Source: Vitrella brassicaformis CCMP3155 (Eukaryota; Protista; Chromerida). Taken from it: a stretch of 64,000 bases of DNA. Each line of letters starts with the position of its first letter. Position 1 is the first letter of the stretch. The notes below the pieces were generated by a model, which ran no database searches, was not told the DNA's origin, and was given only the letters and a program-made list of their open reading frames with translations. The stretch spans positions 310,001 through 374,000 of the forward strand of contig CDMY01000243.1 in assembly GCA_001179505.1 (NCBI GenBank), read 5' to 3'. Positions 1-64,000 of this stretch are shown here, in pieces. A program made the position numbers and the translations under genes.

Positions 1-602
1 CGCCACATCACTGGCACTCCCCAGCCGCGGGTGGATGGCCGCAAGACCCGCCAGGGTCAGCACAAACTGCCTCAGGTCCAGCTTCCGCGCCTCCAGCTGC
101 ATGCACCACACGCAGTGAACAACAAACGGACAGACAACAGTCAGTGCAAACGCTGACTCCATGTCCGCGGCGTGCACCCCACCGGCGGTGCTTCGGGCCG
201 CTTCTCCTTCGGCTTCTCTGCAGCGGTTGGCGACTCCGGCGGAGTTGGCGGCGGCGTGGTGACTTCCTGGAAGACCTTGAGAGCCCTCAGGTGGTCCACC
301 CCCGCCTCCAACACGCGGCAGTGGTCCACGAAGCGAAAGTAGTCGAGGAGGGTCATTCCGGCCTCTGCAGCGGTGAACTCAAGGAAGATGGCGTTGGCTG
401 ACTCCTGACTCTTGGAGCCGAGCGACGCCATCAGGGTGGCTGACGACTGGCCGGAGAGCTTCTGCATGATGCTTGTTGACCAGCGGTCACGAGGACAATC
501 TTCGCCCCCGTCTTGCCCCCACAACGGCAGAATGCATGCCTTCTTGCAAGTTGGATTTCGGTCAATCTCAGGTTTCACGTTGTGTGTGTCATATGCAAGC
601 AT
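1..602 (-). CDS. Partial multi-exon gene with a p25-alpha/TPPP-like domain; runs off the window's left edge, upstream exons unresolved
   Basis: The exon ending at 183 joins in phase 0 (GT..AG) to the exon 96->1, giving IFLEFTAAEAGMTLLDYFRFVDHCRVLEAGVDHLRALKVFQEV...PP|LEARKLDLRQFVLTLAGLA. This resembles the p25-alpha pattern (F..F...M...F...C.V....VF..V...RKI.F.QF..AL..LA). By-eye match only. Confidence 0.4.
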
Positions 603-2236
603 TCATGCACTGCAATGGGTCCCTTCAGAGTGACCCCAGTCAGTTGGCATGCGTCTGTCTGTCTGCCCTAGCTTGCTTGTGTCAGACAGGTCAATCAATA
701 AATAAAAGCGTCAAAGCACTCACTCGATCACAATGACAGACAGACTCTCCACACACTGTGACAGACACCCAGACAGACGGGCTGGTGTGGACAGACAAAC
801 AATCACCCATCCTGGCCTCCCATGCATTCGCCCTTTCTTCCTCGTCCACCCAAACGTGACACACAGGTTGGTTGACAAAACAACAAAGAGAATCAAGACA
901 CACAGACAGACAGACAGACAGACCATCCACCACGCAGGCACCGGCACCACGAACACGAGAATTAACGGAATGACTGACGGTGGAGTGGCCATGGATGGGG
1001 GCGACGAAAAATACGCGCTGTCTGACCTGGTGAAAGAACGAAAAACCGACCGACCGACCGACCGACTGCTACTGCAGGTTGTGTGTGTATGTGTGTGTCA
1101 TCGAGACCGACAAGACAGTCTCCTTCATTCATCGGCCGATCCATGCAGTCACCCTGGACCTCACACACACCGCCATGTCAATGAAGTCAGTCACTCCCTA
1201 CCTAGCTCCACCCATGGCGAAAGATGATCGACATACACCCACACACACATGACACTGACAGGGACATGATAGACAAGTCTCTTTGAGTTACACAAGCCGC
1301 TCGACCGATCGACGGACACCACACCACACCACACCACACCACACCGCACCCCCAATCCACGCAAAAAGAACAGACAAACAGACAAACAAACAGACAGCGA
1401 AAGAGGCCGACGCACATCCATCCATCCATCCGAACAGCTCTAGCTGAGAAGACCGACAGACGGATCATCCACACACTACACGCGCACGTTCACTGTCTTC
1501 CATTCCGGTTGAGAACCCGTCGCCCACCCACCTGTCTGTCCCGGCACAAGCGGTCAGACAGGGAGAGGGAGAGAGGAGATGACCATCGACACACAGGAGG
1601 GGAGAGAAGAGGGGAGGGGGGGGGGAGTGCAGACCAACCCACGCCACCGACGATAGACAGACAGACACACGCACAAACAACACTCGCAGGTCGACAGCAG
1701 TGGTGTCAAAAGACCCGCGTGCGTGCATATCTGTGCGTGTGCCTTGCTCTGCCTGGCCCGTTGGGAGGGGTGGGGTGTGTTGCATAGTATTCACAGAGGA
1801 ACTGCACAAAGTGTACAGGCAAAGCGGACACTCGCTCGCCCGTACTAGGTAGTGATTCGCCCGTGCGCGTGGGTGGTGCCCAGGGCTGATAGTCTACCTT
1901 CGTATGAGCAGCGAGTCAGCCAGCCAGCCACACGAGAGAGAGAGAGAGAGAGGGAGAGAGAGTCGAGCGGGTGAGAGGGAAGCGGGAGCAAGGGGGGCGC
2001 CGCGGCGTTCCCTCTGCGGACCCATCAGTCAGTCAGCCAGCCAGCCATTCACATGGTACGCAATTCACCACCACAACCTCATGCAGCCACGCACGGCATC
2101 CATGACATGACACCACACACAGACGAAAGCCCTTGCCGTGCAGGCACTAACCACCACACACATCGCAGACAGACACAGACATACATCCACGCATCCACAC
2201 ATCCACACACACACACGTACACGTCGTGCTCGCCTG

Positions 2237-2284
<48 letters not shown>

Positions 2285-5190
2285 AAGGGGCACCCAGTCG
2301 TTCGTTCGATCGTTCCACTGATATGGACGGATGGAAGGAGTACGTATGTATACAATGTTTGTATGTAAGCCATGACTACTGCCTGCCAGCCTGCAGCAGC
2401 TGCTTGCTCATTCATTCCTTCCTCCTCCACTCGCCGCCCCTCGCTATGCTCTCTATCCACACACCGCAGTCGCCACGCGCCACACGCGCACTGTTGTGCG
2501 CGCAGACAGGCAGGCAGACAGACAGAGGGGCGTCCCCCGGCACACCAAGCGGCCACATGAGACAGACAGTAGGAGAGACAGACAGATAGATGTAAGGAGA
2601 GAGATTAGCTGAGTGAGTAAGTAAACAAGTGACAAAACGGGCAAAATTCGCTTTCGCTATCTAGAGGTAGAGGTGGGTAGGTAGGTAGTAGATCCATCCC
2701 TCCACCCCTCCACCGGTCAATGCTCACGTGGCCGGCCACAGACAACCACCGCAACATATACAAGCACACCCAGTCGTGTGTGAAGGCATGTTTTATGTAA
2801 GGGCAGCAGAGAGAGTAGAGTAGAGTAGAGTAGTGTAGTCAGCAGGCAGCAAGTGAGGTAGTGGCATCCATCCATCGTGTATGTACGTATGCATCCATTC
2901 CATGGATGTGTTGAAACCAACCCAACAGCAACCCTGACAGGCAGGTCACAGGCTATGTTACACAACGGCAGTCTCATCTGCCCTTCATTGATCGACCACA
3001 GTGAACGAACCACCACACCCACCTCCCATCACCTCCCCTCCCATCCCCTCCCCTCTCTCTGTGTTGTGCAATTGTGGTGTGGCCCGCACGCCCCGCCTCA
3101 GTTCCTTCGTTCTGGAGGATCTGGCGGATGCGCCGAGCAGCGAGGGAGCAGTGACGGCACAAAGAGAGAGGAAAGAGAGGGTAGATGACGGGACGCACAA
3201 ACCACCAAGGGTGAGTGGGTGGGTGTATGGAGCAACCATCAAGCAGCAACAACATCACTAAGGCACCATCCATCCAGTCAGTGAGTGTACAAGTGAGAGT
3301 GAGAGAGACAGCCTAACCCTCCCCTCCATGTGTCTACCTACAACAATGTGCCCCGTCATTGTCAGTCCATCCACCCACCCACAAGTGCACCGGTCGGTCG
3401 GCGCCAGCCTTCCTGTCTGTCTGTCTGTCTGTTCCGCCAGCCATTGAATGCTTTTCATCCCCCCTCACACAGACTCACACTCACAGTCACATGACCCACC
3501 ACCAAAAAGCACCGCACCCACAGCAGCAAGACCGTGTCGTGTGTGGACAATGGCCGGCTGGGCTGACTGGCTCGGTTAGTTAATAGTTAGTGTACATTGG
3601 CAGGGAGGGAGGGAGACAGGAGGGGAATGACTGGATGGATGAGGGAGGGAGGGACTCCGAGGGAGCGATAGAAAACATACATAGTACTTCAATCTACACA
3701 CACCGCACACACAGACATTCACAGACATACACACACATTCGCACAGCAACCACAGACAGACAGACAGACCGACGGACGAAAATGCGGAATGATGATCAAT
3801 GAGCAGCCAGCCAGCCGCCCAATCGACACAGCGGACAGCAGACAGTCGACACAGCAGACGATCCATCCATCCCTTCATTCGGTCGTAATTAGCAGCGTAT
3901 TACGCATATTGCTACAGCAGCCATACATCCATCCATCCATCTAATTGCGACATAAACCACGAAACGCCCCCACACACGACACACACGCCTCTCCCCCAGC
4001 CTCTCTTGAACACACACAGACGCCCACCCCAGCACACAAGCGCGCGCCGTCCATCCATCCATCTCCATCTCTCCATCTCTCCATCTCAGCGGGCCGACCG
4101 ACCGATCGACGAATAAAAGCAAAATCACCACTACGCAAGGCAGACAGACAGACAGAGATGTGCTCTCTGTCTAGAGACCCCTCCCTCAGGTGAGCAGTAA
4201 AAGCAAAGGACGCACGGGATTCGGCAACAGCTCACTCATACATGGCCACACACAGAGAGAGACAACCGGGGAGGGAGAGTGTCCACTCTGTCTGCTGCCT
4301 GCTGCCCAGCCCCACATCGATACGATCGCATCCATCGTACGCGGCCCGTCCAGAGGTGAGACGGCGACAGACACCATACCCTTCCTGGCCTTTCTTTCAT
4401 CAAGCAGAGGCGACCGACCGACCGACCGACACACAGCCATCCATCCATCCACACATCCATCCGATCGACCGCCCGCCGCCCTTCGCTTGAAAAAAGGACC
4501 AAGCGAGTGATGGCGCACACCACACACACACGCGAGAGCTAGAGGGAGAGAGAGAGGAGGGGGCTTTCTTGCACAACACAACACAACACAAGACACGGGC
4601 AGTAAAAAAACTCAGTCGGCCCATCAGGCAGGCAGGCAGGCGTACATGCTGAGGTGAGATGGGGCGAGGACTGGGGGCCTTCTCGCGAGGTATGTATAGC
4701 GATCCTGGGGGTGCACTGCGTAATGCAATGCATGTGCACACACATAATGACTAGGGAGGGTATGTATGTGTGTATGTGTGTGTGATGGACGGAGTGAGTG
4801 AGTGGATAACAGCCAAAAAGACAGCGCAGCGATCCATCCATCCATCCATCAGCCACCCTCACCTGCCTTCTCCCCATTGTTCATTGCTCCCTCGCCCCCT
4901 GACCTCCCTCTCTCAGCCCGCCCACCCACCCACCAGGCGCCCCTCTCTCTCGACTAGGCAACGACCACAACAAATGCATCCACGCAGTCGCACACACGAT
5001 ACAGTCAGGCAAGCACGGCATCGTTCGCTCACAGCACGGCACATCACGGCATGGCACATCACATCACGGCATGGCACGGCAAGGGCTTTCTTTACATGTC
5101 AATCACTCACACGCATGACATCACACACACACACACACACAGACACTGGAGTCAGTGACATACCACTCAGACAGACAGACACCAGTGGCC
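603..5190. repeat. Dense mixed microsatellite tract ((CA)n, (GA)n, (GACA)n, (CCAT)n, (CACAC)n, (TAGAG)n) with small GC-rich islands, probably introns and micro-exons
   Basis: Seen directly, e.g. (GA)n at about 1935, (CT)n(CA)n at 2240-2285, (agtag)n at about 2820. No long ORF with coding-like composition. Confidence 0.75.
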
Positions 5191-5307
5191 GCCCACTCAC
5201 AGGCCCTGCCCACAGCACAGGAGAGGACACACACGAATGCACGCGCCGGCCAATCGACCTGTCTGGTAATTAACGTGTCTGTGTCTGTGTGTGTTTGTGT
5301 GACTGAC

Positions 5308-8300
5308 CGTGGAGGCCCAGTGGACGGGCTGTCCGTCGTTGTCCCCCGGTGGGATGCGCCGCCGACCTGTCATGTAATCCGCTACCATGTTCTGACAGAC
5401 AGACAGACAGACACACGAGGGAGGAAGCAGGAAGGGAAGACACACACACACAAAGGATGCACGGCTTGCCTCGCCTTGCCTGGTGTGTGTGTGGTGACTC
5501 ACCCCGAATCTGTGTGTGGGTTCTTCAAATCTAGGTGAGAAGCGGCCCCCGGTGTAGTCGCGACACCGCAGACCAACCTGAACGAACAGAGAGGAGAGAA
5601 GAGGAGAGATGCAGGTCCCTCCGCCCTTAAACAGATTTATTAAACGCACCCACCTGCACTTTCTCGCACGCTTCAATGTCCTGCCAGTTGACCATGTCGT
5701 AGAACTTGAAGACCTCGTCGATGTCGCTGTCAGCCTGACGTGAACACACAGCACACCCACGCCCCACGACCCGTGTTCAGTACCGTTGCAGGGGGACGAC
5801 CATGGCATCGCATCCATGGAATGGAGTGTGTATGTATGTGTGTGTAGGCGGGAGCTGAGCTGTGCTGAGCTGAGGCCGCCCGCCCCGCCGCCCCCCCAAC
5901 GACACGGCACACCACATCCATCATGTCACGGCTACGATACGGCACCACACCACACCACACCACACGGCAGCACACACGCGACACATGTCTAACGAGACGT
6001 GACGTGAGCACATGGATGGATGGATGGATGGATACGTACATCACATGCAGGCGGGCAGGCAGGCACCAACGAACGACGACGACGCGACGCCACGCAGGCA
6101 GAGCAGAGAGGACAGGGAGGCAGGGAACCGTTCACATGCATTATATGCCATGCACTGCACTGCACTGCAGCCCAGCTATCCGTGTCGTGTCGTGTCGTGC
6201 TGTGCCGAACTGTGCTGTTTACCGATGAGCGAACCGGCCAGCCAGCCACCAAGGGACGACCATGAGAAAGGTTCGCGGACCGATGACGGATGACTGATGA
6301 TAGGTGGCCGAAAGAGTCGGCGGACTCTCTCGCACCGCGATGTGATAGACCATCCTTCATCTGCTCCATTAGCTGACGAGACGAATGGCTGCCCAGCTCC
6401 CTCCCTCCCTCCCTCCCTTGCCCTGCCTTCTCTACGTGAGCTGGCAGACAGTATAGTTTAGACTCATACCGGCATTGAGCTAGGGTGGAAGTGCATGTAG
6501 GCGCGCTCGTGCGTCACACCCGCAGACTGACGCAATGGATGCCATGCGTGGACACAGACGCCGCCATGCCATGACATGTATGTGGTGTGGTGTCTGTCTC
6601 ACACTGATGTGAGAGTGTGTGGCTGGCTGGGTGGCTGGCTTGCCTGTGGGTTGCACATGACGGTGAAGACGTGGTTGGGGAACATGAACCAGAAGACGTT
6701 GGGGAAGAGGCCGTGGAAGTAACTCCGCTCCTTGTTGCGCACACCTGTTTGTTTGTTTGTGGTGTCCCAACACAACACAACACAACACAACACAACACAC
6801 ACATGATACCTCTCTCCCTTCCTCCCTCCCTCCCTCCCTGCCTCACTGACTGACCTGGCATAGGTTGGAGCACGTCAGGGTCAACACACGTGCCGCCTCG
6901 GCCCAGTGGGTCGGTGATGAAGCCGCAATACATACCCTGCACACACACATATATGGATTGGATGGCCAAGACACAGTGAGTGCACTTACTGCACTCGTCG
7001 TAATAATGTGCGTTTGCCGCGTGTCGTGTCAGTACGTACCGGCCCCTGTAGCCTGTGGTGGTTTTCGACTAGGCTGACGGTGGTGAGTTCGGGGTGGATG
7101 GCGGGCAGGTGGTAGTACTCGAGGAAGTTGTCGATGAGCAGCTTCCAGTTGGCCTTGATCTCATAGCTCTTCTCGCGAACCATCGCCGCCTCACTCAACG
7201 GAAAGTCCGCCAACACGTCAGGCACATCGCCTGCACAACAACAACACACACACACACACACGAGACGACAGACACTTGACACGGGACGATCAGTGAGTGG
7301 TGTAATGTGACGGACCGAGGTATGTTTTGAGGTCGGGGGCGTCGCCGCTGAGGTTGACGAACACCAGGTGGCCCCACGAGTCGACACGTACGGGGAACAA
7401 ACTGTACTTGGACCTGATCACATCACACACCAAACAAGACAGACAGACAGCACAGATGGATGCGAGAACCAACCGCCGTGTGAACCACCGTGCGGTGTGG
7501 TGTGTGTACTTGTCAAAGAACTCTTGTGAGAGGTCGAACTGCGGTGTTTTCTTGAGCTGTCCGTCGAGGGAGTAGCCCCATCTGTGGTACTGGCAGCTGA
7601 ACAGGGGGTACCTGCCGTCCTTCATGACCAGCTGGCACCCGCGGTGGCGGCACACATTCTTGAACGCCTTGATCTCACCGCCCTTGGTGCGCGTCAAGAA
7701 GATCGGCTCACCACCAACCTAAAACCATCACATCACACGCAAAGACGAAGTGAATGTCATGCTGGCTGGCCTGGCCGTGTGCTGTGCGTTAGTACCTCGG
7801 TGGTGATGGTGTCTCCCTGTTTCCTGAGTTTGTCCAGCGGCCCCACGCACACCCACGAGTTGCGCCACACCTGCTCCTGCTCAACCGCAAAGAACTCCTC
7901 ACTGTTGTACGCTGAGCAACCAACAGGACAGGAACAACAGGGCAGGCACCACACTGATTGCCCCTCTCCCCTCCCTCCCTCCCTCCNNNNNNNNNNNNNN
8001 NNNNNNNNNNNNNNNNNNNNNNNNNNNNNNNNNNNNNNNNNNNNNNNNNNNNNNNNNNNNNNNNNNNNNNNNNNNNNNNNNNNNNNNNNNNNNNNNNNNN
8101 NNNNNNNNNNNNNNNNNNNNNNNNNNNNNNNNNNNNNNNNNNNNNNNNNNNNNNNNNNNNNNNNNNNNNNNNNNNNNNNNNNNNNNNNNNNNNNNNNNNN
8201 NNNNNNNNNNNNNNNNNNNNNNNNNNNNNNNNNNNNNNNNNNNNNNNNNNNNNNNNNNNNNNNNNNNNNNNNNNNNNNNNNNNNNNCCTCCCTCCCTCCC

Positions 8301-8987
8301 TCCCTCCCCTCTCCCTCACCCTCACCAACGGGCGGCAGCGACGTGGCCTCCTCGATGGGCCTCCTCAGCGGCGCGTAGAAGGCGTCCTTGGTGTAGAGGC
8401 TGTTGTTCACGAGGGCAGAGGTGGCCGGCTCGGGTGGCGTGTAGGGCTCCTCTATGGCCACCTCCACGGGACCACGGGAGGCCGACGGCAAGTGCGATGG
8501 CGACACAGAGGGATCCGATCGGGACGACGGCACGGGCGCCGCCTCAGGCAACTCGAACGTCATATCAGGTTCGATACGCACGCCAGACGAACCCTGAACA
8601 CCACAACACACACACCACACGCCAACACGCAGCGAGACACATGGTGGATACCACTGACCGACAGTGGCCCTGTTTGTTCCCTCGTTCTGTTTGTTCCCTT
8701 CCTCTCGTCTGTCTGTGTGTTGTGTGTTGTGTGTGGCATGCGATGCATCCCTCCCCGTCCCCCCGGTCACTCACATTGGTCTGCCAGAGCAGGGTGCTGG
8801 GCATGCCCTTGGCGGCCGAGTAGTCCGGCTGAGCGCCAGAGGCGAGGCCGGAGGGCCTGGCGAGAAGTCCGCTGGCCTGACGCGCCGCATAGAAGTAGGA
8901 CGTGCCGTGAGTGGGCGGAATCACACCCGCGGCGCGCTTGGACGAACCCAACAGAGGCGAAGCGAAACCGCGCGCGAAGCGCTTCAT
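5308..8987 (-). CDS. Rieske non-heme iron oxygenase alpha subunit (choline/carnitine/betaine monooxygenase-like), multi-exon
   Basis: Spliced exons give ATSLPPVAYNSEEFFAVEQEQVWRNSW; the Rieske ligands NVCRHRG...FSCQYHRWGYSLDG; the mononuclear-Fe motif ANWKLLIDNFLEYYHLPAIHP; LFPNVFWF; and NWQDIEACEKVQVGL..RDYTGGRFSPRFEEPTHRF. ATG at 8987 (MKRFARGFASPLL). The 3' end may extend below 5308. Confidence 0.88.
7987..8286. other. Assembly gap (300 N) inside a Rieske gene intron
   Basis: N run flanked by (CCCT)n. The flanking exons join in frame (LPPV-A-YNSEEFF), so no exon appears lost. Confidence 0.95.
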
Positions 8988-9228
8988 TCCCTCTACACTT
9001 CGAAGTGAACGAAGGACTCTATGAGGTGACTTTCTATGGGGGGGATGACACACCTGTCCGTCCTCTTCGTTCCTTCCCGCTTGAGGTGGAGCAGTGGTTT
9101 CAGGGAGCACCCTAGAGGCTGTGGCGAGCTAGAAGGGAGAAAGGTGAAGGTGAGTGAAGGACGTGGCGTGGGAAGATCTGTTCAGCATGAATCTGTTTGC
9201 TTCCAGATCTGGCTCTCGTTAACGAAGC

Positions 9229-10092
9229 ATGGGGCAGCAGGACTTCTGCGTGCGCTTCTACGCAGGCTATGGGGCATACCACAATGAAAAGTACGCAGGA
9301 ATGAATGGCGGACGGACAAAGAGAATCGGGATTCATCCGTTGTCCTCTCGGCTGCACTGACTGTCACGCCTGCATGTGTGCTGTGCTGCCTTTGCACCCC
9401 ATGCACCAGGGTCAACAAGGTGCTGCACATCGTGTTCATTCCTGTCATCCTCTTCACCCTCCTCGGCTTCATCGAATATGCCCGGCTCCCCGACTGTCGG
9501 CTGACCCTCCACGGACCCTGGGGCCTCTCACTCAACTACCTCTACTTCTTACATCTCCATCTGCTGGTAGATGCTGCGTCTGACCTCTCTTCTTACCTCT
9601 ACTTCTTATGCTTACCTCTCATCAGGTCTCGTGGAGGTCCGACGTGCCCGCTGCTGCGGTTGAGTCGGTGGTCTACGTGGTGATGATGCTGGTGTCTGAC
9701 CGCCTGTACGGCCTGCTGCAGCCCGGTCTGTACTGGAAGGTGCTCCTGCCCTTCCACCTGCTGGGCTGGACGGCCCAGTTCATCGGGCACTTTGTCTTTG
9801 AGGGACGCCGGCCAGCTCTTTTCGACAATCTGCTGCAGGTACAGAGCGCTGGGTGACTGATTGGGTTGGTTGGAATGGCCCTGACTGACGGTGCATGTTG
9901 TGTGGACGGGCCGGGACGGATGTTTGTGCGGTGCAGATCTTCTCGGCTCCGTTTTTCGTGGTGCTGGAGCTGATGTTTGCGTGCGGGTATAAGCCCAAGC
10001 TGCGGCAGGAATGCGACGTGCAGATCAAGGCAAACATCGCTGAGCTCGAGGCGCTGGAGGCAAAGGCAAAGTCGAGGGGCAAAAAGGGCTGA
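9229..10092 (+). CDS. MPO1: Mpo1-like 2-hydroxy fatty acid dioxygenase (DUF962 family)
   Basis: MGQQDFCVRFYAGYGAYHNEK|VNKVLHIVFIPVILFT...HLLGWTAQFIGHFVFEGRRPALFDNLLQ|IFSAPFFVVLELMF..GYKPKL. The YH...N..LH, QFIGH..FE.RRPAL.D and APFFV.LE motifs are typical of the family. Confidence 0.88.
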
Positions 10093-10502
10093 TGTTCCTG
10101 TCGCGTGTGTTGGCGCCCTCTGGTTCATTTTTTTGCATATCGTTGGTGCGCACGGTGCTTTTTGCGCGTGGTGTTTCTCCCAGCTTCGAGGTAGTTCGTG
10201 TGCGTGTGGTGCCGTGAGCCGCTTTGTTGGGCATGAGAGTTAGTTACTCCATGGGGAAATGTGTTAGGTTCCCACGACGTGTCTACCGAGAAACCCTCTC
10301 TCGCTCGACTGACAGAAAAGGACTGCCTCGCACTGTGACAGCACACACACAGCCTTGAGCAACAAAGACATACAATGCACCTACTTACTGACTGACTGAC
10401 ATACTGCGCCGCTCCCGCACAGTCACAACCAACACGCACGACAAAGGTAGGTGCACAGCACATAGCTATAGGTGCCGTCCGTCACACGTGTCACACGTGT
10501 CA

Positions 10503-13113
10503 TCACACGTGGGCTGGCCGGTCGTCCAGCTGTGGTGGGTCTGCAGTGGTAGTGGGGTTCTTCTGCGTGGCGTCCTTGTCTTGCTGCTGCATGAGCCGCC
10601 GACACCTCAGCCTCGCCTGCAGAAACACTATGCCGAACGATAACCACTGCGCACACACACAGACACAGAGACAACAACACAGCCGTTTCGGCTCCTTGCT
10701 TCCCTCCCTCCCTGCCTCCCAGCCTTTTTGGTTACCATCCATGCGAACCACCACACGAGTATGAGGAGCGTGAAGCGCAGCCCCATCCTCTCCTTCCCGC
10801 ACTGCAGACGGCGCGCCTGCACATCAGCACACACATACATTGACCCATACAAAGGACAGATACATACGTGCGGCCCGGCCCACAGAGGCCCTTCCCTTCC
10901 CAATGAATGCCCACCGGTGTGTCTTTGCTGGGGTCCTTGAGGGTGCAGTGAGGCGCGAGGCGGTCCTTGATCATCCCTATCAGCACCGGCGACGGCACGT
11001 CGCTGAGAGGCCACGCCCAGCCACACACACACACATTCACACACTCAGAAAGATCTCCAGCTCAGCAGTGTGTCGTGTCTCTGGCGGCTCCCACCCCACC
11101 CACCCCAGGAGGTGCAGCAGGATGGTAGCGAGAGCAAAGGCAAAGGAGCGGTTTTCGGGGGGCACAGCCAGCAGCAGCCCGAGGTTCATCAGCCCCTGCG
11201 TCATGAAGAGGACGATCATGCCCAGGAAAAACCCTCCCAGAAACCCAAAGGGCGTCGTCTGGACGACGTGCGACACACCACACGACACACGACACGACAC
11301 ACGGGAATGGACGTCTGTGTGTGTCTGTGTGTGCGGCTGTTGTTCATTCACCATGTAGACAGAGGGGATGAAGATGAGGAAGGCCACGAGGCTCGCCACC
11401 GTCATGATGAATGTCACTGACGACAGACGCAGGTTCCTGCACACCAACCACAGATTTATGGCCATACAGACAGAAAAGAGCGATAGATTGTCCTCCGTCA
11501 ACTTCCCCCCCCCCCCCTTNNNNNNNNNNNNNNNNNNNNNNNNNNNNNNNNNNNNNNNNNNNNNNNNNNNNNNNNNNNNNNNNNNNNNNNNNNNNNNNNN
11601 NNNNNNNNNNNNNNNNNNNNNNNNNNNNNNNNNNNNNNNNNNNNNNNNNNNNNNNNNNNNNNNNNNNNNNNNNNNNNNNNNNNNNNNNNNNNNNNNNNNN
11701 NNNNNNNNNNNNNNNNNNNNNNNNNNNNNNNNNNNNNNNNNNNNNNNNNNNNNNNNNNNNNNNNNNNNNNNNNNNNNNNNNNNNNNNNNNNNNNNNNNNN
11801 NNNNNNNNNNNNNNNNNNNCCCCCCCCCCCCTTCTCTCTCTCTGACCTCATGTATTCGGTTTCCTTCTCCTCCTCCTCGTTCCTCGGCGTCACGCCGTCC
11901 ATATCGCGGTGCATCCCCTCGGTCCCCTGCCTGTGCTCCTCCCTCATTTCCCACCGGTCCGCCAGCACGCCACCCAGCGGTGTGCCCAGGATGCCCGCCA
12001 ACGACACCATCGCACCGAACACCGAAGATGCACTCGTCTCGTGACGGAAGAAACCTGAATGAAGAGGGCATGAGCACGTCTTCAGGGGTGTGAAGGATGG
12101 GGTGGGTGGGTAGGGTGGTTGTGTGTACCGACCGAGTCCCATAAGAAATGACGATCCGAATGTGGAGAAGCCCATTGTGGCGGCGGCGTAGGCGGCGTAG
12201 CCCCAAGTGAGTACGAGGAAGGACGGGGCCGTGACCACGGCCAGCAGCTCCTCCACCACTGAGGGGGGCGACGCAGCCTTGCCCTCCTCGCCACCACCAT
12301 CATCAGCACATGGCGATGACAGTACGCCATCCTGACCCACTGTGACCTCTCTGGCACTTCCCTTGGCTGCCTCCGCAAGATTATTGGTGGTGTAGGTGGG
12401 GTGGTGGACACCATCCAGCAGCGGCGCACGGTCATTCTCGCGAGGGCTGGCAGACGGCGAGGGCATGTCAGTGTGTGTGGCCGATGAGGGGGGAGGGGAC
12501 GGGGAGGTGAGGGAGGCTTCCGTGGTGGCGGTGGCGGGCTCCTGAGTGGACTGGGACTGCGACTGTGGTTGCTTGCTGTGTGTGGCGGGCTTGTTCTTGC
12601 GGATTGGGAACGCATCTTCAGGGATCCAGAAACACAGCAATGCCAGCACCAGCACAATGAAGCCCTGACAGACATCAGAGAATGGCAGACGAGAAGCTAA
12701 GCTCCATGCCACCGTACAGTACACAGCACTACCGGCTCGGCTGACCTCGATGAAGAAAGCGAAGCGCCATCCGGCGGCGTTGGCCACGACAGCACTGTAG
12801 ATGTAGCCGAGTGCGGTGCCGAGTGGGATGGCCGTGTAGAAGATGGCTATCCACAGCCCCTGCTTGTCCCCCGCATTGTCGCAGATGAACACCGGGGCGA
12901 TGCTGGCGTACGACGCCTCACCCACACCACTTCATATCATATGCACACACAGACCATCAAACAAACAGTCGGGCGGGCGATTGGCACTGACTGGTGGTTG
13001 TGTTTAACAAAGGTCATGAACCTACCTGAGGATGCGGGCCACGAGCAGGAGGGAGTAGGACTCCACCACACCAGAGAAGCCCGACAGAAGCACTGCACAA
13101 CGAGAAACGCACA

Positions 13114-13151
<38 letters not shown>

Positions 13152-13771
13152 TCAGGGGTGTCTGCAGATGTGCAGAGGAGCAGTGCTGTGCAGTGGATGG
13201 ATGGCGTGGCCTGCCTTGCCTGCACAGCTCCACATGGTCAGTCCTACGCCCATGAGCCAGAACCCAGAGAAGTAATGCAGCAGGTGGCCAAACACCAGGG
13301 ATGACACAGACAGTCCTGACACACACACCCACACACGGTCCACACGTGTCTGTCTGTCTGTCTGTCTGCCTGTGAGTGTGTGAATGAGTGCCCCCAGCCA
13401 CCGTACGTACCTGCGATGAATGCGCTTTGCAGTAGGCCGAACCACACATCAGTGGCCGTGCCCAGCTCATTCCTGCACAACACAACGAACGAGCACACAC
13501 ACCATCACCATGCATGGGTGGACTCCCTCATCCCCTCCTGCTGTGAGTTTGTCCGGTATCTACTTGATGATGAAATCCGAGAACTCCTGAGGGGCACCTG
13601 AAAAGCACACGCACACACACACACGTGTGAGCAGCGTGTTGTCCGTTGCCTGCCTGACTGCCTCCCTGCCTCCCTCTCTCCCTCACCGGGAATGATGCCC
13701 CTGTCGAGGTAGATGAAGATGTTGACCAGCGTGAAGTAACCCAGAAGCACACTCGCTGACGGACGAAGCAT
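10503..13771 (-). CDS. Spinster-like MFS transporter
   Basis: MLRPSASVLLGYFTLVNIFIYLDRGIIPG; FGLLQSAFIAG; VGEASYASIAPVFICDNA; AIFYTAIPLGTALGYIYS; VPPENRSFAFALATILLHLLG|DVPSPVLIGMIKD. These follow the SPNS-family motif order, with about 12 hydrophobic segments. Confidence 0.88.
11520..11819. other. Assembly gap (300 N) inside an MFS gene intron
   Basis: N run flanked by poly-C. The flanking exons join in frame (EYM-R-NLRLSS). Confidence 0.95.
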
Positions 13772-14131
13772 CCTGACGCCCTCGGGATGAAGCAGAGGAG
13801 GTGGAGGAATTTGTGTGAGCTAAGCTCGCAAAGAGAACCTGGCCGACAGGCTGAGATCTGCGATATCATCGTGCGTGTGTACGGAGCGATGGATAAGTCA
13901 TCGAGTCAGTGCACAGCTACACTACGCCTACAACGGGCAGCCAGGCCCGTCTCTCCGCCGTCCATCCATCAACCAACCAGATCTCTCTATCTGCTCACGC
14001 ACACGCACAGGCCGTTGTTTGTGGTGGCATGCTCAAGCGACCATCCACCGCACCCCCCGCCCGCATCTATCCACCAATCCATCAATCTACCGGGTTTTTG
14101 AACCAACAGCCACCCCCACCCGCAGCAGCTA

Positions 14132-15534
14132 CTACTTCTTGGGGAAGAAATTGTGCAACGTCTGGACATCCAACACACACATAGAAGGAGGAGAGGAGCA
14201 CCTACCGTGTGCTGGTTTGGTGGCTGGGTGGGTGGGTGGCGGTTCCACTCCCTCCCTCCCTCCCTCCCTCCCTCCCTCACCTGTCCGGGCGGTTTGTCTT
14301 TGGCTTTTCCCTTGGCCTTTGCTTTGCCCTTGCCCGACGCCGCCTTGGCCTTGCCCTTGCCCCTAGCACCGCCACCACCGCCCTTGGCCTTGGCCTTGGC
14401 CGCCTTGGCGAGGAGCCCCTTCTCGCCGCGTGTCTGCTTGATCATGCCGCCCATGGTGCCCTCCTCCTCTTCCTCCTCCTCCTCCTCCTCCTTGTCCGCA
14501 CTCCCTCCCTCGCCGTTGTCGTCATCCTCCTCGGCGGGGGCCGCGTCCTTCTGCACACCCGCACCCTGACACACATACGCAGACAATGCATGGTCCATCT
14601 GGCATTGGGGCGAGGAGGGGTGGCTGACCTCGAGTCCGCCGTCGGCTTCGTCTGCTCCCCCGCCCGCACCAGCACCGCCGCCGCCGCCGCCGCCGCCTGC
14701 TGCGGCCTTCTTGGCGGCCCCGCCGCCCTTCTTGCCGCCGAATAGGGCCATTGGTGTGCGCTTGTGGACTTTCTGGTTGTAGAGGCGGGTGAGCACGCCC
14801 TTCTTCTTGGCGTCCAGCATCTTGTAGGTATCATCCTACACAGACACACACACAGACATACACACATCTATTGTACGTGTGAGTGAGAGATTGGGGTGTG
14901 TGGTTAGTGGTTACCTGCGTGGGCAGCCTGAGGGAGGGGAGGTGCTCGGCGAGGTGGTCTTTGGTGAGCCCGTAGGCGTCAAGAAACTCAATGCACTCGG
15001 CTGACATACATGACACATCACATCAACCACACACGCACATCCATTAAGCAGAAGGTGTGTGTGTGTGTGTATGTCAAGGTGTGCACAGCCCCTACTGGCA
15101 GCCTCCGTGTTGTCCTCGATTTTCCGCAGCGGCCGCATCGCCTGCATGGCATGGCCACAAACAAGCGCACAAACAGTCCTGACCGGTACTTACGGCTAAA
15201 GCTGCAGAATTAGAGCCGTAAGAGCACTACTATATGTATTCCCTTCACTGACCCGGTCGAAGAGGATATCGGTGTAGTTGGTGAGTCGCATGCTGCGGGC
15301 GCTGCCAGACGTGTGCAGCATCAGGTGCGCGTGCAGCTCGTTCAACAGACGGCTGCAGCCGCGTAGACAGACACATACATTTGCAGGTCATGCAGGTCAT
15401 GATGGATGTCATTCATGTTGATGGATGGGGTGGGGCTGTGCTGTGTGTGCACCGACCGGTTCTTGGTTCTGGTGGAGTTCTTGCCCAGCCAGGAGGGGAA
15501 CTGCGGCCACTTAATAGTACCGTTGCACTAGAGA

Positions 15535-15568
<34 letters not shown>

Positions 15569-16222
15569 CCCTTGGTGTCTTCTGTCTCTGTCTGTGTGTG
15601 TGTCTGTGAGCGGACACGTTGGTGTGTGTGTGGGGAGGGGGGTTGCGTACGAAATATCCGGGTGCGACGGCGCTGAGAATGCCCAGCGCGTTGAGCAAAC
15701 TCCAGTTGTTGTTCTGACAGACAGACAGACAGAGACAGGGTTGGGTGGATGGGATGGAAAGATGACACAAGTGATGCGCTTCCGCCCGTCTGTGAGTGAG
15801 TGCATGGCTGGTGCCCCCGTGTGTGCCCACTCACTGACCGTTCTGATCTGTCTCTCGCAGATGTCGGCGTTGACCATGCACCCGGCAGCCTGACAGACCC
15901 TACACACACACACACAGAGACAGTGGGTATCTATGTGCGCGCAGCTCTCTGTGTGTGTGCGGCTGTGTGTGTGATAAGTCGCTTACCTCTTCAGCGAGTT
16001 GGGGTCCTCATTCCTGGCCGGCACGGTGGTGAAGGGCTGCAGATAGTTCTCCTGCAGCACGTACCACACCCACACCCACACATGCACAGCACAGGTGGCG
16101 ATTAGGTCGGTGTCTGGCCGGCGATTTGTCCGTGTGGGTCCATTGATTGCGTCAGTCAGTCACTTGTATGAGCAGAGGCATCAGGCTGTAGTCGACGAAG
16201 AAGGCGTCTAGACGCTGTCACA

Positions 16223-16255
<33 letters not shown>

Positions 16256-19200
16256 GGATCAGGATATATGGGTGTGACGTGCAGCGCCCAGCCCCCCAGA
16301 CCCCGTCCACCCACAAGGATACCTACCTTCCACAGTGGCAGCCGTCCCCCGTCGGGCGTCAGCAGCAGCTTCGCAACCTCAAAAGTCGACAGCAACACCT
16401 GAACGAACGAGCCACACAAACTACTTAATGATTGACAACACACACCTGACCTGTGTCCCTCCCTCCCTCCCTCCCTCCGTGCCTCCCTCCTTCGGCCTGC
16501 AGGTACGTACGGCCGCACCGCACCTGTTGGTCCTTCATTTCGTTTGAGTTGACGTGGTCGCGCATCTTCTTGAAGGGCACGTTGCGCCGCTCCACACGCA
16601 TCACCTGCAGCGTGTTCAAGATCTAAACACACACACACACACACACGAACGAGAAGGGGGCGGAGGAGAAGGTGATGACATGACGGCCACCGACCCACCG
16701 ACCCACCTGTCTAAGGTCGTTGTGGCTCTCCTCGCACAGCAGCTGCGCACTGTTGGGCTCTATGTGCATGCCCTCCCTGCAGCATTCATCCATCCACACA
16801 CCACACCCCGGACGTGATGCAGGGAGGGAGGACGTGTGTGTGGTGGGTGGATTGCTCGGCTCACTTTGCGCAGATCTCGACCATCCGTTTGGCCACGGCC
16901 TGCTTCTGGGGCCGGTAGAAACGCAGATCTAAGCACGAATTCCCCAAGCTACGCATCTGACAACGACAGACACAACACAACACATCACAACACAGCACCA
17001 CACATGTAAGGCTATCTATGTCGGTTTCTCTCTGTCTGTGTGTCTGTTTGTCTATCTAACCGACCGCCCCGCCCCGCCCCGCCTCGCACCTTTTGGCTCA
17101 TGCGATCGTTGCATATGCAGATGATGGGAATGTGGGACTTCTTGATCATCCGTATGAGGGCCTGCGAGCCGCCCCTGTCGCCCGCACCCAGGCCGTCCAC
17201 CTCGTCCATGATGAGGCAGGCCTTCTTCATGTCCTGCTGACCCTTGCCCGCCGTCACACCCAACATGCTGCTGTGCGCACCGCTACCATAGCCGTCGATG
17301 AGACGATTCGACCCCAGACCCGTGCCGAGGGCTGACACACACAGGCACAGGCCAGGGAGGGAGGGAGGGAGGGAGGGTGTGGTGTTTGGTGCATGGCATG
17401 GCTGGCTGGCTGGCTCAGGGGGTGGGTGGGTGGGTGGTTGGTCTAGTTGGTTACTTTCTATGATTTTTTTGCCTCTGTCGTCTGATGCGTTGAACTCCAT
17501 GGGGATGTACCCGCACTCCTTGACCACCAGGTGAGCCGCCGTGGTCTTGCCCACGCCGGGCGGGCCGGAGATCAGACACGCACTGACACATACACACACA
17601 CCGACAGACCCACACCACGACGACACACACAGAAAGAAGGCATGAATGGTGCATCTCTTCCTTCGTGTGTGTGTGTGTGTGTGTATGCAATACCTACCGC
17701 GCATTGATGTTTTCGTCTTTGTTGCCCTTTTTGGCGGCGGTTTTCTTCTCGCCCTTGATGCAGACGTCGTGCCAGTCGGTGAGCCACTCGGTCAGCTTGG
17801 TCACCTGCGCGTGGTTGCCAACCATCTCGTCAGCACTCTTGGGACTACACAGTGGCCACACACACACACAAACACACATGGGAACAGAGAAATGTGTGGA
17901 TGTGTGGATGTGTGTGTTCTCACCGGTACTTCTCACACCAGAGCTCCTTGGCAGGTCGGCGGGGCCCTGCACGTACACACACACACACACACACACATCC
18001 ATCCATCCACCCCTGCCCACCATCCTCACCACTGGGCACGCCGCCACCGGCAGCGTCCGTCATCTCCTGGTCGTCTCCACCCTCCTGCTGCTGCTGGTGA
18101 TGGTCGGGCTCCTCGACCTCCATCTCCTCTGCCTCCTCGTTCTCGTTCTCATTCTCATCATCGGGTGCGTCGGCGATGTCGGGTGCTAGTTTGAGGAACT
18201 CCTCCTCCTCGATGACCTGGATGGGCGGCTTGTTCTTGATGCGCGAGTACCCCTTGCTGGAGGGGTCTTTGCGGTCCTTCTCGATGGACAGGTACTTCTT
18301 GTACTTGCTCGTCTCCTTGACGTCGCGCCCGTCGTCCAGGTGGCTCCCCAGCACCAGGTAGTGCGTGTTGCCGCTCACGGCAGACTGCACCTGCCCGCCC
18401 AGCGACCTGACGCGGTCCTCGGCCACCGTTCGGCTCATGCTCGCCAGCTCGCCCGTGAAGACGAACCCCTTCCCCGCCAGAGGCTGCGATGCTGTCGGCT
18501 GCGGTGCCGCCGCCTTGGCCTTGGGCTTGGCCTTGGCTTTGGGCTTGGGTTTGGCGAAGGACGCGGGAATGACGCGCTTCTTGGGGGAGGCCTTCTTCTT
18601 GGGCTCCTCGGCGGGCGGCTCCTCGTCCTTCTCGGTGTCGTCGTCCTCCTCGTCTTCGATCTTCTTGTTCTTCTCGGGCTCCTTCTTGGCCTTGGCGGGG
18701 GCCGGGGGAGGGGGTGGGGGCTTCTTGGCAGAGGGCTTGGGTGACGACTGGGACTTCTTGGGCTTCTTGAGCGGCTTGGCGGGCTCCTCCTCCTCCTCAT
18801 CGTCATCCACACCGATGGGGACGTCCCCGTTCTCATCTGGCGGAAGAGACAGACAAGAAAGGAGAGAAGGCGTCAGTCAGTCACTTTGGTGCTTCTGATG
18901 GGTGGTCAGTGGAAGGGTAGGGTGTGGTTCCTGCCTGACCTTCATCAGCTAGGTCCTTCATGTCCTCGTCCTCGTCGTTGTCCTCCGCCTCAGCCATCTC
19001 GAAATCCTCATCGTCACCGTCCTCATCTACACACACACACAGGCACTCCACCCATCCATCCACCCACCCACCCACGATATCTCTGTATGTATGTGTGCCT
19101 TTGATTGACATACCTTCGCCCTTCTTGTTCTTTTTGAGTTTGACGAGTGCCTTCCAGTCGACGTCCGGGGCGTCGCTCTGGAAGTCCTTGGGGCGGTCCA

Positions 19201-20965
19201 GCCACGGCTTGCCGGCCTGCCGCTTGCCCTTGTCCTTGTCCTTCTTGCCCGCCGCAGCCGCAGCCGAGCCGAAGAAGGCGTCGGGCGACACCTCCTCCCG
19301 GCTGGGGGCCGACGGGGAGGGCTGGGGCTTGCCCCGAGCAGCAGCCGCCTTCTGCGCCTCATGCAGCTTCTGATGACATAATTGATGAATTGATGAGTAC
19401 AGAAAAGCAAAAGGGGGTAAGTAAGATGTGGTGGTGTGGTGACTGTGTGCTGTGCTATGGGGGTGGGGTACCTTGGCCTCGTCGCCACGCTTGACAAACT
19501 TGTCCTGTAGTAAGGTAGGTGAGCACGGCACAGCACGGCACACAACACAGCCAGTGTTTGAGTGGCGAGCGGCACATGGGTGGTGCAGTAATGTAATGTG
19601 TGTGTCCCATGTCATGTGCGTTCGTACCATGGCCCCGAAGTGCTCCCCGCCCCCGTCCCCGTCCCCGTCCCCCTCCTGGTCGTCTCCGTTGCTGGGCACG
19701 TACGCCTCGTCCTCGTCGGACTCGTCGAGCTTCTTGCGCTTGCCCTTGCCCTTGCCCTTCTTGCCAGACGCCTTGCCACCCGCCGCAGCCGCAGCCGCAG
19801 CCGCAGCACCGCCACCCTCCTCGTCAGTCAAGTCCAAATCTATCTGCTCTACAGCCCTGCACACACATCACATGCACATCACATGGACANNNNNNNNNNN
19901 NNNNNNNNNNNNNNNNNNNNNNNNNNNNNNNNNNNNNNNNNNNNNNNNNNNNNNNNNNNNNNNNNNNNNNNNNNNNNNNNNNNNNNNNNNNNNNNNNNNN
20001 NNNNNNNNNNNNNNNNNNNNNNNNNNNNNNNNNNNNNNNNNNNNNNNNNNNNNNNNNNNNNNNNNNNNNNNNNNNNNNNNNNNNNNNNNNNNNNNNNNNN
20101 NNNNNNNNNNNNNNNNNNNNNNNNNNNNNNNNNNNNNNNNNNNNNNNNNNNNNNNNNNNNNNNNNNNNNNNNNNNNNNNNNNNNNNNNNGGGAAGGGGGT
20201 GCTTTGATTGTACCTCTCCCGCCCCCGTGACTTGGCAACGCGTTCGGGCAGCTTTCGGCTGCTGCCCTCCTCCTCCTCGTCATCAAGATCTAACTGACGC
20301 CGAGGCTTCTTCTTGCTGCACATGCCAACCACACACCAAACACACACAAGCAGATCTCCGTCTGTGCGCGGCGGTGTGGTGTGGTGTGGTCATCGGCGCT
20401 TCTGGCTGACTCACCGTCTGGCGCGCACGTCCGATTCCTCATCCTCCTCATCCCCATCGCCCTTGCCCGCCGCACCACCACCACCACCGCCCTTCTTGCC
20501 CTTCTGCTTGTCGGGCGTCGAGTCGACCCCCTTGCGCTTCTTGCCAGACGCCTTGGCCTCAGGCTCGTCCTCCAAATCGATAACGTCGTCACCGCCCACA
20601 CCCTCCTCCTCCTCCTTGGCCGGTGCTGGGGCGGCTGCAGCTGCCGCCGCTGCCGCTGCCGCTGCTACTGGTGGGGATGACTCCTGCTGTTGCGACTGAT
20701 GTGGGCTAGGTGATGTGGACTTCTTGATGCCGCCGCTGCCGAAGAAGCCTCGGATGTCCTGGGGGGATGGAACCATCACCATCACACCACACGCGCACAC
20801 AGAAAGATGGAGCGTGTGCTTCCTCTGCGTGTGGTGTGTGGTGTGTGGTGTGTGGTGGAAATGTGTGTGCCATCCGTCCATCCATGTGTGTGCATGTGCC
20901 GTGCCGACCTGCAGGCCCTTCTCCTTGCCCTTCTCGTCATCCTTCTTCTTCTTGGGCGGCGCCAT
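14132..20965 (-). CDS. RFC1: Replication factor C large subunit
   Basis: N-terminal LQ|DIRGFFG; long K/E/D-rich region; BRCT (FVFTGELASMSRTVAEDRVRSLGGQVQSAVSGNTHYLVLG); AAA+ Walker A SGPPGVGKTT, EFNASD and Walker B LIMDEVDGL; IPIICICND; C-terminal ECIEFLDAYGLTK; last exon 14132-14161. Confidence 0.96.
19890..20189. other. Assembly gap (300 N) inside an RFC1 intron
   Basis: The flanking exons join in phase 2 (GRE-R-AVEQIDL). Confidence 0.95.
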
Positions 20966-21347
20966 GGCGGGATGTCGACTGACGGGCTCAGCGGATCAAG
21001 GGTGCCGTCATGAATCGACCAGCAATGGTGTTTGTTGTGAGGCGAGGCAGAGTGGCTGGATCTGGGGCAGAGATGCGTTCAGCGGTGATCTAGATGAATG
21101 CCGCTGGAGGATGCTAGTCGGCTATAGGATGGGAAATGCGATTTGTCGTATCAAAGGACACACAGACGTCAAACCAGGCGACAAAATCTGCCATTGAGGC
21201 GCACCCTAACCCAAAATGTGACGGTGAAACACAAAGAAGAGAGGTCGAGACGAGCCCGCATGCGAAGGAAGGTTGTCTAGCCACCCGGTACCTTCTTTCA
21301 GCTTTGGGAAGTAGTCGAATGTAGCTAACCGCTGCCGGTTTGATACA

Positions 21348-24300
21348 ATGTCCTCTCCAAACGGTCCCAATGCTTGCCCCGCCGCTGAGGCGGCTGAGAT
21401 ACTACCCGACGTCAAGAATAGCGACAACGCTGCCGCCGTACACTCCCCCCAGCTCCCCATTACCAGCCCATCGCCACCTGCGCATCACGATGCTCATGCA
21501 GCCGTCGGCAAGGGTCCCTCTGAGCCGCAGCACCGTGCTGCTCCCCAAAGCAAAGGCCAAGGGGGTGACACGGCCACAGGGGTCTCCCTCGGCAAGAAGC
21601 GAAAGCGCCGAGGAGGAGGAACAAAGCCAGATGATACTAGCTCGAAGGAGGGCGGCGGTGGTTCATCAGAGGTGTCAACGTTTGGTGCTGAGACGATGAT
21701 GAAGCGCGTGACGGTGTCTGCGGACGTGGCTGAGCTCCTGCGGGCCATTGAGTCGCCCCTTAGGTCGGTGCTGGGGCTGGGCATCTCGCTGACACGCTCA
21801 GAAGGGCCCGATGACGCTTGGTAAGGACGCCCACATCAAACAAATCATGCACGAACGAATGGAATGGGTGGATATTGTAATAATGATTCCATTGCGTGTT
21901 CTTCTCTCTCTGTGGCCCCTGCCCTGCAGCCACCTGGTGATAACCGACGCCTCCCTGCAGGTCTCCCCCCTCCACCGGCACATCGGTGCCGCCCACCTGC
22001 CACCCACAGAGCGGGCATACACCCTCATCCGGTGGCTCGAGCACCTCGCCGCCCACCCATCCTTCACCACCGACCCCATCTCGCTGGCAATGGATCTGCA
22101 GAGGTGGCGGCTGGCGCGTGTGGGGGGCGTGAGCGGCCCACTGGAGGAGATATTCGCGAATGGGAAGGGGTGGTGCGAGAGGGAGGACATCCGGTTCGAG
22201 GGCGGGTGGGGGGACGGGTGGCAGGAGGTGGTGACGAGAGTGAGGCAGGAGGCCGACATGGCCACGCTCGAGATCATCGGCACGGAGGTCCCCACGGGCT
22301 TCCTGGCACAGGTCAGTCAGTCAGTGAGTGAATACACTGAGGGCGAGAGTGGGAACGAATGGCGACCGGCACTGGTGTTGATGTGTTGGTTGATGTGTTG
22401 ATGTGTGTGGTTCATTCAGGGTACTCCGTCGTCATTGTCGAAGGGTGTGAGTGCGTTGTGGTCGCATCTGACGGCGGGGTGGGAGGTGCGGGCCCTGCAG
22501 ATGCCGCACTACCTCAGGGACGTCTTCAGACACTTCTGGAGGCAGGCCGGCCAGTCGCCCAACGAGCAAAGTGTGTGAGCAACTAACTACTCATTAATGG
22601 ATTGCATGTGGTTGGTTGCAACGGAAGGAATCGACTCGATCATCTGATTGATATCTTTCTCTCTCTCCCCGTCTGACCATGTGTGTGTGTGTGTGATGGT
22701 TCAGTGCTCGTCTGGACGATAGACGGCAGCGGTGAGGGCGACTTGTTGCCCCCGCCCCTCCTGGACGAGTCTGTCGAGGGCCTCGTCGTGGAGGCGCAGC
22801 TCCTCAACGCACTCAGGCTGGACGTCAACACCGAACTCATTCACAACAGGGCCGCCACCGCCACACAGGTCAGAATATGACTGACGAACGAACAAACGAA
22901 CGGATCAATCCATCCGTTGTGTCTCTGTGTGAGTGTGTGTGTGTGTGTGTGTGTTTGTCACGTGCAGGAGGTGGCAACCCGTTCGCTGCCATCCTACTGC
23001 CACCCGTGGCAGTCCCACTTCGCCCCCAGCCTCCCCTCGCCCGCCTTCATATGGGTGGGCCTGGCCGGCCCCCCAAAAGCCCTCGCGCGCCTCCACAAGG
23101 AGTTCCTCGAGACTCTCCCATTCTGGCACTGCCTCCAGCTGCCCATCCCCCTCCCGCCCATCCCCCCTGACACCCCCAGCCTCATCAAGGCCCTTCAGAG
23201 CGAGCCCTTCACCGACCTGCTGGACGCCGTGCTCCACACGCATCACGTGTGCGGCAAGGTGTACCCGCCAGTATCGGAGTCATCGTGGGTCAGGGCGAGG
23301 CAGAGCGGTGGCGGGTGCGGCGGCTACGGTGATAGCGATGGGCCGTGCATGCACCTGATGCTCGACCGCAGCAACTGGGGCGAGGGGGAGGGTGAAGCCG
23401 ATCGCACACTGGTGAGGGAGACAGACAGAGACAGAGACAGGGAGAGAGCGGACGGAGGCTCATAGGCGCGATGTGTGTTGTGTAGAACTTCCTCATGAAC
23501 GGCCCAGTGCTGTCGGCCCGTGGCGAGCTCGAGACAGCTGCGAGAGCGATGGTGTACGCCATGTGTGGGCAGCCCAAGGCGCTCCTGCGGCTGGAGGCCA
23601 GGTATGCCGAGGAGGTCGGCAGGTCCCGCATGAGGCGGGGAGACTTCACCAAGGCCACGCTTGTCAGCGAGTGGCTGGCTCTGGGCGGCCCGGGGGGAGA
23701 GGGTGGGGATGTGGGCGTGGGCGGCGGGGCCGCGGTGGACGACACACTGGACCAGCTGCAGCGGGAGAACGCCGCCAAGCACCTGAGGGATGGGCTCAGC
23801 ATCGGGCTGCACCTGGCAAAGGTCAGTTCCTTTATCTGCCGGAGGGAACAAAGCTCCATCTCGTGTGTGCGCACTCTTCTTCTTGTTTGGGGTAATTGTG
23901 GTCAGATGTGTCGTTTGGCGGGTTTGGTGTCTGAGGATTACTACCAGCAGGCGAAGCGGCTCATGAAGGACCAGTGGCACGGACGCACTCCTGCCGTGCT
24001 CATGCGTAAGTCAACACACACACCCCGCACACACGCTCACACCCACAAACCTTGGCAACCCATCTTCTGCTCTTGCCTATACCTCCCTCAGTGGGCGACC
24101 AGCAGCCGTCGATCAACATGTCCGACGGCCCCAGCGAGCCCTCCCTCACCGTCACCCAGCCACCCCTTCCCCTCTCGCCCGAGCTAGCACCGCAGCCACA
24201 CACCCAAGCCCCGCAGCCACATAGCCCCCCCGATAACCAGCCATCACCGGAGCAGCTCCCCGACCCCAACACACAACAGCCGCTTCCAGAAGATCATCCG

Positions 24301-25038
24301 GAGGGAGGGAGAGAGGAATGTCGGCAGGACAAGACATCGCCCAAGAAGAGGCGATGGGACGTGAGGCCGCCATCCCCCGTGAGCATTGAGCCGCCACCGT
24401 GCTCACCGGTACAGTCTCGCCTGCCCTCAAGGTCGCCCCCATCGCAGCCTCGTGGACGGCGGTCGCCACAACAGCCGTCTAGATCGCCCCCCTGCCGGGT
24501 GCGCCCACCCCGACTCTGCCACCGCACCAGCCAGCGTCAGCGCCAGGACCAGCGGAGCATGTCGCCCATCACAGACGCAGCTGCGCGGCAGGAACCAAGA
24601 CGTGCTGCTGAGCCCCCGCCCGTCCGCACACGTAAGGAGCTGCCCCCTCTGCTGCCCACACCACGACATGCGCCTAGATATTCACCGAGATGTAGCCCTA
24701 GCCCAGTGCCGTTCTCCGGTGATCGTGGTCAGCGAGATGCGAAGCGCCGGCGGCTGGGTGATGCGGCCATTGTCCCGTTCTCATCGTCCCGGCGACGGGG
24801 TGATGCAGGTGGTGGGGCGAGGGCGCCATCACCACGGGCTGGGAGGCCGTCGTGGGACGTCGTGAGGGGGGAGCGGCCGGGTAGTGAGGGGCTGGCGAGC
24901 GACGAAACATGGACGCTGGCGAGCGAGACGCCTCGCCACTCGGGTGGATCTGGGTGGAGGGGGAGAGGGAGAGGGAGGTGGGGAGGGAGAGGGGACGGGG
25001 AGCACCGCAGTAACAACTTTGGCCGAGGTGGTCGTTAG
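21348..25038 (+). CDS. Hypothetical multi-exon protein with a Pro/Arg/Ser-rich and RGG-like C-terminal tail
   Basis: Codon-like GC-rich exons (about 21348-21820, 21830-22310, 22710-22866, 22966-23420, 23490-23822, 23938-24006, 24091-25038) bounded by GT/AG. The last join checks in frame (PAVLM-L-GDQQPS). No family recognised; 5' splicing uncertain. Confidence 0.55.
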
Positions 25039-26163
25039 CGAAGATCGATGGATGGATGGATGGATGGACGGACGGAGAGAGGGCGAGAGAGATGCTGACA
25101 GATGAGATAGACAGGGGCGTGTGTGCCGACGGGCAGCGACTCATGGGTAGCTTAGCTTAGCTTGCTTAACAATTAGTTAAGGGAGAGGGGCGCATTGGTG
25201 GCGCTGTGTGTGTGTGTGTGTGTGTGCAAAGGTCTGGCTGGTGCATTCATTGTGTCTATCTAAGCGCATGTCTGTCTGTCTGTCTGTCTGAATCTGTCTG
25301 TGTACTGTACATACGACCGAGCGGGCGGGACGCACAAATGCAGGTCAGGTGTGCCGACTCGATGGAGTGGACGGGCACAGGCCTGCTTTTTGGCTTTGGC
25401 TCTGGCTTGGCTTTGTCGTGCGCTACACAATGCTCCTTTTTGTGATGCTATCGTGCTCATCATGCTTATGGACGTGTTGTCCATGAGAAGAAAGGTGCTT
25501 TCTGCCGCTTTCAGAACGGCCACCGAGAGAGAAGACAGCTGCTCTTGGTGCAGTGGTGTGGTGTGGTGTGGTGGGTGGGTGGGTGCTCCGGCCGTCGGAA
25601 CGCTGCAAGGATGGCGAGAGCTCGATTGAGCCAAATGCAATCGAGTGCTTTCCATTCGTCGCCGCACCCAATGGGTGGAGCATACGCAACACCGGTCAGT
25701 CACATATGCATGGTTGCACACATTCATCATGTGAAGGGTTCTCGTTCTCTCCAGCTCGCTGTGTAGATTTTGTTCTTTCTTGTGATGGTCTGGCTGCCCA
25801 CCGACCCTGAGTGCGCGGCCGGCCCATCACGAGACGGACCAGAAATCTACTGAGCGAGCTGGTGGAGACGGGGGAGTGAGAGAGCTTTTGGGGTCAGACA
25901 CAGGACAGCTTGCTTATCGCGGCCAGAGACAATGATGCGATGCGAGGTGCTGGATCATCCATCGCATCGCATGTATGAGAGAGACTCGTGCATGTCAACG
26001 GTCAACGCACTATTGAGAGACAAGGTCGAACGGTATGGCAGGCCAGGCTAACCACTCGCTAGTCACCCTCACTACACACAGATGGTACATACACACATAG
26101 ATGCCATGCCCCCACCCAGCTGAGCCATCTATTCTATCTATCCATCACATCAGATCACGTCTG

Positions 26164-29065
26164 TCAGTTGGACGCCTCGGTCTGTCTGAAGATGGTGCTG
26201 GCGGCTCTCTCTTCCTCGCGGCCGCCCTCCGGCTGGCTCAGCTTGTGCGGCAACCGCACCACCCACACCCGGCCGCTGGACGACGACTCCCCCACTGCTA
26301 TCGCGCTCTGACCCGACCTGCACACACATCGACACACGCACAGAAGGACAACGGAATGCATTAATGGCTTTGACATGATGTGTGTGTGCATCTTTGCACC
26401 ATCACCTTGATGCGCGGTTATACTGAATGGAGCCGACGCCGCCTGATAGATTGACAGACAGGGAAGGCACACAAGCATTGCGGACGCGCTCGTGTGGGCG
26501 TGTGTCAGGTCAGGTGGGGAAGGGTGGGTGGGTGTCCATTCTTCCCGAAGCTAAGCTACCAGGGTTGGTGCCCAGCGGCAGTGACACTACAGGCTGGTGT
26601 GTCGTCTGCATCAGGTCATACACCCACGCACCACCCCTCTAAACACACACACCAATCCACAACACACACACACCATAGTGTGTCCCTCCATCATATGTGG
26701 CTGGTGAATCAAATCGCATGATGCCTGTGCGGCGACGGCGAAGACCAGCCTTCTGCATGGGGCCCAGCAGGCACCACTGAGGGCACTCTGCGACAGCGAC
26801 GGCACCGGCGGGCAAAACACTGAAGACAGACACATGGAGCAATGACACGAAGGCAGTGGTATCTGTTCTGCATCTCTCTCTCTCTCTCTGTGTGTGTGTC
26901 TGCAGCATCCCTTCTCTGTTACCTACCGTGTATGGGTCTCGCCTGCAGCACATCGAACACCTTGACGCTGCCATCAGTCGAGGCGCTTAGGAGAATCTTC
27001 CTGACTCACACACACACACACACACACAGGGACGAGACGGATGCATCTATCTCTCCATGGGTGTGTGTGTGTCCACCTGAAGAAGGGGGAGAACTGCAGT
27101 GCGGTGACGGGTCCTGCGTGGCACTCCAGCTCGGCCACCTTGGGCACCTCCAGCCACTTGTCCTCCGGCGGGCTCGACCGAAACACCACCTCGGCAGTCA
27201 CCTCCTTCACACCCTGCACACACAACCACCCACACACAACCATGGTGAGTCCTTCTGCCTGTGCGTCCTTCCCCCGGTCAATTGTGCGTGCAGGCACCAG
27301 CCCACCGGCCCTGCCCACCTACCTACCTGTGACTGGCAGTACTTTTCTACATGCGCCTCGACCACCGCCCTGATCGATTCGATTCATGGATCCATCCATC
27401 CATCAGCACCAAATGTGCACTGCACACCCTTCGCGGACGCAGCACCGCCCTGTACCGACCTGTTGGCCTGATTGAGGTTGTCCATGAGCTGGAGGGCGCT
27501 GATGCGCCACACCACCGCCCCCCCGCCCCCGCCCCGCTTGTCCGTCTTGGCTGTGGGCTTGGGCGGCAGGCGCAGGAAGCCCCTGGCGATGGCCCCCACC
27601 TCCGAACCGATGGCAAACAGGGAGGGGTCGATGGGCGAAAACGCCATACGCACACCACCTGAATGAAATACACAGGGGAGAGGGGTGTGTGTGTGGGTTG
27701 GATGGATGGTTGGGTGTTTGCCTCCATACCGAATATTTGTCGCTTTGGTGGTCTGATGGCGTATGTGCGAAGGGGGTATGCGAGTTTGTCAGAGCTCTCG
27801 AGGGACCAGAGGAGGACGCGGCCCTCGCCACTCACACTCATCAGCCAGTAACCCTGAATGAACCGACGAACCAAGGAATCAATACGTTGGATGGATGGAT
27901 GGATGCTGGCTGACCCCTTCCAGTCGCTGCGTCGTATCAGGAACCCACGCCAAATCACGAACCGCCTCCCTGACCATCCATCCCCCCACACACATGCACA
28001 CACACATCCATCGAACGAAACAGAATGCGTCTGCATCCATCCTGCACTGCCCGCCCAGCCATCCATCGCGCCCACCCACTTGTGGCAGAAATCATCGATA
28101 GGTGACTTGGCGAGCACCATCCCATCAGGCTGCCCGTCGCCCTTGGTCAGGTCCCAAACCGCCACCTCACCATTGTACGTCCCACAGGCAAGGATGGCCG
28201 GCTCCGTGGGATGGAACGACACACACGTGCCGAAGGAGGCCACATCCAGCGTCACATCGGGCACATTGGACCGCTCCCCCGAGCGGTAGAGCGACCACAG
28301 ACACACCCGTGCGGCCCTCTCGCACCAGCCGACCATCCCTGGCTGCCCGTAGCTGACGGCGATGGTGGAGCCCTTGGCGTTCCACGACACGCCCGTCACA
28401 CACGCCTCCACCTCCATCGATGACGACCCGTACTCGTCTTCTACCAGCGGCATCGGCATGTGGGCGCGCTGCTTCTCGTGCTTTTCCCGCGAATTGGCCT
28501 TTGATGATGCCGATGCCGCGGGTGGCTGTGTGGGTGAGGGGGGTGGGTCGGGTTTGCGCAGCTCGTGGATGCATGTGATGTCTTGGTTGGTCTCCTCCCA
28601 GTGTGGCTGGTAGGCGGCGAAGGCCGGGGAGGTGCGGTCGACGCCGTCCAGCTCGGCCAGCACGTGTGGGGTGATCCGCCGCAGGAACGCCGTCAGGGAC
28701 GCCTCGTCAACCTGAGGCTTGGCAGGCGCACCTGAACCACACACACACACATTGATGGACGGACGGATGCGAGGATGCGCCTCACCCACACCAGTGCAGA
28801 CGGATCTCCCTCTCTCCCTCACCCTACCTGATTTTCCCTGCAGTGAATGGATGTGCTGCTGCAGCTGCTCGACGGGGTCCGCCTGCACCGTCTTATCCAG
28901 CACGTCCGCCCCGCTCTCCGGCCGCTGAACGCCTCGCTCCTTGAACACCACGTCTGTCGTTTCGGTGGCGGCCGATGCCGTTGGAGGCTTCGGCTCGGGA
29001 ATGGACGGGAGGCTGACAGTATCCTGCGGGCAGTCACTGAACGAGGAAGCCTCGGGTGACGACAT
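26164..29065 (-). CDS. DYNC2I2: WD40 intermediate chain of cytoplasmic dynein-2 (IFT dynein; WDR34/FAP133)
   Basis: LTAFLRRITPHVLAELD...PAFAAYQPHWEE; VTGVSWNAKGSTIAVSYG...GW...VCLWSL; CVSFHPTEPAILACGTYNGEVAVWDL; CHAGPVTALQFSPFFR; GRVWVVRLPHKLSQP. These follow the WDR34 motif order. Confidence 0.86.
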
Positions 29066-29473
29066 GGATGGATGAATGACGATGTCCGAAGGCGTGACTG
29101 GGAGCAAAGGGCTCAGCTATTTCATCTAGCAGGTGATCTGAATGCACACGAAACAGATCCAGCGGATTAAATTGTTCAATGTGCCGTTTTACCTTCTCTC
29201 TCCTATTCACACCTTCTTCTTGGCGACGCAGCTGCCGCGAGCTTGAACCACACAAATGATGCGAGCTTAGAGTCGAGCTTCGAGTGCTCGACATCAGACG
29301 TTTCCGGTATGTCAACGTCAAAAGCTTAGAGTGCAGAGCCTCCGTCTGCGTCAGAACAAAAGGCCGACTGATCCATCTGCTGACTCAGCGGTGACTGGGG
29401 AGCAACCCACTTGCTTGGCAGCTTGACTGACTTGTATCCCTCGGTCGGCCCAGCAGTGGCAGAGAAAGATGCA

Positions 29474-31717
29474 ATGGCTGGTCACTTACGCGACGTGATC
29501 TTTCTTGGCCTGGGCTTCTTTGGCCTTTTTGCTGCCTTCAACACGTCACAGGTCCACACACACACACGCACAGACACACACACTCTGCAGTGATCACACT
29601 CATTCTCGGGGAATCACACAGTCCTCTCCCTGTCCGTCCATGAAATGTGTGTGTGCTTCAGGCTCTCTTGACCGTGTTCGACGGCGGCACTGGATTACTC
29701 GGCTTTGCCCTCCTCTACAGTGTGTTTGCGCTGACATCGTTTGTCGCCCCGCCGGTCATCGCCAAGTGGTTTCCTCCACGCCACACCCATCGATGGGCAC
29801 TCGTCACCGGCAGCCTCCCCTACGTCATATTTGTGGGCAGCGCCGCCATCACAGCCCTGCCGCCCGCCCTCACGGTCATCTTTACGACGCTCGTCGGCTT
29901 TGGCGCGCCCCTCATCTGGACGGTGCAGGGGGACTGCCTGGGGCGCTATGCCGTGTGGGACGCCACCAATATGGCAACAGCAGCAGATGGCGGCGGAGGT
30001 GGGGTCTCTCGGAGCACTGAAGATGGGGCCGAGGAAGAGAACGAGGTCGCCTTTTCCATGAGCCAGGCGGACCTGTCGGAGGTGCCAACGAGGAAAGCTG
30101 AGGTGCAGCCGACCCCACCCGCAGTCCCAGCGGCTAGTGATGCCCTCAATGGGATGAATGGGTCTTCCCTGTCAGTCTCGACTTCGCCCCGTCCGTCGTC
30201 GCCCATCCGTGCCATCAGGGCCCTCTCCCCCTCATCCTTGCACCGGCTGCTTGTAAACTGGTTCCGGCAGCACAGGGAGCCGCCCGGCGGCCTGCAAGCC
30301 CCGTTGCTGCCAAGTCCGACATCGAGTGAGAAATCTCATGTTGGCGTTCAATGCGTCCGGGAGGTGACACCCGCACAGCTGACGTCGGAGTACAACGGAA
30401 TCTTCTTCGGCTGCTTTCAGCTTAGTGGTACACACAATCAGGGTCTTCATGCAATCAGACACACGAGACAGGCCTCCTTGTGTTGTGTGTGTGTGTGCGC
30501 AGGTGGTGTCGGGCTTCTGTTGAGCTCGGTGATTCTGTATGCGACCAAGAACCACCCACTGGATGCAGCGCGTGCGGCTCTATTCACTACACTGGCTGCA
30601 TGTGCTGCCGTGGGGATGGTGCTGCTCACATTGCCCAGGAGCGTCCCTGTGCAGGTGGCCGGAGGCAAGGGGATACACGACGCCGAGAAAACAGTGCCCT
30701 CGGCGCTAGAGACTCTCTGGTACGCATCCATCCATCCATTCATTTACCCACATACATGCATGTGACCGGCTGGCGAATGTCTCGGGTGTGTGTGTGTTCG
30801 TCTCGATCGTATCGATCAGGCTGGCGTGTTCTGATCCTCATGTATATTACCTGATTCCGCTGCTGCTGGCGAACGGCGGAATCCTTGCCTTCGTCAACGG
30901 CGACTTCAGTGCTGCCGTGGTGACGCCGCTGCTCAGCCCGGCAGCGACAGCGCTTATCATTGGGGTGTTCTTTGGGGTCAACGCACTCATGTCGCTGCTG
31001 TGGGTAAGGAGCCCTTCTCGACCCGCACACGCACAGGAGGCCGATATGATATAATGGCCTTTGTGGCTATCTTTCCCTCTCTGTGTGCAGGGTCTGATTA
31101 TTCACGGCAGGTATATGCGGCGGTGGAGTGTGTTCGTGACGGCGGCCGTGTGTCAAGGGCTGGTGCTGATCTACCTCCTCATCCAGCGGGCTGTCGAGCC
31201 GCCCAACTTCACCATGGACACAAAGGCGGACCGATGGATGGAAGTGAGGACCCCTCGCGTCTGGGACTGGGTGGTGATGCTCGTGAGCGCCGTCCTGCTG
31301 GGAGCAGGTGATAGCGTGTTCGAGAGTCAGCTGTCAGCTGTATTCCAGACCTTCTTCCACGTCCACGACGCCAGCCCCACCCCCCCATCATCCCCGACCA
31401 TCGCACCCGCGGCCGGACCCACCTCGTCAGCAGCATCGCCTTCGCACCCTGATCCAGGAATAATGGACCCGTCTGAGCGCCTTCTTGCGGCAATGGCACA
31501 GATCGGGCTTTGGCGATCGGTTGGCCAGGCCGTGCAGTTCTTCCTCTCTGCGGCCATGGCGCGGTGGCTGGGTGCGAAGCGAGTGCCTTGGCTGGCTGGG
31601 TTGCTGCTTGTGGAGCTGGTGGTGGCGATGGTGTGTCTGTGGCTGCTGCACACGAGGGTGGGTGCCTCTATTGATGTGGAGGCGGGGGGCAGGGGAGACA
31701 GGAAACGACGGAGATAG
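29474..31717 (+). CDS. UNC-93-like MFS membrane protein
   Basis: MAGHLRDVIFLGLGFFGLFAAFNTSQ|ALLT...GFALLYSVFALTSFVAPPVI; LVGFGAPLIWTVQGDCL; YNGIFFGCFQLSG; LLGAGDSVFESQLSAV. There is a long hydrophilic loop after the N-terminal half. Confidence 0.82.
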
Positions 31718-31915
31718 ATAGGGTGCGTGATTGCCATGCCAAATGAAGTGACGGAGAAGCAAATGTTCAGATTTGGGGGGGTGAGTTGGCTGGACACATC
31801 GACATGTCTTCAGTGTACAAATAATGTCACACATCACAAGCTCTACCCGCCCACGCACAGATGCATGTACGCAACACATTCACGGCACGTGTGCCGACCT
31901 CCCCATCTAACTCGG

Positions 31916-34900
31916 TTATCTCGGCCATTGTGACACTGACGCCCGTCTCCCCTCCCTCTTGGGGGACCCCACACCCGTCGACCCCCTCTTCTGATCACGC
32001 GCCTTCTTCCCCCCTCCCTCCCTGTCCTTCTCCTTCTTTCGACTCTCTGCGGCTGTCATTGGGCTCGACCCGCTTGCGCCATCGTCGTCGCTCGTCTGTG
32101 CGACCGATGGCGGTGGGCCGCCCTTGCCGACGACCTCCCAGCTGCTCTCCAGCAGCTCCAGGGCTCGGTGGCCGGCCCAGCCCTCAGGGGCCGTGTTGTT
32201 GGTGCGGCTCATGAACTCAAGCAGGGCGCGGGAGGGGCCGTCGTTCTCCCATAACTCCATGCACCTGCAGCATCGATGGATGGATGGATGAAGTGCAGTG
32301 CGGTGCAAAGGTTTGCGCACTTAGTGAATCCCTTGACGGCATCTTTCCAGTTGCCTTCGATGTACTGACACAATGCCGCTCTGAAAGGATGCGATTCAAA
32401 GCACGGTACGGTGTCGTTATTCGGTTGGTCCGTCAGCATGTGTCCGTCCGTCCGTCCGTACCTGTGTTCATAGAAGAGCTGTTCAGGTATCCTTTCCTGC
32501 AGTGTCGTGAGGTCCTTGTCGAACACAAACATGTACTCCACACCAGGACCAGACAAGTGGTCCTCTGGCAGCTCGGCCAACTCCTGCGTGACATACACAG
32601 ACAGACAGACAGACAAAGACACAGGCAAGCCAACCCATGCCTCCCTCCGTCTGTGTGCGGCAAGGAGACATGCTCGCTCCCATGTATACCGACACACATC
32701 ACATCACATACCTCTGGTTTATGTATCTCTCCAAGGCAGCTGGATGTGTCCTTGCGCGGCACGACGTCGTCAGTGACGTCATACGCGAAGATGCCCGTGG
32801 GCTCGTGGAAGGCGAACCGGACAGTCACCACATCGAGCTTGCGGGTGCGCTCCTTCGCCTGCACACACATACAATACATATGCACAGGCAGACGGAGAGA
32901 CACTCGTGCGATCATGGCTGGCTGTCGGGTGTGCGGCGGATCTTCCTACCTTGAGCGACAGCATGTTGTAGAACTGCTCCGACATGATGAGTGGAGTCTG
33001 GTAGACTTTGGTCGCTTCCTGACGCACAATATACACAGACCACATACATAGATCTCCATCCATCGACCTCTCATCACATCCATTACGTATACACACGTAC
33101 CTGCAGTTTCTCCGTGAGGCTGACGTGTGGCGAGAGGTATGATGCGTCGATCTTGAAGTCTGACCCAATGGCGCCCTCGATGGCCCAGCCCACATGCAGA
33201 CCGTACCCGATACGCAGCCGGTGGCCCTTGCCAAACCGCTCCACCATCCGGGCGTCGGTCTCGAAGGCCAACACCTCAGACGAACGCCTACACTCGTATG
33301 CACACCAGGATTGAGGGACGCAGACAGGCACGTGTGGTGTCTCACTTTGATTCGTCTACCTGATTTCGACAATAGCCTTAAGGAAGGCTACGAGTGCCTT
33401 GTTGGCCGACTCTGCCGCCTTCATTGCCAGGCTACCATCCTGCCAGTCACAAGGAGCAGTGCGTGTCACAGAGAGCAGGTATTGTCCCTCCCTCTCTCCC
33501 TATGTCTACCCACCCGGGCCTGTGTGTCGTTTGTGTTGCCAATCTTCCATGTGAAGAGGAAGGCGTCTCCGACATTCTTGTTGGCCGCGCCGCTCCACCT
33601 GTGTGTGCAGTGGTGCGTGATGCGGCCCACCAAATTCACAAACACCATCACATCCTCCTGCACAGAAAGCAACGGACTAATCAGGCCGTGCATGTATGTG
33701 TCTCCTGCTCACTGCCTCACCTCTAGAGCCTCGGTTGCGTCGGTGAATCGTCGAATATCGCAGAATCCGAAGATGGCCTGAATGCGTCTCCCCGGTATCA
33801 TGATGTTGAGTTCGCCGTCTCCGCTGCTCATGTTGTTGCCGATGACCTCCGCGCCGGCCTCGCCAAAGCCCACCTGCAGGAGGCCGCCGATCTTGATGAT
33901 GGTCTGCTCAAGCATGGACGTCTCCAGCTGGGGACCCTTCTTCTTCTTTCGCTTCTTCTTGGAAGAATCGTCGTCGTACTCGTCGATACTCACCACCTGA
34001 TGGAGGATTGTACAATCAGTGGATGGACACACACACAGAGAGAGCACGGGAAGGGAATGACAGACATGGCTGTTTGTGTGTGTCGCTTGTTTCACCTCTG
34101 GCTTCTTGAGGGGGTCGTCCGCGAGCTGTTTGATAATGTTGACCATATTCTCTATCGGCGCGATCACCAACGCCTATACATGTACACCCACCCGCGTGAT
34201 AAGATGGGGAGTCCGGTCTTGCGCGCGTACTTGTGTGTCTTTTGAGAAAAGCATCGCCAGTGTGCCCAGGAGGAAGCAAATGAACACCTTTTTCGTTGCG
34301 CAAGAGACAAGAATTCATGCGTACGTGCGTGTCGCCACATCCGTCTGTCAGTCTCGGACAAGTGAGTCACTCACCGTCTGCGCCATGTTCCACAGAGCCT
34401 CGTTGGTGCTCTTAATGCGAGTCTGAAGACACAAAGAGATGTCGGTTACGTTGCTTGCCTCTCTTTCTTTCTTCGTGTCTCTGTGAGGGGGTGTGTACAT
34501 TGAATCTGGCGTATGCAGTCAGCGCCTTGCAGTTGTGCGCCTTCTCACAAAAAAAGGGCGAGTACGACACCGTTTCCAACTCAGCATCGCGGCATGGACA
34601 GTCGTTGGGGTCAACACCTGCCCAGATGGAATTGGGGCAGAGACAGGTCCCCATTCTTTGTCTCTGCTCGCTTTCTCTACATGCAGAGAATCCCCATACC
34701 TCGACACTCCCATTCATCGTGCCGTTTCGAGCCTCGCCGGCACTCTGCATCCAGACAGCCAGCCATCCGCGGCACGGTAAGATGTGCAAGCGAACCAATC
34801 CCGAGTTCATCTTTGTATGCTCACTTCTTTCTTCATCAGTCGGGTCCCACGTCCTGGTCTCAGAGTCCCCATCTCTTTCGTACACAGTCGCCACCACGCG

Positions 34901-35999
34901 ATCGATGTCTGTCATGCGGCCTCCCTGCCGGTAGTCGGGCACCCGCAGCCACAACAGACCAGCCAGCAGGTCGCCGTCCGTCGACTTGGCCGTCACTTGA
35001 GTGTAGTGGTATAGGAGCCGCTCCCACCCGTCGGTCGTCAGCCAGCCTTGAGCGTCAGCGTCGATGCACAAACGGTCCAGGGCAGCGAGTCCCTTCGACG
35101 AAACATCGGATTGGTAGTTATACCCGGCACTTATCTCCGCCGACGTGCCGAGGGAGTCGTCTACGGCCTGGAAAAGAGAACAGAGAAGCACCACTCATCA
35201 TGCACATTCCGTGCCACCCATCTGCTCTGGGACCGACCTCGGCAGTACAATTGGATCGTCCGAACCAGAACAGTTCCCTCAGTCCATAGAATTTGGCGTT
35301 GTCCTCCTCGCTCACTTGCAGCACGGGCAAGATGAAGAGCATGAGCAGCACCCCCACAATCACCTTGCGCGTCGTCATCTCGGAGAGGAACTTGCCCAGC
35401 CTGCTGGCCTCCACCCGCTTAAGCGCAGCCTGCTTGGCGTTGAGGGCCGCCCGCGCCTGTTCCTTTAGCTTCTCCTCCTGGTCCTCGTCGCTCGCCTTGG
35501 TGCAGTACTTGTACAGCTTGACAATGCGAATCAGCCGGATCAGTCGCACGAGACGGACAATGCGCCCCGCCCTCGCCCCTGCTCGCGATGCCTTACCCGC
35601 CCTGGCGGCCTCGCCGGCCCCGCCGTCGGTGGATATGCCCAGAACCTCCTTTATGGGGTCGACAACCCATGGAATGTCGGGGACGAGGGAGAGGGTGGCA
35701 ATGATATCGAGCCAGAAGAAGAAGCTCCACTTGTAGTTCTCCTTTGTAATGGAGTTGATGATGAGCTCAAATGCAAAAAGCAGCAGCGAGATGAGGAACA
35801 AGGCGTAGAAGTAGGGGTCCGAGGGCTTGTAGAAGCCCGCCAGCCGCACGTCGTCACCGAAGAGGGCGAATATGGTCACGAATGTCATCAAGATGGTCAT
35901 GAACCGCCCGTCGATGAATGCCTCAAGGCTGGCGGCGATCTCATCGGTGCCCTCCTTGTTGGTCGTCTCCTGCTCGTCAACACCGCCCTGCGCAGCCAT
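31916..35999 (-). CDS. Ion-channel/voltage-sensor-fused class III adenylyl cyclase (alveolate AC-alpha type) with a C-terminal TPR-like segment
   Basis: S1-S4 helices with the S4 arginine ladder RAGRIVRLVRLIRLIRIVKLYK; LVIAPIENMVNIIKQLADDPL; cyclase motifs IFGFCDIRRFTD, ANKNVGDAFLFTWK and GYGLHVGWAIEGAIGSDFKIDASYLSPHV; C-terminal YIEGNWKDAVKGF..DGPSRALLEFM..APEGWAG. Confidence 0.92.
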
Positions 36000-36300
36000 G
36001 ATGGAACCCTGTCACTTCAAGGCCCTAGACAGAGCCTGACGCGCTCTGGAGACAACCGAACCAAGTGGAGACGACCTGGGACAAGCGGAGAGGCAGCGTA
36101 GTGTATCTTTTAGTTGAAACTGTTCTGTTTCGAGAGGCGATCGGCGAGACGGGGGTAGACGGGGGCCAAGCTAGTTTTTGGGGCCAGCCCGATTTCTCGC
36201 CGCGCGAGTCTCTTTCTTTTCCTTCAGCTTTTTCTTTCTTTTCGCTTCCCGTCGTGGCGTCTGCAGTGAAAATATCATGACGCCCTCTCCCTTCAGCTGA

Positions 36301-39300
36301 GTGGACTCAGCTACCTTCCCAGCTGATGCCGTGCTGTCGCACATACCGTGTGCCGTGTCCAGTGCTGTTGCCGCCGTTGGTTTCCGTCCAGGTGCCATCA
36401 CTCCTTCTCGCCAATGCTCGCCTGTGCGAGCGTGCAGGTTCCCCGCCCTCGTCTCTGCACCGCAATGGACAAGTTCCAACCCTGCCCATGCGACGCCCTC
36501 AACGGCCAGGCATCGCTTGAAAATGCAGGTCTCGGAGTTGGACGACAATGGGCAGATGATGTGGCCAACTCCGAGAATGCAGCAGTGGTGCACCAGCAAG
36601 TGTCCTTACACATCTACTGAGCCATGGACCTCGCATTCATATTTGCAGGTTTTGGAACGTTCTGAAGTTGAACGATTGCAGCAGGAGCGCAAGGCCCTCA
36701 ACGAGGTAGGTCTGCTCATGTCGTCAACGCATCGGAGGTGTATTGGTGTTGTCCTTTGTTGCTGTTCCTTTGCAGCGAGTTTCCTCAATGTCTCCCGCCC
36801 TTACCAGAACAAGGGTGCTGTACGGCCATCTGCCAATACATGAGCACGTGGGGTGAGCTCTCTACATTGACGTGCATCTCATTGACGCACCGGCCATCTG
36901 TGGCCGTTTATCTTTCAGGACATAGCAACAACAATATTCTCCAACATACTGTCTTGCCTGATTGCCTGGCAAGACAGTCACGGTACAAGACACAGTCTTT
37001 TTGTCACTTGCAGCGTAACTTTTTGCTTCTCACGTCTTTCTACATGCGTTCGCAGGTCCATCACCTGCTCAAAGACTGCAATACCGAGGAGGGGTGGCGG
37101 ATTCTAGTTATATTGCCAACAGTCGTTGCCACCGACGAGGCCGCCAAGTATTAGCGATCCATTCATCCTTAGACGAGATCCAGGTTCCATGGTTGATGTC
37201 TGTCGTGCAGGAAAATAAATAGGCCGAGGCGTGGGTGCCTGGGGGAGGAGGTGGGGATCGTGACCGGAGAGGGGCGGCTTTGTGACAGAAAAAAGTTTGG
37301 CAGATGCGAGTCTGACTTTATTTTTTCCACAGCGGGTAAGACGATTCTGCCTCACACGCGATCGCAGTGCTGCATCTCAGACTGCCGTATCTCCTGCATC
37401 TTCAGGATCTGCCCTCACTATCCTGTCATCAAGTCCGAAAACGAAGTGGATTTGTCTGCTAGATGAAGCTCATGTGACGGACATGGACACTGAGGCATGT
37501 ATGGTAAGATGGCGTCTCTCTTTCAAGCTCTCTAGTCAAGTCTCTTTGCTTTAATTCAGACAAAACTAAAACAAATGTATGACGACGCCCAGTGTCCGTG
37601 TCGGGTTGTGTTGATATCCGCAACGCTCGCCAAGGGTACAAAACAAATGAGTCGCTCTCTTTGCCGACACCATTGCTAACATATGTGATGCAGACAAACT
37701 CATAAAATACTTCTGCGGCACACACCTAGAGGTACCTTAGCCGATCTCTGCAGATCACACGCACAACTGCATAATGCACGTCTTTCGCTGGCTGCTTTCG
37801 GCTGCAGCGTTGCGGACTGAAGGAATTTCATGGACGGTCTGCCAGGATCGACACCCGGTATCTGACCGACGAGCTTCTCGACGAGCTCCTGCCCGACGTA
37901 AGCACAACAACAGCTGAAACACAACGTTGACACGACAGATGATATGTCATAAGTGAGGCATTGTCCTGTGAATGCATTTCGTTCAGTTGGGGTTGAGTAT
38001 GGACAAATTCACCTTCAACATCAACAACCCCACCCTAGTCGCGGCGGAGCTCCCGAATCAAATCAAGGTGTCGATCCACGAGGTTGCAGCTCTCTTATGT
38101 GGTGAGTCAATCGCGCTCAAAAAAACAAGGGAGCTATACGACGAAATGCCAATACATGTAGCGCTCTCTACAGTGCTTTTTGATGGCACAATTTCCTCAT
38201 TATTCTGTTTCACACAGGAGATCGTCGAGAAGGTGTTCACGAACAAACTGACAACGATCGAAGCCCCAACGGGGAGTGGAAAAGCATTGACGGTCGGATG
38301 TACTCTACAAGTGCAGGAAATAAAAGACGCTGGACCACTCTTCACGGAGCCACGGGAGGGAGCTGGGTTAACTTATTTGAGGAATGTAAGCTATTGACAC
38401 ACTGTGAGACGAAACAATTAGCGAGAGCCCTTGTTGCCTATTTCAGGTTATGCATGGACTTCCATGTTTGCCAGAAGGGGCCGTCCTTGTATTCTATGGA
38501 CAAAGTCACCAGCACTGGCACTACCGAGACATCATTGACAAAGCTCTGTCAGCACATCTATTATGTGTGCTCTTCAGGAGCTTTATTTGGTGCATGTATG
38601 GAGGCCCTTCTGGCTGCGTCTATTGCAGAGACGCCAAGAATTATCATACTATCCGATGGGTGAGGAAAAATAGCGGAGCTGCCGGTGATGGTATGACGTG
38701 AGGCTTGCTTGCTGTGATTGCTGTGCCAGAGCTTTCAAGTCCCCAAGCACATATGCTCGCCACTGGAGGCCAAGGGGCTTTTCATGTTTCGTAAGCCGAG
38801 GGCAAGCTACATTGAATGTGTGCATCTCCGTCCTGTTTCTGCGTCTGTGTGGTTTATAGATGTGTGATGTGACACGAGAGGTATTTGCATTTAGGGCTTT
38901 ATTGCAACACTACAACAAGGATGACCTTTCCTTCATTCTGGTAGACTACACTTTGACCACATTCGAAGGCTGCTCCTCTGTCTATATCTCTGTGTCACGC
39001 GCAGACGTCAGCAGCTGGGGGTGGTCTGTCAAGGAAGTGCACGCCAATGGGGCTCGACTATTTGTCTGTGAGGGCGGCTGCGCGGGTAAGCGAGTCAATG
39101 CATAGCAGTTTCGGCTTTCCCTCATTGTTCTTTGTTGCCAGGTGTACACTCGGCTCCTGAAGCGCCTTCCTCGTCTCAGACTGCTCCATGCAGGGTGAGA
39201 CACACAATGACACGATAAGCTTGAAGCAGAGAAGTGAGCCTTGTGTATGTCTATAGCAAGAAGCCGAGTAGCTGTCTGAATAGCATAGGGGGCCTGAAGC

Positions 39301-42100
39301 AGTGGAAGGCGACTCTAGCCGCAGGTGAGAGCATAAACAATTGGCTAGAGTCGCCTTCTAGTAACTGTCGTTTCACTCTTATTTCGCAGCATATGGGCAG
39401 GCCCCAATAATGCAGTCGCTCCTGGAGGGAGCATGGGAGTGCCCTGTTGGCGAAGGTGTGTATTGACGATGGATACACGCACTCATGCACACGTGTCTCT
39501 TGGTGTCTCGTCTCATTCAGGACTACCCATTCTGATAGACGACAAGCAGTCGGGGCTCTCCCTTCCTACAAGTGGCTCAATAGAGGACAGGATGAGGGCG
39601 CCAGTCTGTTTTCTTTCGGCGCGGTGGGCACACACACAGGCCAAGCGCACTTACATGACCCGACAAACAAGGGCTGACGTGTTTTGCTGTACTCAGCCGG
39701 AAGATAACGAGAGAGGGAGATTTTATGCATGATCGACTGACAAGAATAACAACCGCTGAGTAAGTCAAAAAACACCGCGCTGTTCTGTTTGCAAGCAACA
39801 AGACGGCTTGTCTTTCAGGGAATGGGGGATGTTTGAGTATTTCACCACAGTCGGTTGCCGCCACGGCCAGTGGCTAATCTAAGAGCCGGTCACGCTCGAC
39901 GCCAAAAAACGGCGAGGCCTGCTCATTCTATGCCCGGACGACCAATGGCTGGTGGGCCCCTGGTTTGTGGAACGGTACTCGGCTGTGGTGGGGATCCACA
40001 CCGACCGGGATGCGACAGACATCATCTTCAAGACAAAGATCGACGCCGCTCGCATCTGCCGCATCCAGGCCATGCGCCATACACTTGGGAAAATCGTAAG
40101 TCATTGACAGACCGACAACCTCTGGCTGGCTCCATTTCACCCCCTACTTCTTGTCTCGCCACAGATGAATTCAAATCCATTCTCTCCCCAAGCCCGTGTG
40201 CTGCAGGCTTCCCTGGAGCGGTGAGCGTGTGGAAGAAAAGAAGTTGTTGCTTCCCTTGGGTAAAGACCTCGTTTGTGTGTGTGTGGCTATGTCTGTGGAA
40301 TGGACTACTCTTTTATCAGCGCAGACGAGAGCAAATGAAATAAAACAACACTGGCCCAACGGGACTTCATAGATGACACGCTGGAGAAGCTGGAAAAAGA
40401 CACTGGCAGGCCTCCCCACGGAGGCCACCATGTGACATCCATCTTCCTGCCCTTAAGGAGGCTGCCAGGGTGAGTACAACGCAGAGTCTACTAGCGTGTG
40501 ATCGGCCCCGCACCTGTCTGTTGCAGATCTACCGACAGCTCCTGCAGCGATGCGTGCATCTCAAACTCATCCACCAAGGGTGAGACACGTAAGCATTGAA
40601 TCTCGGGAGGTCATATGATGTGTGTGTGTGTGTGTGCGTGTGTGTGTATGTGTCTCAGTGCCACACCGCAGAGCTGCCTGGCAGCCCCAGAAGGTCCCGT
40701 CCCAAGGCTATGGAAGGCTACACTTGCCGCCGGTGAGACCACACATCCTGCAACTTATGCACATCATGATTGCATGCCTCACGGCGGTGTCTTGTCGCCT
40801 GCAGCTTACAGACGGGCCTTCATCGAGGAGTCGCTGCTAGAGGGGACGTGGAACTGCTCGATTGGCGAAGGTACGGCAGTCGACTGATACAAATATGTAT
40901 CTCTCGTGCTTCTAGCTGCAGGGCTGCCCGTCAGAATACACAAGCAATCGAGTGCTTCCCTTCTAGCCAGCGGCTTCATGGAAACCAGAATGAAGGAGCC
41001 TGCAGTGTTTTTGTCTGCGCGGTAAGCATAACGAGTCAGCGAAGGCAATCCTTAAAGCCCACAGCCCATTTGCATGCCGCGTCGCACAATCAAGAGTGAA
41101 CCAATCTGTTGGCTGTGTTTCAGACGACCATCAGCAGGGAAGGGTTTACCCATGACCGCTGAGTAAGCCACTTCAATCGATTGCAATGCCTTCTCAAGCA
41201 ATAAGACCTTCCCTTTCATTGTCAGTGACTGGGGGCTACTTGAAGACCTCACAACTGCCTTGTGTCGCGAGGGGGGGTGGCTCATCAATCGAGCTGTCAC
41301 TGATGATGCCAAGACAGCTCGAGGGCTGCCCCTGAACTCGCCGCACTCGCTGTTGCTGGGGTCTTCCATCAGGGGGCGGGAGACATGATATTCAAGGCAG
41401 AGTTTGACGACCAGCGCGCCTCCCGCCTCCTTGCCATGAGGCAAAAAATATCAGAAATTGTAAGTGGTGAACAGACAACTACTCTCACCTGCTACACCTC
41501 ATGTGTTGACGTTGATTTCATTCAGATGAAAGTATGCCCATTTGCGCCGACAACCCCTGTCGTGAATGCTCCTCTGCGAGGGTAGGCACAGACAAATGTC
41601 TTCTTAATCCCTTACTTACTCTGCGTATGCCAGCAGCTTTGTTTGTGCCGCCTCCTACAAGTTTCAGAAATTGAAGGAAATGCACTCATTAGTGCAAACC
41701 GAAGACCATCGGGAGGCGGCACAGACAACATTTGAAGCCTTAAAGGGGGAGCTGGAGAAAATGAAACAGAATAGGATGGGGAGACAGCTATCACAGCGGC
41801 AGACAAGGGATGAAGCTTTCTTGAAGGCACATTTGAGGGATTCCGTGGAGTCAGCGACATTCTTCGGCTATTCAAATTGGAGCGACAGCCAGGTCGACGG
41901 CTGCTTCGAAGAATTACCGTGAGTGAAGACAAATGACTGTAACGAATAGATGTCTATGGCTTTGTCATGGCTGTTTTACAGGATGCCGCCCCGAATGTGT
42001 TCAGGAACAGCAGCGAAGGCGGGAGCTGTTTTTTCATCATCGCTGCCTACATCTTATATTCGTCCGTTTCATCTTTTCTCGTTGCCATGTCTCTGTGAGG
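36301..42100 (+). pseudogene. Multi-exon DEAH-box helicase-like locus with two tandem RecA1 modules; the first appears frameshifted (pseudogene or assembly error)
   Basis: Module 1: LYGHLPIHEH|DIATTIFSNILSCLIA, out-of-frame GKTVT, RILVILPTVVAT, CLGEEVGIVTGEG, CLLDEAH (37462-37473), VVLISATL (SAT at 37617-37625), GRSARIDTRY. Module 2: LYDEMPIH|EIVEKVFTNKLTTIEAPTGSGK (38218-38283), FTEPRE, TPRIIILSDG. Further coding-like exons run to about 41920. The full model was not resolved. Confidence 0.6.
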
Positions 42101-42336
42101 CTTGCGCGCGCCTCTTACACATCGCTGCCTACATCTTTATATCTTGTGGTGTTGCTTTTCGATGACGGATTCGATGGTGACACAAACTTATGGACAACTT
42201 CATGCGATTCACTACCATATGTGTCTATGCGTACACAAGTGAGACAGAAAGTCATTTTGCTCGGAGAGCGATATCTACATGTGCAAACTGATCTTCCCGT
42301 CCTCCCCATATATATCCCACCCCGTCAGTCAGTAAG

Positions 42337-43448
42337 TCAGTCTTCCTCCAAGAGCCTCTGCATCCTCTCCCTCAGACTCATGCCCTCCCTCCCATCACCA
42401 TCAGACCCGCCCTTCCCCCTTGCCCCATCAGTATCAGGCGTGTCGTCATCGGCGGCTATGGCGCCCGCAGCCTCCAGCCAGACACGCAGCTCCTCATCTT
42501 CAATGTGCACTGTCGTCGTGTCGTCGCTGCTGTCGACATCACGCGAGTCGCTCGTGGCTTCCTCTTGGGCCTTGCGCTGAGAACAAACACCAACTGCATC
42601 ATTGATGGCTGGAATGATCCGTGTTCGTCCGTTTCTTGCGGACCGTTTGCCGCTTCTTGTTTGCATTTCTCTTCTTAATCTTGGCCTGCACAAACACACA
42701 CACACACACACACAGACGGACAGGCAGACAGGTATACTACAGGCCAAGACGAGGTCGCTCATTGTGCCGCGTACGATCTTCCGTCCCAGCTTGCTCTCCC
42801 TCCCATTGATCAGCCAATCGAGCTTCTCCTGCAGACACACAGAACACACACCCGACCAACCGTGAACAGTGTGCGCTTCCCACGATGCTACCCGCTCACC
42901 TTGAGCCTTGCTCTCGCTATCTTCCTGTTCCACTGCAGCGACTGAGTGTCATGAACCTACCATGAACAACAACAACAACAGCAACAACAACAACAACAAG
43001 AACAACAACAAGAGCAGACACCGCTCATGCATGCGTTCTTCCTGCCGCTGCTTTCCTTTCCACACACCCGCACAATCACGCCGCTAGGCACATGTGTCAG
43101 AAGCACGGCATTGCCCGCCATATTCACCGATTGTCCACCAGGACCACCACCTCGCATGAAGGACTCCCTCAGATCTCTCTCATCCATCACAACAGGGATG
43201 GCCTCCTCGCCGGGCGCTCTGCGTGGCAGGCCAGGGATCACATCCTTGTCGCCGGGCCGTGACGAGCTGGTGTGATGGCGCGTGTGGAGCAGGGGCATCT
43301 GCTGATGAATGGCTGTTGTTGCACGCATGCCTTGCGCGAGAGGAAGAATGGGTGCTTCGCTGCTCCTCCTGCTTGTCAGCGTTCCGTGCTGAGCAAAAGA
43401 CCGCCTGTACGAAGCCGCTTCGGCAGCTGAGATGCTCAGGCGGCGCAT
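42337..43448 (-). CDS. MTRFR: GGQ peptidyl-tRNA hydrolase / mitochondrial ribosome rescue factor (C12orf65/mtRF-R-like)
   Basis: DERDLRESFMRGGGPGGQSVNMAGNAVLLTHVPSGVIV (GGQ at 43131-43139); WNRKIARARLK|EKLDWLING; basic tail AKIKKRNANKKRQTVRKKR; Arg/Ser-rich presequence-like N-terminus MRRLSISAAEAASYRRSF. Confidence 0.82.
42964..43012. repeat. (AAC)n trinucleotide microsatellite in an intron
   Basis: aacaacaacaacaacagcaacaacaacaacaacaagaacaacaacaag seen directly. Confidence 0.9.
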
Positions 43449-43849
43449 TCGATGGATCTGACAGATCTCCGTGGTGGATGAATAGACGAGAGTCACCAGG
43501 GGGGCAAAAAGATGTGAGGGGACCTTCAGCTCGCATGATGCCGATCGCGGGGAGAAATCAGCCGAATGACATTCGACAGCATCGCAGCGCACAAGAGGGT
43601 ATGACAACAGATAGAATGCATCAGCAAATTCATTGGATCATCCATCGCGTTTGCTGCAGTCGGGAAAATCGGGAAACCGGCTGGATAATGCCATTGAAAC
43701 TGCGCCATTGAAGGACCCCTGACCTGGCGGAGCCGCCAGGTATGCATTGGTTCCGCTTTCATCGGTGATTGTGATGCCTTTGTGCCCTGCCGACGCACAG
43801 ATCACCGTACCACCATTGAGGCATGGCTGCAGATGTACAGGAGGCAGCC

Positions 43850-45500
43850 ATGTCAATGGCCGACATGAAGCAACGTCATGCCAAGGTAAGGATCCGCCGC
43901 CGTTCAGCTCATTGTGCTCTCAGCCTTTGTTTGCGTCGTGTGTCAGATAGCAGGTCTGATGACCCGCCTGTCGGAGTTGGAGCCCTCGGCTCTGTCCTCA
44001 CATGTATGCAGGCAACGAAACACCCGTCCACATCTTACAAATGCATGCATGTCGTCCGTGGAAGGATTGATTCCTGCAGAGTTGCTGGCGTTGCATGAAG
44101 GTAGCGCTGGAGCAGTTCACCAGCCTAGAGGCCACGCTGACCACCCTCGTAGAGTCGGCCACCCACCCCCAGCCGCAGTCTGCTGACACACAGGTACTCA
44201 CATATTTGATGTCTGTAACGGAACTCGCATCTTTCGTGGATATGTTCTGCAGCTCGCCACCTTCCCTCGGGCCCGCCTGTCGGAGATCGGTGGTCCTGAG
44301 CAGTCTCTCTGTCGGCGGCTGACGGACGCCATCGACCGCGCTGGGCTCAAGGGCGTGATCCGATTTGCCCCACAGCTGAGCGACACCCATATGGTGACAG
44401 CACTGTGGCTGATGGAGGAGGGCGGCAGGTGGAGCGAGGTGGCCAATGGGCTGAGATATGCGCGACAGCTGGGCTGTTGCCGGCTACCCGTCACTGTCGA
44501 TGCTGTAGACCTGCGGAAGCACGCGACCAAGGCGGTGAGAGGCACACGAGACAACGCCACCTCACATGATGGAGTGTCTACATCAATGTGTGCACCTGTC
44601 TGTCATGCACGCAGGACTATCTGTCCATGCCTAGAGTGCTGGCTCAGTGGATGGTGGTGGGTCGGCACGTCGTCTTTCGCCGCGCCGATGGCCGGCAGGA
44701 CGGCAGCTTCGAGCTGTTCCGGCACGGCAACCAGATCCGCGCCGTCCGAGACAAGCCGGGATTCGCCATCAGCTGCAGTCCTAGGTTTCCCAGGTTTGAG
44801 GTGCATCCCTTGTCCCCGCACCCCTTCCAGCAGCACATGAAGCACGACGATCCCCCGATACATTATGCCCTCTTTTTTCGCCACGACACCGGGTGGGCGA
44901 CGGATGGCGGGGAGTGGCTTGAGGCCTCGACTAGCAGCTGGATCATGGCCACAATCGGCAGTGCTCTTGACAGTAACACGCGGGTCCGCGGGCGCCATGG
45001 CGTCAGGCTCACTCGGTATGTACGGCAGACAGTCAGCAAGTGGCAGGCTTGTTCCCTCCGTGTCTCTGTCACTGCGTGCCTCTGTATGTGTCAGGGTAAG
45101 TGGAGGTATTTTGGACGGTTTGTTCACCCACCGATCGCCTCACGTGCCGCTGGACGGGTGCGTGGCGGTCTCGACTATGGAGGAGTACCATGGAGGCAAC
45201 GCGCAGGAACACCACCTGCTGACGGCGTTTGACGACCCCTTCATTGCAGAGCTGAGCTTCTCGCCTTGGGGAGGCAAGGAGTCTGAGAGGGGTGAGAAAA
45301 ACAGGCATGATAGACACGGACAGGACACTCAGATGACTATCTATGTATGGCTTGCAGTACGCTGTGTGGTGGTGACGACGGAGCCACCAGTGGGCGGTGA
45401 GAACGGGCCCTTTGAAGAGCGGTATCCGCGCACAGCAGCCTTGGTGAGGAGGGCACTTGGCCCCCTTGCCGAATCCTTCTTCAATGGGCCTCCTGATTGA
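43850..45500 (+). CDS. Hypothetical multi-exon protein, probably lineage-specific
   Basis: Exons MSMADMKQRHAK|IAGLMTRLSELE...; DAIDRAGLKGVIRF...RYARQLG; WMVVGRHVVFRRADGRQDGSFELFRHGNQIRAVRDKPGF; ending ESFFNGPPD*. GT/AG boundaries are present but no domain was recognised. Confidence 0.55.
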
Positions 45501-45917
45501 TGAGAGGAAAGTGGGGGTGAGTGAGTGCGCGCGGGGCCAGCCATTGGCTTGCGTCTGGGTACAATACATGTACACCATATCGATATGTATGTATGTATGA
45601 CTCGTATATATCCATGTCTTTCTGTACAGTCAATGAATGACTACATGCACCAAATGTGCACCCACCCATGCCCACCCATGCCCGGCCATAGGTCGGTCCG
45701 TCCGATAGACACACCAACACATCACTGACATGCATCAGCAAGCAACAATTAGATGGATTGGATGCGATGCGATGCCCACCGGTCACGATGCAAGCACAAA
45801 CGCGTCAGCCATCCGTCCCAGCATCCGTCTCGGGCTCATCCTTGTCTCTCTCGTCACAAGCCGTCTCCTCCTCCCCCTCCACCTCTCCCTTGCCACCCTC
45901 TCCATCGGGCCCATCGG

Positions 45918-46770
45918 CTACCGCCTCTCATCTTCCCTCGCTGCTGCTGCTGCTGCTGCTGAGGATGATGATGAGGATGATGACGGGCACGAGCGGGCAG
46001 CGTCCTTTGACTCTAGCTGCTCCAGCTCTTGATACAGCGACGACAACTGGACGGACGACACACACATAACATACACACACAGGCAACCCATAGCATCAGT
46101 AAGTTAGACGCACCTTGTCTTTGAGTCTTGCGATAGTGTTGTCGAGTGCGTCGTCCCGCCTCGCCGCGCGCCCACTGCGGCCGGTGTGGGGCACTGACGG
46201 GGTGTCGCTGGTAGTGGCACTGGCGGTGCTGGGGGTAGTGGTGGCCTGTTGGTCGTCGGGCTTGGCGGCGGATGGGCCGTCGTCTGCGGTTGAAGGTCTG
46301 AGCTGTGACAGGTTGGCTCGCATCGTGTGGTTGATCTGATAGGTGGACGGAAAGACAAGAAGTAGGGCAATACGGTCTTGGTGGGTAAGTGCGGCTAGGT
46401 GTGTGGGTTTACTGACCTCTTTGAGGAAGTCGACGTCCTTGCGGAGGCCCTCGACACGCGCCTGATGATCGATCCATCCCCCCATGAATGCTTGTTGATG
46501 CAACACATACATACCTGTGCCTCTCGTGTGTGTGCCAACACACCTGTGCGTGCTTGAGTGCTTTCTCCTGCTGGTGTCTGTTGTGGTCGCCCTGACTTAT
46601 CAGCTGACGCAACGACGCCTGCACACACAGATAAGACGCCCACACATTCACCGTATGTGTGTCTGTGTGGTATAGCTCACTGCTTGGTCCTGGAGTGACT
46701 CAGCTTTGGCTTTGAGCGTCTCCAGGTCACACGCATGGGACCGCTCAGCCTCGCGCAGCTGAACCACACA

Positions 46771-46802
<32 letters not shown>

Positions 46803-49792
46803 GGATGCGGTGCTCGCTGCATGCGCCATGTCTGCCTGTGTGTGTGGGGGGGATGCCTGCATACCTTTTCTTCGAAGAAGTGTCGTTGGTAATCGAGTTG
46901 TGAGACGAGGACCACATCAAGCTCCATGCCCAGATGATCCGTCGCACACTATGTGACACACACAACAGATACGGACGTGGGTGACCTCGGCCGGCATCCA
47001 CGCATCGACTCACCTCTGAGGCCTTTTTGGCTTCTTCAGGGTCTCCCAGGTCCCCGTCCTTTTCATCCTCATCGCCACCACGCACCTCTCCATCTGACAC
47101 ACATAGATACATACCACATATGGTAAGGGGGGATCGCGTGTTGTCTGTCCCTGCCCCTGTCCGCTCACCAGCAGCAGCAGTTGGGTCGGCCGGGTGCGGC
47201 AGGGCCACCTCGAAGAAACGACCTGCCGCCACGGCCTGAACCTGTGCACAGTGTTCCCGTGTTCCCACGCCACGGAGAGAGGCGATGCGATGTCTAGAAG
47301 ACCATGCTACAGTATTGCTGTGCGTGGCTCACCAGTCGCCTGTGGACAAAGACATCCTGGTCGTAGTCCCAAATGCGGCCGGATGAGAGTTGCAGGCAGA
47401 ATCGGTGGCCAGTGGTGGCCGCGTGCTCCTTGGCGTGGCCGCCAGCATACCTGAAAACACATACATGACACATACATGACACACACACGCATTTATTCAG
47501 ACACATGTCCAACGGCCGCAGGAAAGGATCGCTGCTCGACACAGTGCAATGTGACCTTCCTACCTGCCGCATCCAAAGTGCCCGCAGACGAGACATATCC
47601 ACAGCTGAACGTGGACACACACACACACAGCCACACCACACTCATCCATGTGGGTATGTATGTACCCCCAATCTACCTACTTACCTGGTTGTGTGCGCCG
47701 CATTCCCTGCAGCTGTCGATGCTCATGTCACTGATGCCGCCGCAGCCCGTCGATGCCCTCGACCGAGTTGTGGCATCGATCTCCCATAGCGCGCCGCTGC
47801 TCGCGGTGGAAGTGGTAGGTGGCCGCAATGGCAGGGACTGCTGGGGCGAGCTCTGACAGAGTGACGGGGAGACAGGGAGGCACGTATGGTGTGGTTGTGT
47901 GTTCGGTGTCTGAGGGTACCTTGATGAGTTGTGCGAGTCCCTGTGTGGAGCTGGCGGTGGTCTTGCGGCGCTTGTTGGTCCCATGAAGGGACAACGGGAA
48001 CCTGAAAATGAAGATCAACATCCATCAACCTCTGGTGGATGCGGGCTGGGATGGATGCCTTGTGCACTGACTGACTGACTTGACGACACATCTGCAGGCG
48101 TTGCACGACCGCAGAGGGAGACACCCCGCAGACAGCCAACCGGAAGACTGCGTCAAGATACCTGCAAACGAGCCACAAAGCACCCATATACATAGCTATT
48201 AATCCATCTCATCTCATCTATGCTGGCAGGTTTGCCTGCCATGCCTACCTACCCGTGACGGAGACGTCAAGCCGTTCGAGGCACACGGGGCACGAGGGGA
48301 TCTCCGAACATAGAGATGGTGACAACGGGGGGGACGGGGGCTGTTTGAGTTGACACACACAACACATGACAGACAGACAGACGTCACATCTGGCACGGAC
48401 CCATATATCCATTCCCGCTGACCTCAATGTGTTTATTGTGCCCATCAGCAGCGTGCCAGTATGTGACGGATGCGACGAAGACGAGGTAGCAGCAGGGCAG
48501 GCCTGCCGTGGTCTGCTGGCTGTCGGGGGCCTCCCGCCGGCCTATCACCGACTGGGCCGTGAAGCTGGGGAACGACTTGCCGTGAAACGCCTGATAGAAG
48601 TTGTCGGCATGTTGCTGAGAGTCAAGGATCACCAGAGCCGAGTAGAAACTGCCAACAGACAATACACACCACACACAAGAAGGAAGAACTAGGCGACAGA
48701 CAGACAAAATAATCTTCCTTCGCAGCTCAGCTCCTCCCACTCCTCACTCAGGGGTCGGTGACGGCACATCCACTTCGCCGTCCCACTCGCTCTCCGCGCC
48801 CTGCCGCACCCCACCAGCAGGCGACCTCTCATCGCCGCCGTCGCCATTGTCGATGGTCGTGATAGCATCCTCAGGCAGGCTGGGCAGCGGCTGGTACGGC
48901 CCCTCCGTCTGCACCCCTATCGACACGCACGCCGCCGGCCGGTGTGCAGGTGAGGCGGAGTTGTCGGGGGGCTGGTGGATGGGGGGGCTGGCTGATCGGC
49001 TGGAGGGCCACGAGGGCCGCCTGAAGACCCGCAGGATGCTGATGGACGCGCGCGACTCGCCGAAGAAGGCGAGCAGGTCGGGCAGCGAAAAGGTGGAGGG
49101 GGCCGCCACAAGGAACAACTGCACAAACATATGCAAACCAGCCACGAAAGCATCCATCCATCCATCCATCCATCCATCCATCTCCTATCGCACTGACTCA
49201 CTGACCATGTGGCTCCTTTGCAGCGGCAGCACACGGAATCCGTGTGACCGGCCGCCGTGCCGAGCCGGCAGAGTCACGCCTGTCTTCTCCCTGACACAGA
49301 GATACGGACGGACACAGCCAACAGCACACAAGTGGTTGCACACAAGTGGCGGTAGGTGGAACCATCATGGCAGAGAATGCATGCATGGCTTACTGGAAGA
49401 GATGGCACTCGCCGGTAAGCTCCTGCACGCCACCCCTGGGAGCAGGCTCTCTGACAGTGGGACACAGCAACAAGACAGATCAACACACCACACCCAATGC
49501 GCAGAATGTGCAGACAGACGATCAGTCACTCCTTCCTTGCTTCCTTCACGAGCAGCACCAGATCTCACCTTCTTCCCCCTGCATCTGTCCTCGGCTGTGT
49601 CATAGTTCCATCATATTGATTCGCTGCATCTTCCTCCGGCGAGCACAGCCTGGCATTGTCATCTATGTCGTTGCCGTCTTGCCCTTGGTTTTCTTCCCGC
49701 TCGACAGTCTGCTCGAAGTGGCTGAGGCGGACAGGCCCGTTGCGGAGGAGACCCGCTGAACAAGGCGACAGCTTGGTCACCAAATGAAACAT
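45918..49792 (-). CDS. BRAP: BRCA1-associated protein / ETP1-like (BRAP2 domain, RING region, ZnF-UBP, coiled coil)
   Basis: LFLVAAPSTFSLPDLLAFF; YSALVILDSQQHADNFYQAFHGKSF; EIPSCPVCLERLD; CRECGAHNQ|LWICLVCGHFGCG|RYAGGHAKEHAATTGHRFCLQLSSGRIWDYDQDVFVHR; LVSQLDYQRHFFEEK. Start codon uncertain. Confidence 0.87.
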
Positions 49793-49897
49793 CACAAACA
49801 CAAGACACTTGCTCCCCCCATTCGCTTCTCTCTTGGCGGTTTCAGGGAGCACCAAACTTGCGAGCTTCGCCAGAGAGCGCCCTTCCTTAGCGTCGGC

Positions 49898-52800
49898 ATG
49901 AGTCGATTTAATTCATTGAAGAGGCAGCTCAACCTGTGCACCTCGAGCAGCCAACTGATCTGCCTCATCAAGGCCGCGATGCAGCTCAAGCAGTGCCGCG
50001 ATGAAGGCGTGATGACGAAGCGCATGTCAGCCGAGTGCTGGGATTTCATCTCGATGAGTGTTTGGAAGTTGGCAAAGCTGCAGGCTGCTTCTCACAATCA
50101 CAATCATCACAGCAACCGCAACAGCCGAGAGGATGGGCCGGGGGAGGTGGTTGAGGGCATGAAGGAGGAGGTGCTTCATCTGATGAAGGAGGCCATCGTC
50201 AGCACATCGGGTGCCGGCGCTGCTCCCCGAGATCTATCCCTTCTCATGTGGGGCTTTGCAAAGCTGCAAGGGGAGCCGAGGGAGGTGCTGCCTGCTGCTG
50301 CTGGTGCCGGTGTTTTCATCGACGGTGACGTCTACGGCGTTCTGGCAGAGGCGTCCACCAAGGCGATGAGAGCCTTCAAGGCGCAGGACATCGCCAACAC
50401 TCTGCAGGCCGTCTCTATTCTACAGCTGCGGGATGAGGCGCTTGTCACGGTGGCGCTGCAGCGGGCGCTCAGCATCATGGACACCTTCACGCCTCAAGGC
50501 ATCACTACGGTCCTCTCGTCGGCGGCCAAGCTGCAGCTGCCCCCTGCCGCCACCCTGATGAACAGTTTGTTTGATCAGCTCGGCGAGAGGAACAGCCACC
50601 TGGTTGCTGAGTGCGACGCCCGCGGCCTGGCCACCCTCTTGCAGGCACTGGCCGCCAGACCCACAGAGCCATGCAGCGACCGGCTGCGGCTGCGGGAGGC
50701 GATGCTATCTCGACTGCGGGTGCTGCTTACCGACAAGGGCGGGGATGGTTTATCTTCTGCTGACGGTGCTCTCACTCTCTGGTCCCTCGCCACACTGGGA
50801 TGGCGGCCCGCCGACGACGTGCTGCAGCGACTCGGTGATTTGTCGGTCAAGTGGTACACCACAACCTCCTCATTGCTATATGGCGGCCCCGCACCCAGCC
50901 CACGTGACGCAGCCACGACGATATGGTCCCTGGCGAAGCTCGACTGCCACCACAGGCCAGCCGCACACGCAATTATGTCGTCCTTCGTCCGGCAACCTTA
51001 CGACTACGGCCCGCAGCCATTCAGCATGCTCGTGTGGGGCGTGGCCAAGCTGGGTTTGCGGAGCCAGGACTTCCAGGCGGCTTTGGCGAATGTGGCCCTC
51101 AAGCACGCGTCGGCACAGCAGCTGTCTCTCCACCAGGCCGTGCTGGTCATCTGGAGCGTGGCTGCCCTCGACCACCGCAACTCGGCCCTCAACAAGGAGC
51201 TCTTCGCCATCGTGCGCAAAGGGTTCCTCCATCTGACTCCCCAGCAGGTGGCCAACGTGGTGTGGAGCATCGCCCGTCTGAAGGCCAAGGAGGAGCCACT
51301 GCTGGCCTCACTCGCCATCGTGCTCAAGAAGAATGCCCCCGCTTTCACGCTTCAGCAGCTGGGCTCCCTTTTCTGGGCACTCGCCACCCTCAAATGGCGC
51401 GACGACGCCCTGTTTGCCCTCCTCTGTGCCGAGGCGGCCAAACAGCTCAGGTACACGAAGCCAGCGTCTAGCGGCAGGAGGGCAAAGACGACGTGCCACT
51501 GTGCTTGTGTGTGTGCAGGTCAGGCAAGTCAGCTGATGCTCAAGTGATGTCCAACATCCTGGGAGCCTTGGGCGAGCTCGGCATCAGGGATTTCGACCTG
51601 CTTGGCGCGGCGGTGGCGAGCATGGGCCGTCAGCCAATGAGGATGACGCCGCCCAACCTCGCCAACACCCTCGTCGCATACGCCCGGCTGCAGCACAGAG
51701 ACGAGCCCGCCCTCACAGCTCTCAGCGATGCGGTGCTGCTGCACGGGAATCGTGGGTCAGGATCTCGCCTGTCAGCACAGCAGCCGAGAGGCGGGATGTA
51801 CGGCAGCCCCTATGGCCTCCTCTCTGACAACAGTTCGCCAGATAGCCGCCGTGATGCACCATCGACTCAAGAGGAGAAGCCCACCACCCCCACCAGCACG
51901 ACCACCACGAGGCTGCCTCCCAGCTTCTCGGGTCAGCATCTGGCGAGCATTCTCTATTCGTTCGGCAATCTGCGATATCGGCACGAAGGCGTTCTGAGCG
52001 CACTGGCTGACACGATCCTCGACAGGATCGATGCCAATCCGTCTCTGGGGTACGGTGGGGCAGACGACGAGTGGCTCTACCTCGCTCTATGGGGGTTCGC
52101 AATGTGCTCTTACTGGGACCATTCTGTGATCCCGGCGTTGTTCAAGGCAGTGGCACGGCACTCGACAAGACTGCGCGACAAGGGGCTTCTGGACGACAGC
52201 GGCAACACACACTCGCGCATCCTGAACCAGGCCTACCAGGCCCTCCTCGCCCAGCACCGGCTCGGCGGCCGGCCGCCCATCGACCTCCCGAGAGACCTCA
52301 TCAACTTGTGGAAGCGGAAGTTTGTGGAGCAGCGGATTGTCGTCAGTTCGTTCCACCACTCGTTCATCACACGGCTGCGCGGCCTGGTGACCGCCGGACA
52401 GCATGAGGGGGCCGGGTGGACAGTGCAGGTGGAGCACAGGACGGAGGACGGCCTCAGTGTCGACGCAGTACTCATCGGCCCACAGCACAGGGGCATTGCC
52501 ATCGAGTGCAATGGGCCGTCTCACTATCTGACGTTCCACGCCAGCCACGCGGCTCAGGACGACTGTGTGGAGCTTGAGCACCTGACCTTCTGTGCGGCAT
52601 CTGATGAGGAGTTCCCCCACGCACACAGGGGGGCAGACACAGGGGCAGACGGCAAGAAAGGCCGAGTGCGGGTGGCTGTGGGCGAGTTGGCCCGCTATGA
52701 CGCTGCCGGGAGCTTCCACCACAAGATCATGAGGCACGATGATGCCACTGGGGGCGGTGTGACGTGCGCCACACCTTGTTTATTGAACGGCAGCAGTGCG

Positions 52801-52920
52801 TGGAAGAGGTCTGTGCTGCGTGCGGGTGGGTGGGATGTGGTGGCTGTGCCGTCGTTCGTGAGTGAGGAGGAGAGTGTGCGGATGATAGAAAGGGCCATGA
52901 GGGGCCACCACACCAGATGA
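49898..52920 (+). CDS. RAP-domain protein with helical (OPR/HPR/FASTK-like) repeats; probable organellar RNA-binding protein
   Basis: About 37-residue repeats such as FKAQDIANTLQAVSILQLRDEAL, FTPQGITTVLSSAAKL, LTPQQVANVVWSIARL and FTLQQLGSLFWALATL; C-terminal EHRTEDGLSVD...IAIECNGPSHY...LNGSSAWKRSVLRAGGWDVVAVP. One intron at about 51450-51518. An alternative upstream in-frame ATG lies at 49784. Confidence 0.86.
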
Positions 52921-54860
52921 ATCAATCGTACTGTGCGCTAGCTGTGTCTACTCCGTTGACCTGACAAACAAACCCGTCCATCCATCGATGGCATCGATGG
53001 ACGGGCTGGTAACAGGGTACATAGAGTCAGTCCTTCGCAACGCAACGCAACGCTACGCAGTGCAACAAAGGCAACCAACGGTCTGTGCGCAATCCACACA
53101 GACAGACAGACAGACAGGAGAAAACGGACGAGAGACTCCATAGCTTAGCTTAGCTTGCGTACGTATAGCAGTGACATACATATCGCTAAAAAAGGTTGTG
53201 TATTCTATGGCAGACAGGCAGCGAGGCAGCCAGGCAGGCAGACAGGCAGCCGAAGAGGGGGTGCTCTGCTCTCCTCTGCTCTACACTCTGGGTGTGCGTA
53301 CGTAACAACTACCTTGTTCCAAGGCCGGCTGGCCAGCCGGCCAGCCGCTCACTCACTCACTCAGTCACTCAGTGCCTCGCTCACAAACCGGAATACAGAA
53401 GAAAGTGGCAGCCATATATATGGATCCATCCATCCATCCATAAAGGGGGGACGGGACACACTACACCCCAAGTCAGCCGTCGTATGTATGTATTTGCTGT
53501 CAGTGCGCTCGCATTGAAATTCTCACTCATGCACGTTCTCTTGCAATGCTTGCTTGAACAAAACACACCCACCCCGAGACACACACATAGACACCCCGAA
53601 GACACACACACACACACACACATCCATGGGCTCGGCCCACATGTGTTGGTTGACACACATGCAGGCACGTACATAACACAGATGAATGAAGATAAAATCA
53701 AATCAAATCAAATCCCTTCATCGATCGATCCTCATCGATCCGTCCTTCCCCAGTACCCACTCACTCAAGTGTGGGTGATGTGCGCATGGGGAAGGAGGGA
53801 GGAGGGCAACATCATGGATGGCATGGCATGCGGCACTCACTCACTGCGTATTGTGCACACATGAACCCACAAATGACTTCAGGTCCGTGTGGGCGCTCCG
53901 CTCAAACAAACGGCGCCGCGCCATCATTCATCCGTTTAAAGCACTGCTCGCTCGCGCGGGGGGGGGAGACAACGAAGGGTTTTCATTTTCATGCTCACAC
54001 ATTACGCAACAAAGGAACAGTCAGACAGACACCCATCCACTTCATGCACTCTCTCTCCCTCCCTCGTGACAGACAGACAGACAGACAGACTAAAGCCGAC
54101 AGGCGGGTTGAAAGGGAGACCATGGGAATGTACGGATCTCTCTTGGGGTATGTACGGCCTTCCATCCGCGCCAGCCACGAATGGCGGGCGGCAAAAAACT
54201 CGACATGGCATGACTGACATACACACATGCACTTCCACACTTTCATGAAGGCATGTATGTATGTTTGCAGGGATGTATGTATGTACCATTTCCGTACGCG
54301 TGCATAAGTGATGCATGCGCTCGTGACTCGCAAGCAACCACACGGGTGCGGTGCGCAAAACAGGCGCGCAGCAGACCAGACTCCATGTGCGGGGGTCTGT
54401 CTGTCTGTCTGTCAACCTGTCTGTCTGTCTGTGCGTATGTATGTGCTGTGCGTACGCGGGAGACTTCGATCCCTTGGGAGTCGAACAAAACCCTGTTCGA
54501 CGATCAGCGAGACAGGAAGGAATACTCAGTCAGTCAGTCACGATTTCCTCAGCACTACCCGCCCCCCCACCCACCCATATACACCTTTCTCCGTCCAGCT
54601 CTCCTCTCTCTCTCTCGCTCTCCCTCCCTCCCTCTCTCCCTCTCGACCATACGGACGTACAAACATGGTAGCAAATTCCCCACGAGCGGAGCGGAGCACA
54701 CCTTCCTCTCCCGCACTCAACCAACCAACAAAACAAGACCCACCCACATGCTCCCCCGCGCAGCAAATGCATACATGCATTTACGTTTCCGACTGTCAAT
54801 CCCCATCCATCCATCCAGCCAGCCATCCATTCTCCATCATGAGTTCTTGCTCTCCTTCAC

Positions 54861-56267
54861 TCATGAGTCCTCTGCTCTGTTGGCCAGGTTCCTCGCCTGC
54901 CTGTGAGCGGTGACGAAGGGAACGGGGCCGTTCGTGCTCCTCCGCGGGGCCGTTTGCGGCGGCCTCGGCACGCAGCCACACCCACACACGGGCTGTGCTG
55001 CCGGTGTGTGTGGGGGCGGGCGGGAGGGTGGGAGGGGACAGGGCGGAAGGTGCATGGTCGTGCTACGTCTGCTGCCTGGCTGGGGGCGGGGTGGCGGTGT
55101 CAAGGCCAAAGACGCGCCAGAGGGAGGCGACAGTGGATATTCCGCCGGGGGAGGGCTGGCCAGGCCCGCATGGTGGTGGTGTGCCTCGGTAAGAGGCGAC
55201 TCAGGACCGATACCTGGATGTATACGAGAAACACAGACAGACAGACAGACAGGGATGCATCGATGAACGCACTGACTGCATCAGGTGAGTGACTGCCTGC
55301 CTGACGTACCGGCGGACTCGTCAGCCGGTCCAGTGCCAGTCCCCTTGGCCCCTCCCAGCTCAGCGGCGCGTCGCTTCTTGTCCCTCCGCTGCTTCCTGCT
55401 CTTGGGTTTCTTGCCGCGCGGCAGACACAGGTGGCAGTGGTCGCACAACTTGCCCTTCCAACAACCACGCTTCGTACCAAACCAATAACACCTGACGTAT
55501 GGATGGATGGATGGATGGATGGATGGATGCCGAGTCTCTGCCAGTGGTGTGTGCTGAATCGTGTGTCGTGTCGTCGGCGTACCGTTTGTTAGGGCAGGAT
55601 GGTGTGTCTCTGTGCGACATGCTGCCGATGTTCAGAACGGTCCCGCGCAGACGTCCCTCATACTGTGAGGCGGGGCAGCTGCGCGCCCGTCGCACTGCCG
55701 TCCCCTCGCCGGCCTCATCCAGCCCCTCCCTCGCAGCGTCCGCGCTGACACTCAGCCCGCCCGGCCCACCATTGTCCTGATACATTGGCGCACTCGCCGC
55801 TCTGAATGGCATCCCGCCGCGAGCATAATCACGACGACCGCCTCCCTGCTGCTGTTGCTGCTCAGCCTGCTGTAGTTCGTGTGGTCCTTCATCGATGTGT
55901 GGGATCAAAGGCGGCTTGGTTGGGAAGTGGATGAATGTGTGCTTGGTGGGGAACTCGGTGAACCGATGGCCGGGCGGGGAGAGGTGCAGCGGAGGTGTGG
56001 GGCCGGGTTCCTCATCCGGCTCATCTCCCCAAGAGGAGGGCGGCGAGGTGGCCTCACTCGCCGGGAGCGGCGTGATCGCCACCTCAAATGCGGCAGCGGT
56101 TGTGCGTGTTGGACACGGCATGCTGGCCCGACGCAGTGCCATCTGCCGCACAACAAGGGTGGTGCTGCGGCTGCGAACACACAACATACGCCAGATCAGA
56201 TAATCACATCAGTGAGGCCATGTGCGGCATATCTTACCTGTGAGGCGATGTGTGCCGTTGAAGGCAT
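54861..56267 (-). CDS. CCCH (C3H1) zinc-finger protein, otherwise low-complexity
   Basis: The phase-2 join gives SCPNK-R-CYWFGTKRGCWKGKLCDHCHLC, an exact C-x8-C-x5-C-x3-H, preceded by TKHTFIHF, RAASAP, RARSCP and LNIGSMSH. First exon MPSTAHIASQ|gtaag. 3' end approximate. Confidence 0.68.
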
Positions 56268-56397
56268 CTTGAGAGCCCTCGACAACGAGGGAAAGGAGCC
56301 CTGCCTCTTCTCCCAAAAAACAGCTAACTTAAAGCTTGCAGCTGCGGTCCTTCGCAGCGCGCAATCTCCCCCGACGCATCCTGGCAAAGATCTGACG

Positions 56398-58359
56398 ATG
56401 ATGCATCACCGCGCTGCTGCCCTGCAACGGTCCGTAGCACTTCCTGCCGCCGCCCATCCATTGCACCTCAACCGTAGATGGCACCACCCAGATCTCTCCA
56501 AGGTGGGCAGACCAGGCAGGCACACACGCTGGCTACGCATTGTTTCTTTGTCTGAGTGAGCAGTTGCGGGGTTGGAAAGCGGTCGAGAAGGAGGCAGAGG
56601 TCGGCCACGCGGCGTGGCAGAGGGAGCAGGAGCATGCCCTGAAGATGGGGCTGCCCGGCGCCTCATCCCTCACGGACAAGACCATCCCCACCTTCTCGAG
56701 AGGGGAGCTGCCTCACTTCGCGGGCATTCTGACCTTCATGAAGGCGCCTTATGTGGAGGACGTCCGTGAGGTCAAGAAGTACGATGCCGCTGTGGTGGGC
56801 GCGCCTTTCGATGGCGGCACCACCTATAGATCTGGGACCAGGTGCGCCCGCACGCATGACATGACGTCATGTCATGCGAACGGAGTGGATGGCGGGACTG
56901 GACTGTGTGTGTGTGTGTGTGTGTGTGTGCGCAGGTTTGGTCCACAAGGAATTCGGCGCATCTCGGCCTTGTACAGCCCTTACAATTTCGGTCGGTAGAC
57001 GGCAGGCAGGAGGGCATCAGACAGACCTCCTCTGGTCCCCTATCTCTTCATTCACCATGCTGTGCTGTATCTGTCTGTGTGTCTGCTTGTATGGTGTCAG
57101 AGATGGGTGTGGACTTGCGCGAGCAGATGACGCTCTGCGACACGGGCGACGTCTTCACGTGAGTGCGCCAGCATACACACAGTGTCTGCATGCCTTCCCT
57201 GTTGGCTGACTGTGGTTGGTTACATCCATCAAATAAATCAGTATCCCGGCCAACATTGAGAAGGCCTTCGACCAGATCTCCAATGGTGTGGGGTTCATTG
57301 CGGCCAGCGGGGCCTTTCCCATTGTGCTGGGCGGCGACCATTCTATCGGATTCCCGACGGTCAGGGGAGTCGCATCATGCACCAGGTGCTTAAGCATATA
57401 GAACACTCACACTCACACGGAGAGAAGGCGACCTGCCAATGAGTGTGTGTGTGTGTGTGCGCGTGCGTTGCAGCAAGAAGATCGGCATCGTCCATTTTGA
57501 GTGAGTACCGAGGCAGGCAGGAACGGAGCTGCAATCGAATCGAGATCTTGTGTGTGTGTGTGTGTGTGTGTTTCCCCCAATCCCTGCCAGCCGCCATGCG
57601 GACATCCAGGAGAAGGACTTGGACGAGCGAATGCACACCACACCCTAGTAAGTGAACAACGAAACACACAGAACCAAGCACAAGGCCCCATCCGCTCCCC
57701 TCGTATGTGTGTGTCAGTTTCCATGCGACCAATCTGCCCAACGTCCCTCCCAAGAATTTGGTGCAGATCGGCATCGGTGGCTGGCAGGTGCCGCGTGCGG
57801 CGCTGCCCGTCATGCGGCAGAGGAGACCCACCGTCTTCTCTGTCAGCGACGTCGAAGAGCTCGGACCAGAAAAGGCAAGACAGATAGACAGACAGACCGG
57901 GGTGGGCAGCCACTATACACTTCGGATGGTGGCTCTTCTGCAGGTGATAGAGATGGCGCTGGATCGCGCGTGGGACGGGGTCGATGCTGTGTGGCTGTCG
58001 TTCGACATCGACTGCATCGACGCCGCTTTCGTGCCGGGAACCGGTGAGTCGAAGCGACACAACCGCACAGCCTTGTCCGTCTATCCATCTGTGCACGTGT
58101 GTGTGTGTATGGTCCATATGCAGGTTGGCCCGAGCCTGGGGGCTTCCTCCCAAGGGAGGCCTTAAAGATGGTTGGCTTGGTGGCCAAGGAGGGCCTGTGT
58201 GGGATGGAGATTGTCGAGGTCAGTCCCCCCTACGACACCTCGGACATCACATCGCTGATGGCGCTGAGAGTGATCGTGGACACGCTGGGCTCCCTGGTGG
58301 CGCACGGCAAGATGGGCGCACACAAACACATCATCGACAAACCCTTCTCGCCTTTCTGA
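56398..58359 (+). CDS. gdmH: Arginase/ureohydrolase-family enzyme with guanidine hydrolase (GdmH) signatures
   Basis: Spliced protein: IPTFSRGELPHFAGILTFMKAPYVEDVREV; GTTYRSGTRFGPQGIRRISALYSPYNF|EMGVDLREQ; LGGDHSIG; HFDRHADIQEKDLDERMHTTPYFHATN; SFDIDCID; PGTGWPEPGGFLPRE; EVSPPYD. It has all arginase metal ligands plus the GdmH-type N-terminal extension and Trp. Confidence 0.92.
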
Positions 58360-58837
58360 TCCATGCATGGGTGGGTGTTCGCCTGGATGGTTGCGAGATA
58401 CGTGTACTATGGATAGATGTATGTCGACCTGTGCAGCAGTTGATGGAGGCTGCCTTGCTGCTGATTGGCCTCCAGCATCAGGTGTCGCCGCCTGCCGCCT
58501 CATGGCAGGCAGGCCACACGTGATGATGGGGAACTGTCGGCATGCATCAAGTCAGCCCATGCTCGTATGTATGTTGTGCTGTGTGCGCATCTTGTCTGTC
58601 TGCTGGAGGCATTTTTGCCTCCTGGGTGTACGCGTACGTTCATTCGTGGGAAGGTTTTGGGTCTTGATCGATCTGGCTGCTGAGACATTTGTTCACAGAC
58701 AGACAGACAGAAGAATGGATGGATGGACGGTCCATGCGCACAACAAAAGGGATTCCTCGCAACCCACACACACGAATGCATGCAATGCATTCACACCAAC
58801 AAATGTATCCCTCCCAGCTCTCCGCCGGCTCAGTTAG

Positions 58838-61800
58838 TCAGTAGTCGTCCAGCATCGGGCCTGAATTGCAACGTCCATGCATATGTTGGCCTCCATGCCT
58901 CCATTTAGATTTCTCACCGCATGGCTGCAGCTTGTCGGCTTCCTCCTGTCCGTAGCGCGACACAAACGCGTCGTACGGCAGGTAGCCACCCCCCACACGG
59001 ACTGACCGATATTGACACAGGGCACACGTATCCACATCGCCTCCCCTTGTTTCGTTCGGCCCTTGCTTACAGACGATGGCGTCGTTTTGTATGGTAGCGA
59101 CGCATGTCTTGGTGCCGAAGAGGTAGGTGCCCTGCTCCCGCCGGCAGAAGGGGACGGGCGGGGGGTGCTCACGGACCCTCTCAGCCAGCAACGCGTCTAT
59201 GGGGTCGTTCTGCACACACACACACAGGCAGACAGAAACACAGAGAATGGGCAGGGGTTGGGTTGCGTGTTGAAGTGTGCGTGCGTACCTTGACGGGAAT
59301 GTATTTGGTGGTGATGACGTTGAGTCTGTTGGTGAGGTGGCGCACCTCACACGTCCGCTCCTCTAAAGCGCTCAACAGCTGACCACGATCCTCTGGCCGT
59401 GCATCCATCCAGACACCACAGACGTAGCATATCATCTATCTCTGTGTCTCTGTGTCTCTGTCTGTGGATAGATGTATACCATCCCATTTGATTGATCCGA
59501 GGCGCAGGTCCTCACACGCCTGGTAGTAATCCCCGCGCTGATTGACGACGCACGAGAAACACATGAAATGGATTGTAGAGACACGTGCCCCTCTGCTGTC
59601 TTGTGCGTGTCCGTACCATGGTGTCCATCTGCTGGTCCTTCTGGCTGAGCAAGTCACGAGTCTGCAGCCACACCGGACACACACACACACATATAATACA
59701 CGAGACAGCAGCCCATTGTGTGTCTCTACTTGCCGTGCTCAAATGCCCCTCGACGTCACTCAAATGCGCCACCTGAGTGCAGGCCAGGCAACATCACATA
59801 CACCCTGCGGACCGGATCTTCCTGTGTTTCTTTGTTTGCACCTTTGCGTCCATTTTGACGATGATGTCAGTCAGTTCGGCCCGCTTGAGCTCACCGGATT
59901 CCAACAACTCATCCTTCGAAGCTACCGTACGACGCATCTCCTACACACACCCAAACAGACACACATGCATCCATCGATCGAGCTATGTCTGGATGGCTGT
60001 GTGTGTGGTGGGGGTAGGTGCCTGCCTGTATGTTTGTCTCCAGCTCTTGCTGCCGGTGCTGCATCCCGGCCACCACAGAGCGGTGCTCCTCGGCTGCACG
60101 TGACGCATGCTCCTCCATCACACGCAGCTGATCCTACGCGAAGGAACGAATGCACACACATGACAGGGTGTCCTTGCCCACCTGTCCACCGATGTGTATA
60201 GGTACCTGCATGTGTGCCCTGGCTTGCTGTGCGGTGTGTGCCTCGTGCTGGGCCTGCGCAAGCCTCTCGGCCAGGCCGTCAGCCTCCTGTGGACGGACAA
60301 TGGACAGACACCACAACGCATTAACGAGTGGGATCATTGGCGTGGTGCATTGATTGTGTGTACATCTATTTTGAGTTTCTGTTCGAGCGAGAGGATCTGA
60401 GCCGCCAACTGGTGCTTCTCGACTGTGCCCTGAGCAGATAAACGTGGGTGCAGGTGGAGGGGTGTGGCGGTTGGCGGTGTGTGTGTGGTTGCGCGCCTGC
60501 TGCACTTGTGTCTTAAGCTGATCTCTCTCTTTCAGCGCTGCGGTGCTCTGCGTCTGCAATTCCTCGTGCGCCTGTAGAAACAAAAGGAGCGGACAGACGA
60601 GTGGGTGGGTCGATGGATGGATGGATGGAAGACACACACGTGTATGCATTATGTGAGGTGTGTGCTGACTGACCTGTTCGAGCGCTTTGCGTTTCTGCAG
60701 GGCGGTGTTGAGTGCCGACTGCAGCTCCTCGTGTTGAGACGCCATGGCCTGACGCAACGAGCGAATGACACATACAGGCCATGTGAACACCTGCCTGCGT
60801 CAGTCAGTGCGGCGTACCTGTTTGGTGTCTTGTGTGCCCTTGGCCTCCCTCTGCAGCTGCTGCTTCAGGTACTCTATCTCGCACCTGTTTGTGGGTATGT
60901 GTGTGTGGGTGGGCATCCACCAACACATCCATTCATTCATTCATTCATTCATTGACGGCAGGTGGGGTGTGCCCACCCGTCGGCCAGGCGCGCAGTCCTC
61001 TCCGCCTCCAGTAGACTCCACCGCTCACCACGGACACTGATCGGCGAGAGAGACACGCACACACGTGGATACAACGGCAGAGACTGAGCCGCCGACCTTT
61101 CCACTCGTCTGTCCATCTCCGCTTGCAGGTCCTCATACCGAGACTCACACTGCACGCCGTGAGACGGATACACAGCCTGGCAGTGAACATCCAATTCACA
61201 CACACCCTTACGTCCTGCAGCTGTTGTTTGGTCTGCTGGTTCTCTTCCTCCAGGATGGCGCGATGCCGATTCAACTCCTCCACTTGAGACCTGAACAAAG
61301 ATGGGGCGGGGGCGTGAGTGTGAGTGTGGGTGTGGCTGTGTATTGTGGTGTGGATGAACCTGAATTGTTCGATGGCTGCCGTGTAGTGGCGGTGGAGCTC
61401 TGCCCGCTGGGACGCATGCACCTCCTGACCCTGATGTACGGCTGCTGAGGTGAGGTGCGTATGTATCTATGGGTGCATTACATCGATACACACCTCTTTG
61501 TCCAGCGCCATGCTGTTGATAGTCGCAGTCGCATCCTGATCAGAGAGACAGACACAAGGGACACATTGCATTGCACATGAAGGCCTCCACCCATTTCGCC
61601 TACACCCACGCACCTTGATCTGCCCCTGCAGGTGTGCAACGACGGCCTGGCTCTCGGCCTCCCGACTGCCCAGACCCCGACGCAGCTCATCTGTCTCAGC
61701 CTAATGATGATACACTCGTGGACAACACGCCCACATTCATGGCACCTGACTGAGTGGCTGACCTCTTGTGCTTTGAGCAGTCGCGTCTTTTCGGTGAGCT

Positions 61801-63640
61801 GGGTGTGGAGGGTCTTGTTCTCGGCTACCAACCTCTCGTTCAGATGTGACAACTCCTGCACACACAAGGGTGGGACAGACAGACAGAGATGCGACATGGA
61901 AGAGGACAGTGAGTGTATCGTTCACCTCGACACGCTTGGCGAAGGAGTCCTTGGCGCTTTGCAGCATCTCACGGAGACCCGCCTTCTCGACCTAACCAAA
62001 CGCCAAAATGCCCGCCACATTCATGTGTTCTGTGTCGGATGATATGTATACCTGGTGGCTGTGTTCTTTTTTGGTCAGGAGTTTGCACTGCTTGGCCATG
62101 TCATCCAGCACCTTCAACCGCTCCTCCAACGCCTGCACGGCACCGCACATAGGAAGGAAGCACATGATGCGTTCGTTCTACTGCCCATCAATCCACCTCC
62201 TCTCACTCACCCCAATGATGGTCCGATACGGCGCACTCTGCGACCACAGCGCCTCAGAGTTGCGCATCCGCACGTCAGCAGCTCTCAACTCGCCCCTATG
62301 GCCATACTCCACCTCAGGCACGCTAAACCCACCCCTTTCTTCCCCGAGACCTCCAGCCAAGGACGACTCTCCCTCCCTCTGCCTCTCCTCCTTGCTGCCC
62401 TTGGCCCGAGCTGGCGGCAGCATGGTCCCGGAGGAGGAGGGGGATGCCCCACTGCTGCTGCTGCCAGGGATGCCCGCCCCGGTAAGCAGCGCGGGGGAGT
62501 TCTGGTGCGGCAATACAACACATGGCTCGGGTGGTGCTGGTGCAGATGTCTGAGCGGGACGGTCGGACGAGAGTTGGCCTTCCCCAACATGAGCAGCCTG
62601 CGTGTGCGGTCCTCCATACGACACGCTGACCGGCAGCACCCTCACCCCCGCACCATGGCCCCGGACTGCGGGGCTGAGCGGCATCCGCACTGTCTGTGTC
62701 TGTGTGAGGGCAGGCGGCCGCACACCGATGCCCACCCCATTGTGCAGCCCCGGCGGCCTGGGGAAATAAGGCGACTGAGGTGGAGGGGTCCGGAACGGGT
62801 GCAGGAGCGAAACCGATGGGCTCCGCCGCACACCCGCCGGTCGATGTCCGTCGGGCAGGTGGCTGCCCGTGGTCTTCCTGCCGGGGGGCGTCAGAGTACG
62901 GAAGGGCGGGGGGCGAAATGCGATACCTGCTGCTGCTGCTGCTGCCGGGTGCGGAGGGGGTCGGGGGAGCTGCTGCTGGTGTTGCTGGTGTTGCTGGTGT
63001 TGCTGGTGTTGCTGGTGTGGGACGGGAGCGAACCGGGACATAAGTGCGGCCCGGTGCTGCAGAAAGGCCGCGTCCATGGACTCCACAGCCTTGGGGGCGG
63101 CCTGCAACAAGGAGAGAGATGGAGCCCAATGTCACGTTTGTTTCGTCCATAATCTTTCTTTCTACCGTCTTGAGTGCGTGCTCGTCCCAGAGCTGCATGA
63201 GCACGTAGACGAACACAGCTGAGGGAGGGGGCGGCAGGTGCTCCACACACCCCACACGGGCGGTGGTCGTCGCATCCCCCCCGGCCCCATCGCTCACGGT
63301 CGCCGGCAGCCGCACATCGACGGGCGTGCCGCTGGGGAGGGCGCGGAGTCTGACTGCGGCGCGTGCGATGACCCGCGGCTGCGATGGGTGGCCGTCGAGG
63401 AGAGAGAGGATGCAGCAGTCCTCGGTAGAAGAGAACCTAAACTTGCAGATCTGAAACGTCGGCTGCCAGACACAAAGAGAACCCATTGCAAATGATTGCA
63501 GGTCATCCTGATACTGGCGCGTGCCGTACCACTCTGGTGGCGGACTGTCCGCATTGGATGCAGACTTGGGCTACCCTCCTCTCGGCCTGAGGCGACCCTG
63601 GGAGCCTCAGGTTGTGCCCCAGCACGCTCACAAACAGCAT
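58838..63640 (-). CDS. C2-like domain, Pro/Gln-rich linker, long coiled coil and C-terminal GAR/GAS2-like domain
   Basis: N-terminal MLFVSVLGHNLR...VAQVCIQCGQSATRV|PTFQICKFRF (C2-like, low certainty); many coiled-coil micro-exons at 59300-62250; C-terminal NDPIDALLAERV...VPFCRREQGTYLFGTK...|VRVGGGYLPYDAFVSRY. Both ends approximate. Confidence 0.65.
62921..63018. repeat. Coding (CAG/CAC)n repeats encoding poly-Q/H and poly-A tracts
   Basis: tgctgctgctggtgttgctggtgttgctggtgttgctggtgttgctggtg translates on the - strand to HQQHQQHQQHQQHQQQ. Confidence 0.85.
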
Positions 63641-63806
63641 CTCACGTGGGGAATCGCTGTGTTTACAAACGTTTACAAATCACCAAAGGGAAGGCGGTTG
63701 TGGCATCTCGCTGCGTATCCCATTCCCATTCGTGAATCCCCCCTACCTGTCGGCGCGCGTTGTCTGTGAGGACCTACCTACTGTCGTGTGGTGTCGTGTC
63801 GTGACC

Positions 63807-63897
63807 ATGGTCAAGAAGGCGGGCACCTCTGCGGGCGGGAGCAAGTCCAATGGCGGCGGGGGTGTCAAGAAGGACCCCAAGAACCCCAAGAACGCAT
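63807..63897 (+). CDS. First exon of a probable HMG-box protein (truncated by the window's end)
   Basis: MVKKAGTSAGGSKSNGGGGVKKDPKNPKNA|gtgagc resembles the KKDPNAPKR lead-in of HMGB/Nhp6 boxes. Only 30 residues are visible. Confidence 0.42.
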
Positions 63898-64000
63898 GTG
63901 AGCACACCACACCGACGTGTGTGGCCGCATTCCCTGATGGGGTGGGCGCGGCGCGGTGCATATGGGGTGGTGTGCAGACTTCCACTATGCTGCGAGTCGT

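Follow-up and report, generated by a model that had tools for sequence, protein, structure and literature searches.

A nuclear, expressed gene for a predicted GdmH-clade guanidinase with a probable mitochondrial leader in the chromerid alga Vitrella brassicaformis

Introduction

Does a chromerid alga possess a genuine gene for an enzyme that splits free guanidine, and in which compartment of the cell would such an enzyme act? That guanidine is a natural compound of nitrogen has been appreciated only lately; it is made by plants and algae, and some bacteria live on it. Algal guanidinases are not new as an idea. Such genes are already suspected in other algae, and Funck et al. (2022) reportedly mentioned heterokont candidates. 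The literature that we searched yielded no paper on any member of the algal clade described below, and a published account of chromerid metabolism, tables included, does not list the enzyme.

The Vitrella brassicaformis DNA analysed here is a stretch of 64 kb (the window), which exhibits at position 56398 to 58359 of the plus strand a 10-exon gene for a 405-aa protein. An earlier note, made from the letters of the sequence, had read this gene as a spliced, mitochondrion-targeted guanidine hydrolase of the GdmH type. In our reading the gene is a genuine nuclear one that is expressed, and it likely encodes a GdmH-clade guanidinase, which would hydrolyse free guanidine and the leader of which is probably mitochondrial.

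Results

The ten exons are joined in frame, and the nine introns between them are short (61-110 nt), eight with GT-AG and one with GC-AG boundaries. Two contigs from RNA runs (X1 and X2) back eight of the nine: introns 3, 4, 7, 8 and 9 appear as joints, and introns 2, 5 and 6 are implied by the arithmetic of the contig records. The multi-intron structure proposed before is thus confirmed by RNA for every intron but the first, which is backed by homology across the junction of exons 1 and 2. Exon 1 (56398-56502, amino acids 1-35) opens with an ATG, is followed by an in-frame GT donor at 56503, ends in the conserved RRWHHPD and lies outside the RNA contigs. Exon 2 (56564-56841, amino acids 36-128) is identified by matches to solved structures and is covered by the RNA contigs from 56689, where their coverage of the gene begins. 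Encoded in it are the N-terminal extension specific to guanidinases, of which IPTFSRGELPHFAG (residues 76-89) is a part, and the specificity residue Thr122 in GGTTYR. The short exon 3 (56935-56990; RFGPQGIRRISALYSPYNF) is given by the arithmetic of record 2 of contig X1 and the joint 56989/57100. Exon 4 (57101-57158) lies between this joint and the joint 57158/57242, both of them found in both RNA runs. Exon 5 (57242-57385), defined by an RNA contig piece of the same extent and by alignment, carries the candidate metal ligand His199 in GGDHS (196-200).

Exon 6 is a micro-exon of 27 nt (57474-57500), the last two bases of which open the codon of Asp223. Its RNA evidence is arithmetical: RNA-record positions 411 and 496 enclose 84 nt, the summed length of exons 6 and 7, the flanking repeats being skipped in the read comparison. 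Exon 7 (57591-57647; joint 57647/57718) encodes DRHAD (223-227; Asp223, His225 and Asp227) and His238 in ERMHTTP; the motif QEKDLDERMHTTPYFHATN occupies residues 229-247. Exon 8 (57718-57874) is followed by the GC-AG intron, seen in both RNA runs as a 69-nt skip joint which can be shifted by 3 nt to 57875-57943. Exon 9 (57944-58043; RNA contig piece, joint 58042/58123) encodes DIDCID (315-320; Asp315 and Asp317). Exon 10 (58124-58359), supported by solved-structure matches and the RNA contigs, carries Trp329 (codon 58126-58128) in GTGWPEPGG (326-334) and Glu359 in GMEIVE, and closes with the stop codon at 58357-58359. The 3' untranslated region occupies 58360-58751, the contigs extending to 58680 (X1) and 58751 (X2). 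All motifs that had been quoted for this protein are found in their places in the model, and full-length homologues align with residues 27-405 at 74-80% identity without internal gaps.

This is a genuine nuclear gene of the alga, with exons 2 to 10 expressed. Bacterial contamination is ruled out by the nine spliceosomal introns, eight of them backed by the RNA contigs, and by the eukaryotic context of the 64 kb. No second copy of the gene was found within the window. The RNA contigs exhibit variant letters at 56719, 56722 and 56728 as well as odd long "joints"; the source of both is a paralogue located in another part of the genome.

The searches against solved structures were run exon by exon and with close full-length relatives, rather than with the spliced full-length protein, and the window's own protein was not among the matches listed. 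Exon 2 matched the entries 9FEK (E-value = 5.7e-32) and 7ESR/7OI1 (6.2e-31), the next family being at 4.5e-08; exon 10 matched 7ESR (1e-20) and 9FEK (9.5e-19), the next family being at 1.7e-05. The strong matches of both exons are exclusively to two guanidinases, those of Synechocystis (Sll1077) and Nitrospira inopinata. P0336, which is 77% identical to the model and its closest relative of full length, reaches 549 bits against 7ESR and 544 against 9FEK, but 162 bits against proclavaminate amidinohydrolase and guanidinobutyrase and 120-130 against agmatinases. The model itself is 66% identical to an Sll1077-like cyanobacterial protein, 71-75% identical to bacterial relatives and about 70% identical to fragments of the N. 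inopinata guanidinase type. The N-terminal extension is part of this resemblance: over 87 residues, exon 2 can be aligned with 9FEK and 7ESR in their N-terminal parts (E-value about 1e-31), whereas the alignments with other families start no earlier than residue 45-51 of its translation.

Of the residues published for the guanidinases (PMC11410670), Thr105 and Trp313 of N. inopinata, numbered Thr97 and Trp305 in Synechocystis, are given for specificity, and His222 and Glu344 of N. inopinata have been proposed to serve in guanidine catalysis. The four N. inopinata residues correspond to Thr122 (the second threonine of GGTTYR), His238, Trp329 and Glu359 of the model, the threonine and the tryptophan being mapped through printed alignments with a chain offset of +2, and all four are conserved. 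Six candidate metal ligands (His199, Asp223, His225, Asp227, Asp315 and Asp317), a set taken from the conserved motifs of the family and not from a solved complex, are also present, in invariant alignment columns. The homologues carry Pfam PF00491. The NCBIfam agmatinase models score 20-39 bits with the exon pieces, against cut-offs of 174-302 designed for whole proteins and out of reach of such pieces, and the public databases name the algal homologues agmatinase. The GdmH-type assignment of the earlier note is nevertheless borne out by the best solved-structure matches, the four specificity residues, the six candidate ligands, the tree and the riboswitch linkage of the nearest bacterial relatives. 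Judged by its sequence, the protein is a GdmH-clade member, of bacterial type, of the ureohydrolase (arginase) superfamily.

In the maximum likelihood tree, the characterised guanidinases are represented by close relatives rather than by the exact Sll1077 or N. inopinata sequences, and the outgroups are of SpeB type (E. coli SpeB among them) and clavam type, GbuA itself being absent. Support is 100/100 for the split between the clade with the N-terminal extension and the agmatinase-type outgroups, and 91/85 for the clade whose members bear the Trp. Nested support is 94/96 for 28 algal plus three bacterial rows, 94/90 for the 28 algal rows alone, and 99/99 for the subclade containing the model. 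Grouping with agmatinases would have spoken against a guanidinase; the model groups with the Trp-bearing guanidinase-type sequences instead. The algal clade comprises diatoms, brown algae, a haptophyte and Bathycoccus, and the nearest relatives of the model are environmental eukaryotic sequences. Forcing the algal clade together with cyanobacteria, a group named after the tree was seen, is disfavoured (AU p = 0.024), and so is a plastid (cyanobacterial) origin. By these sequence comparisons the algal clade branches with proteobacterial-type and not with cyanobacterial genes. Three proteins considered as eukaryotic relatives or as the paralogue were rejected: P0001 is named as a bacterial MAG protein, the gene of P0002 is frameshifted and lies in a bacterial operon, and the near-identical relatives of P0003 are alphaproteobacterial.

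Exon 1 and its splice to 56564 fall outside the RNA contigs; in a search of the runs, X2 holds none of 56398-56688 and X1 is not listed as a holder. This could mean that translation starts from an unseen upstream exon or at Met62 in exon 2, 56398-56502 being no part of the mRNA, and a neighbouring minus-strand transcript reaches 56320, 78 nt from the proposed ATG. However, the break at 56689 is an assembly break where the paralogue shares words, and since the conserved start of exon 2 is likewise absent from the contigs, the missing RNA does not count against exon 1. The RRWHHPD with which this exon closes aligns with the invariant R-x-H-H-P motif of the algal and alphaproteobacterial homologues, in frame and through a canonical GT-AG intron, and we put the odds of a chance occurrence of such a motif within some 500 nt of upstream sequence at about 1e-3 (a rough estimate, not a computed one). 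Exon 2 exhibits no ATG before Met62, and a start at Met62 would remove the first 26 residues of this exon, which are aligned with the conserved N-terminal region of the homologues. A further run of unknown kind (X7) holds 0.65 of the words of 56398-56688, which is the share calculated for spliced exon 1 plus exon 2, although partial DNA coverage could equally give this value. An erroneous first exon is thus very improbable. The proposed splice 56502/56564 is supported by homology, the joint itself lying outside the RNA contig coverage.

Twenty-six residues precede RRWHHPD. The leader counted up to HHP (28 residues) is rich in Arg, Ala and Leu and contains four arginines, seven alanines and no aspartate or glutamate; its maximal 8-residue hydropathy is 1.6, without the hydrophobic core of a signal peptide, and its amphipathic moment is weak. 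The alphaproteobacterial homologues possess a basic tail with a median of 22 residues before the same HHP motif, so that the algal leader replaces a tail of similar length rather than extending the protein. Segments free of Asp/Glu before HHP are found in 59% of the algal and 2.7% of the alphaproteobacterial homologues (Mann-Whitney p = 1e-24, the sequences being related). The likeness to a mitochondrial presequence that had been noticed in Vitrella therefore holds, and the same shift is found throughout the algal clade. The idea of a separate exon grafted as a presequence holds in part: the leader is presequence-like, but the 3' end of the exon (RRWHHPD) is homologous to the bacterial N-terminus. 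From the composition of its leader, the enzyme is probably located in the mitochondrial matrix. As the bacterial homologues also bear a basic tail of similar length, the leader need not act as a targeting signal that is cleaved, and a cytosolic guanidinase in which the N-terminal 26-28 residues stay in the mature protein as the counterpart of the bacterial tail, packing on the neighbouring subunit, deserves serious consideration, although we regard it as the less probable location. The weak amphipathic moment agrees with it, as does the N-terminal extension of the N. inopinata enzyme, which touches the neighbouring subunit (PMC11410670). Against it stands the loss of acidic residues from this segment across the algal clade. 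The algal leaders are also longer and more variable (13-80 residues) and, by eye, rich in Ser/Thr/Ala/Leu/Arg, as is typical of presequences. An arginine two residues before the first histidine would fit a processing-peptidase site, an arginine that is present in bacteria too.

Among the 80 best loci from a contig search for homologues, nearly all are labelled Alphaproteobacteria, and the nearest bacterial relatives are about 74% identical to the model. In 12 of the 16 bacterial loci scanned, the same strand carries a Guanidine-I riboswitch some 3 kb upstream. The order at these loci is the riboswitch, an ABC importer, the homologue, and then a His-rich protein without Pfam family, which may be a new nickel-handling partner. 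This His-rich protein has no match among solved structures, and its matches in AlphaFold DB are uncharacterised clusters only. An Atlas search with it gave weak metal-related leads only. The dedicated nickel-delivery proteins GhaA/GhaB are a feature of the cyanobacterial system and not of all members. The general rule put forward earlier, that GdmH needs HypA/HypB-like chaperones, does not stand, since no chaperone genes are known for the N. inopinata guanidinase (PMC11410670) and the alphaproteobacterial relatives carry the different, His-rich gene.

In the 64-kb window, a family scan of the neighbouring ORFs showed no nickel chaperone, nickel transporter, urea-degrading enzyme or other metal-handling family, and a profile search of the window found no homologue of the His-rich partner. 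A known-RNA search of the window came back empty, in agreement with the earlier remark that no guanidine riboswitch is visible there. The neighbours exhibit no functional link to the gene, being Pfam-less ORFs and one with a weak RAP-domain match just above the Pfam cut-off. By analogy with the two characterised bacterial enzymes, the metal is probably nickel, or nickel plus manganese, although the same ligands also serve manganese enzymes. The solved N. inopinata enzyme holds one Ni and one Mn per subunit (PMC11410670).

Discussion

What we infer from the sequence as to substrate, metal, localisation and guanidine as a nitrogen source can be put together as follows. By homology, the six candidate ligands would hold a two-metal centre at which free guanidine would be hydrolysed, yielding urea and ammonium. 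Thr122, Trp329 and the N-terminal extension would leave room in a narrowed pocket for the small free guanidinium only. The basic tail of the bacterial enzymes would have been replaced in the algal clade by a presequence-like leader, directing the enzyme to the mitochondrial matrix. Given a gene for a guanidine-splitting enzyme, Vitrella may use guanidine as a nitrogen source.

The names attached to the algal homologues invite another reading, in which this guanidinase-clade enzyme acts on a substituted guanidine (agmatine, methylguanidine or a guanidino acid) in arginine, polyamine or urea-cycle metabolism. A diatom "agmatinase", tied to the clade by name only, has been grouped with urea-cycle genes, and it rises at night together with urease (PMC5156380). 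We found no assay of any eukaryotic member in the literature searched. However, Sll1077 is reported to be selective for guanidine over agmatine (reviewed in PMC12186494 and PMC12623156), and the N. inopinata enzyme, tried on several guanidino compounds, is described as a bona fide guanidinase (PMC11410670). The conservation of all four specificity residues in the model, the guanidine-sensing riboswitches governing the nearest bacterial homologues, and the distance of true agmatinases (about 420 bits lower against P0336) likewise make a substituted substrate unlikely, and free guanidine remains the preferred one.

A broader scenario may be drawn for the whole algal clade: its enzyme would contain nickel and enter the mitochondria, would go back to a single acquisition from a donor of proteobacterial type whose tail was remodelled to a presequence, and would be metallated without HypA/HypB. 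Metallation might then proceed unaided, via the conserved His-His-Pro near the mature N-terminus, or with a eukaryotic counterpart of the His-rich partner. To our knowledge no nickel enzyme is known from mitochondria. Taken in its entirety this scenario is speculative, and we would not expect all of its parts to hold.

A clade conserved across diatoms, brown algae and haptophytes, a green picoalga and, with this gene, a chromerid hints at possible competition for guanidine by eukaryotic phytoplankton as well, and at a possible mis-assignment of the "agmatinase" in algal urea-cycle schemes. The Vitrella gene provides a concrete, fully resolved gene model of this clade.

Among known systems, GdmH of Synechocystis sp. 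PCC 6803 (Sll1077; PDB 7OI1, 7ESR), a Ni-dependent guanidine hydrolase, shares with the Vitrella protein the fold family, the N-terminal extension, the pocket-narrowing threonine and tryptophan and the six candidate metal ligands, the identity being about 66% to a near-identical cyanobacterial relative of Sll1077. In contrast, the Vitrella gene is nuclear, contains nine introns and lies outside any operon, with no riboswitch and, among the neighbouring ORFs scanned, no GhaA/GhaB (HypA/HypB-like) genes. Its protein further possesses the presequence-like leader and an additional segment at the N-terminus that holds the R-x-HHPD motif; it reads HTTPYF where cyanobacteria have HTCPWF, and the two fall in different subclades. 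All four specificity residues of the N. inopinata guanidinase (9FEK) are kept in Vitrella, whereas that gene is bacterial, sits behind a riboswitch together with a permease, and encodes an N-terminal extension of different sequence.

Further counterparts are the algal "agmatinase" homologues of Fistulifera, Chaetoceros, Seminavis, Ectocarpus, Diacronema and Bathycoccus (69-76% identical, same 94/90 clade), which share with the model the HTTPYF and C-terminal DKPF.PF signatures and a short, basic, acid-free leader before HHP. They belong to stramenopiles, a haptophyte and a green picoalga, while Vitrella is a chromerid (alveolate), and its protein is 2-3 residues shorter between HHPD and GWK. 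The gdmH-like operons of marine Alphaproteobacteria (Roseibium, Hoeflea, Thalassospira, Azospirillum, Magnetospira) encode proteins 71-75% identical to the model that share R-R-F-H-H-P-D; they differ in being operon genes, in the acidic residues of the N-terminal tail and in HTTPWF. SpeB, GbuA and proclavaminate amidinohydrolase belong to the same superfamily and possess the same metal-binding motifs, but lack the N-terminal extension, are only about 30-35% identical, and score some 390-430 bits lower against P0336 than the two guanidinases with which we group the Vitrella protein.

Gene structure and transcripts

Reading of the window between 55800 and 59000 with exons joined in frame gives a predicted guanidinase gene of ten exons on the forward strand (56398-56502, 56564-56841, 56935-56990, 57101-57158, 57242-57385, 57474-57500, 57591-57647, 57718-57874, 57944-58043 and 58124-58359), encoding a product of 405 aa. 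Eight of its nine introns (61-110 nt) are GT-AG; intron 8 (57875-57943) has a GC donor and is GC-AG, as confirmed by both RNA-flagged sequencing runs, X1 and X2. Several introns contain (TG)n runs, and the G+C content is 61% for the coding sequence versus 57% for the window.

X1 and X2 hold 0.38 and 0.32 of the locus's sampled words, respectively. When their contigs were placed on 55900-58900 to find splice joints, introns 3, 4, 7, 8 and 9 were directly visible. Introns 2, 5 and 6 fit the record arithmetic, since the 112 nt and 84 nt between aligned pieces correspond to exons 3 plus 4 and exons 6 plus 7. The 3' UTR extends to 58680-58751 in the RNA contigs. The multi-intron arginase-family gene that the earlier note had placed at 56398-58359 is thus borne out by the in-frame exons, the RNA contigs and the alignment of homologues.

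The X1 and X2 contigs start at 56689, where a contig break occurs in every run and where another contig, differing at five letters, also begins. Elsewhere in the genome there is a diverged paralogue, with contigs in the RNA runs; as it shares words with the guanidinase gene, the contig graph breaks at 56689. In all four runs the paralogue contigs share short conserved stretches (56689-56761, 57243-57285 and 58305 onwards). Just past the 3' UTR lies a (CAGA)n/(GGAT)n microsatellite (58690-58730), which is dispersed in the genome, as its summed contig depth (about 560-1400 in the two runs holding the whole locus) is far above the locus level.

Assignment to the guanidinases

Exon 2, exon 10 and P0336, the closest full-length relative (77% identity), were compared with all solved structures. 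Exon 2 matches the Nitrospira inopinata guanidinase (9FEK, E-value = 5.7e-32), identified by Palatinszky et al. 2024 (PMC11410670), and Synechocystis Sll1077 (7ESR/7OI1, 6.2e-31), the next family being guanidinobutyrase (4.5e-08). Exon 10 behaves similarly (1e-20 and 9.5e-19 to the solved guanidinases, 1.7e-05 to the next family). P0336 scores 549 and 544 bits against the two solved guanidinases, 162 bits against proclavaminate amidinohydrolase and guanidinobutyrase, and 120-130 against agmatinases. The residues that call a guanidinase (Thr105, His222, Trp313 and Glu344; Thr97 and Trp305 in Synechocystis; PMC11410670), mapped through alignments, are all conserved as Thr122, His238, Trp329 and Glu359. 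Also conserved are His199, Asp223, His225, Asp227, Asp315 and Asp317, which we take to be candidate metal ligands. Together with the tree placement described below, the structure matches and the four specificity residues uphold the predicted GdmH-type assignment. The environmental protein P0077 (397 aa) represents a sister lineage in which the N-terminal extension and the Thr are retained, the pocket Trp is replaced by Thr (GTGTPEPGG), and a 21-residue His-rich insertion follows HTTPWY; the substrate of this lineage probably differs.

Relatives and phylogeny

A search of exon 2 against 1.84 billion cluster representatives (E-value up to 0.001) matched 399 proteins, many of them fragments. Word-index searches started from two of these matches yielded two large sets. 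One consists of proteins of about 400 aa, those with names being alphaproteobacterial "agmatinase family proteins" (Stellaceae, Azospirillum, Magnetospira, Magnetovibrio). The other is algal, with many diatoms, brown algae including Ectocarpus, and the haptophyte Diacronema; the green picoalga Bathycoccus joined it through a cluster look-up. A third search recovered cyanobacterial GdmH relatives. The nearest relatives of the Vitrella protein are unnamed environmental proteins. One of them, P0336, is probably eukaryotic, as its contigs carry widely spaced genes, one of the triose-phosphate-transporter type. P0358, which branches at the base of the algal clade, sits in a compact bacterial gene array.

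A careful maximum likelihood tree of 64 rows was built with E. coli SpeB, a plasmid speB and two Streptomyces clavam-type enzymes as outgroups, with close relatives representing Sll1077 and the N. inopinata guanidinase. The clade with the N-terminal extension is separated from the outgroups at 100/100, and the Vitrella protein falls inside the Trp-bearing guanidinase-type clade (91/85). Within it are a cyanobacterial and Nitrospira-type clade (99/98), an alphaproteobacterial clade (90/97), and a clade uniting three bacterial rows with 28 algal ones (94/96); the algal rows by themselves (94/90) include the Vitrella protein with seven unnamed sequences (99/99). The join between the alphaproteobacterial and algal clades is weakly supported (78/57). 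Constraining the algal clade to group with cyanobacteria lowers the log-likelihood by 33 units (AU p = 0.024, for a group named after inspection of the tree).

The first exon and the leader

The X1 and X2 contigs lack exon 1, but they also lack conserved coding sequence, namely the first 125 nt of exon 2, and the gap is therefore uninformative. A second run search found none of 56398-56688 in X2, and X1 was not among the listed holders. X7, a run of unknown kind, holds 0.65 of this segment, the share calculated for spliced exons 1 and 2, although partial DNA coverage could give the same value. Conservation speaks for the exon: homologues (about 400 aa, 74-80% identity) align to residues 27-405 with no internal gap, also where exon 1 joins exon 2. 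The end of exon 1 encodes RRWHHPD, in which R, H, H and P do not vary across nine aligned algal and alphaproteobacterial sequences, and no ATG occurs in exon 2 ahead of Met62. The distance from HHPD to GWK is two to three residues shorter than in relatives; an alternative splice lengthening this segment was sought and not found.

The earlier note took exon 1 for a mitochondrial presequence grafted onto a bacterial-type enzyme. Its composition is indeed presequence-like, but its end is shared with bacterial homologues. The first 28 residues include 4 Arg, 7 Ala and no Asp or Glu, have a modest amphipathic moment, and lack a signal-peptide-like hydrophobic core. Alphaproteobacterial homologues already have a basic tail ahead of HHP (median 22 residues), nearly always with acidic residues (typically RDERRF), so that the algal leader (median 29 residues, range 13-80) replaces this tail, rather than being added onto a complete bacterial protein. 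Acid-free segments before HHP occur in 59% of algal versus 2.7% of bacterial homologues (p = 1e-24, which overstates independence given the kinship among sequences). Leader composition thus appears shifted towards mitochondrial presequences throughout the algal clade, and import of the guanidinase into mitochondria is a reasonable and somewhat favoured reading.

Bacterial loci

Among the best 80 loci of a genome scan, nearly all labelled Alphaproteobacteria, clustering of neighbours reveals a conserved same-strand array of an NMT1-type binding protein, a permease, an ABC ATPase and the gdmH-like gene. Of 16 bacterial loci scanned with Rfam, 12 have a Guanidine-I riboswitch at the head of the array (e.g. 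L002:5091-5199, L026:5202-5312, L008:4970-5080, L001:5085-5192, L081:2975-3082), one of them on the Sinorhizobium fredii NGR234 megaplasmid; among the loci lacking a match, several offered only a short stretch upstream. The riboswitches are independent evidence linking the bacterial proteins closest to the algal enzyme with guanidine. In six loci (L047:5294-6346 (+) and five others) the gdmH-like gene has a 2-oxoglutarate/Fe(II) oxygenase gene upstream. As this superfamily includes known guanidine producers, the two may form a local guanidine source-and-sink pairing.

HypA/HypB-like chaperones had been proposed as a general need of GdmH, but no such cluster was found among the recurrent neighbours in these 80 loci. 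Instead, in 49 of them the gdmH-like gene is followed directly by a gene for a protein of 130-170 aa (L020:9169-9636 (+); also L017:9220-9708, L022:9202-9720, L001:9190-9591, L091:2660-3052), an arrangement also present in the bacteria that are sister to the algal clade. This protein combines a conserved domain of about 100 residues with a long His-rich tail, located at the N-terminus in most cases and at the C-terminus in two. Pfam gave no match; its predicted fold is confident (pLDDT >90 across most of the domain), matches no solved structure and has only uncharacterised relatives in AlphaFold DB. We propose it as a candidate partner that would deliver nickel instead of HypA/HypB. A homologue was sought in the 64-kb window and not found.

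Surroundings in the window

A minus-strand gene (55900-56320) with an intron at 56171-56237 (CT..AC on the plus strand), seen in an RNA contig, lies head to head with the guanidinase gene. Its contig ends at 56320, 78 nt from the guanidinase start codon, leaving either a very short divergent promoter region or overlapping transcripts. Apart from a marginal RAP-domain match, the ORFs scanned from 48.8 to 63.5 kb were Pfam-less. The match is near the end of a long ORF (51493-52917 (+); 24.4 bits, cut-off 24.2), possibly part of an organellar RNA-binding protein gene; the adjacent ORF 49784-51544 has sub-threshold matches only (DUF1601, DUF6832). No gene related to nickel, urea or guanidine transport was seen in the window, as expected for a eukaryote without operons. 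The absence of a guanidine riboswitch, already noted, agrees with an Rfam scan of the whole window, which matched no RNA.

Comparison with known guanidinases

The earlier observation is confirmed, and its reading is supported with two refinements. Published work covers bacterial GdmH and guanidine production by plants and algae; our literature search found no paper on a eukaryotic guanidinase or the Vitrella enzyme. The abstract of Funck et al. 2022 reportedly counts heterokont algae among the holders of probable guanidine hydrolases. What is new here is a well-resolved chromerid member of a kind already proposed for algae.
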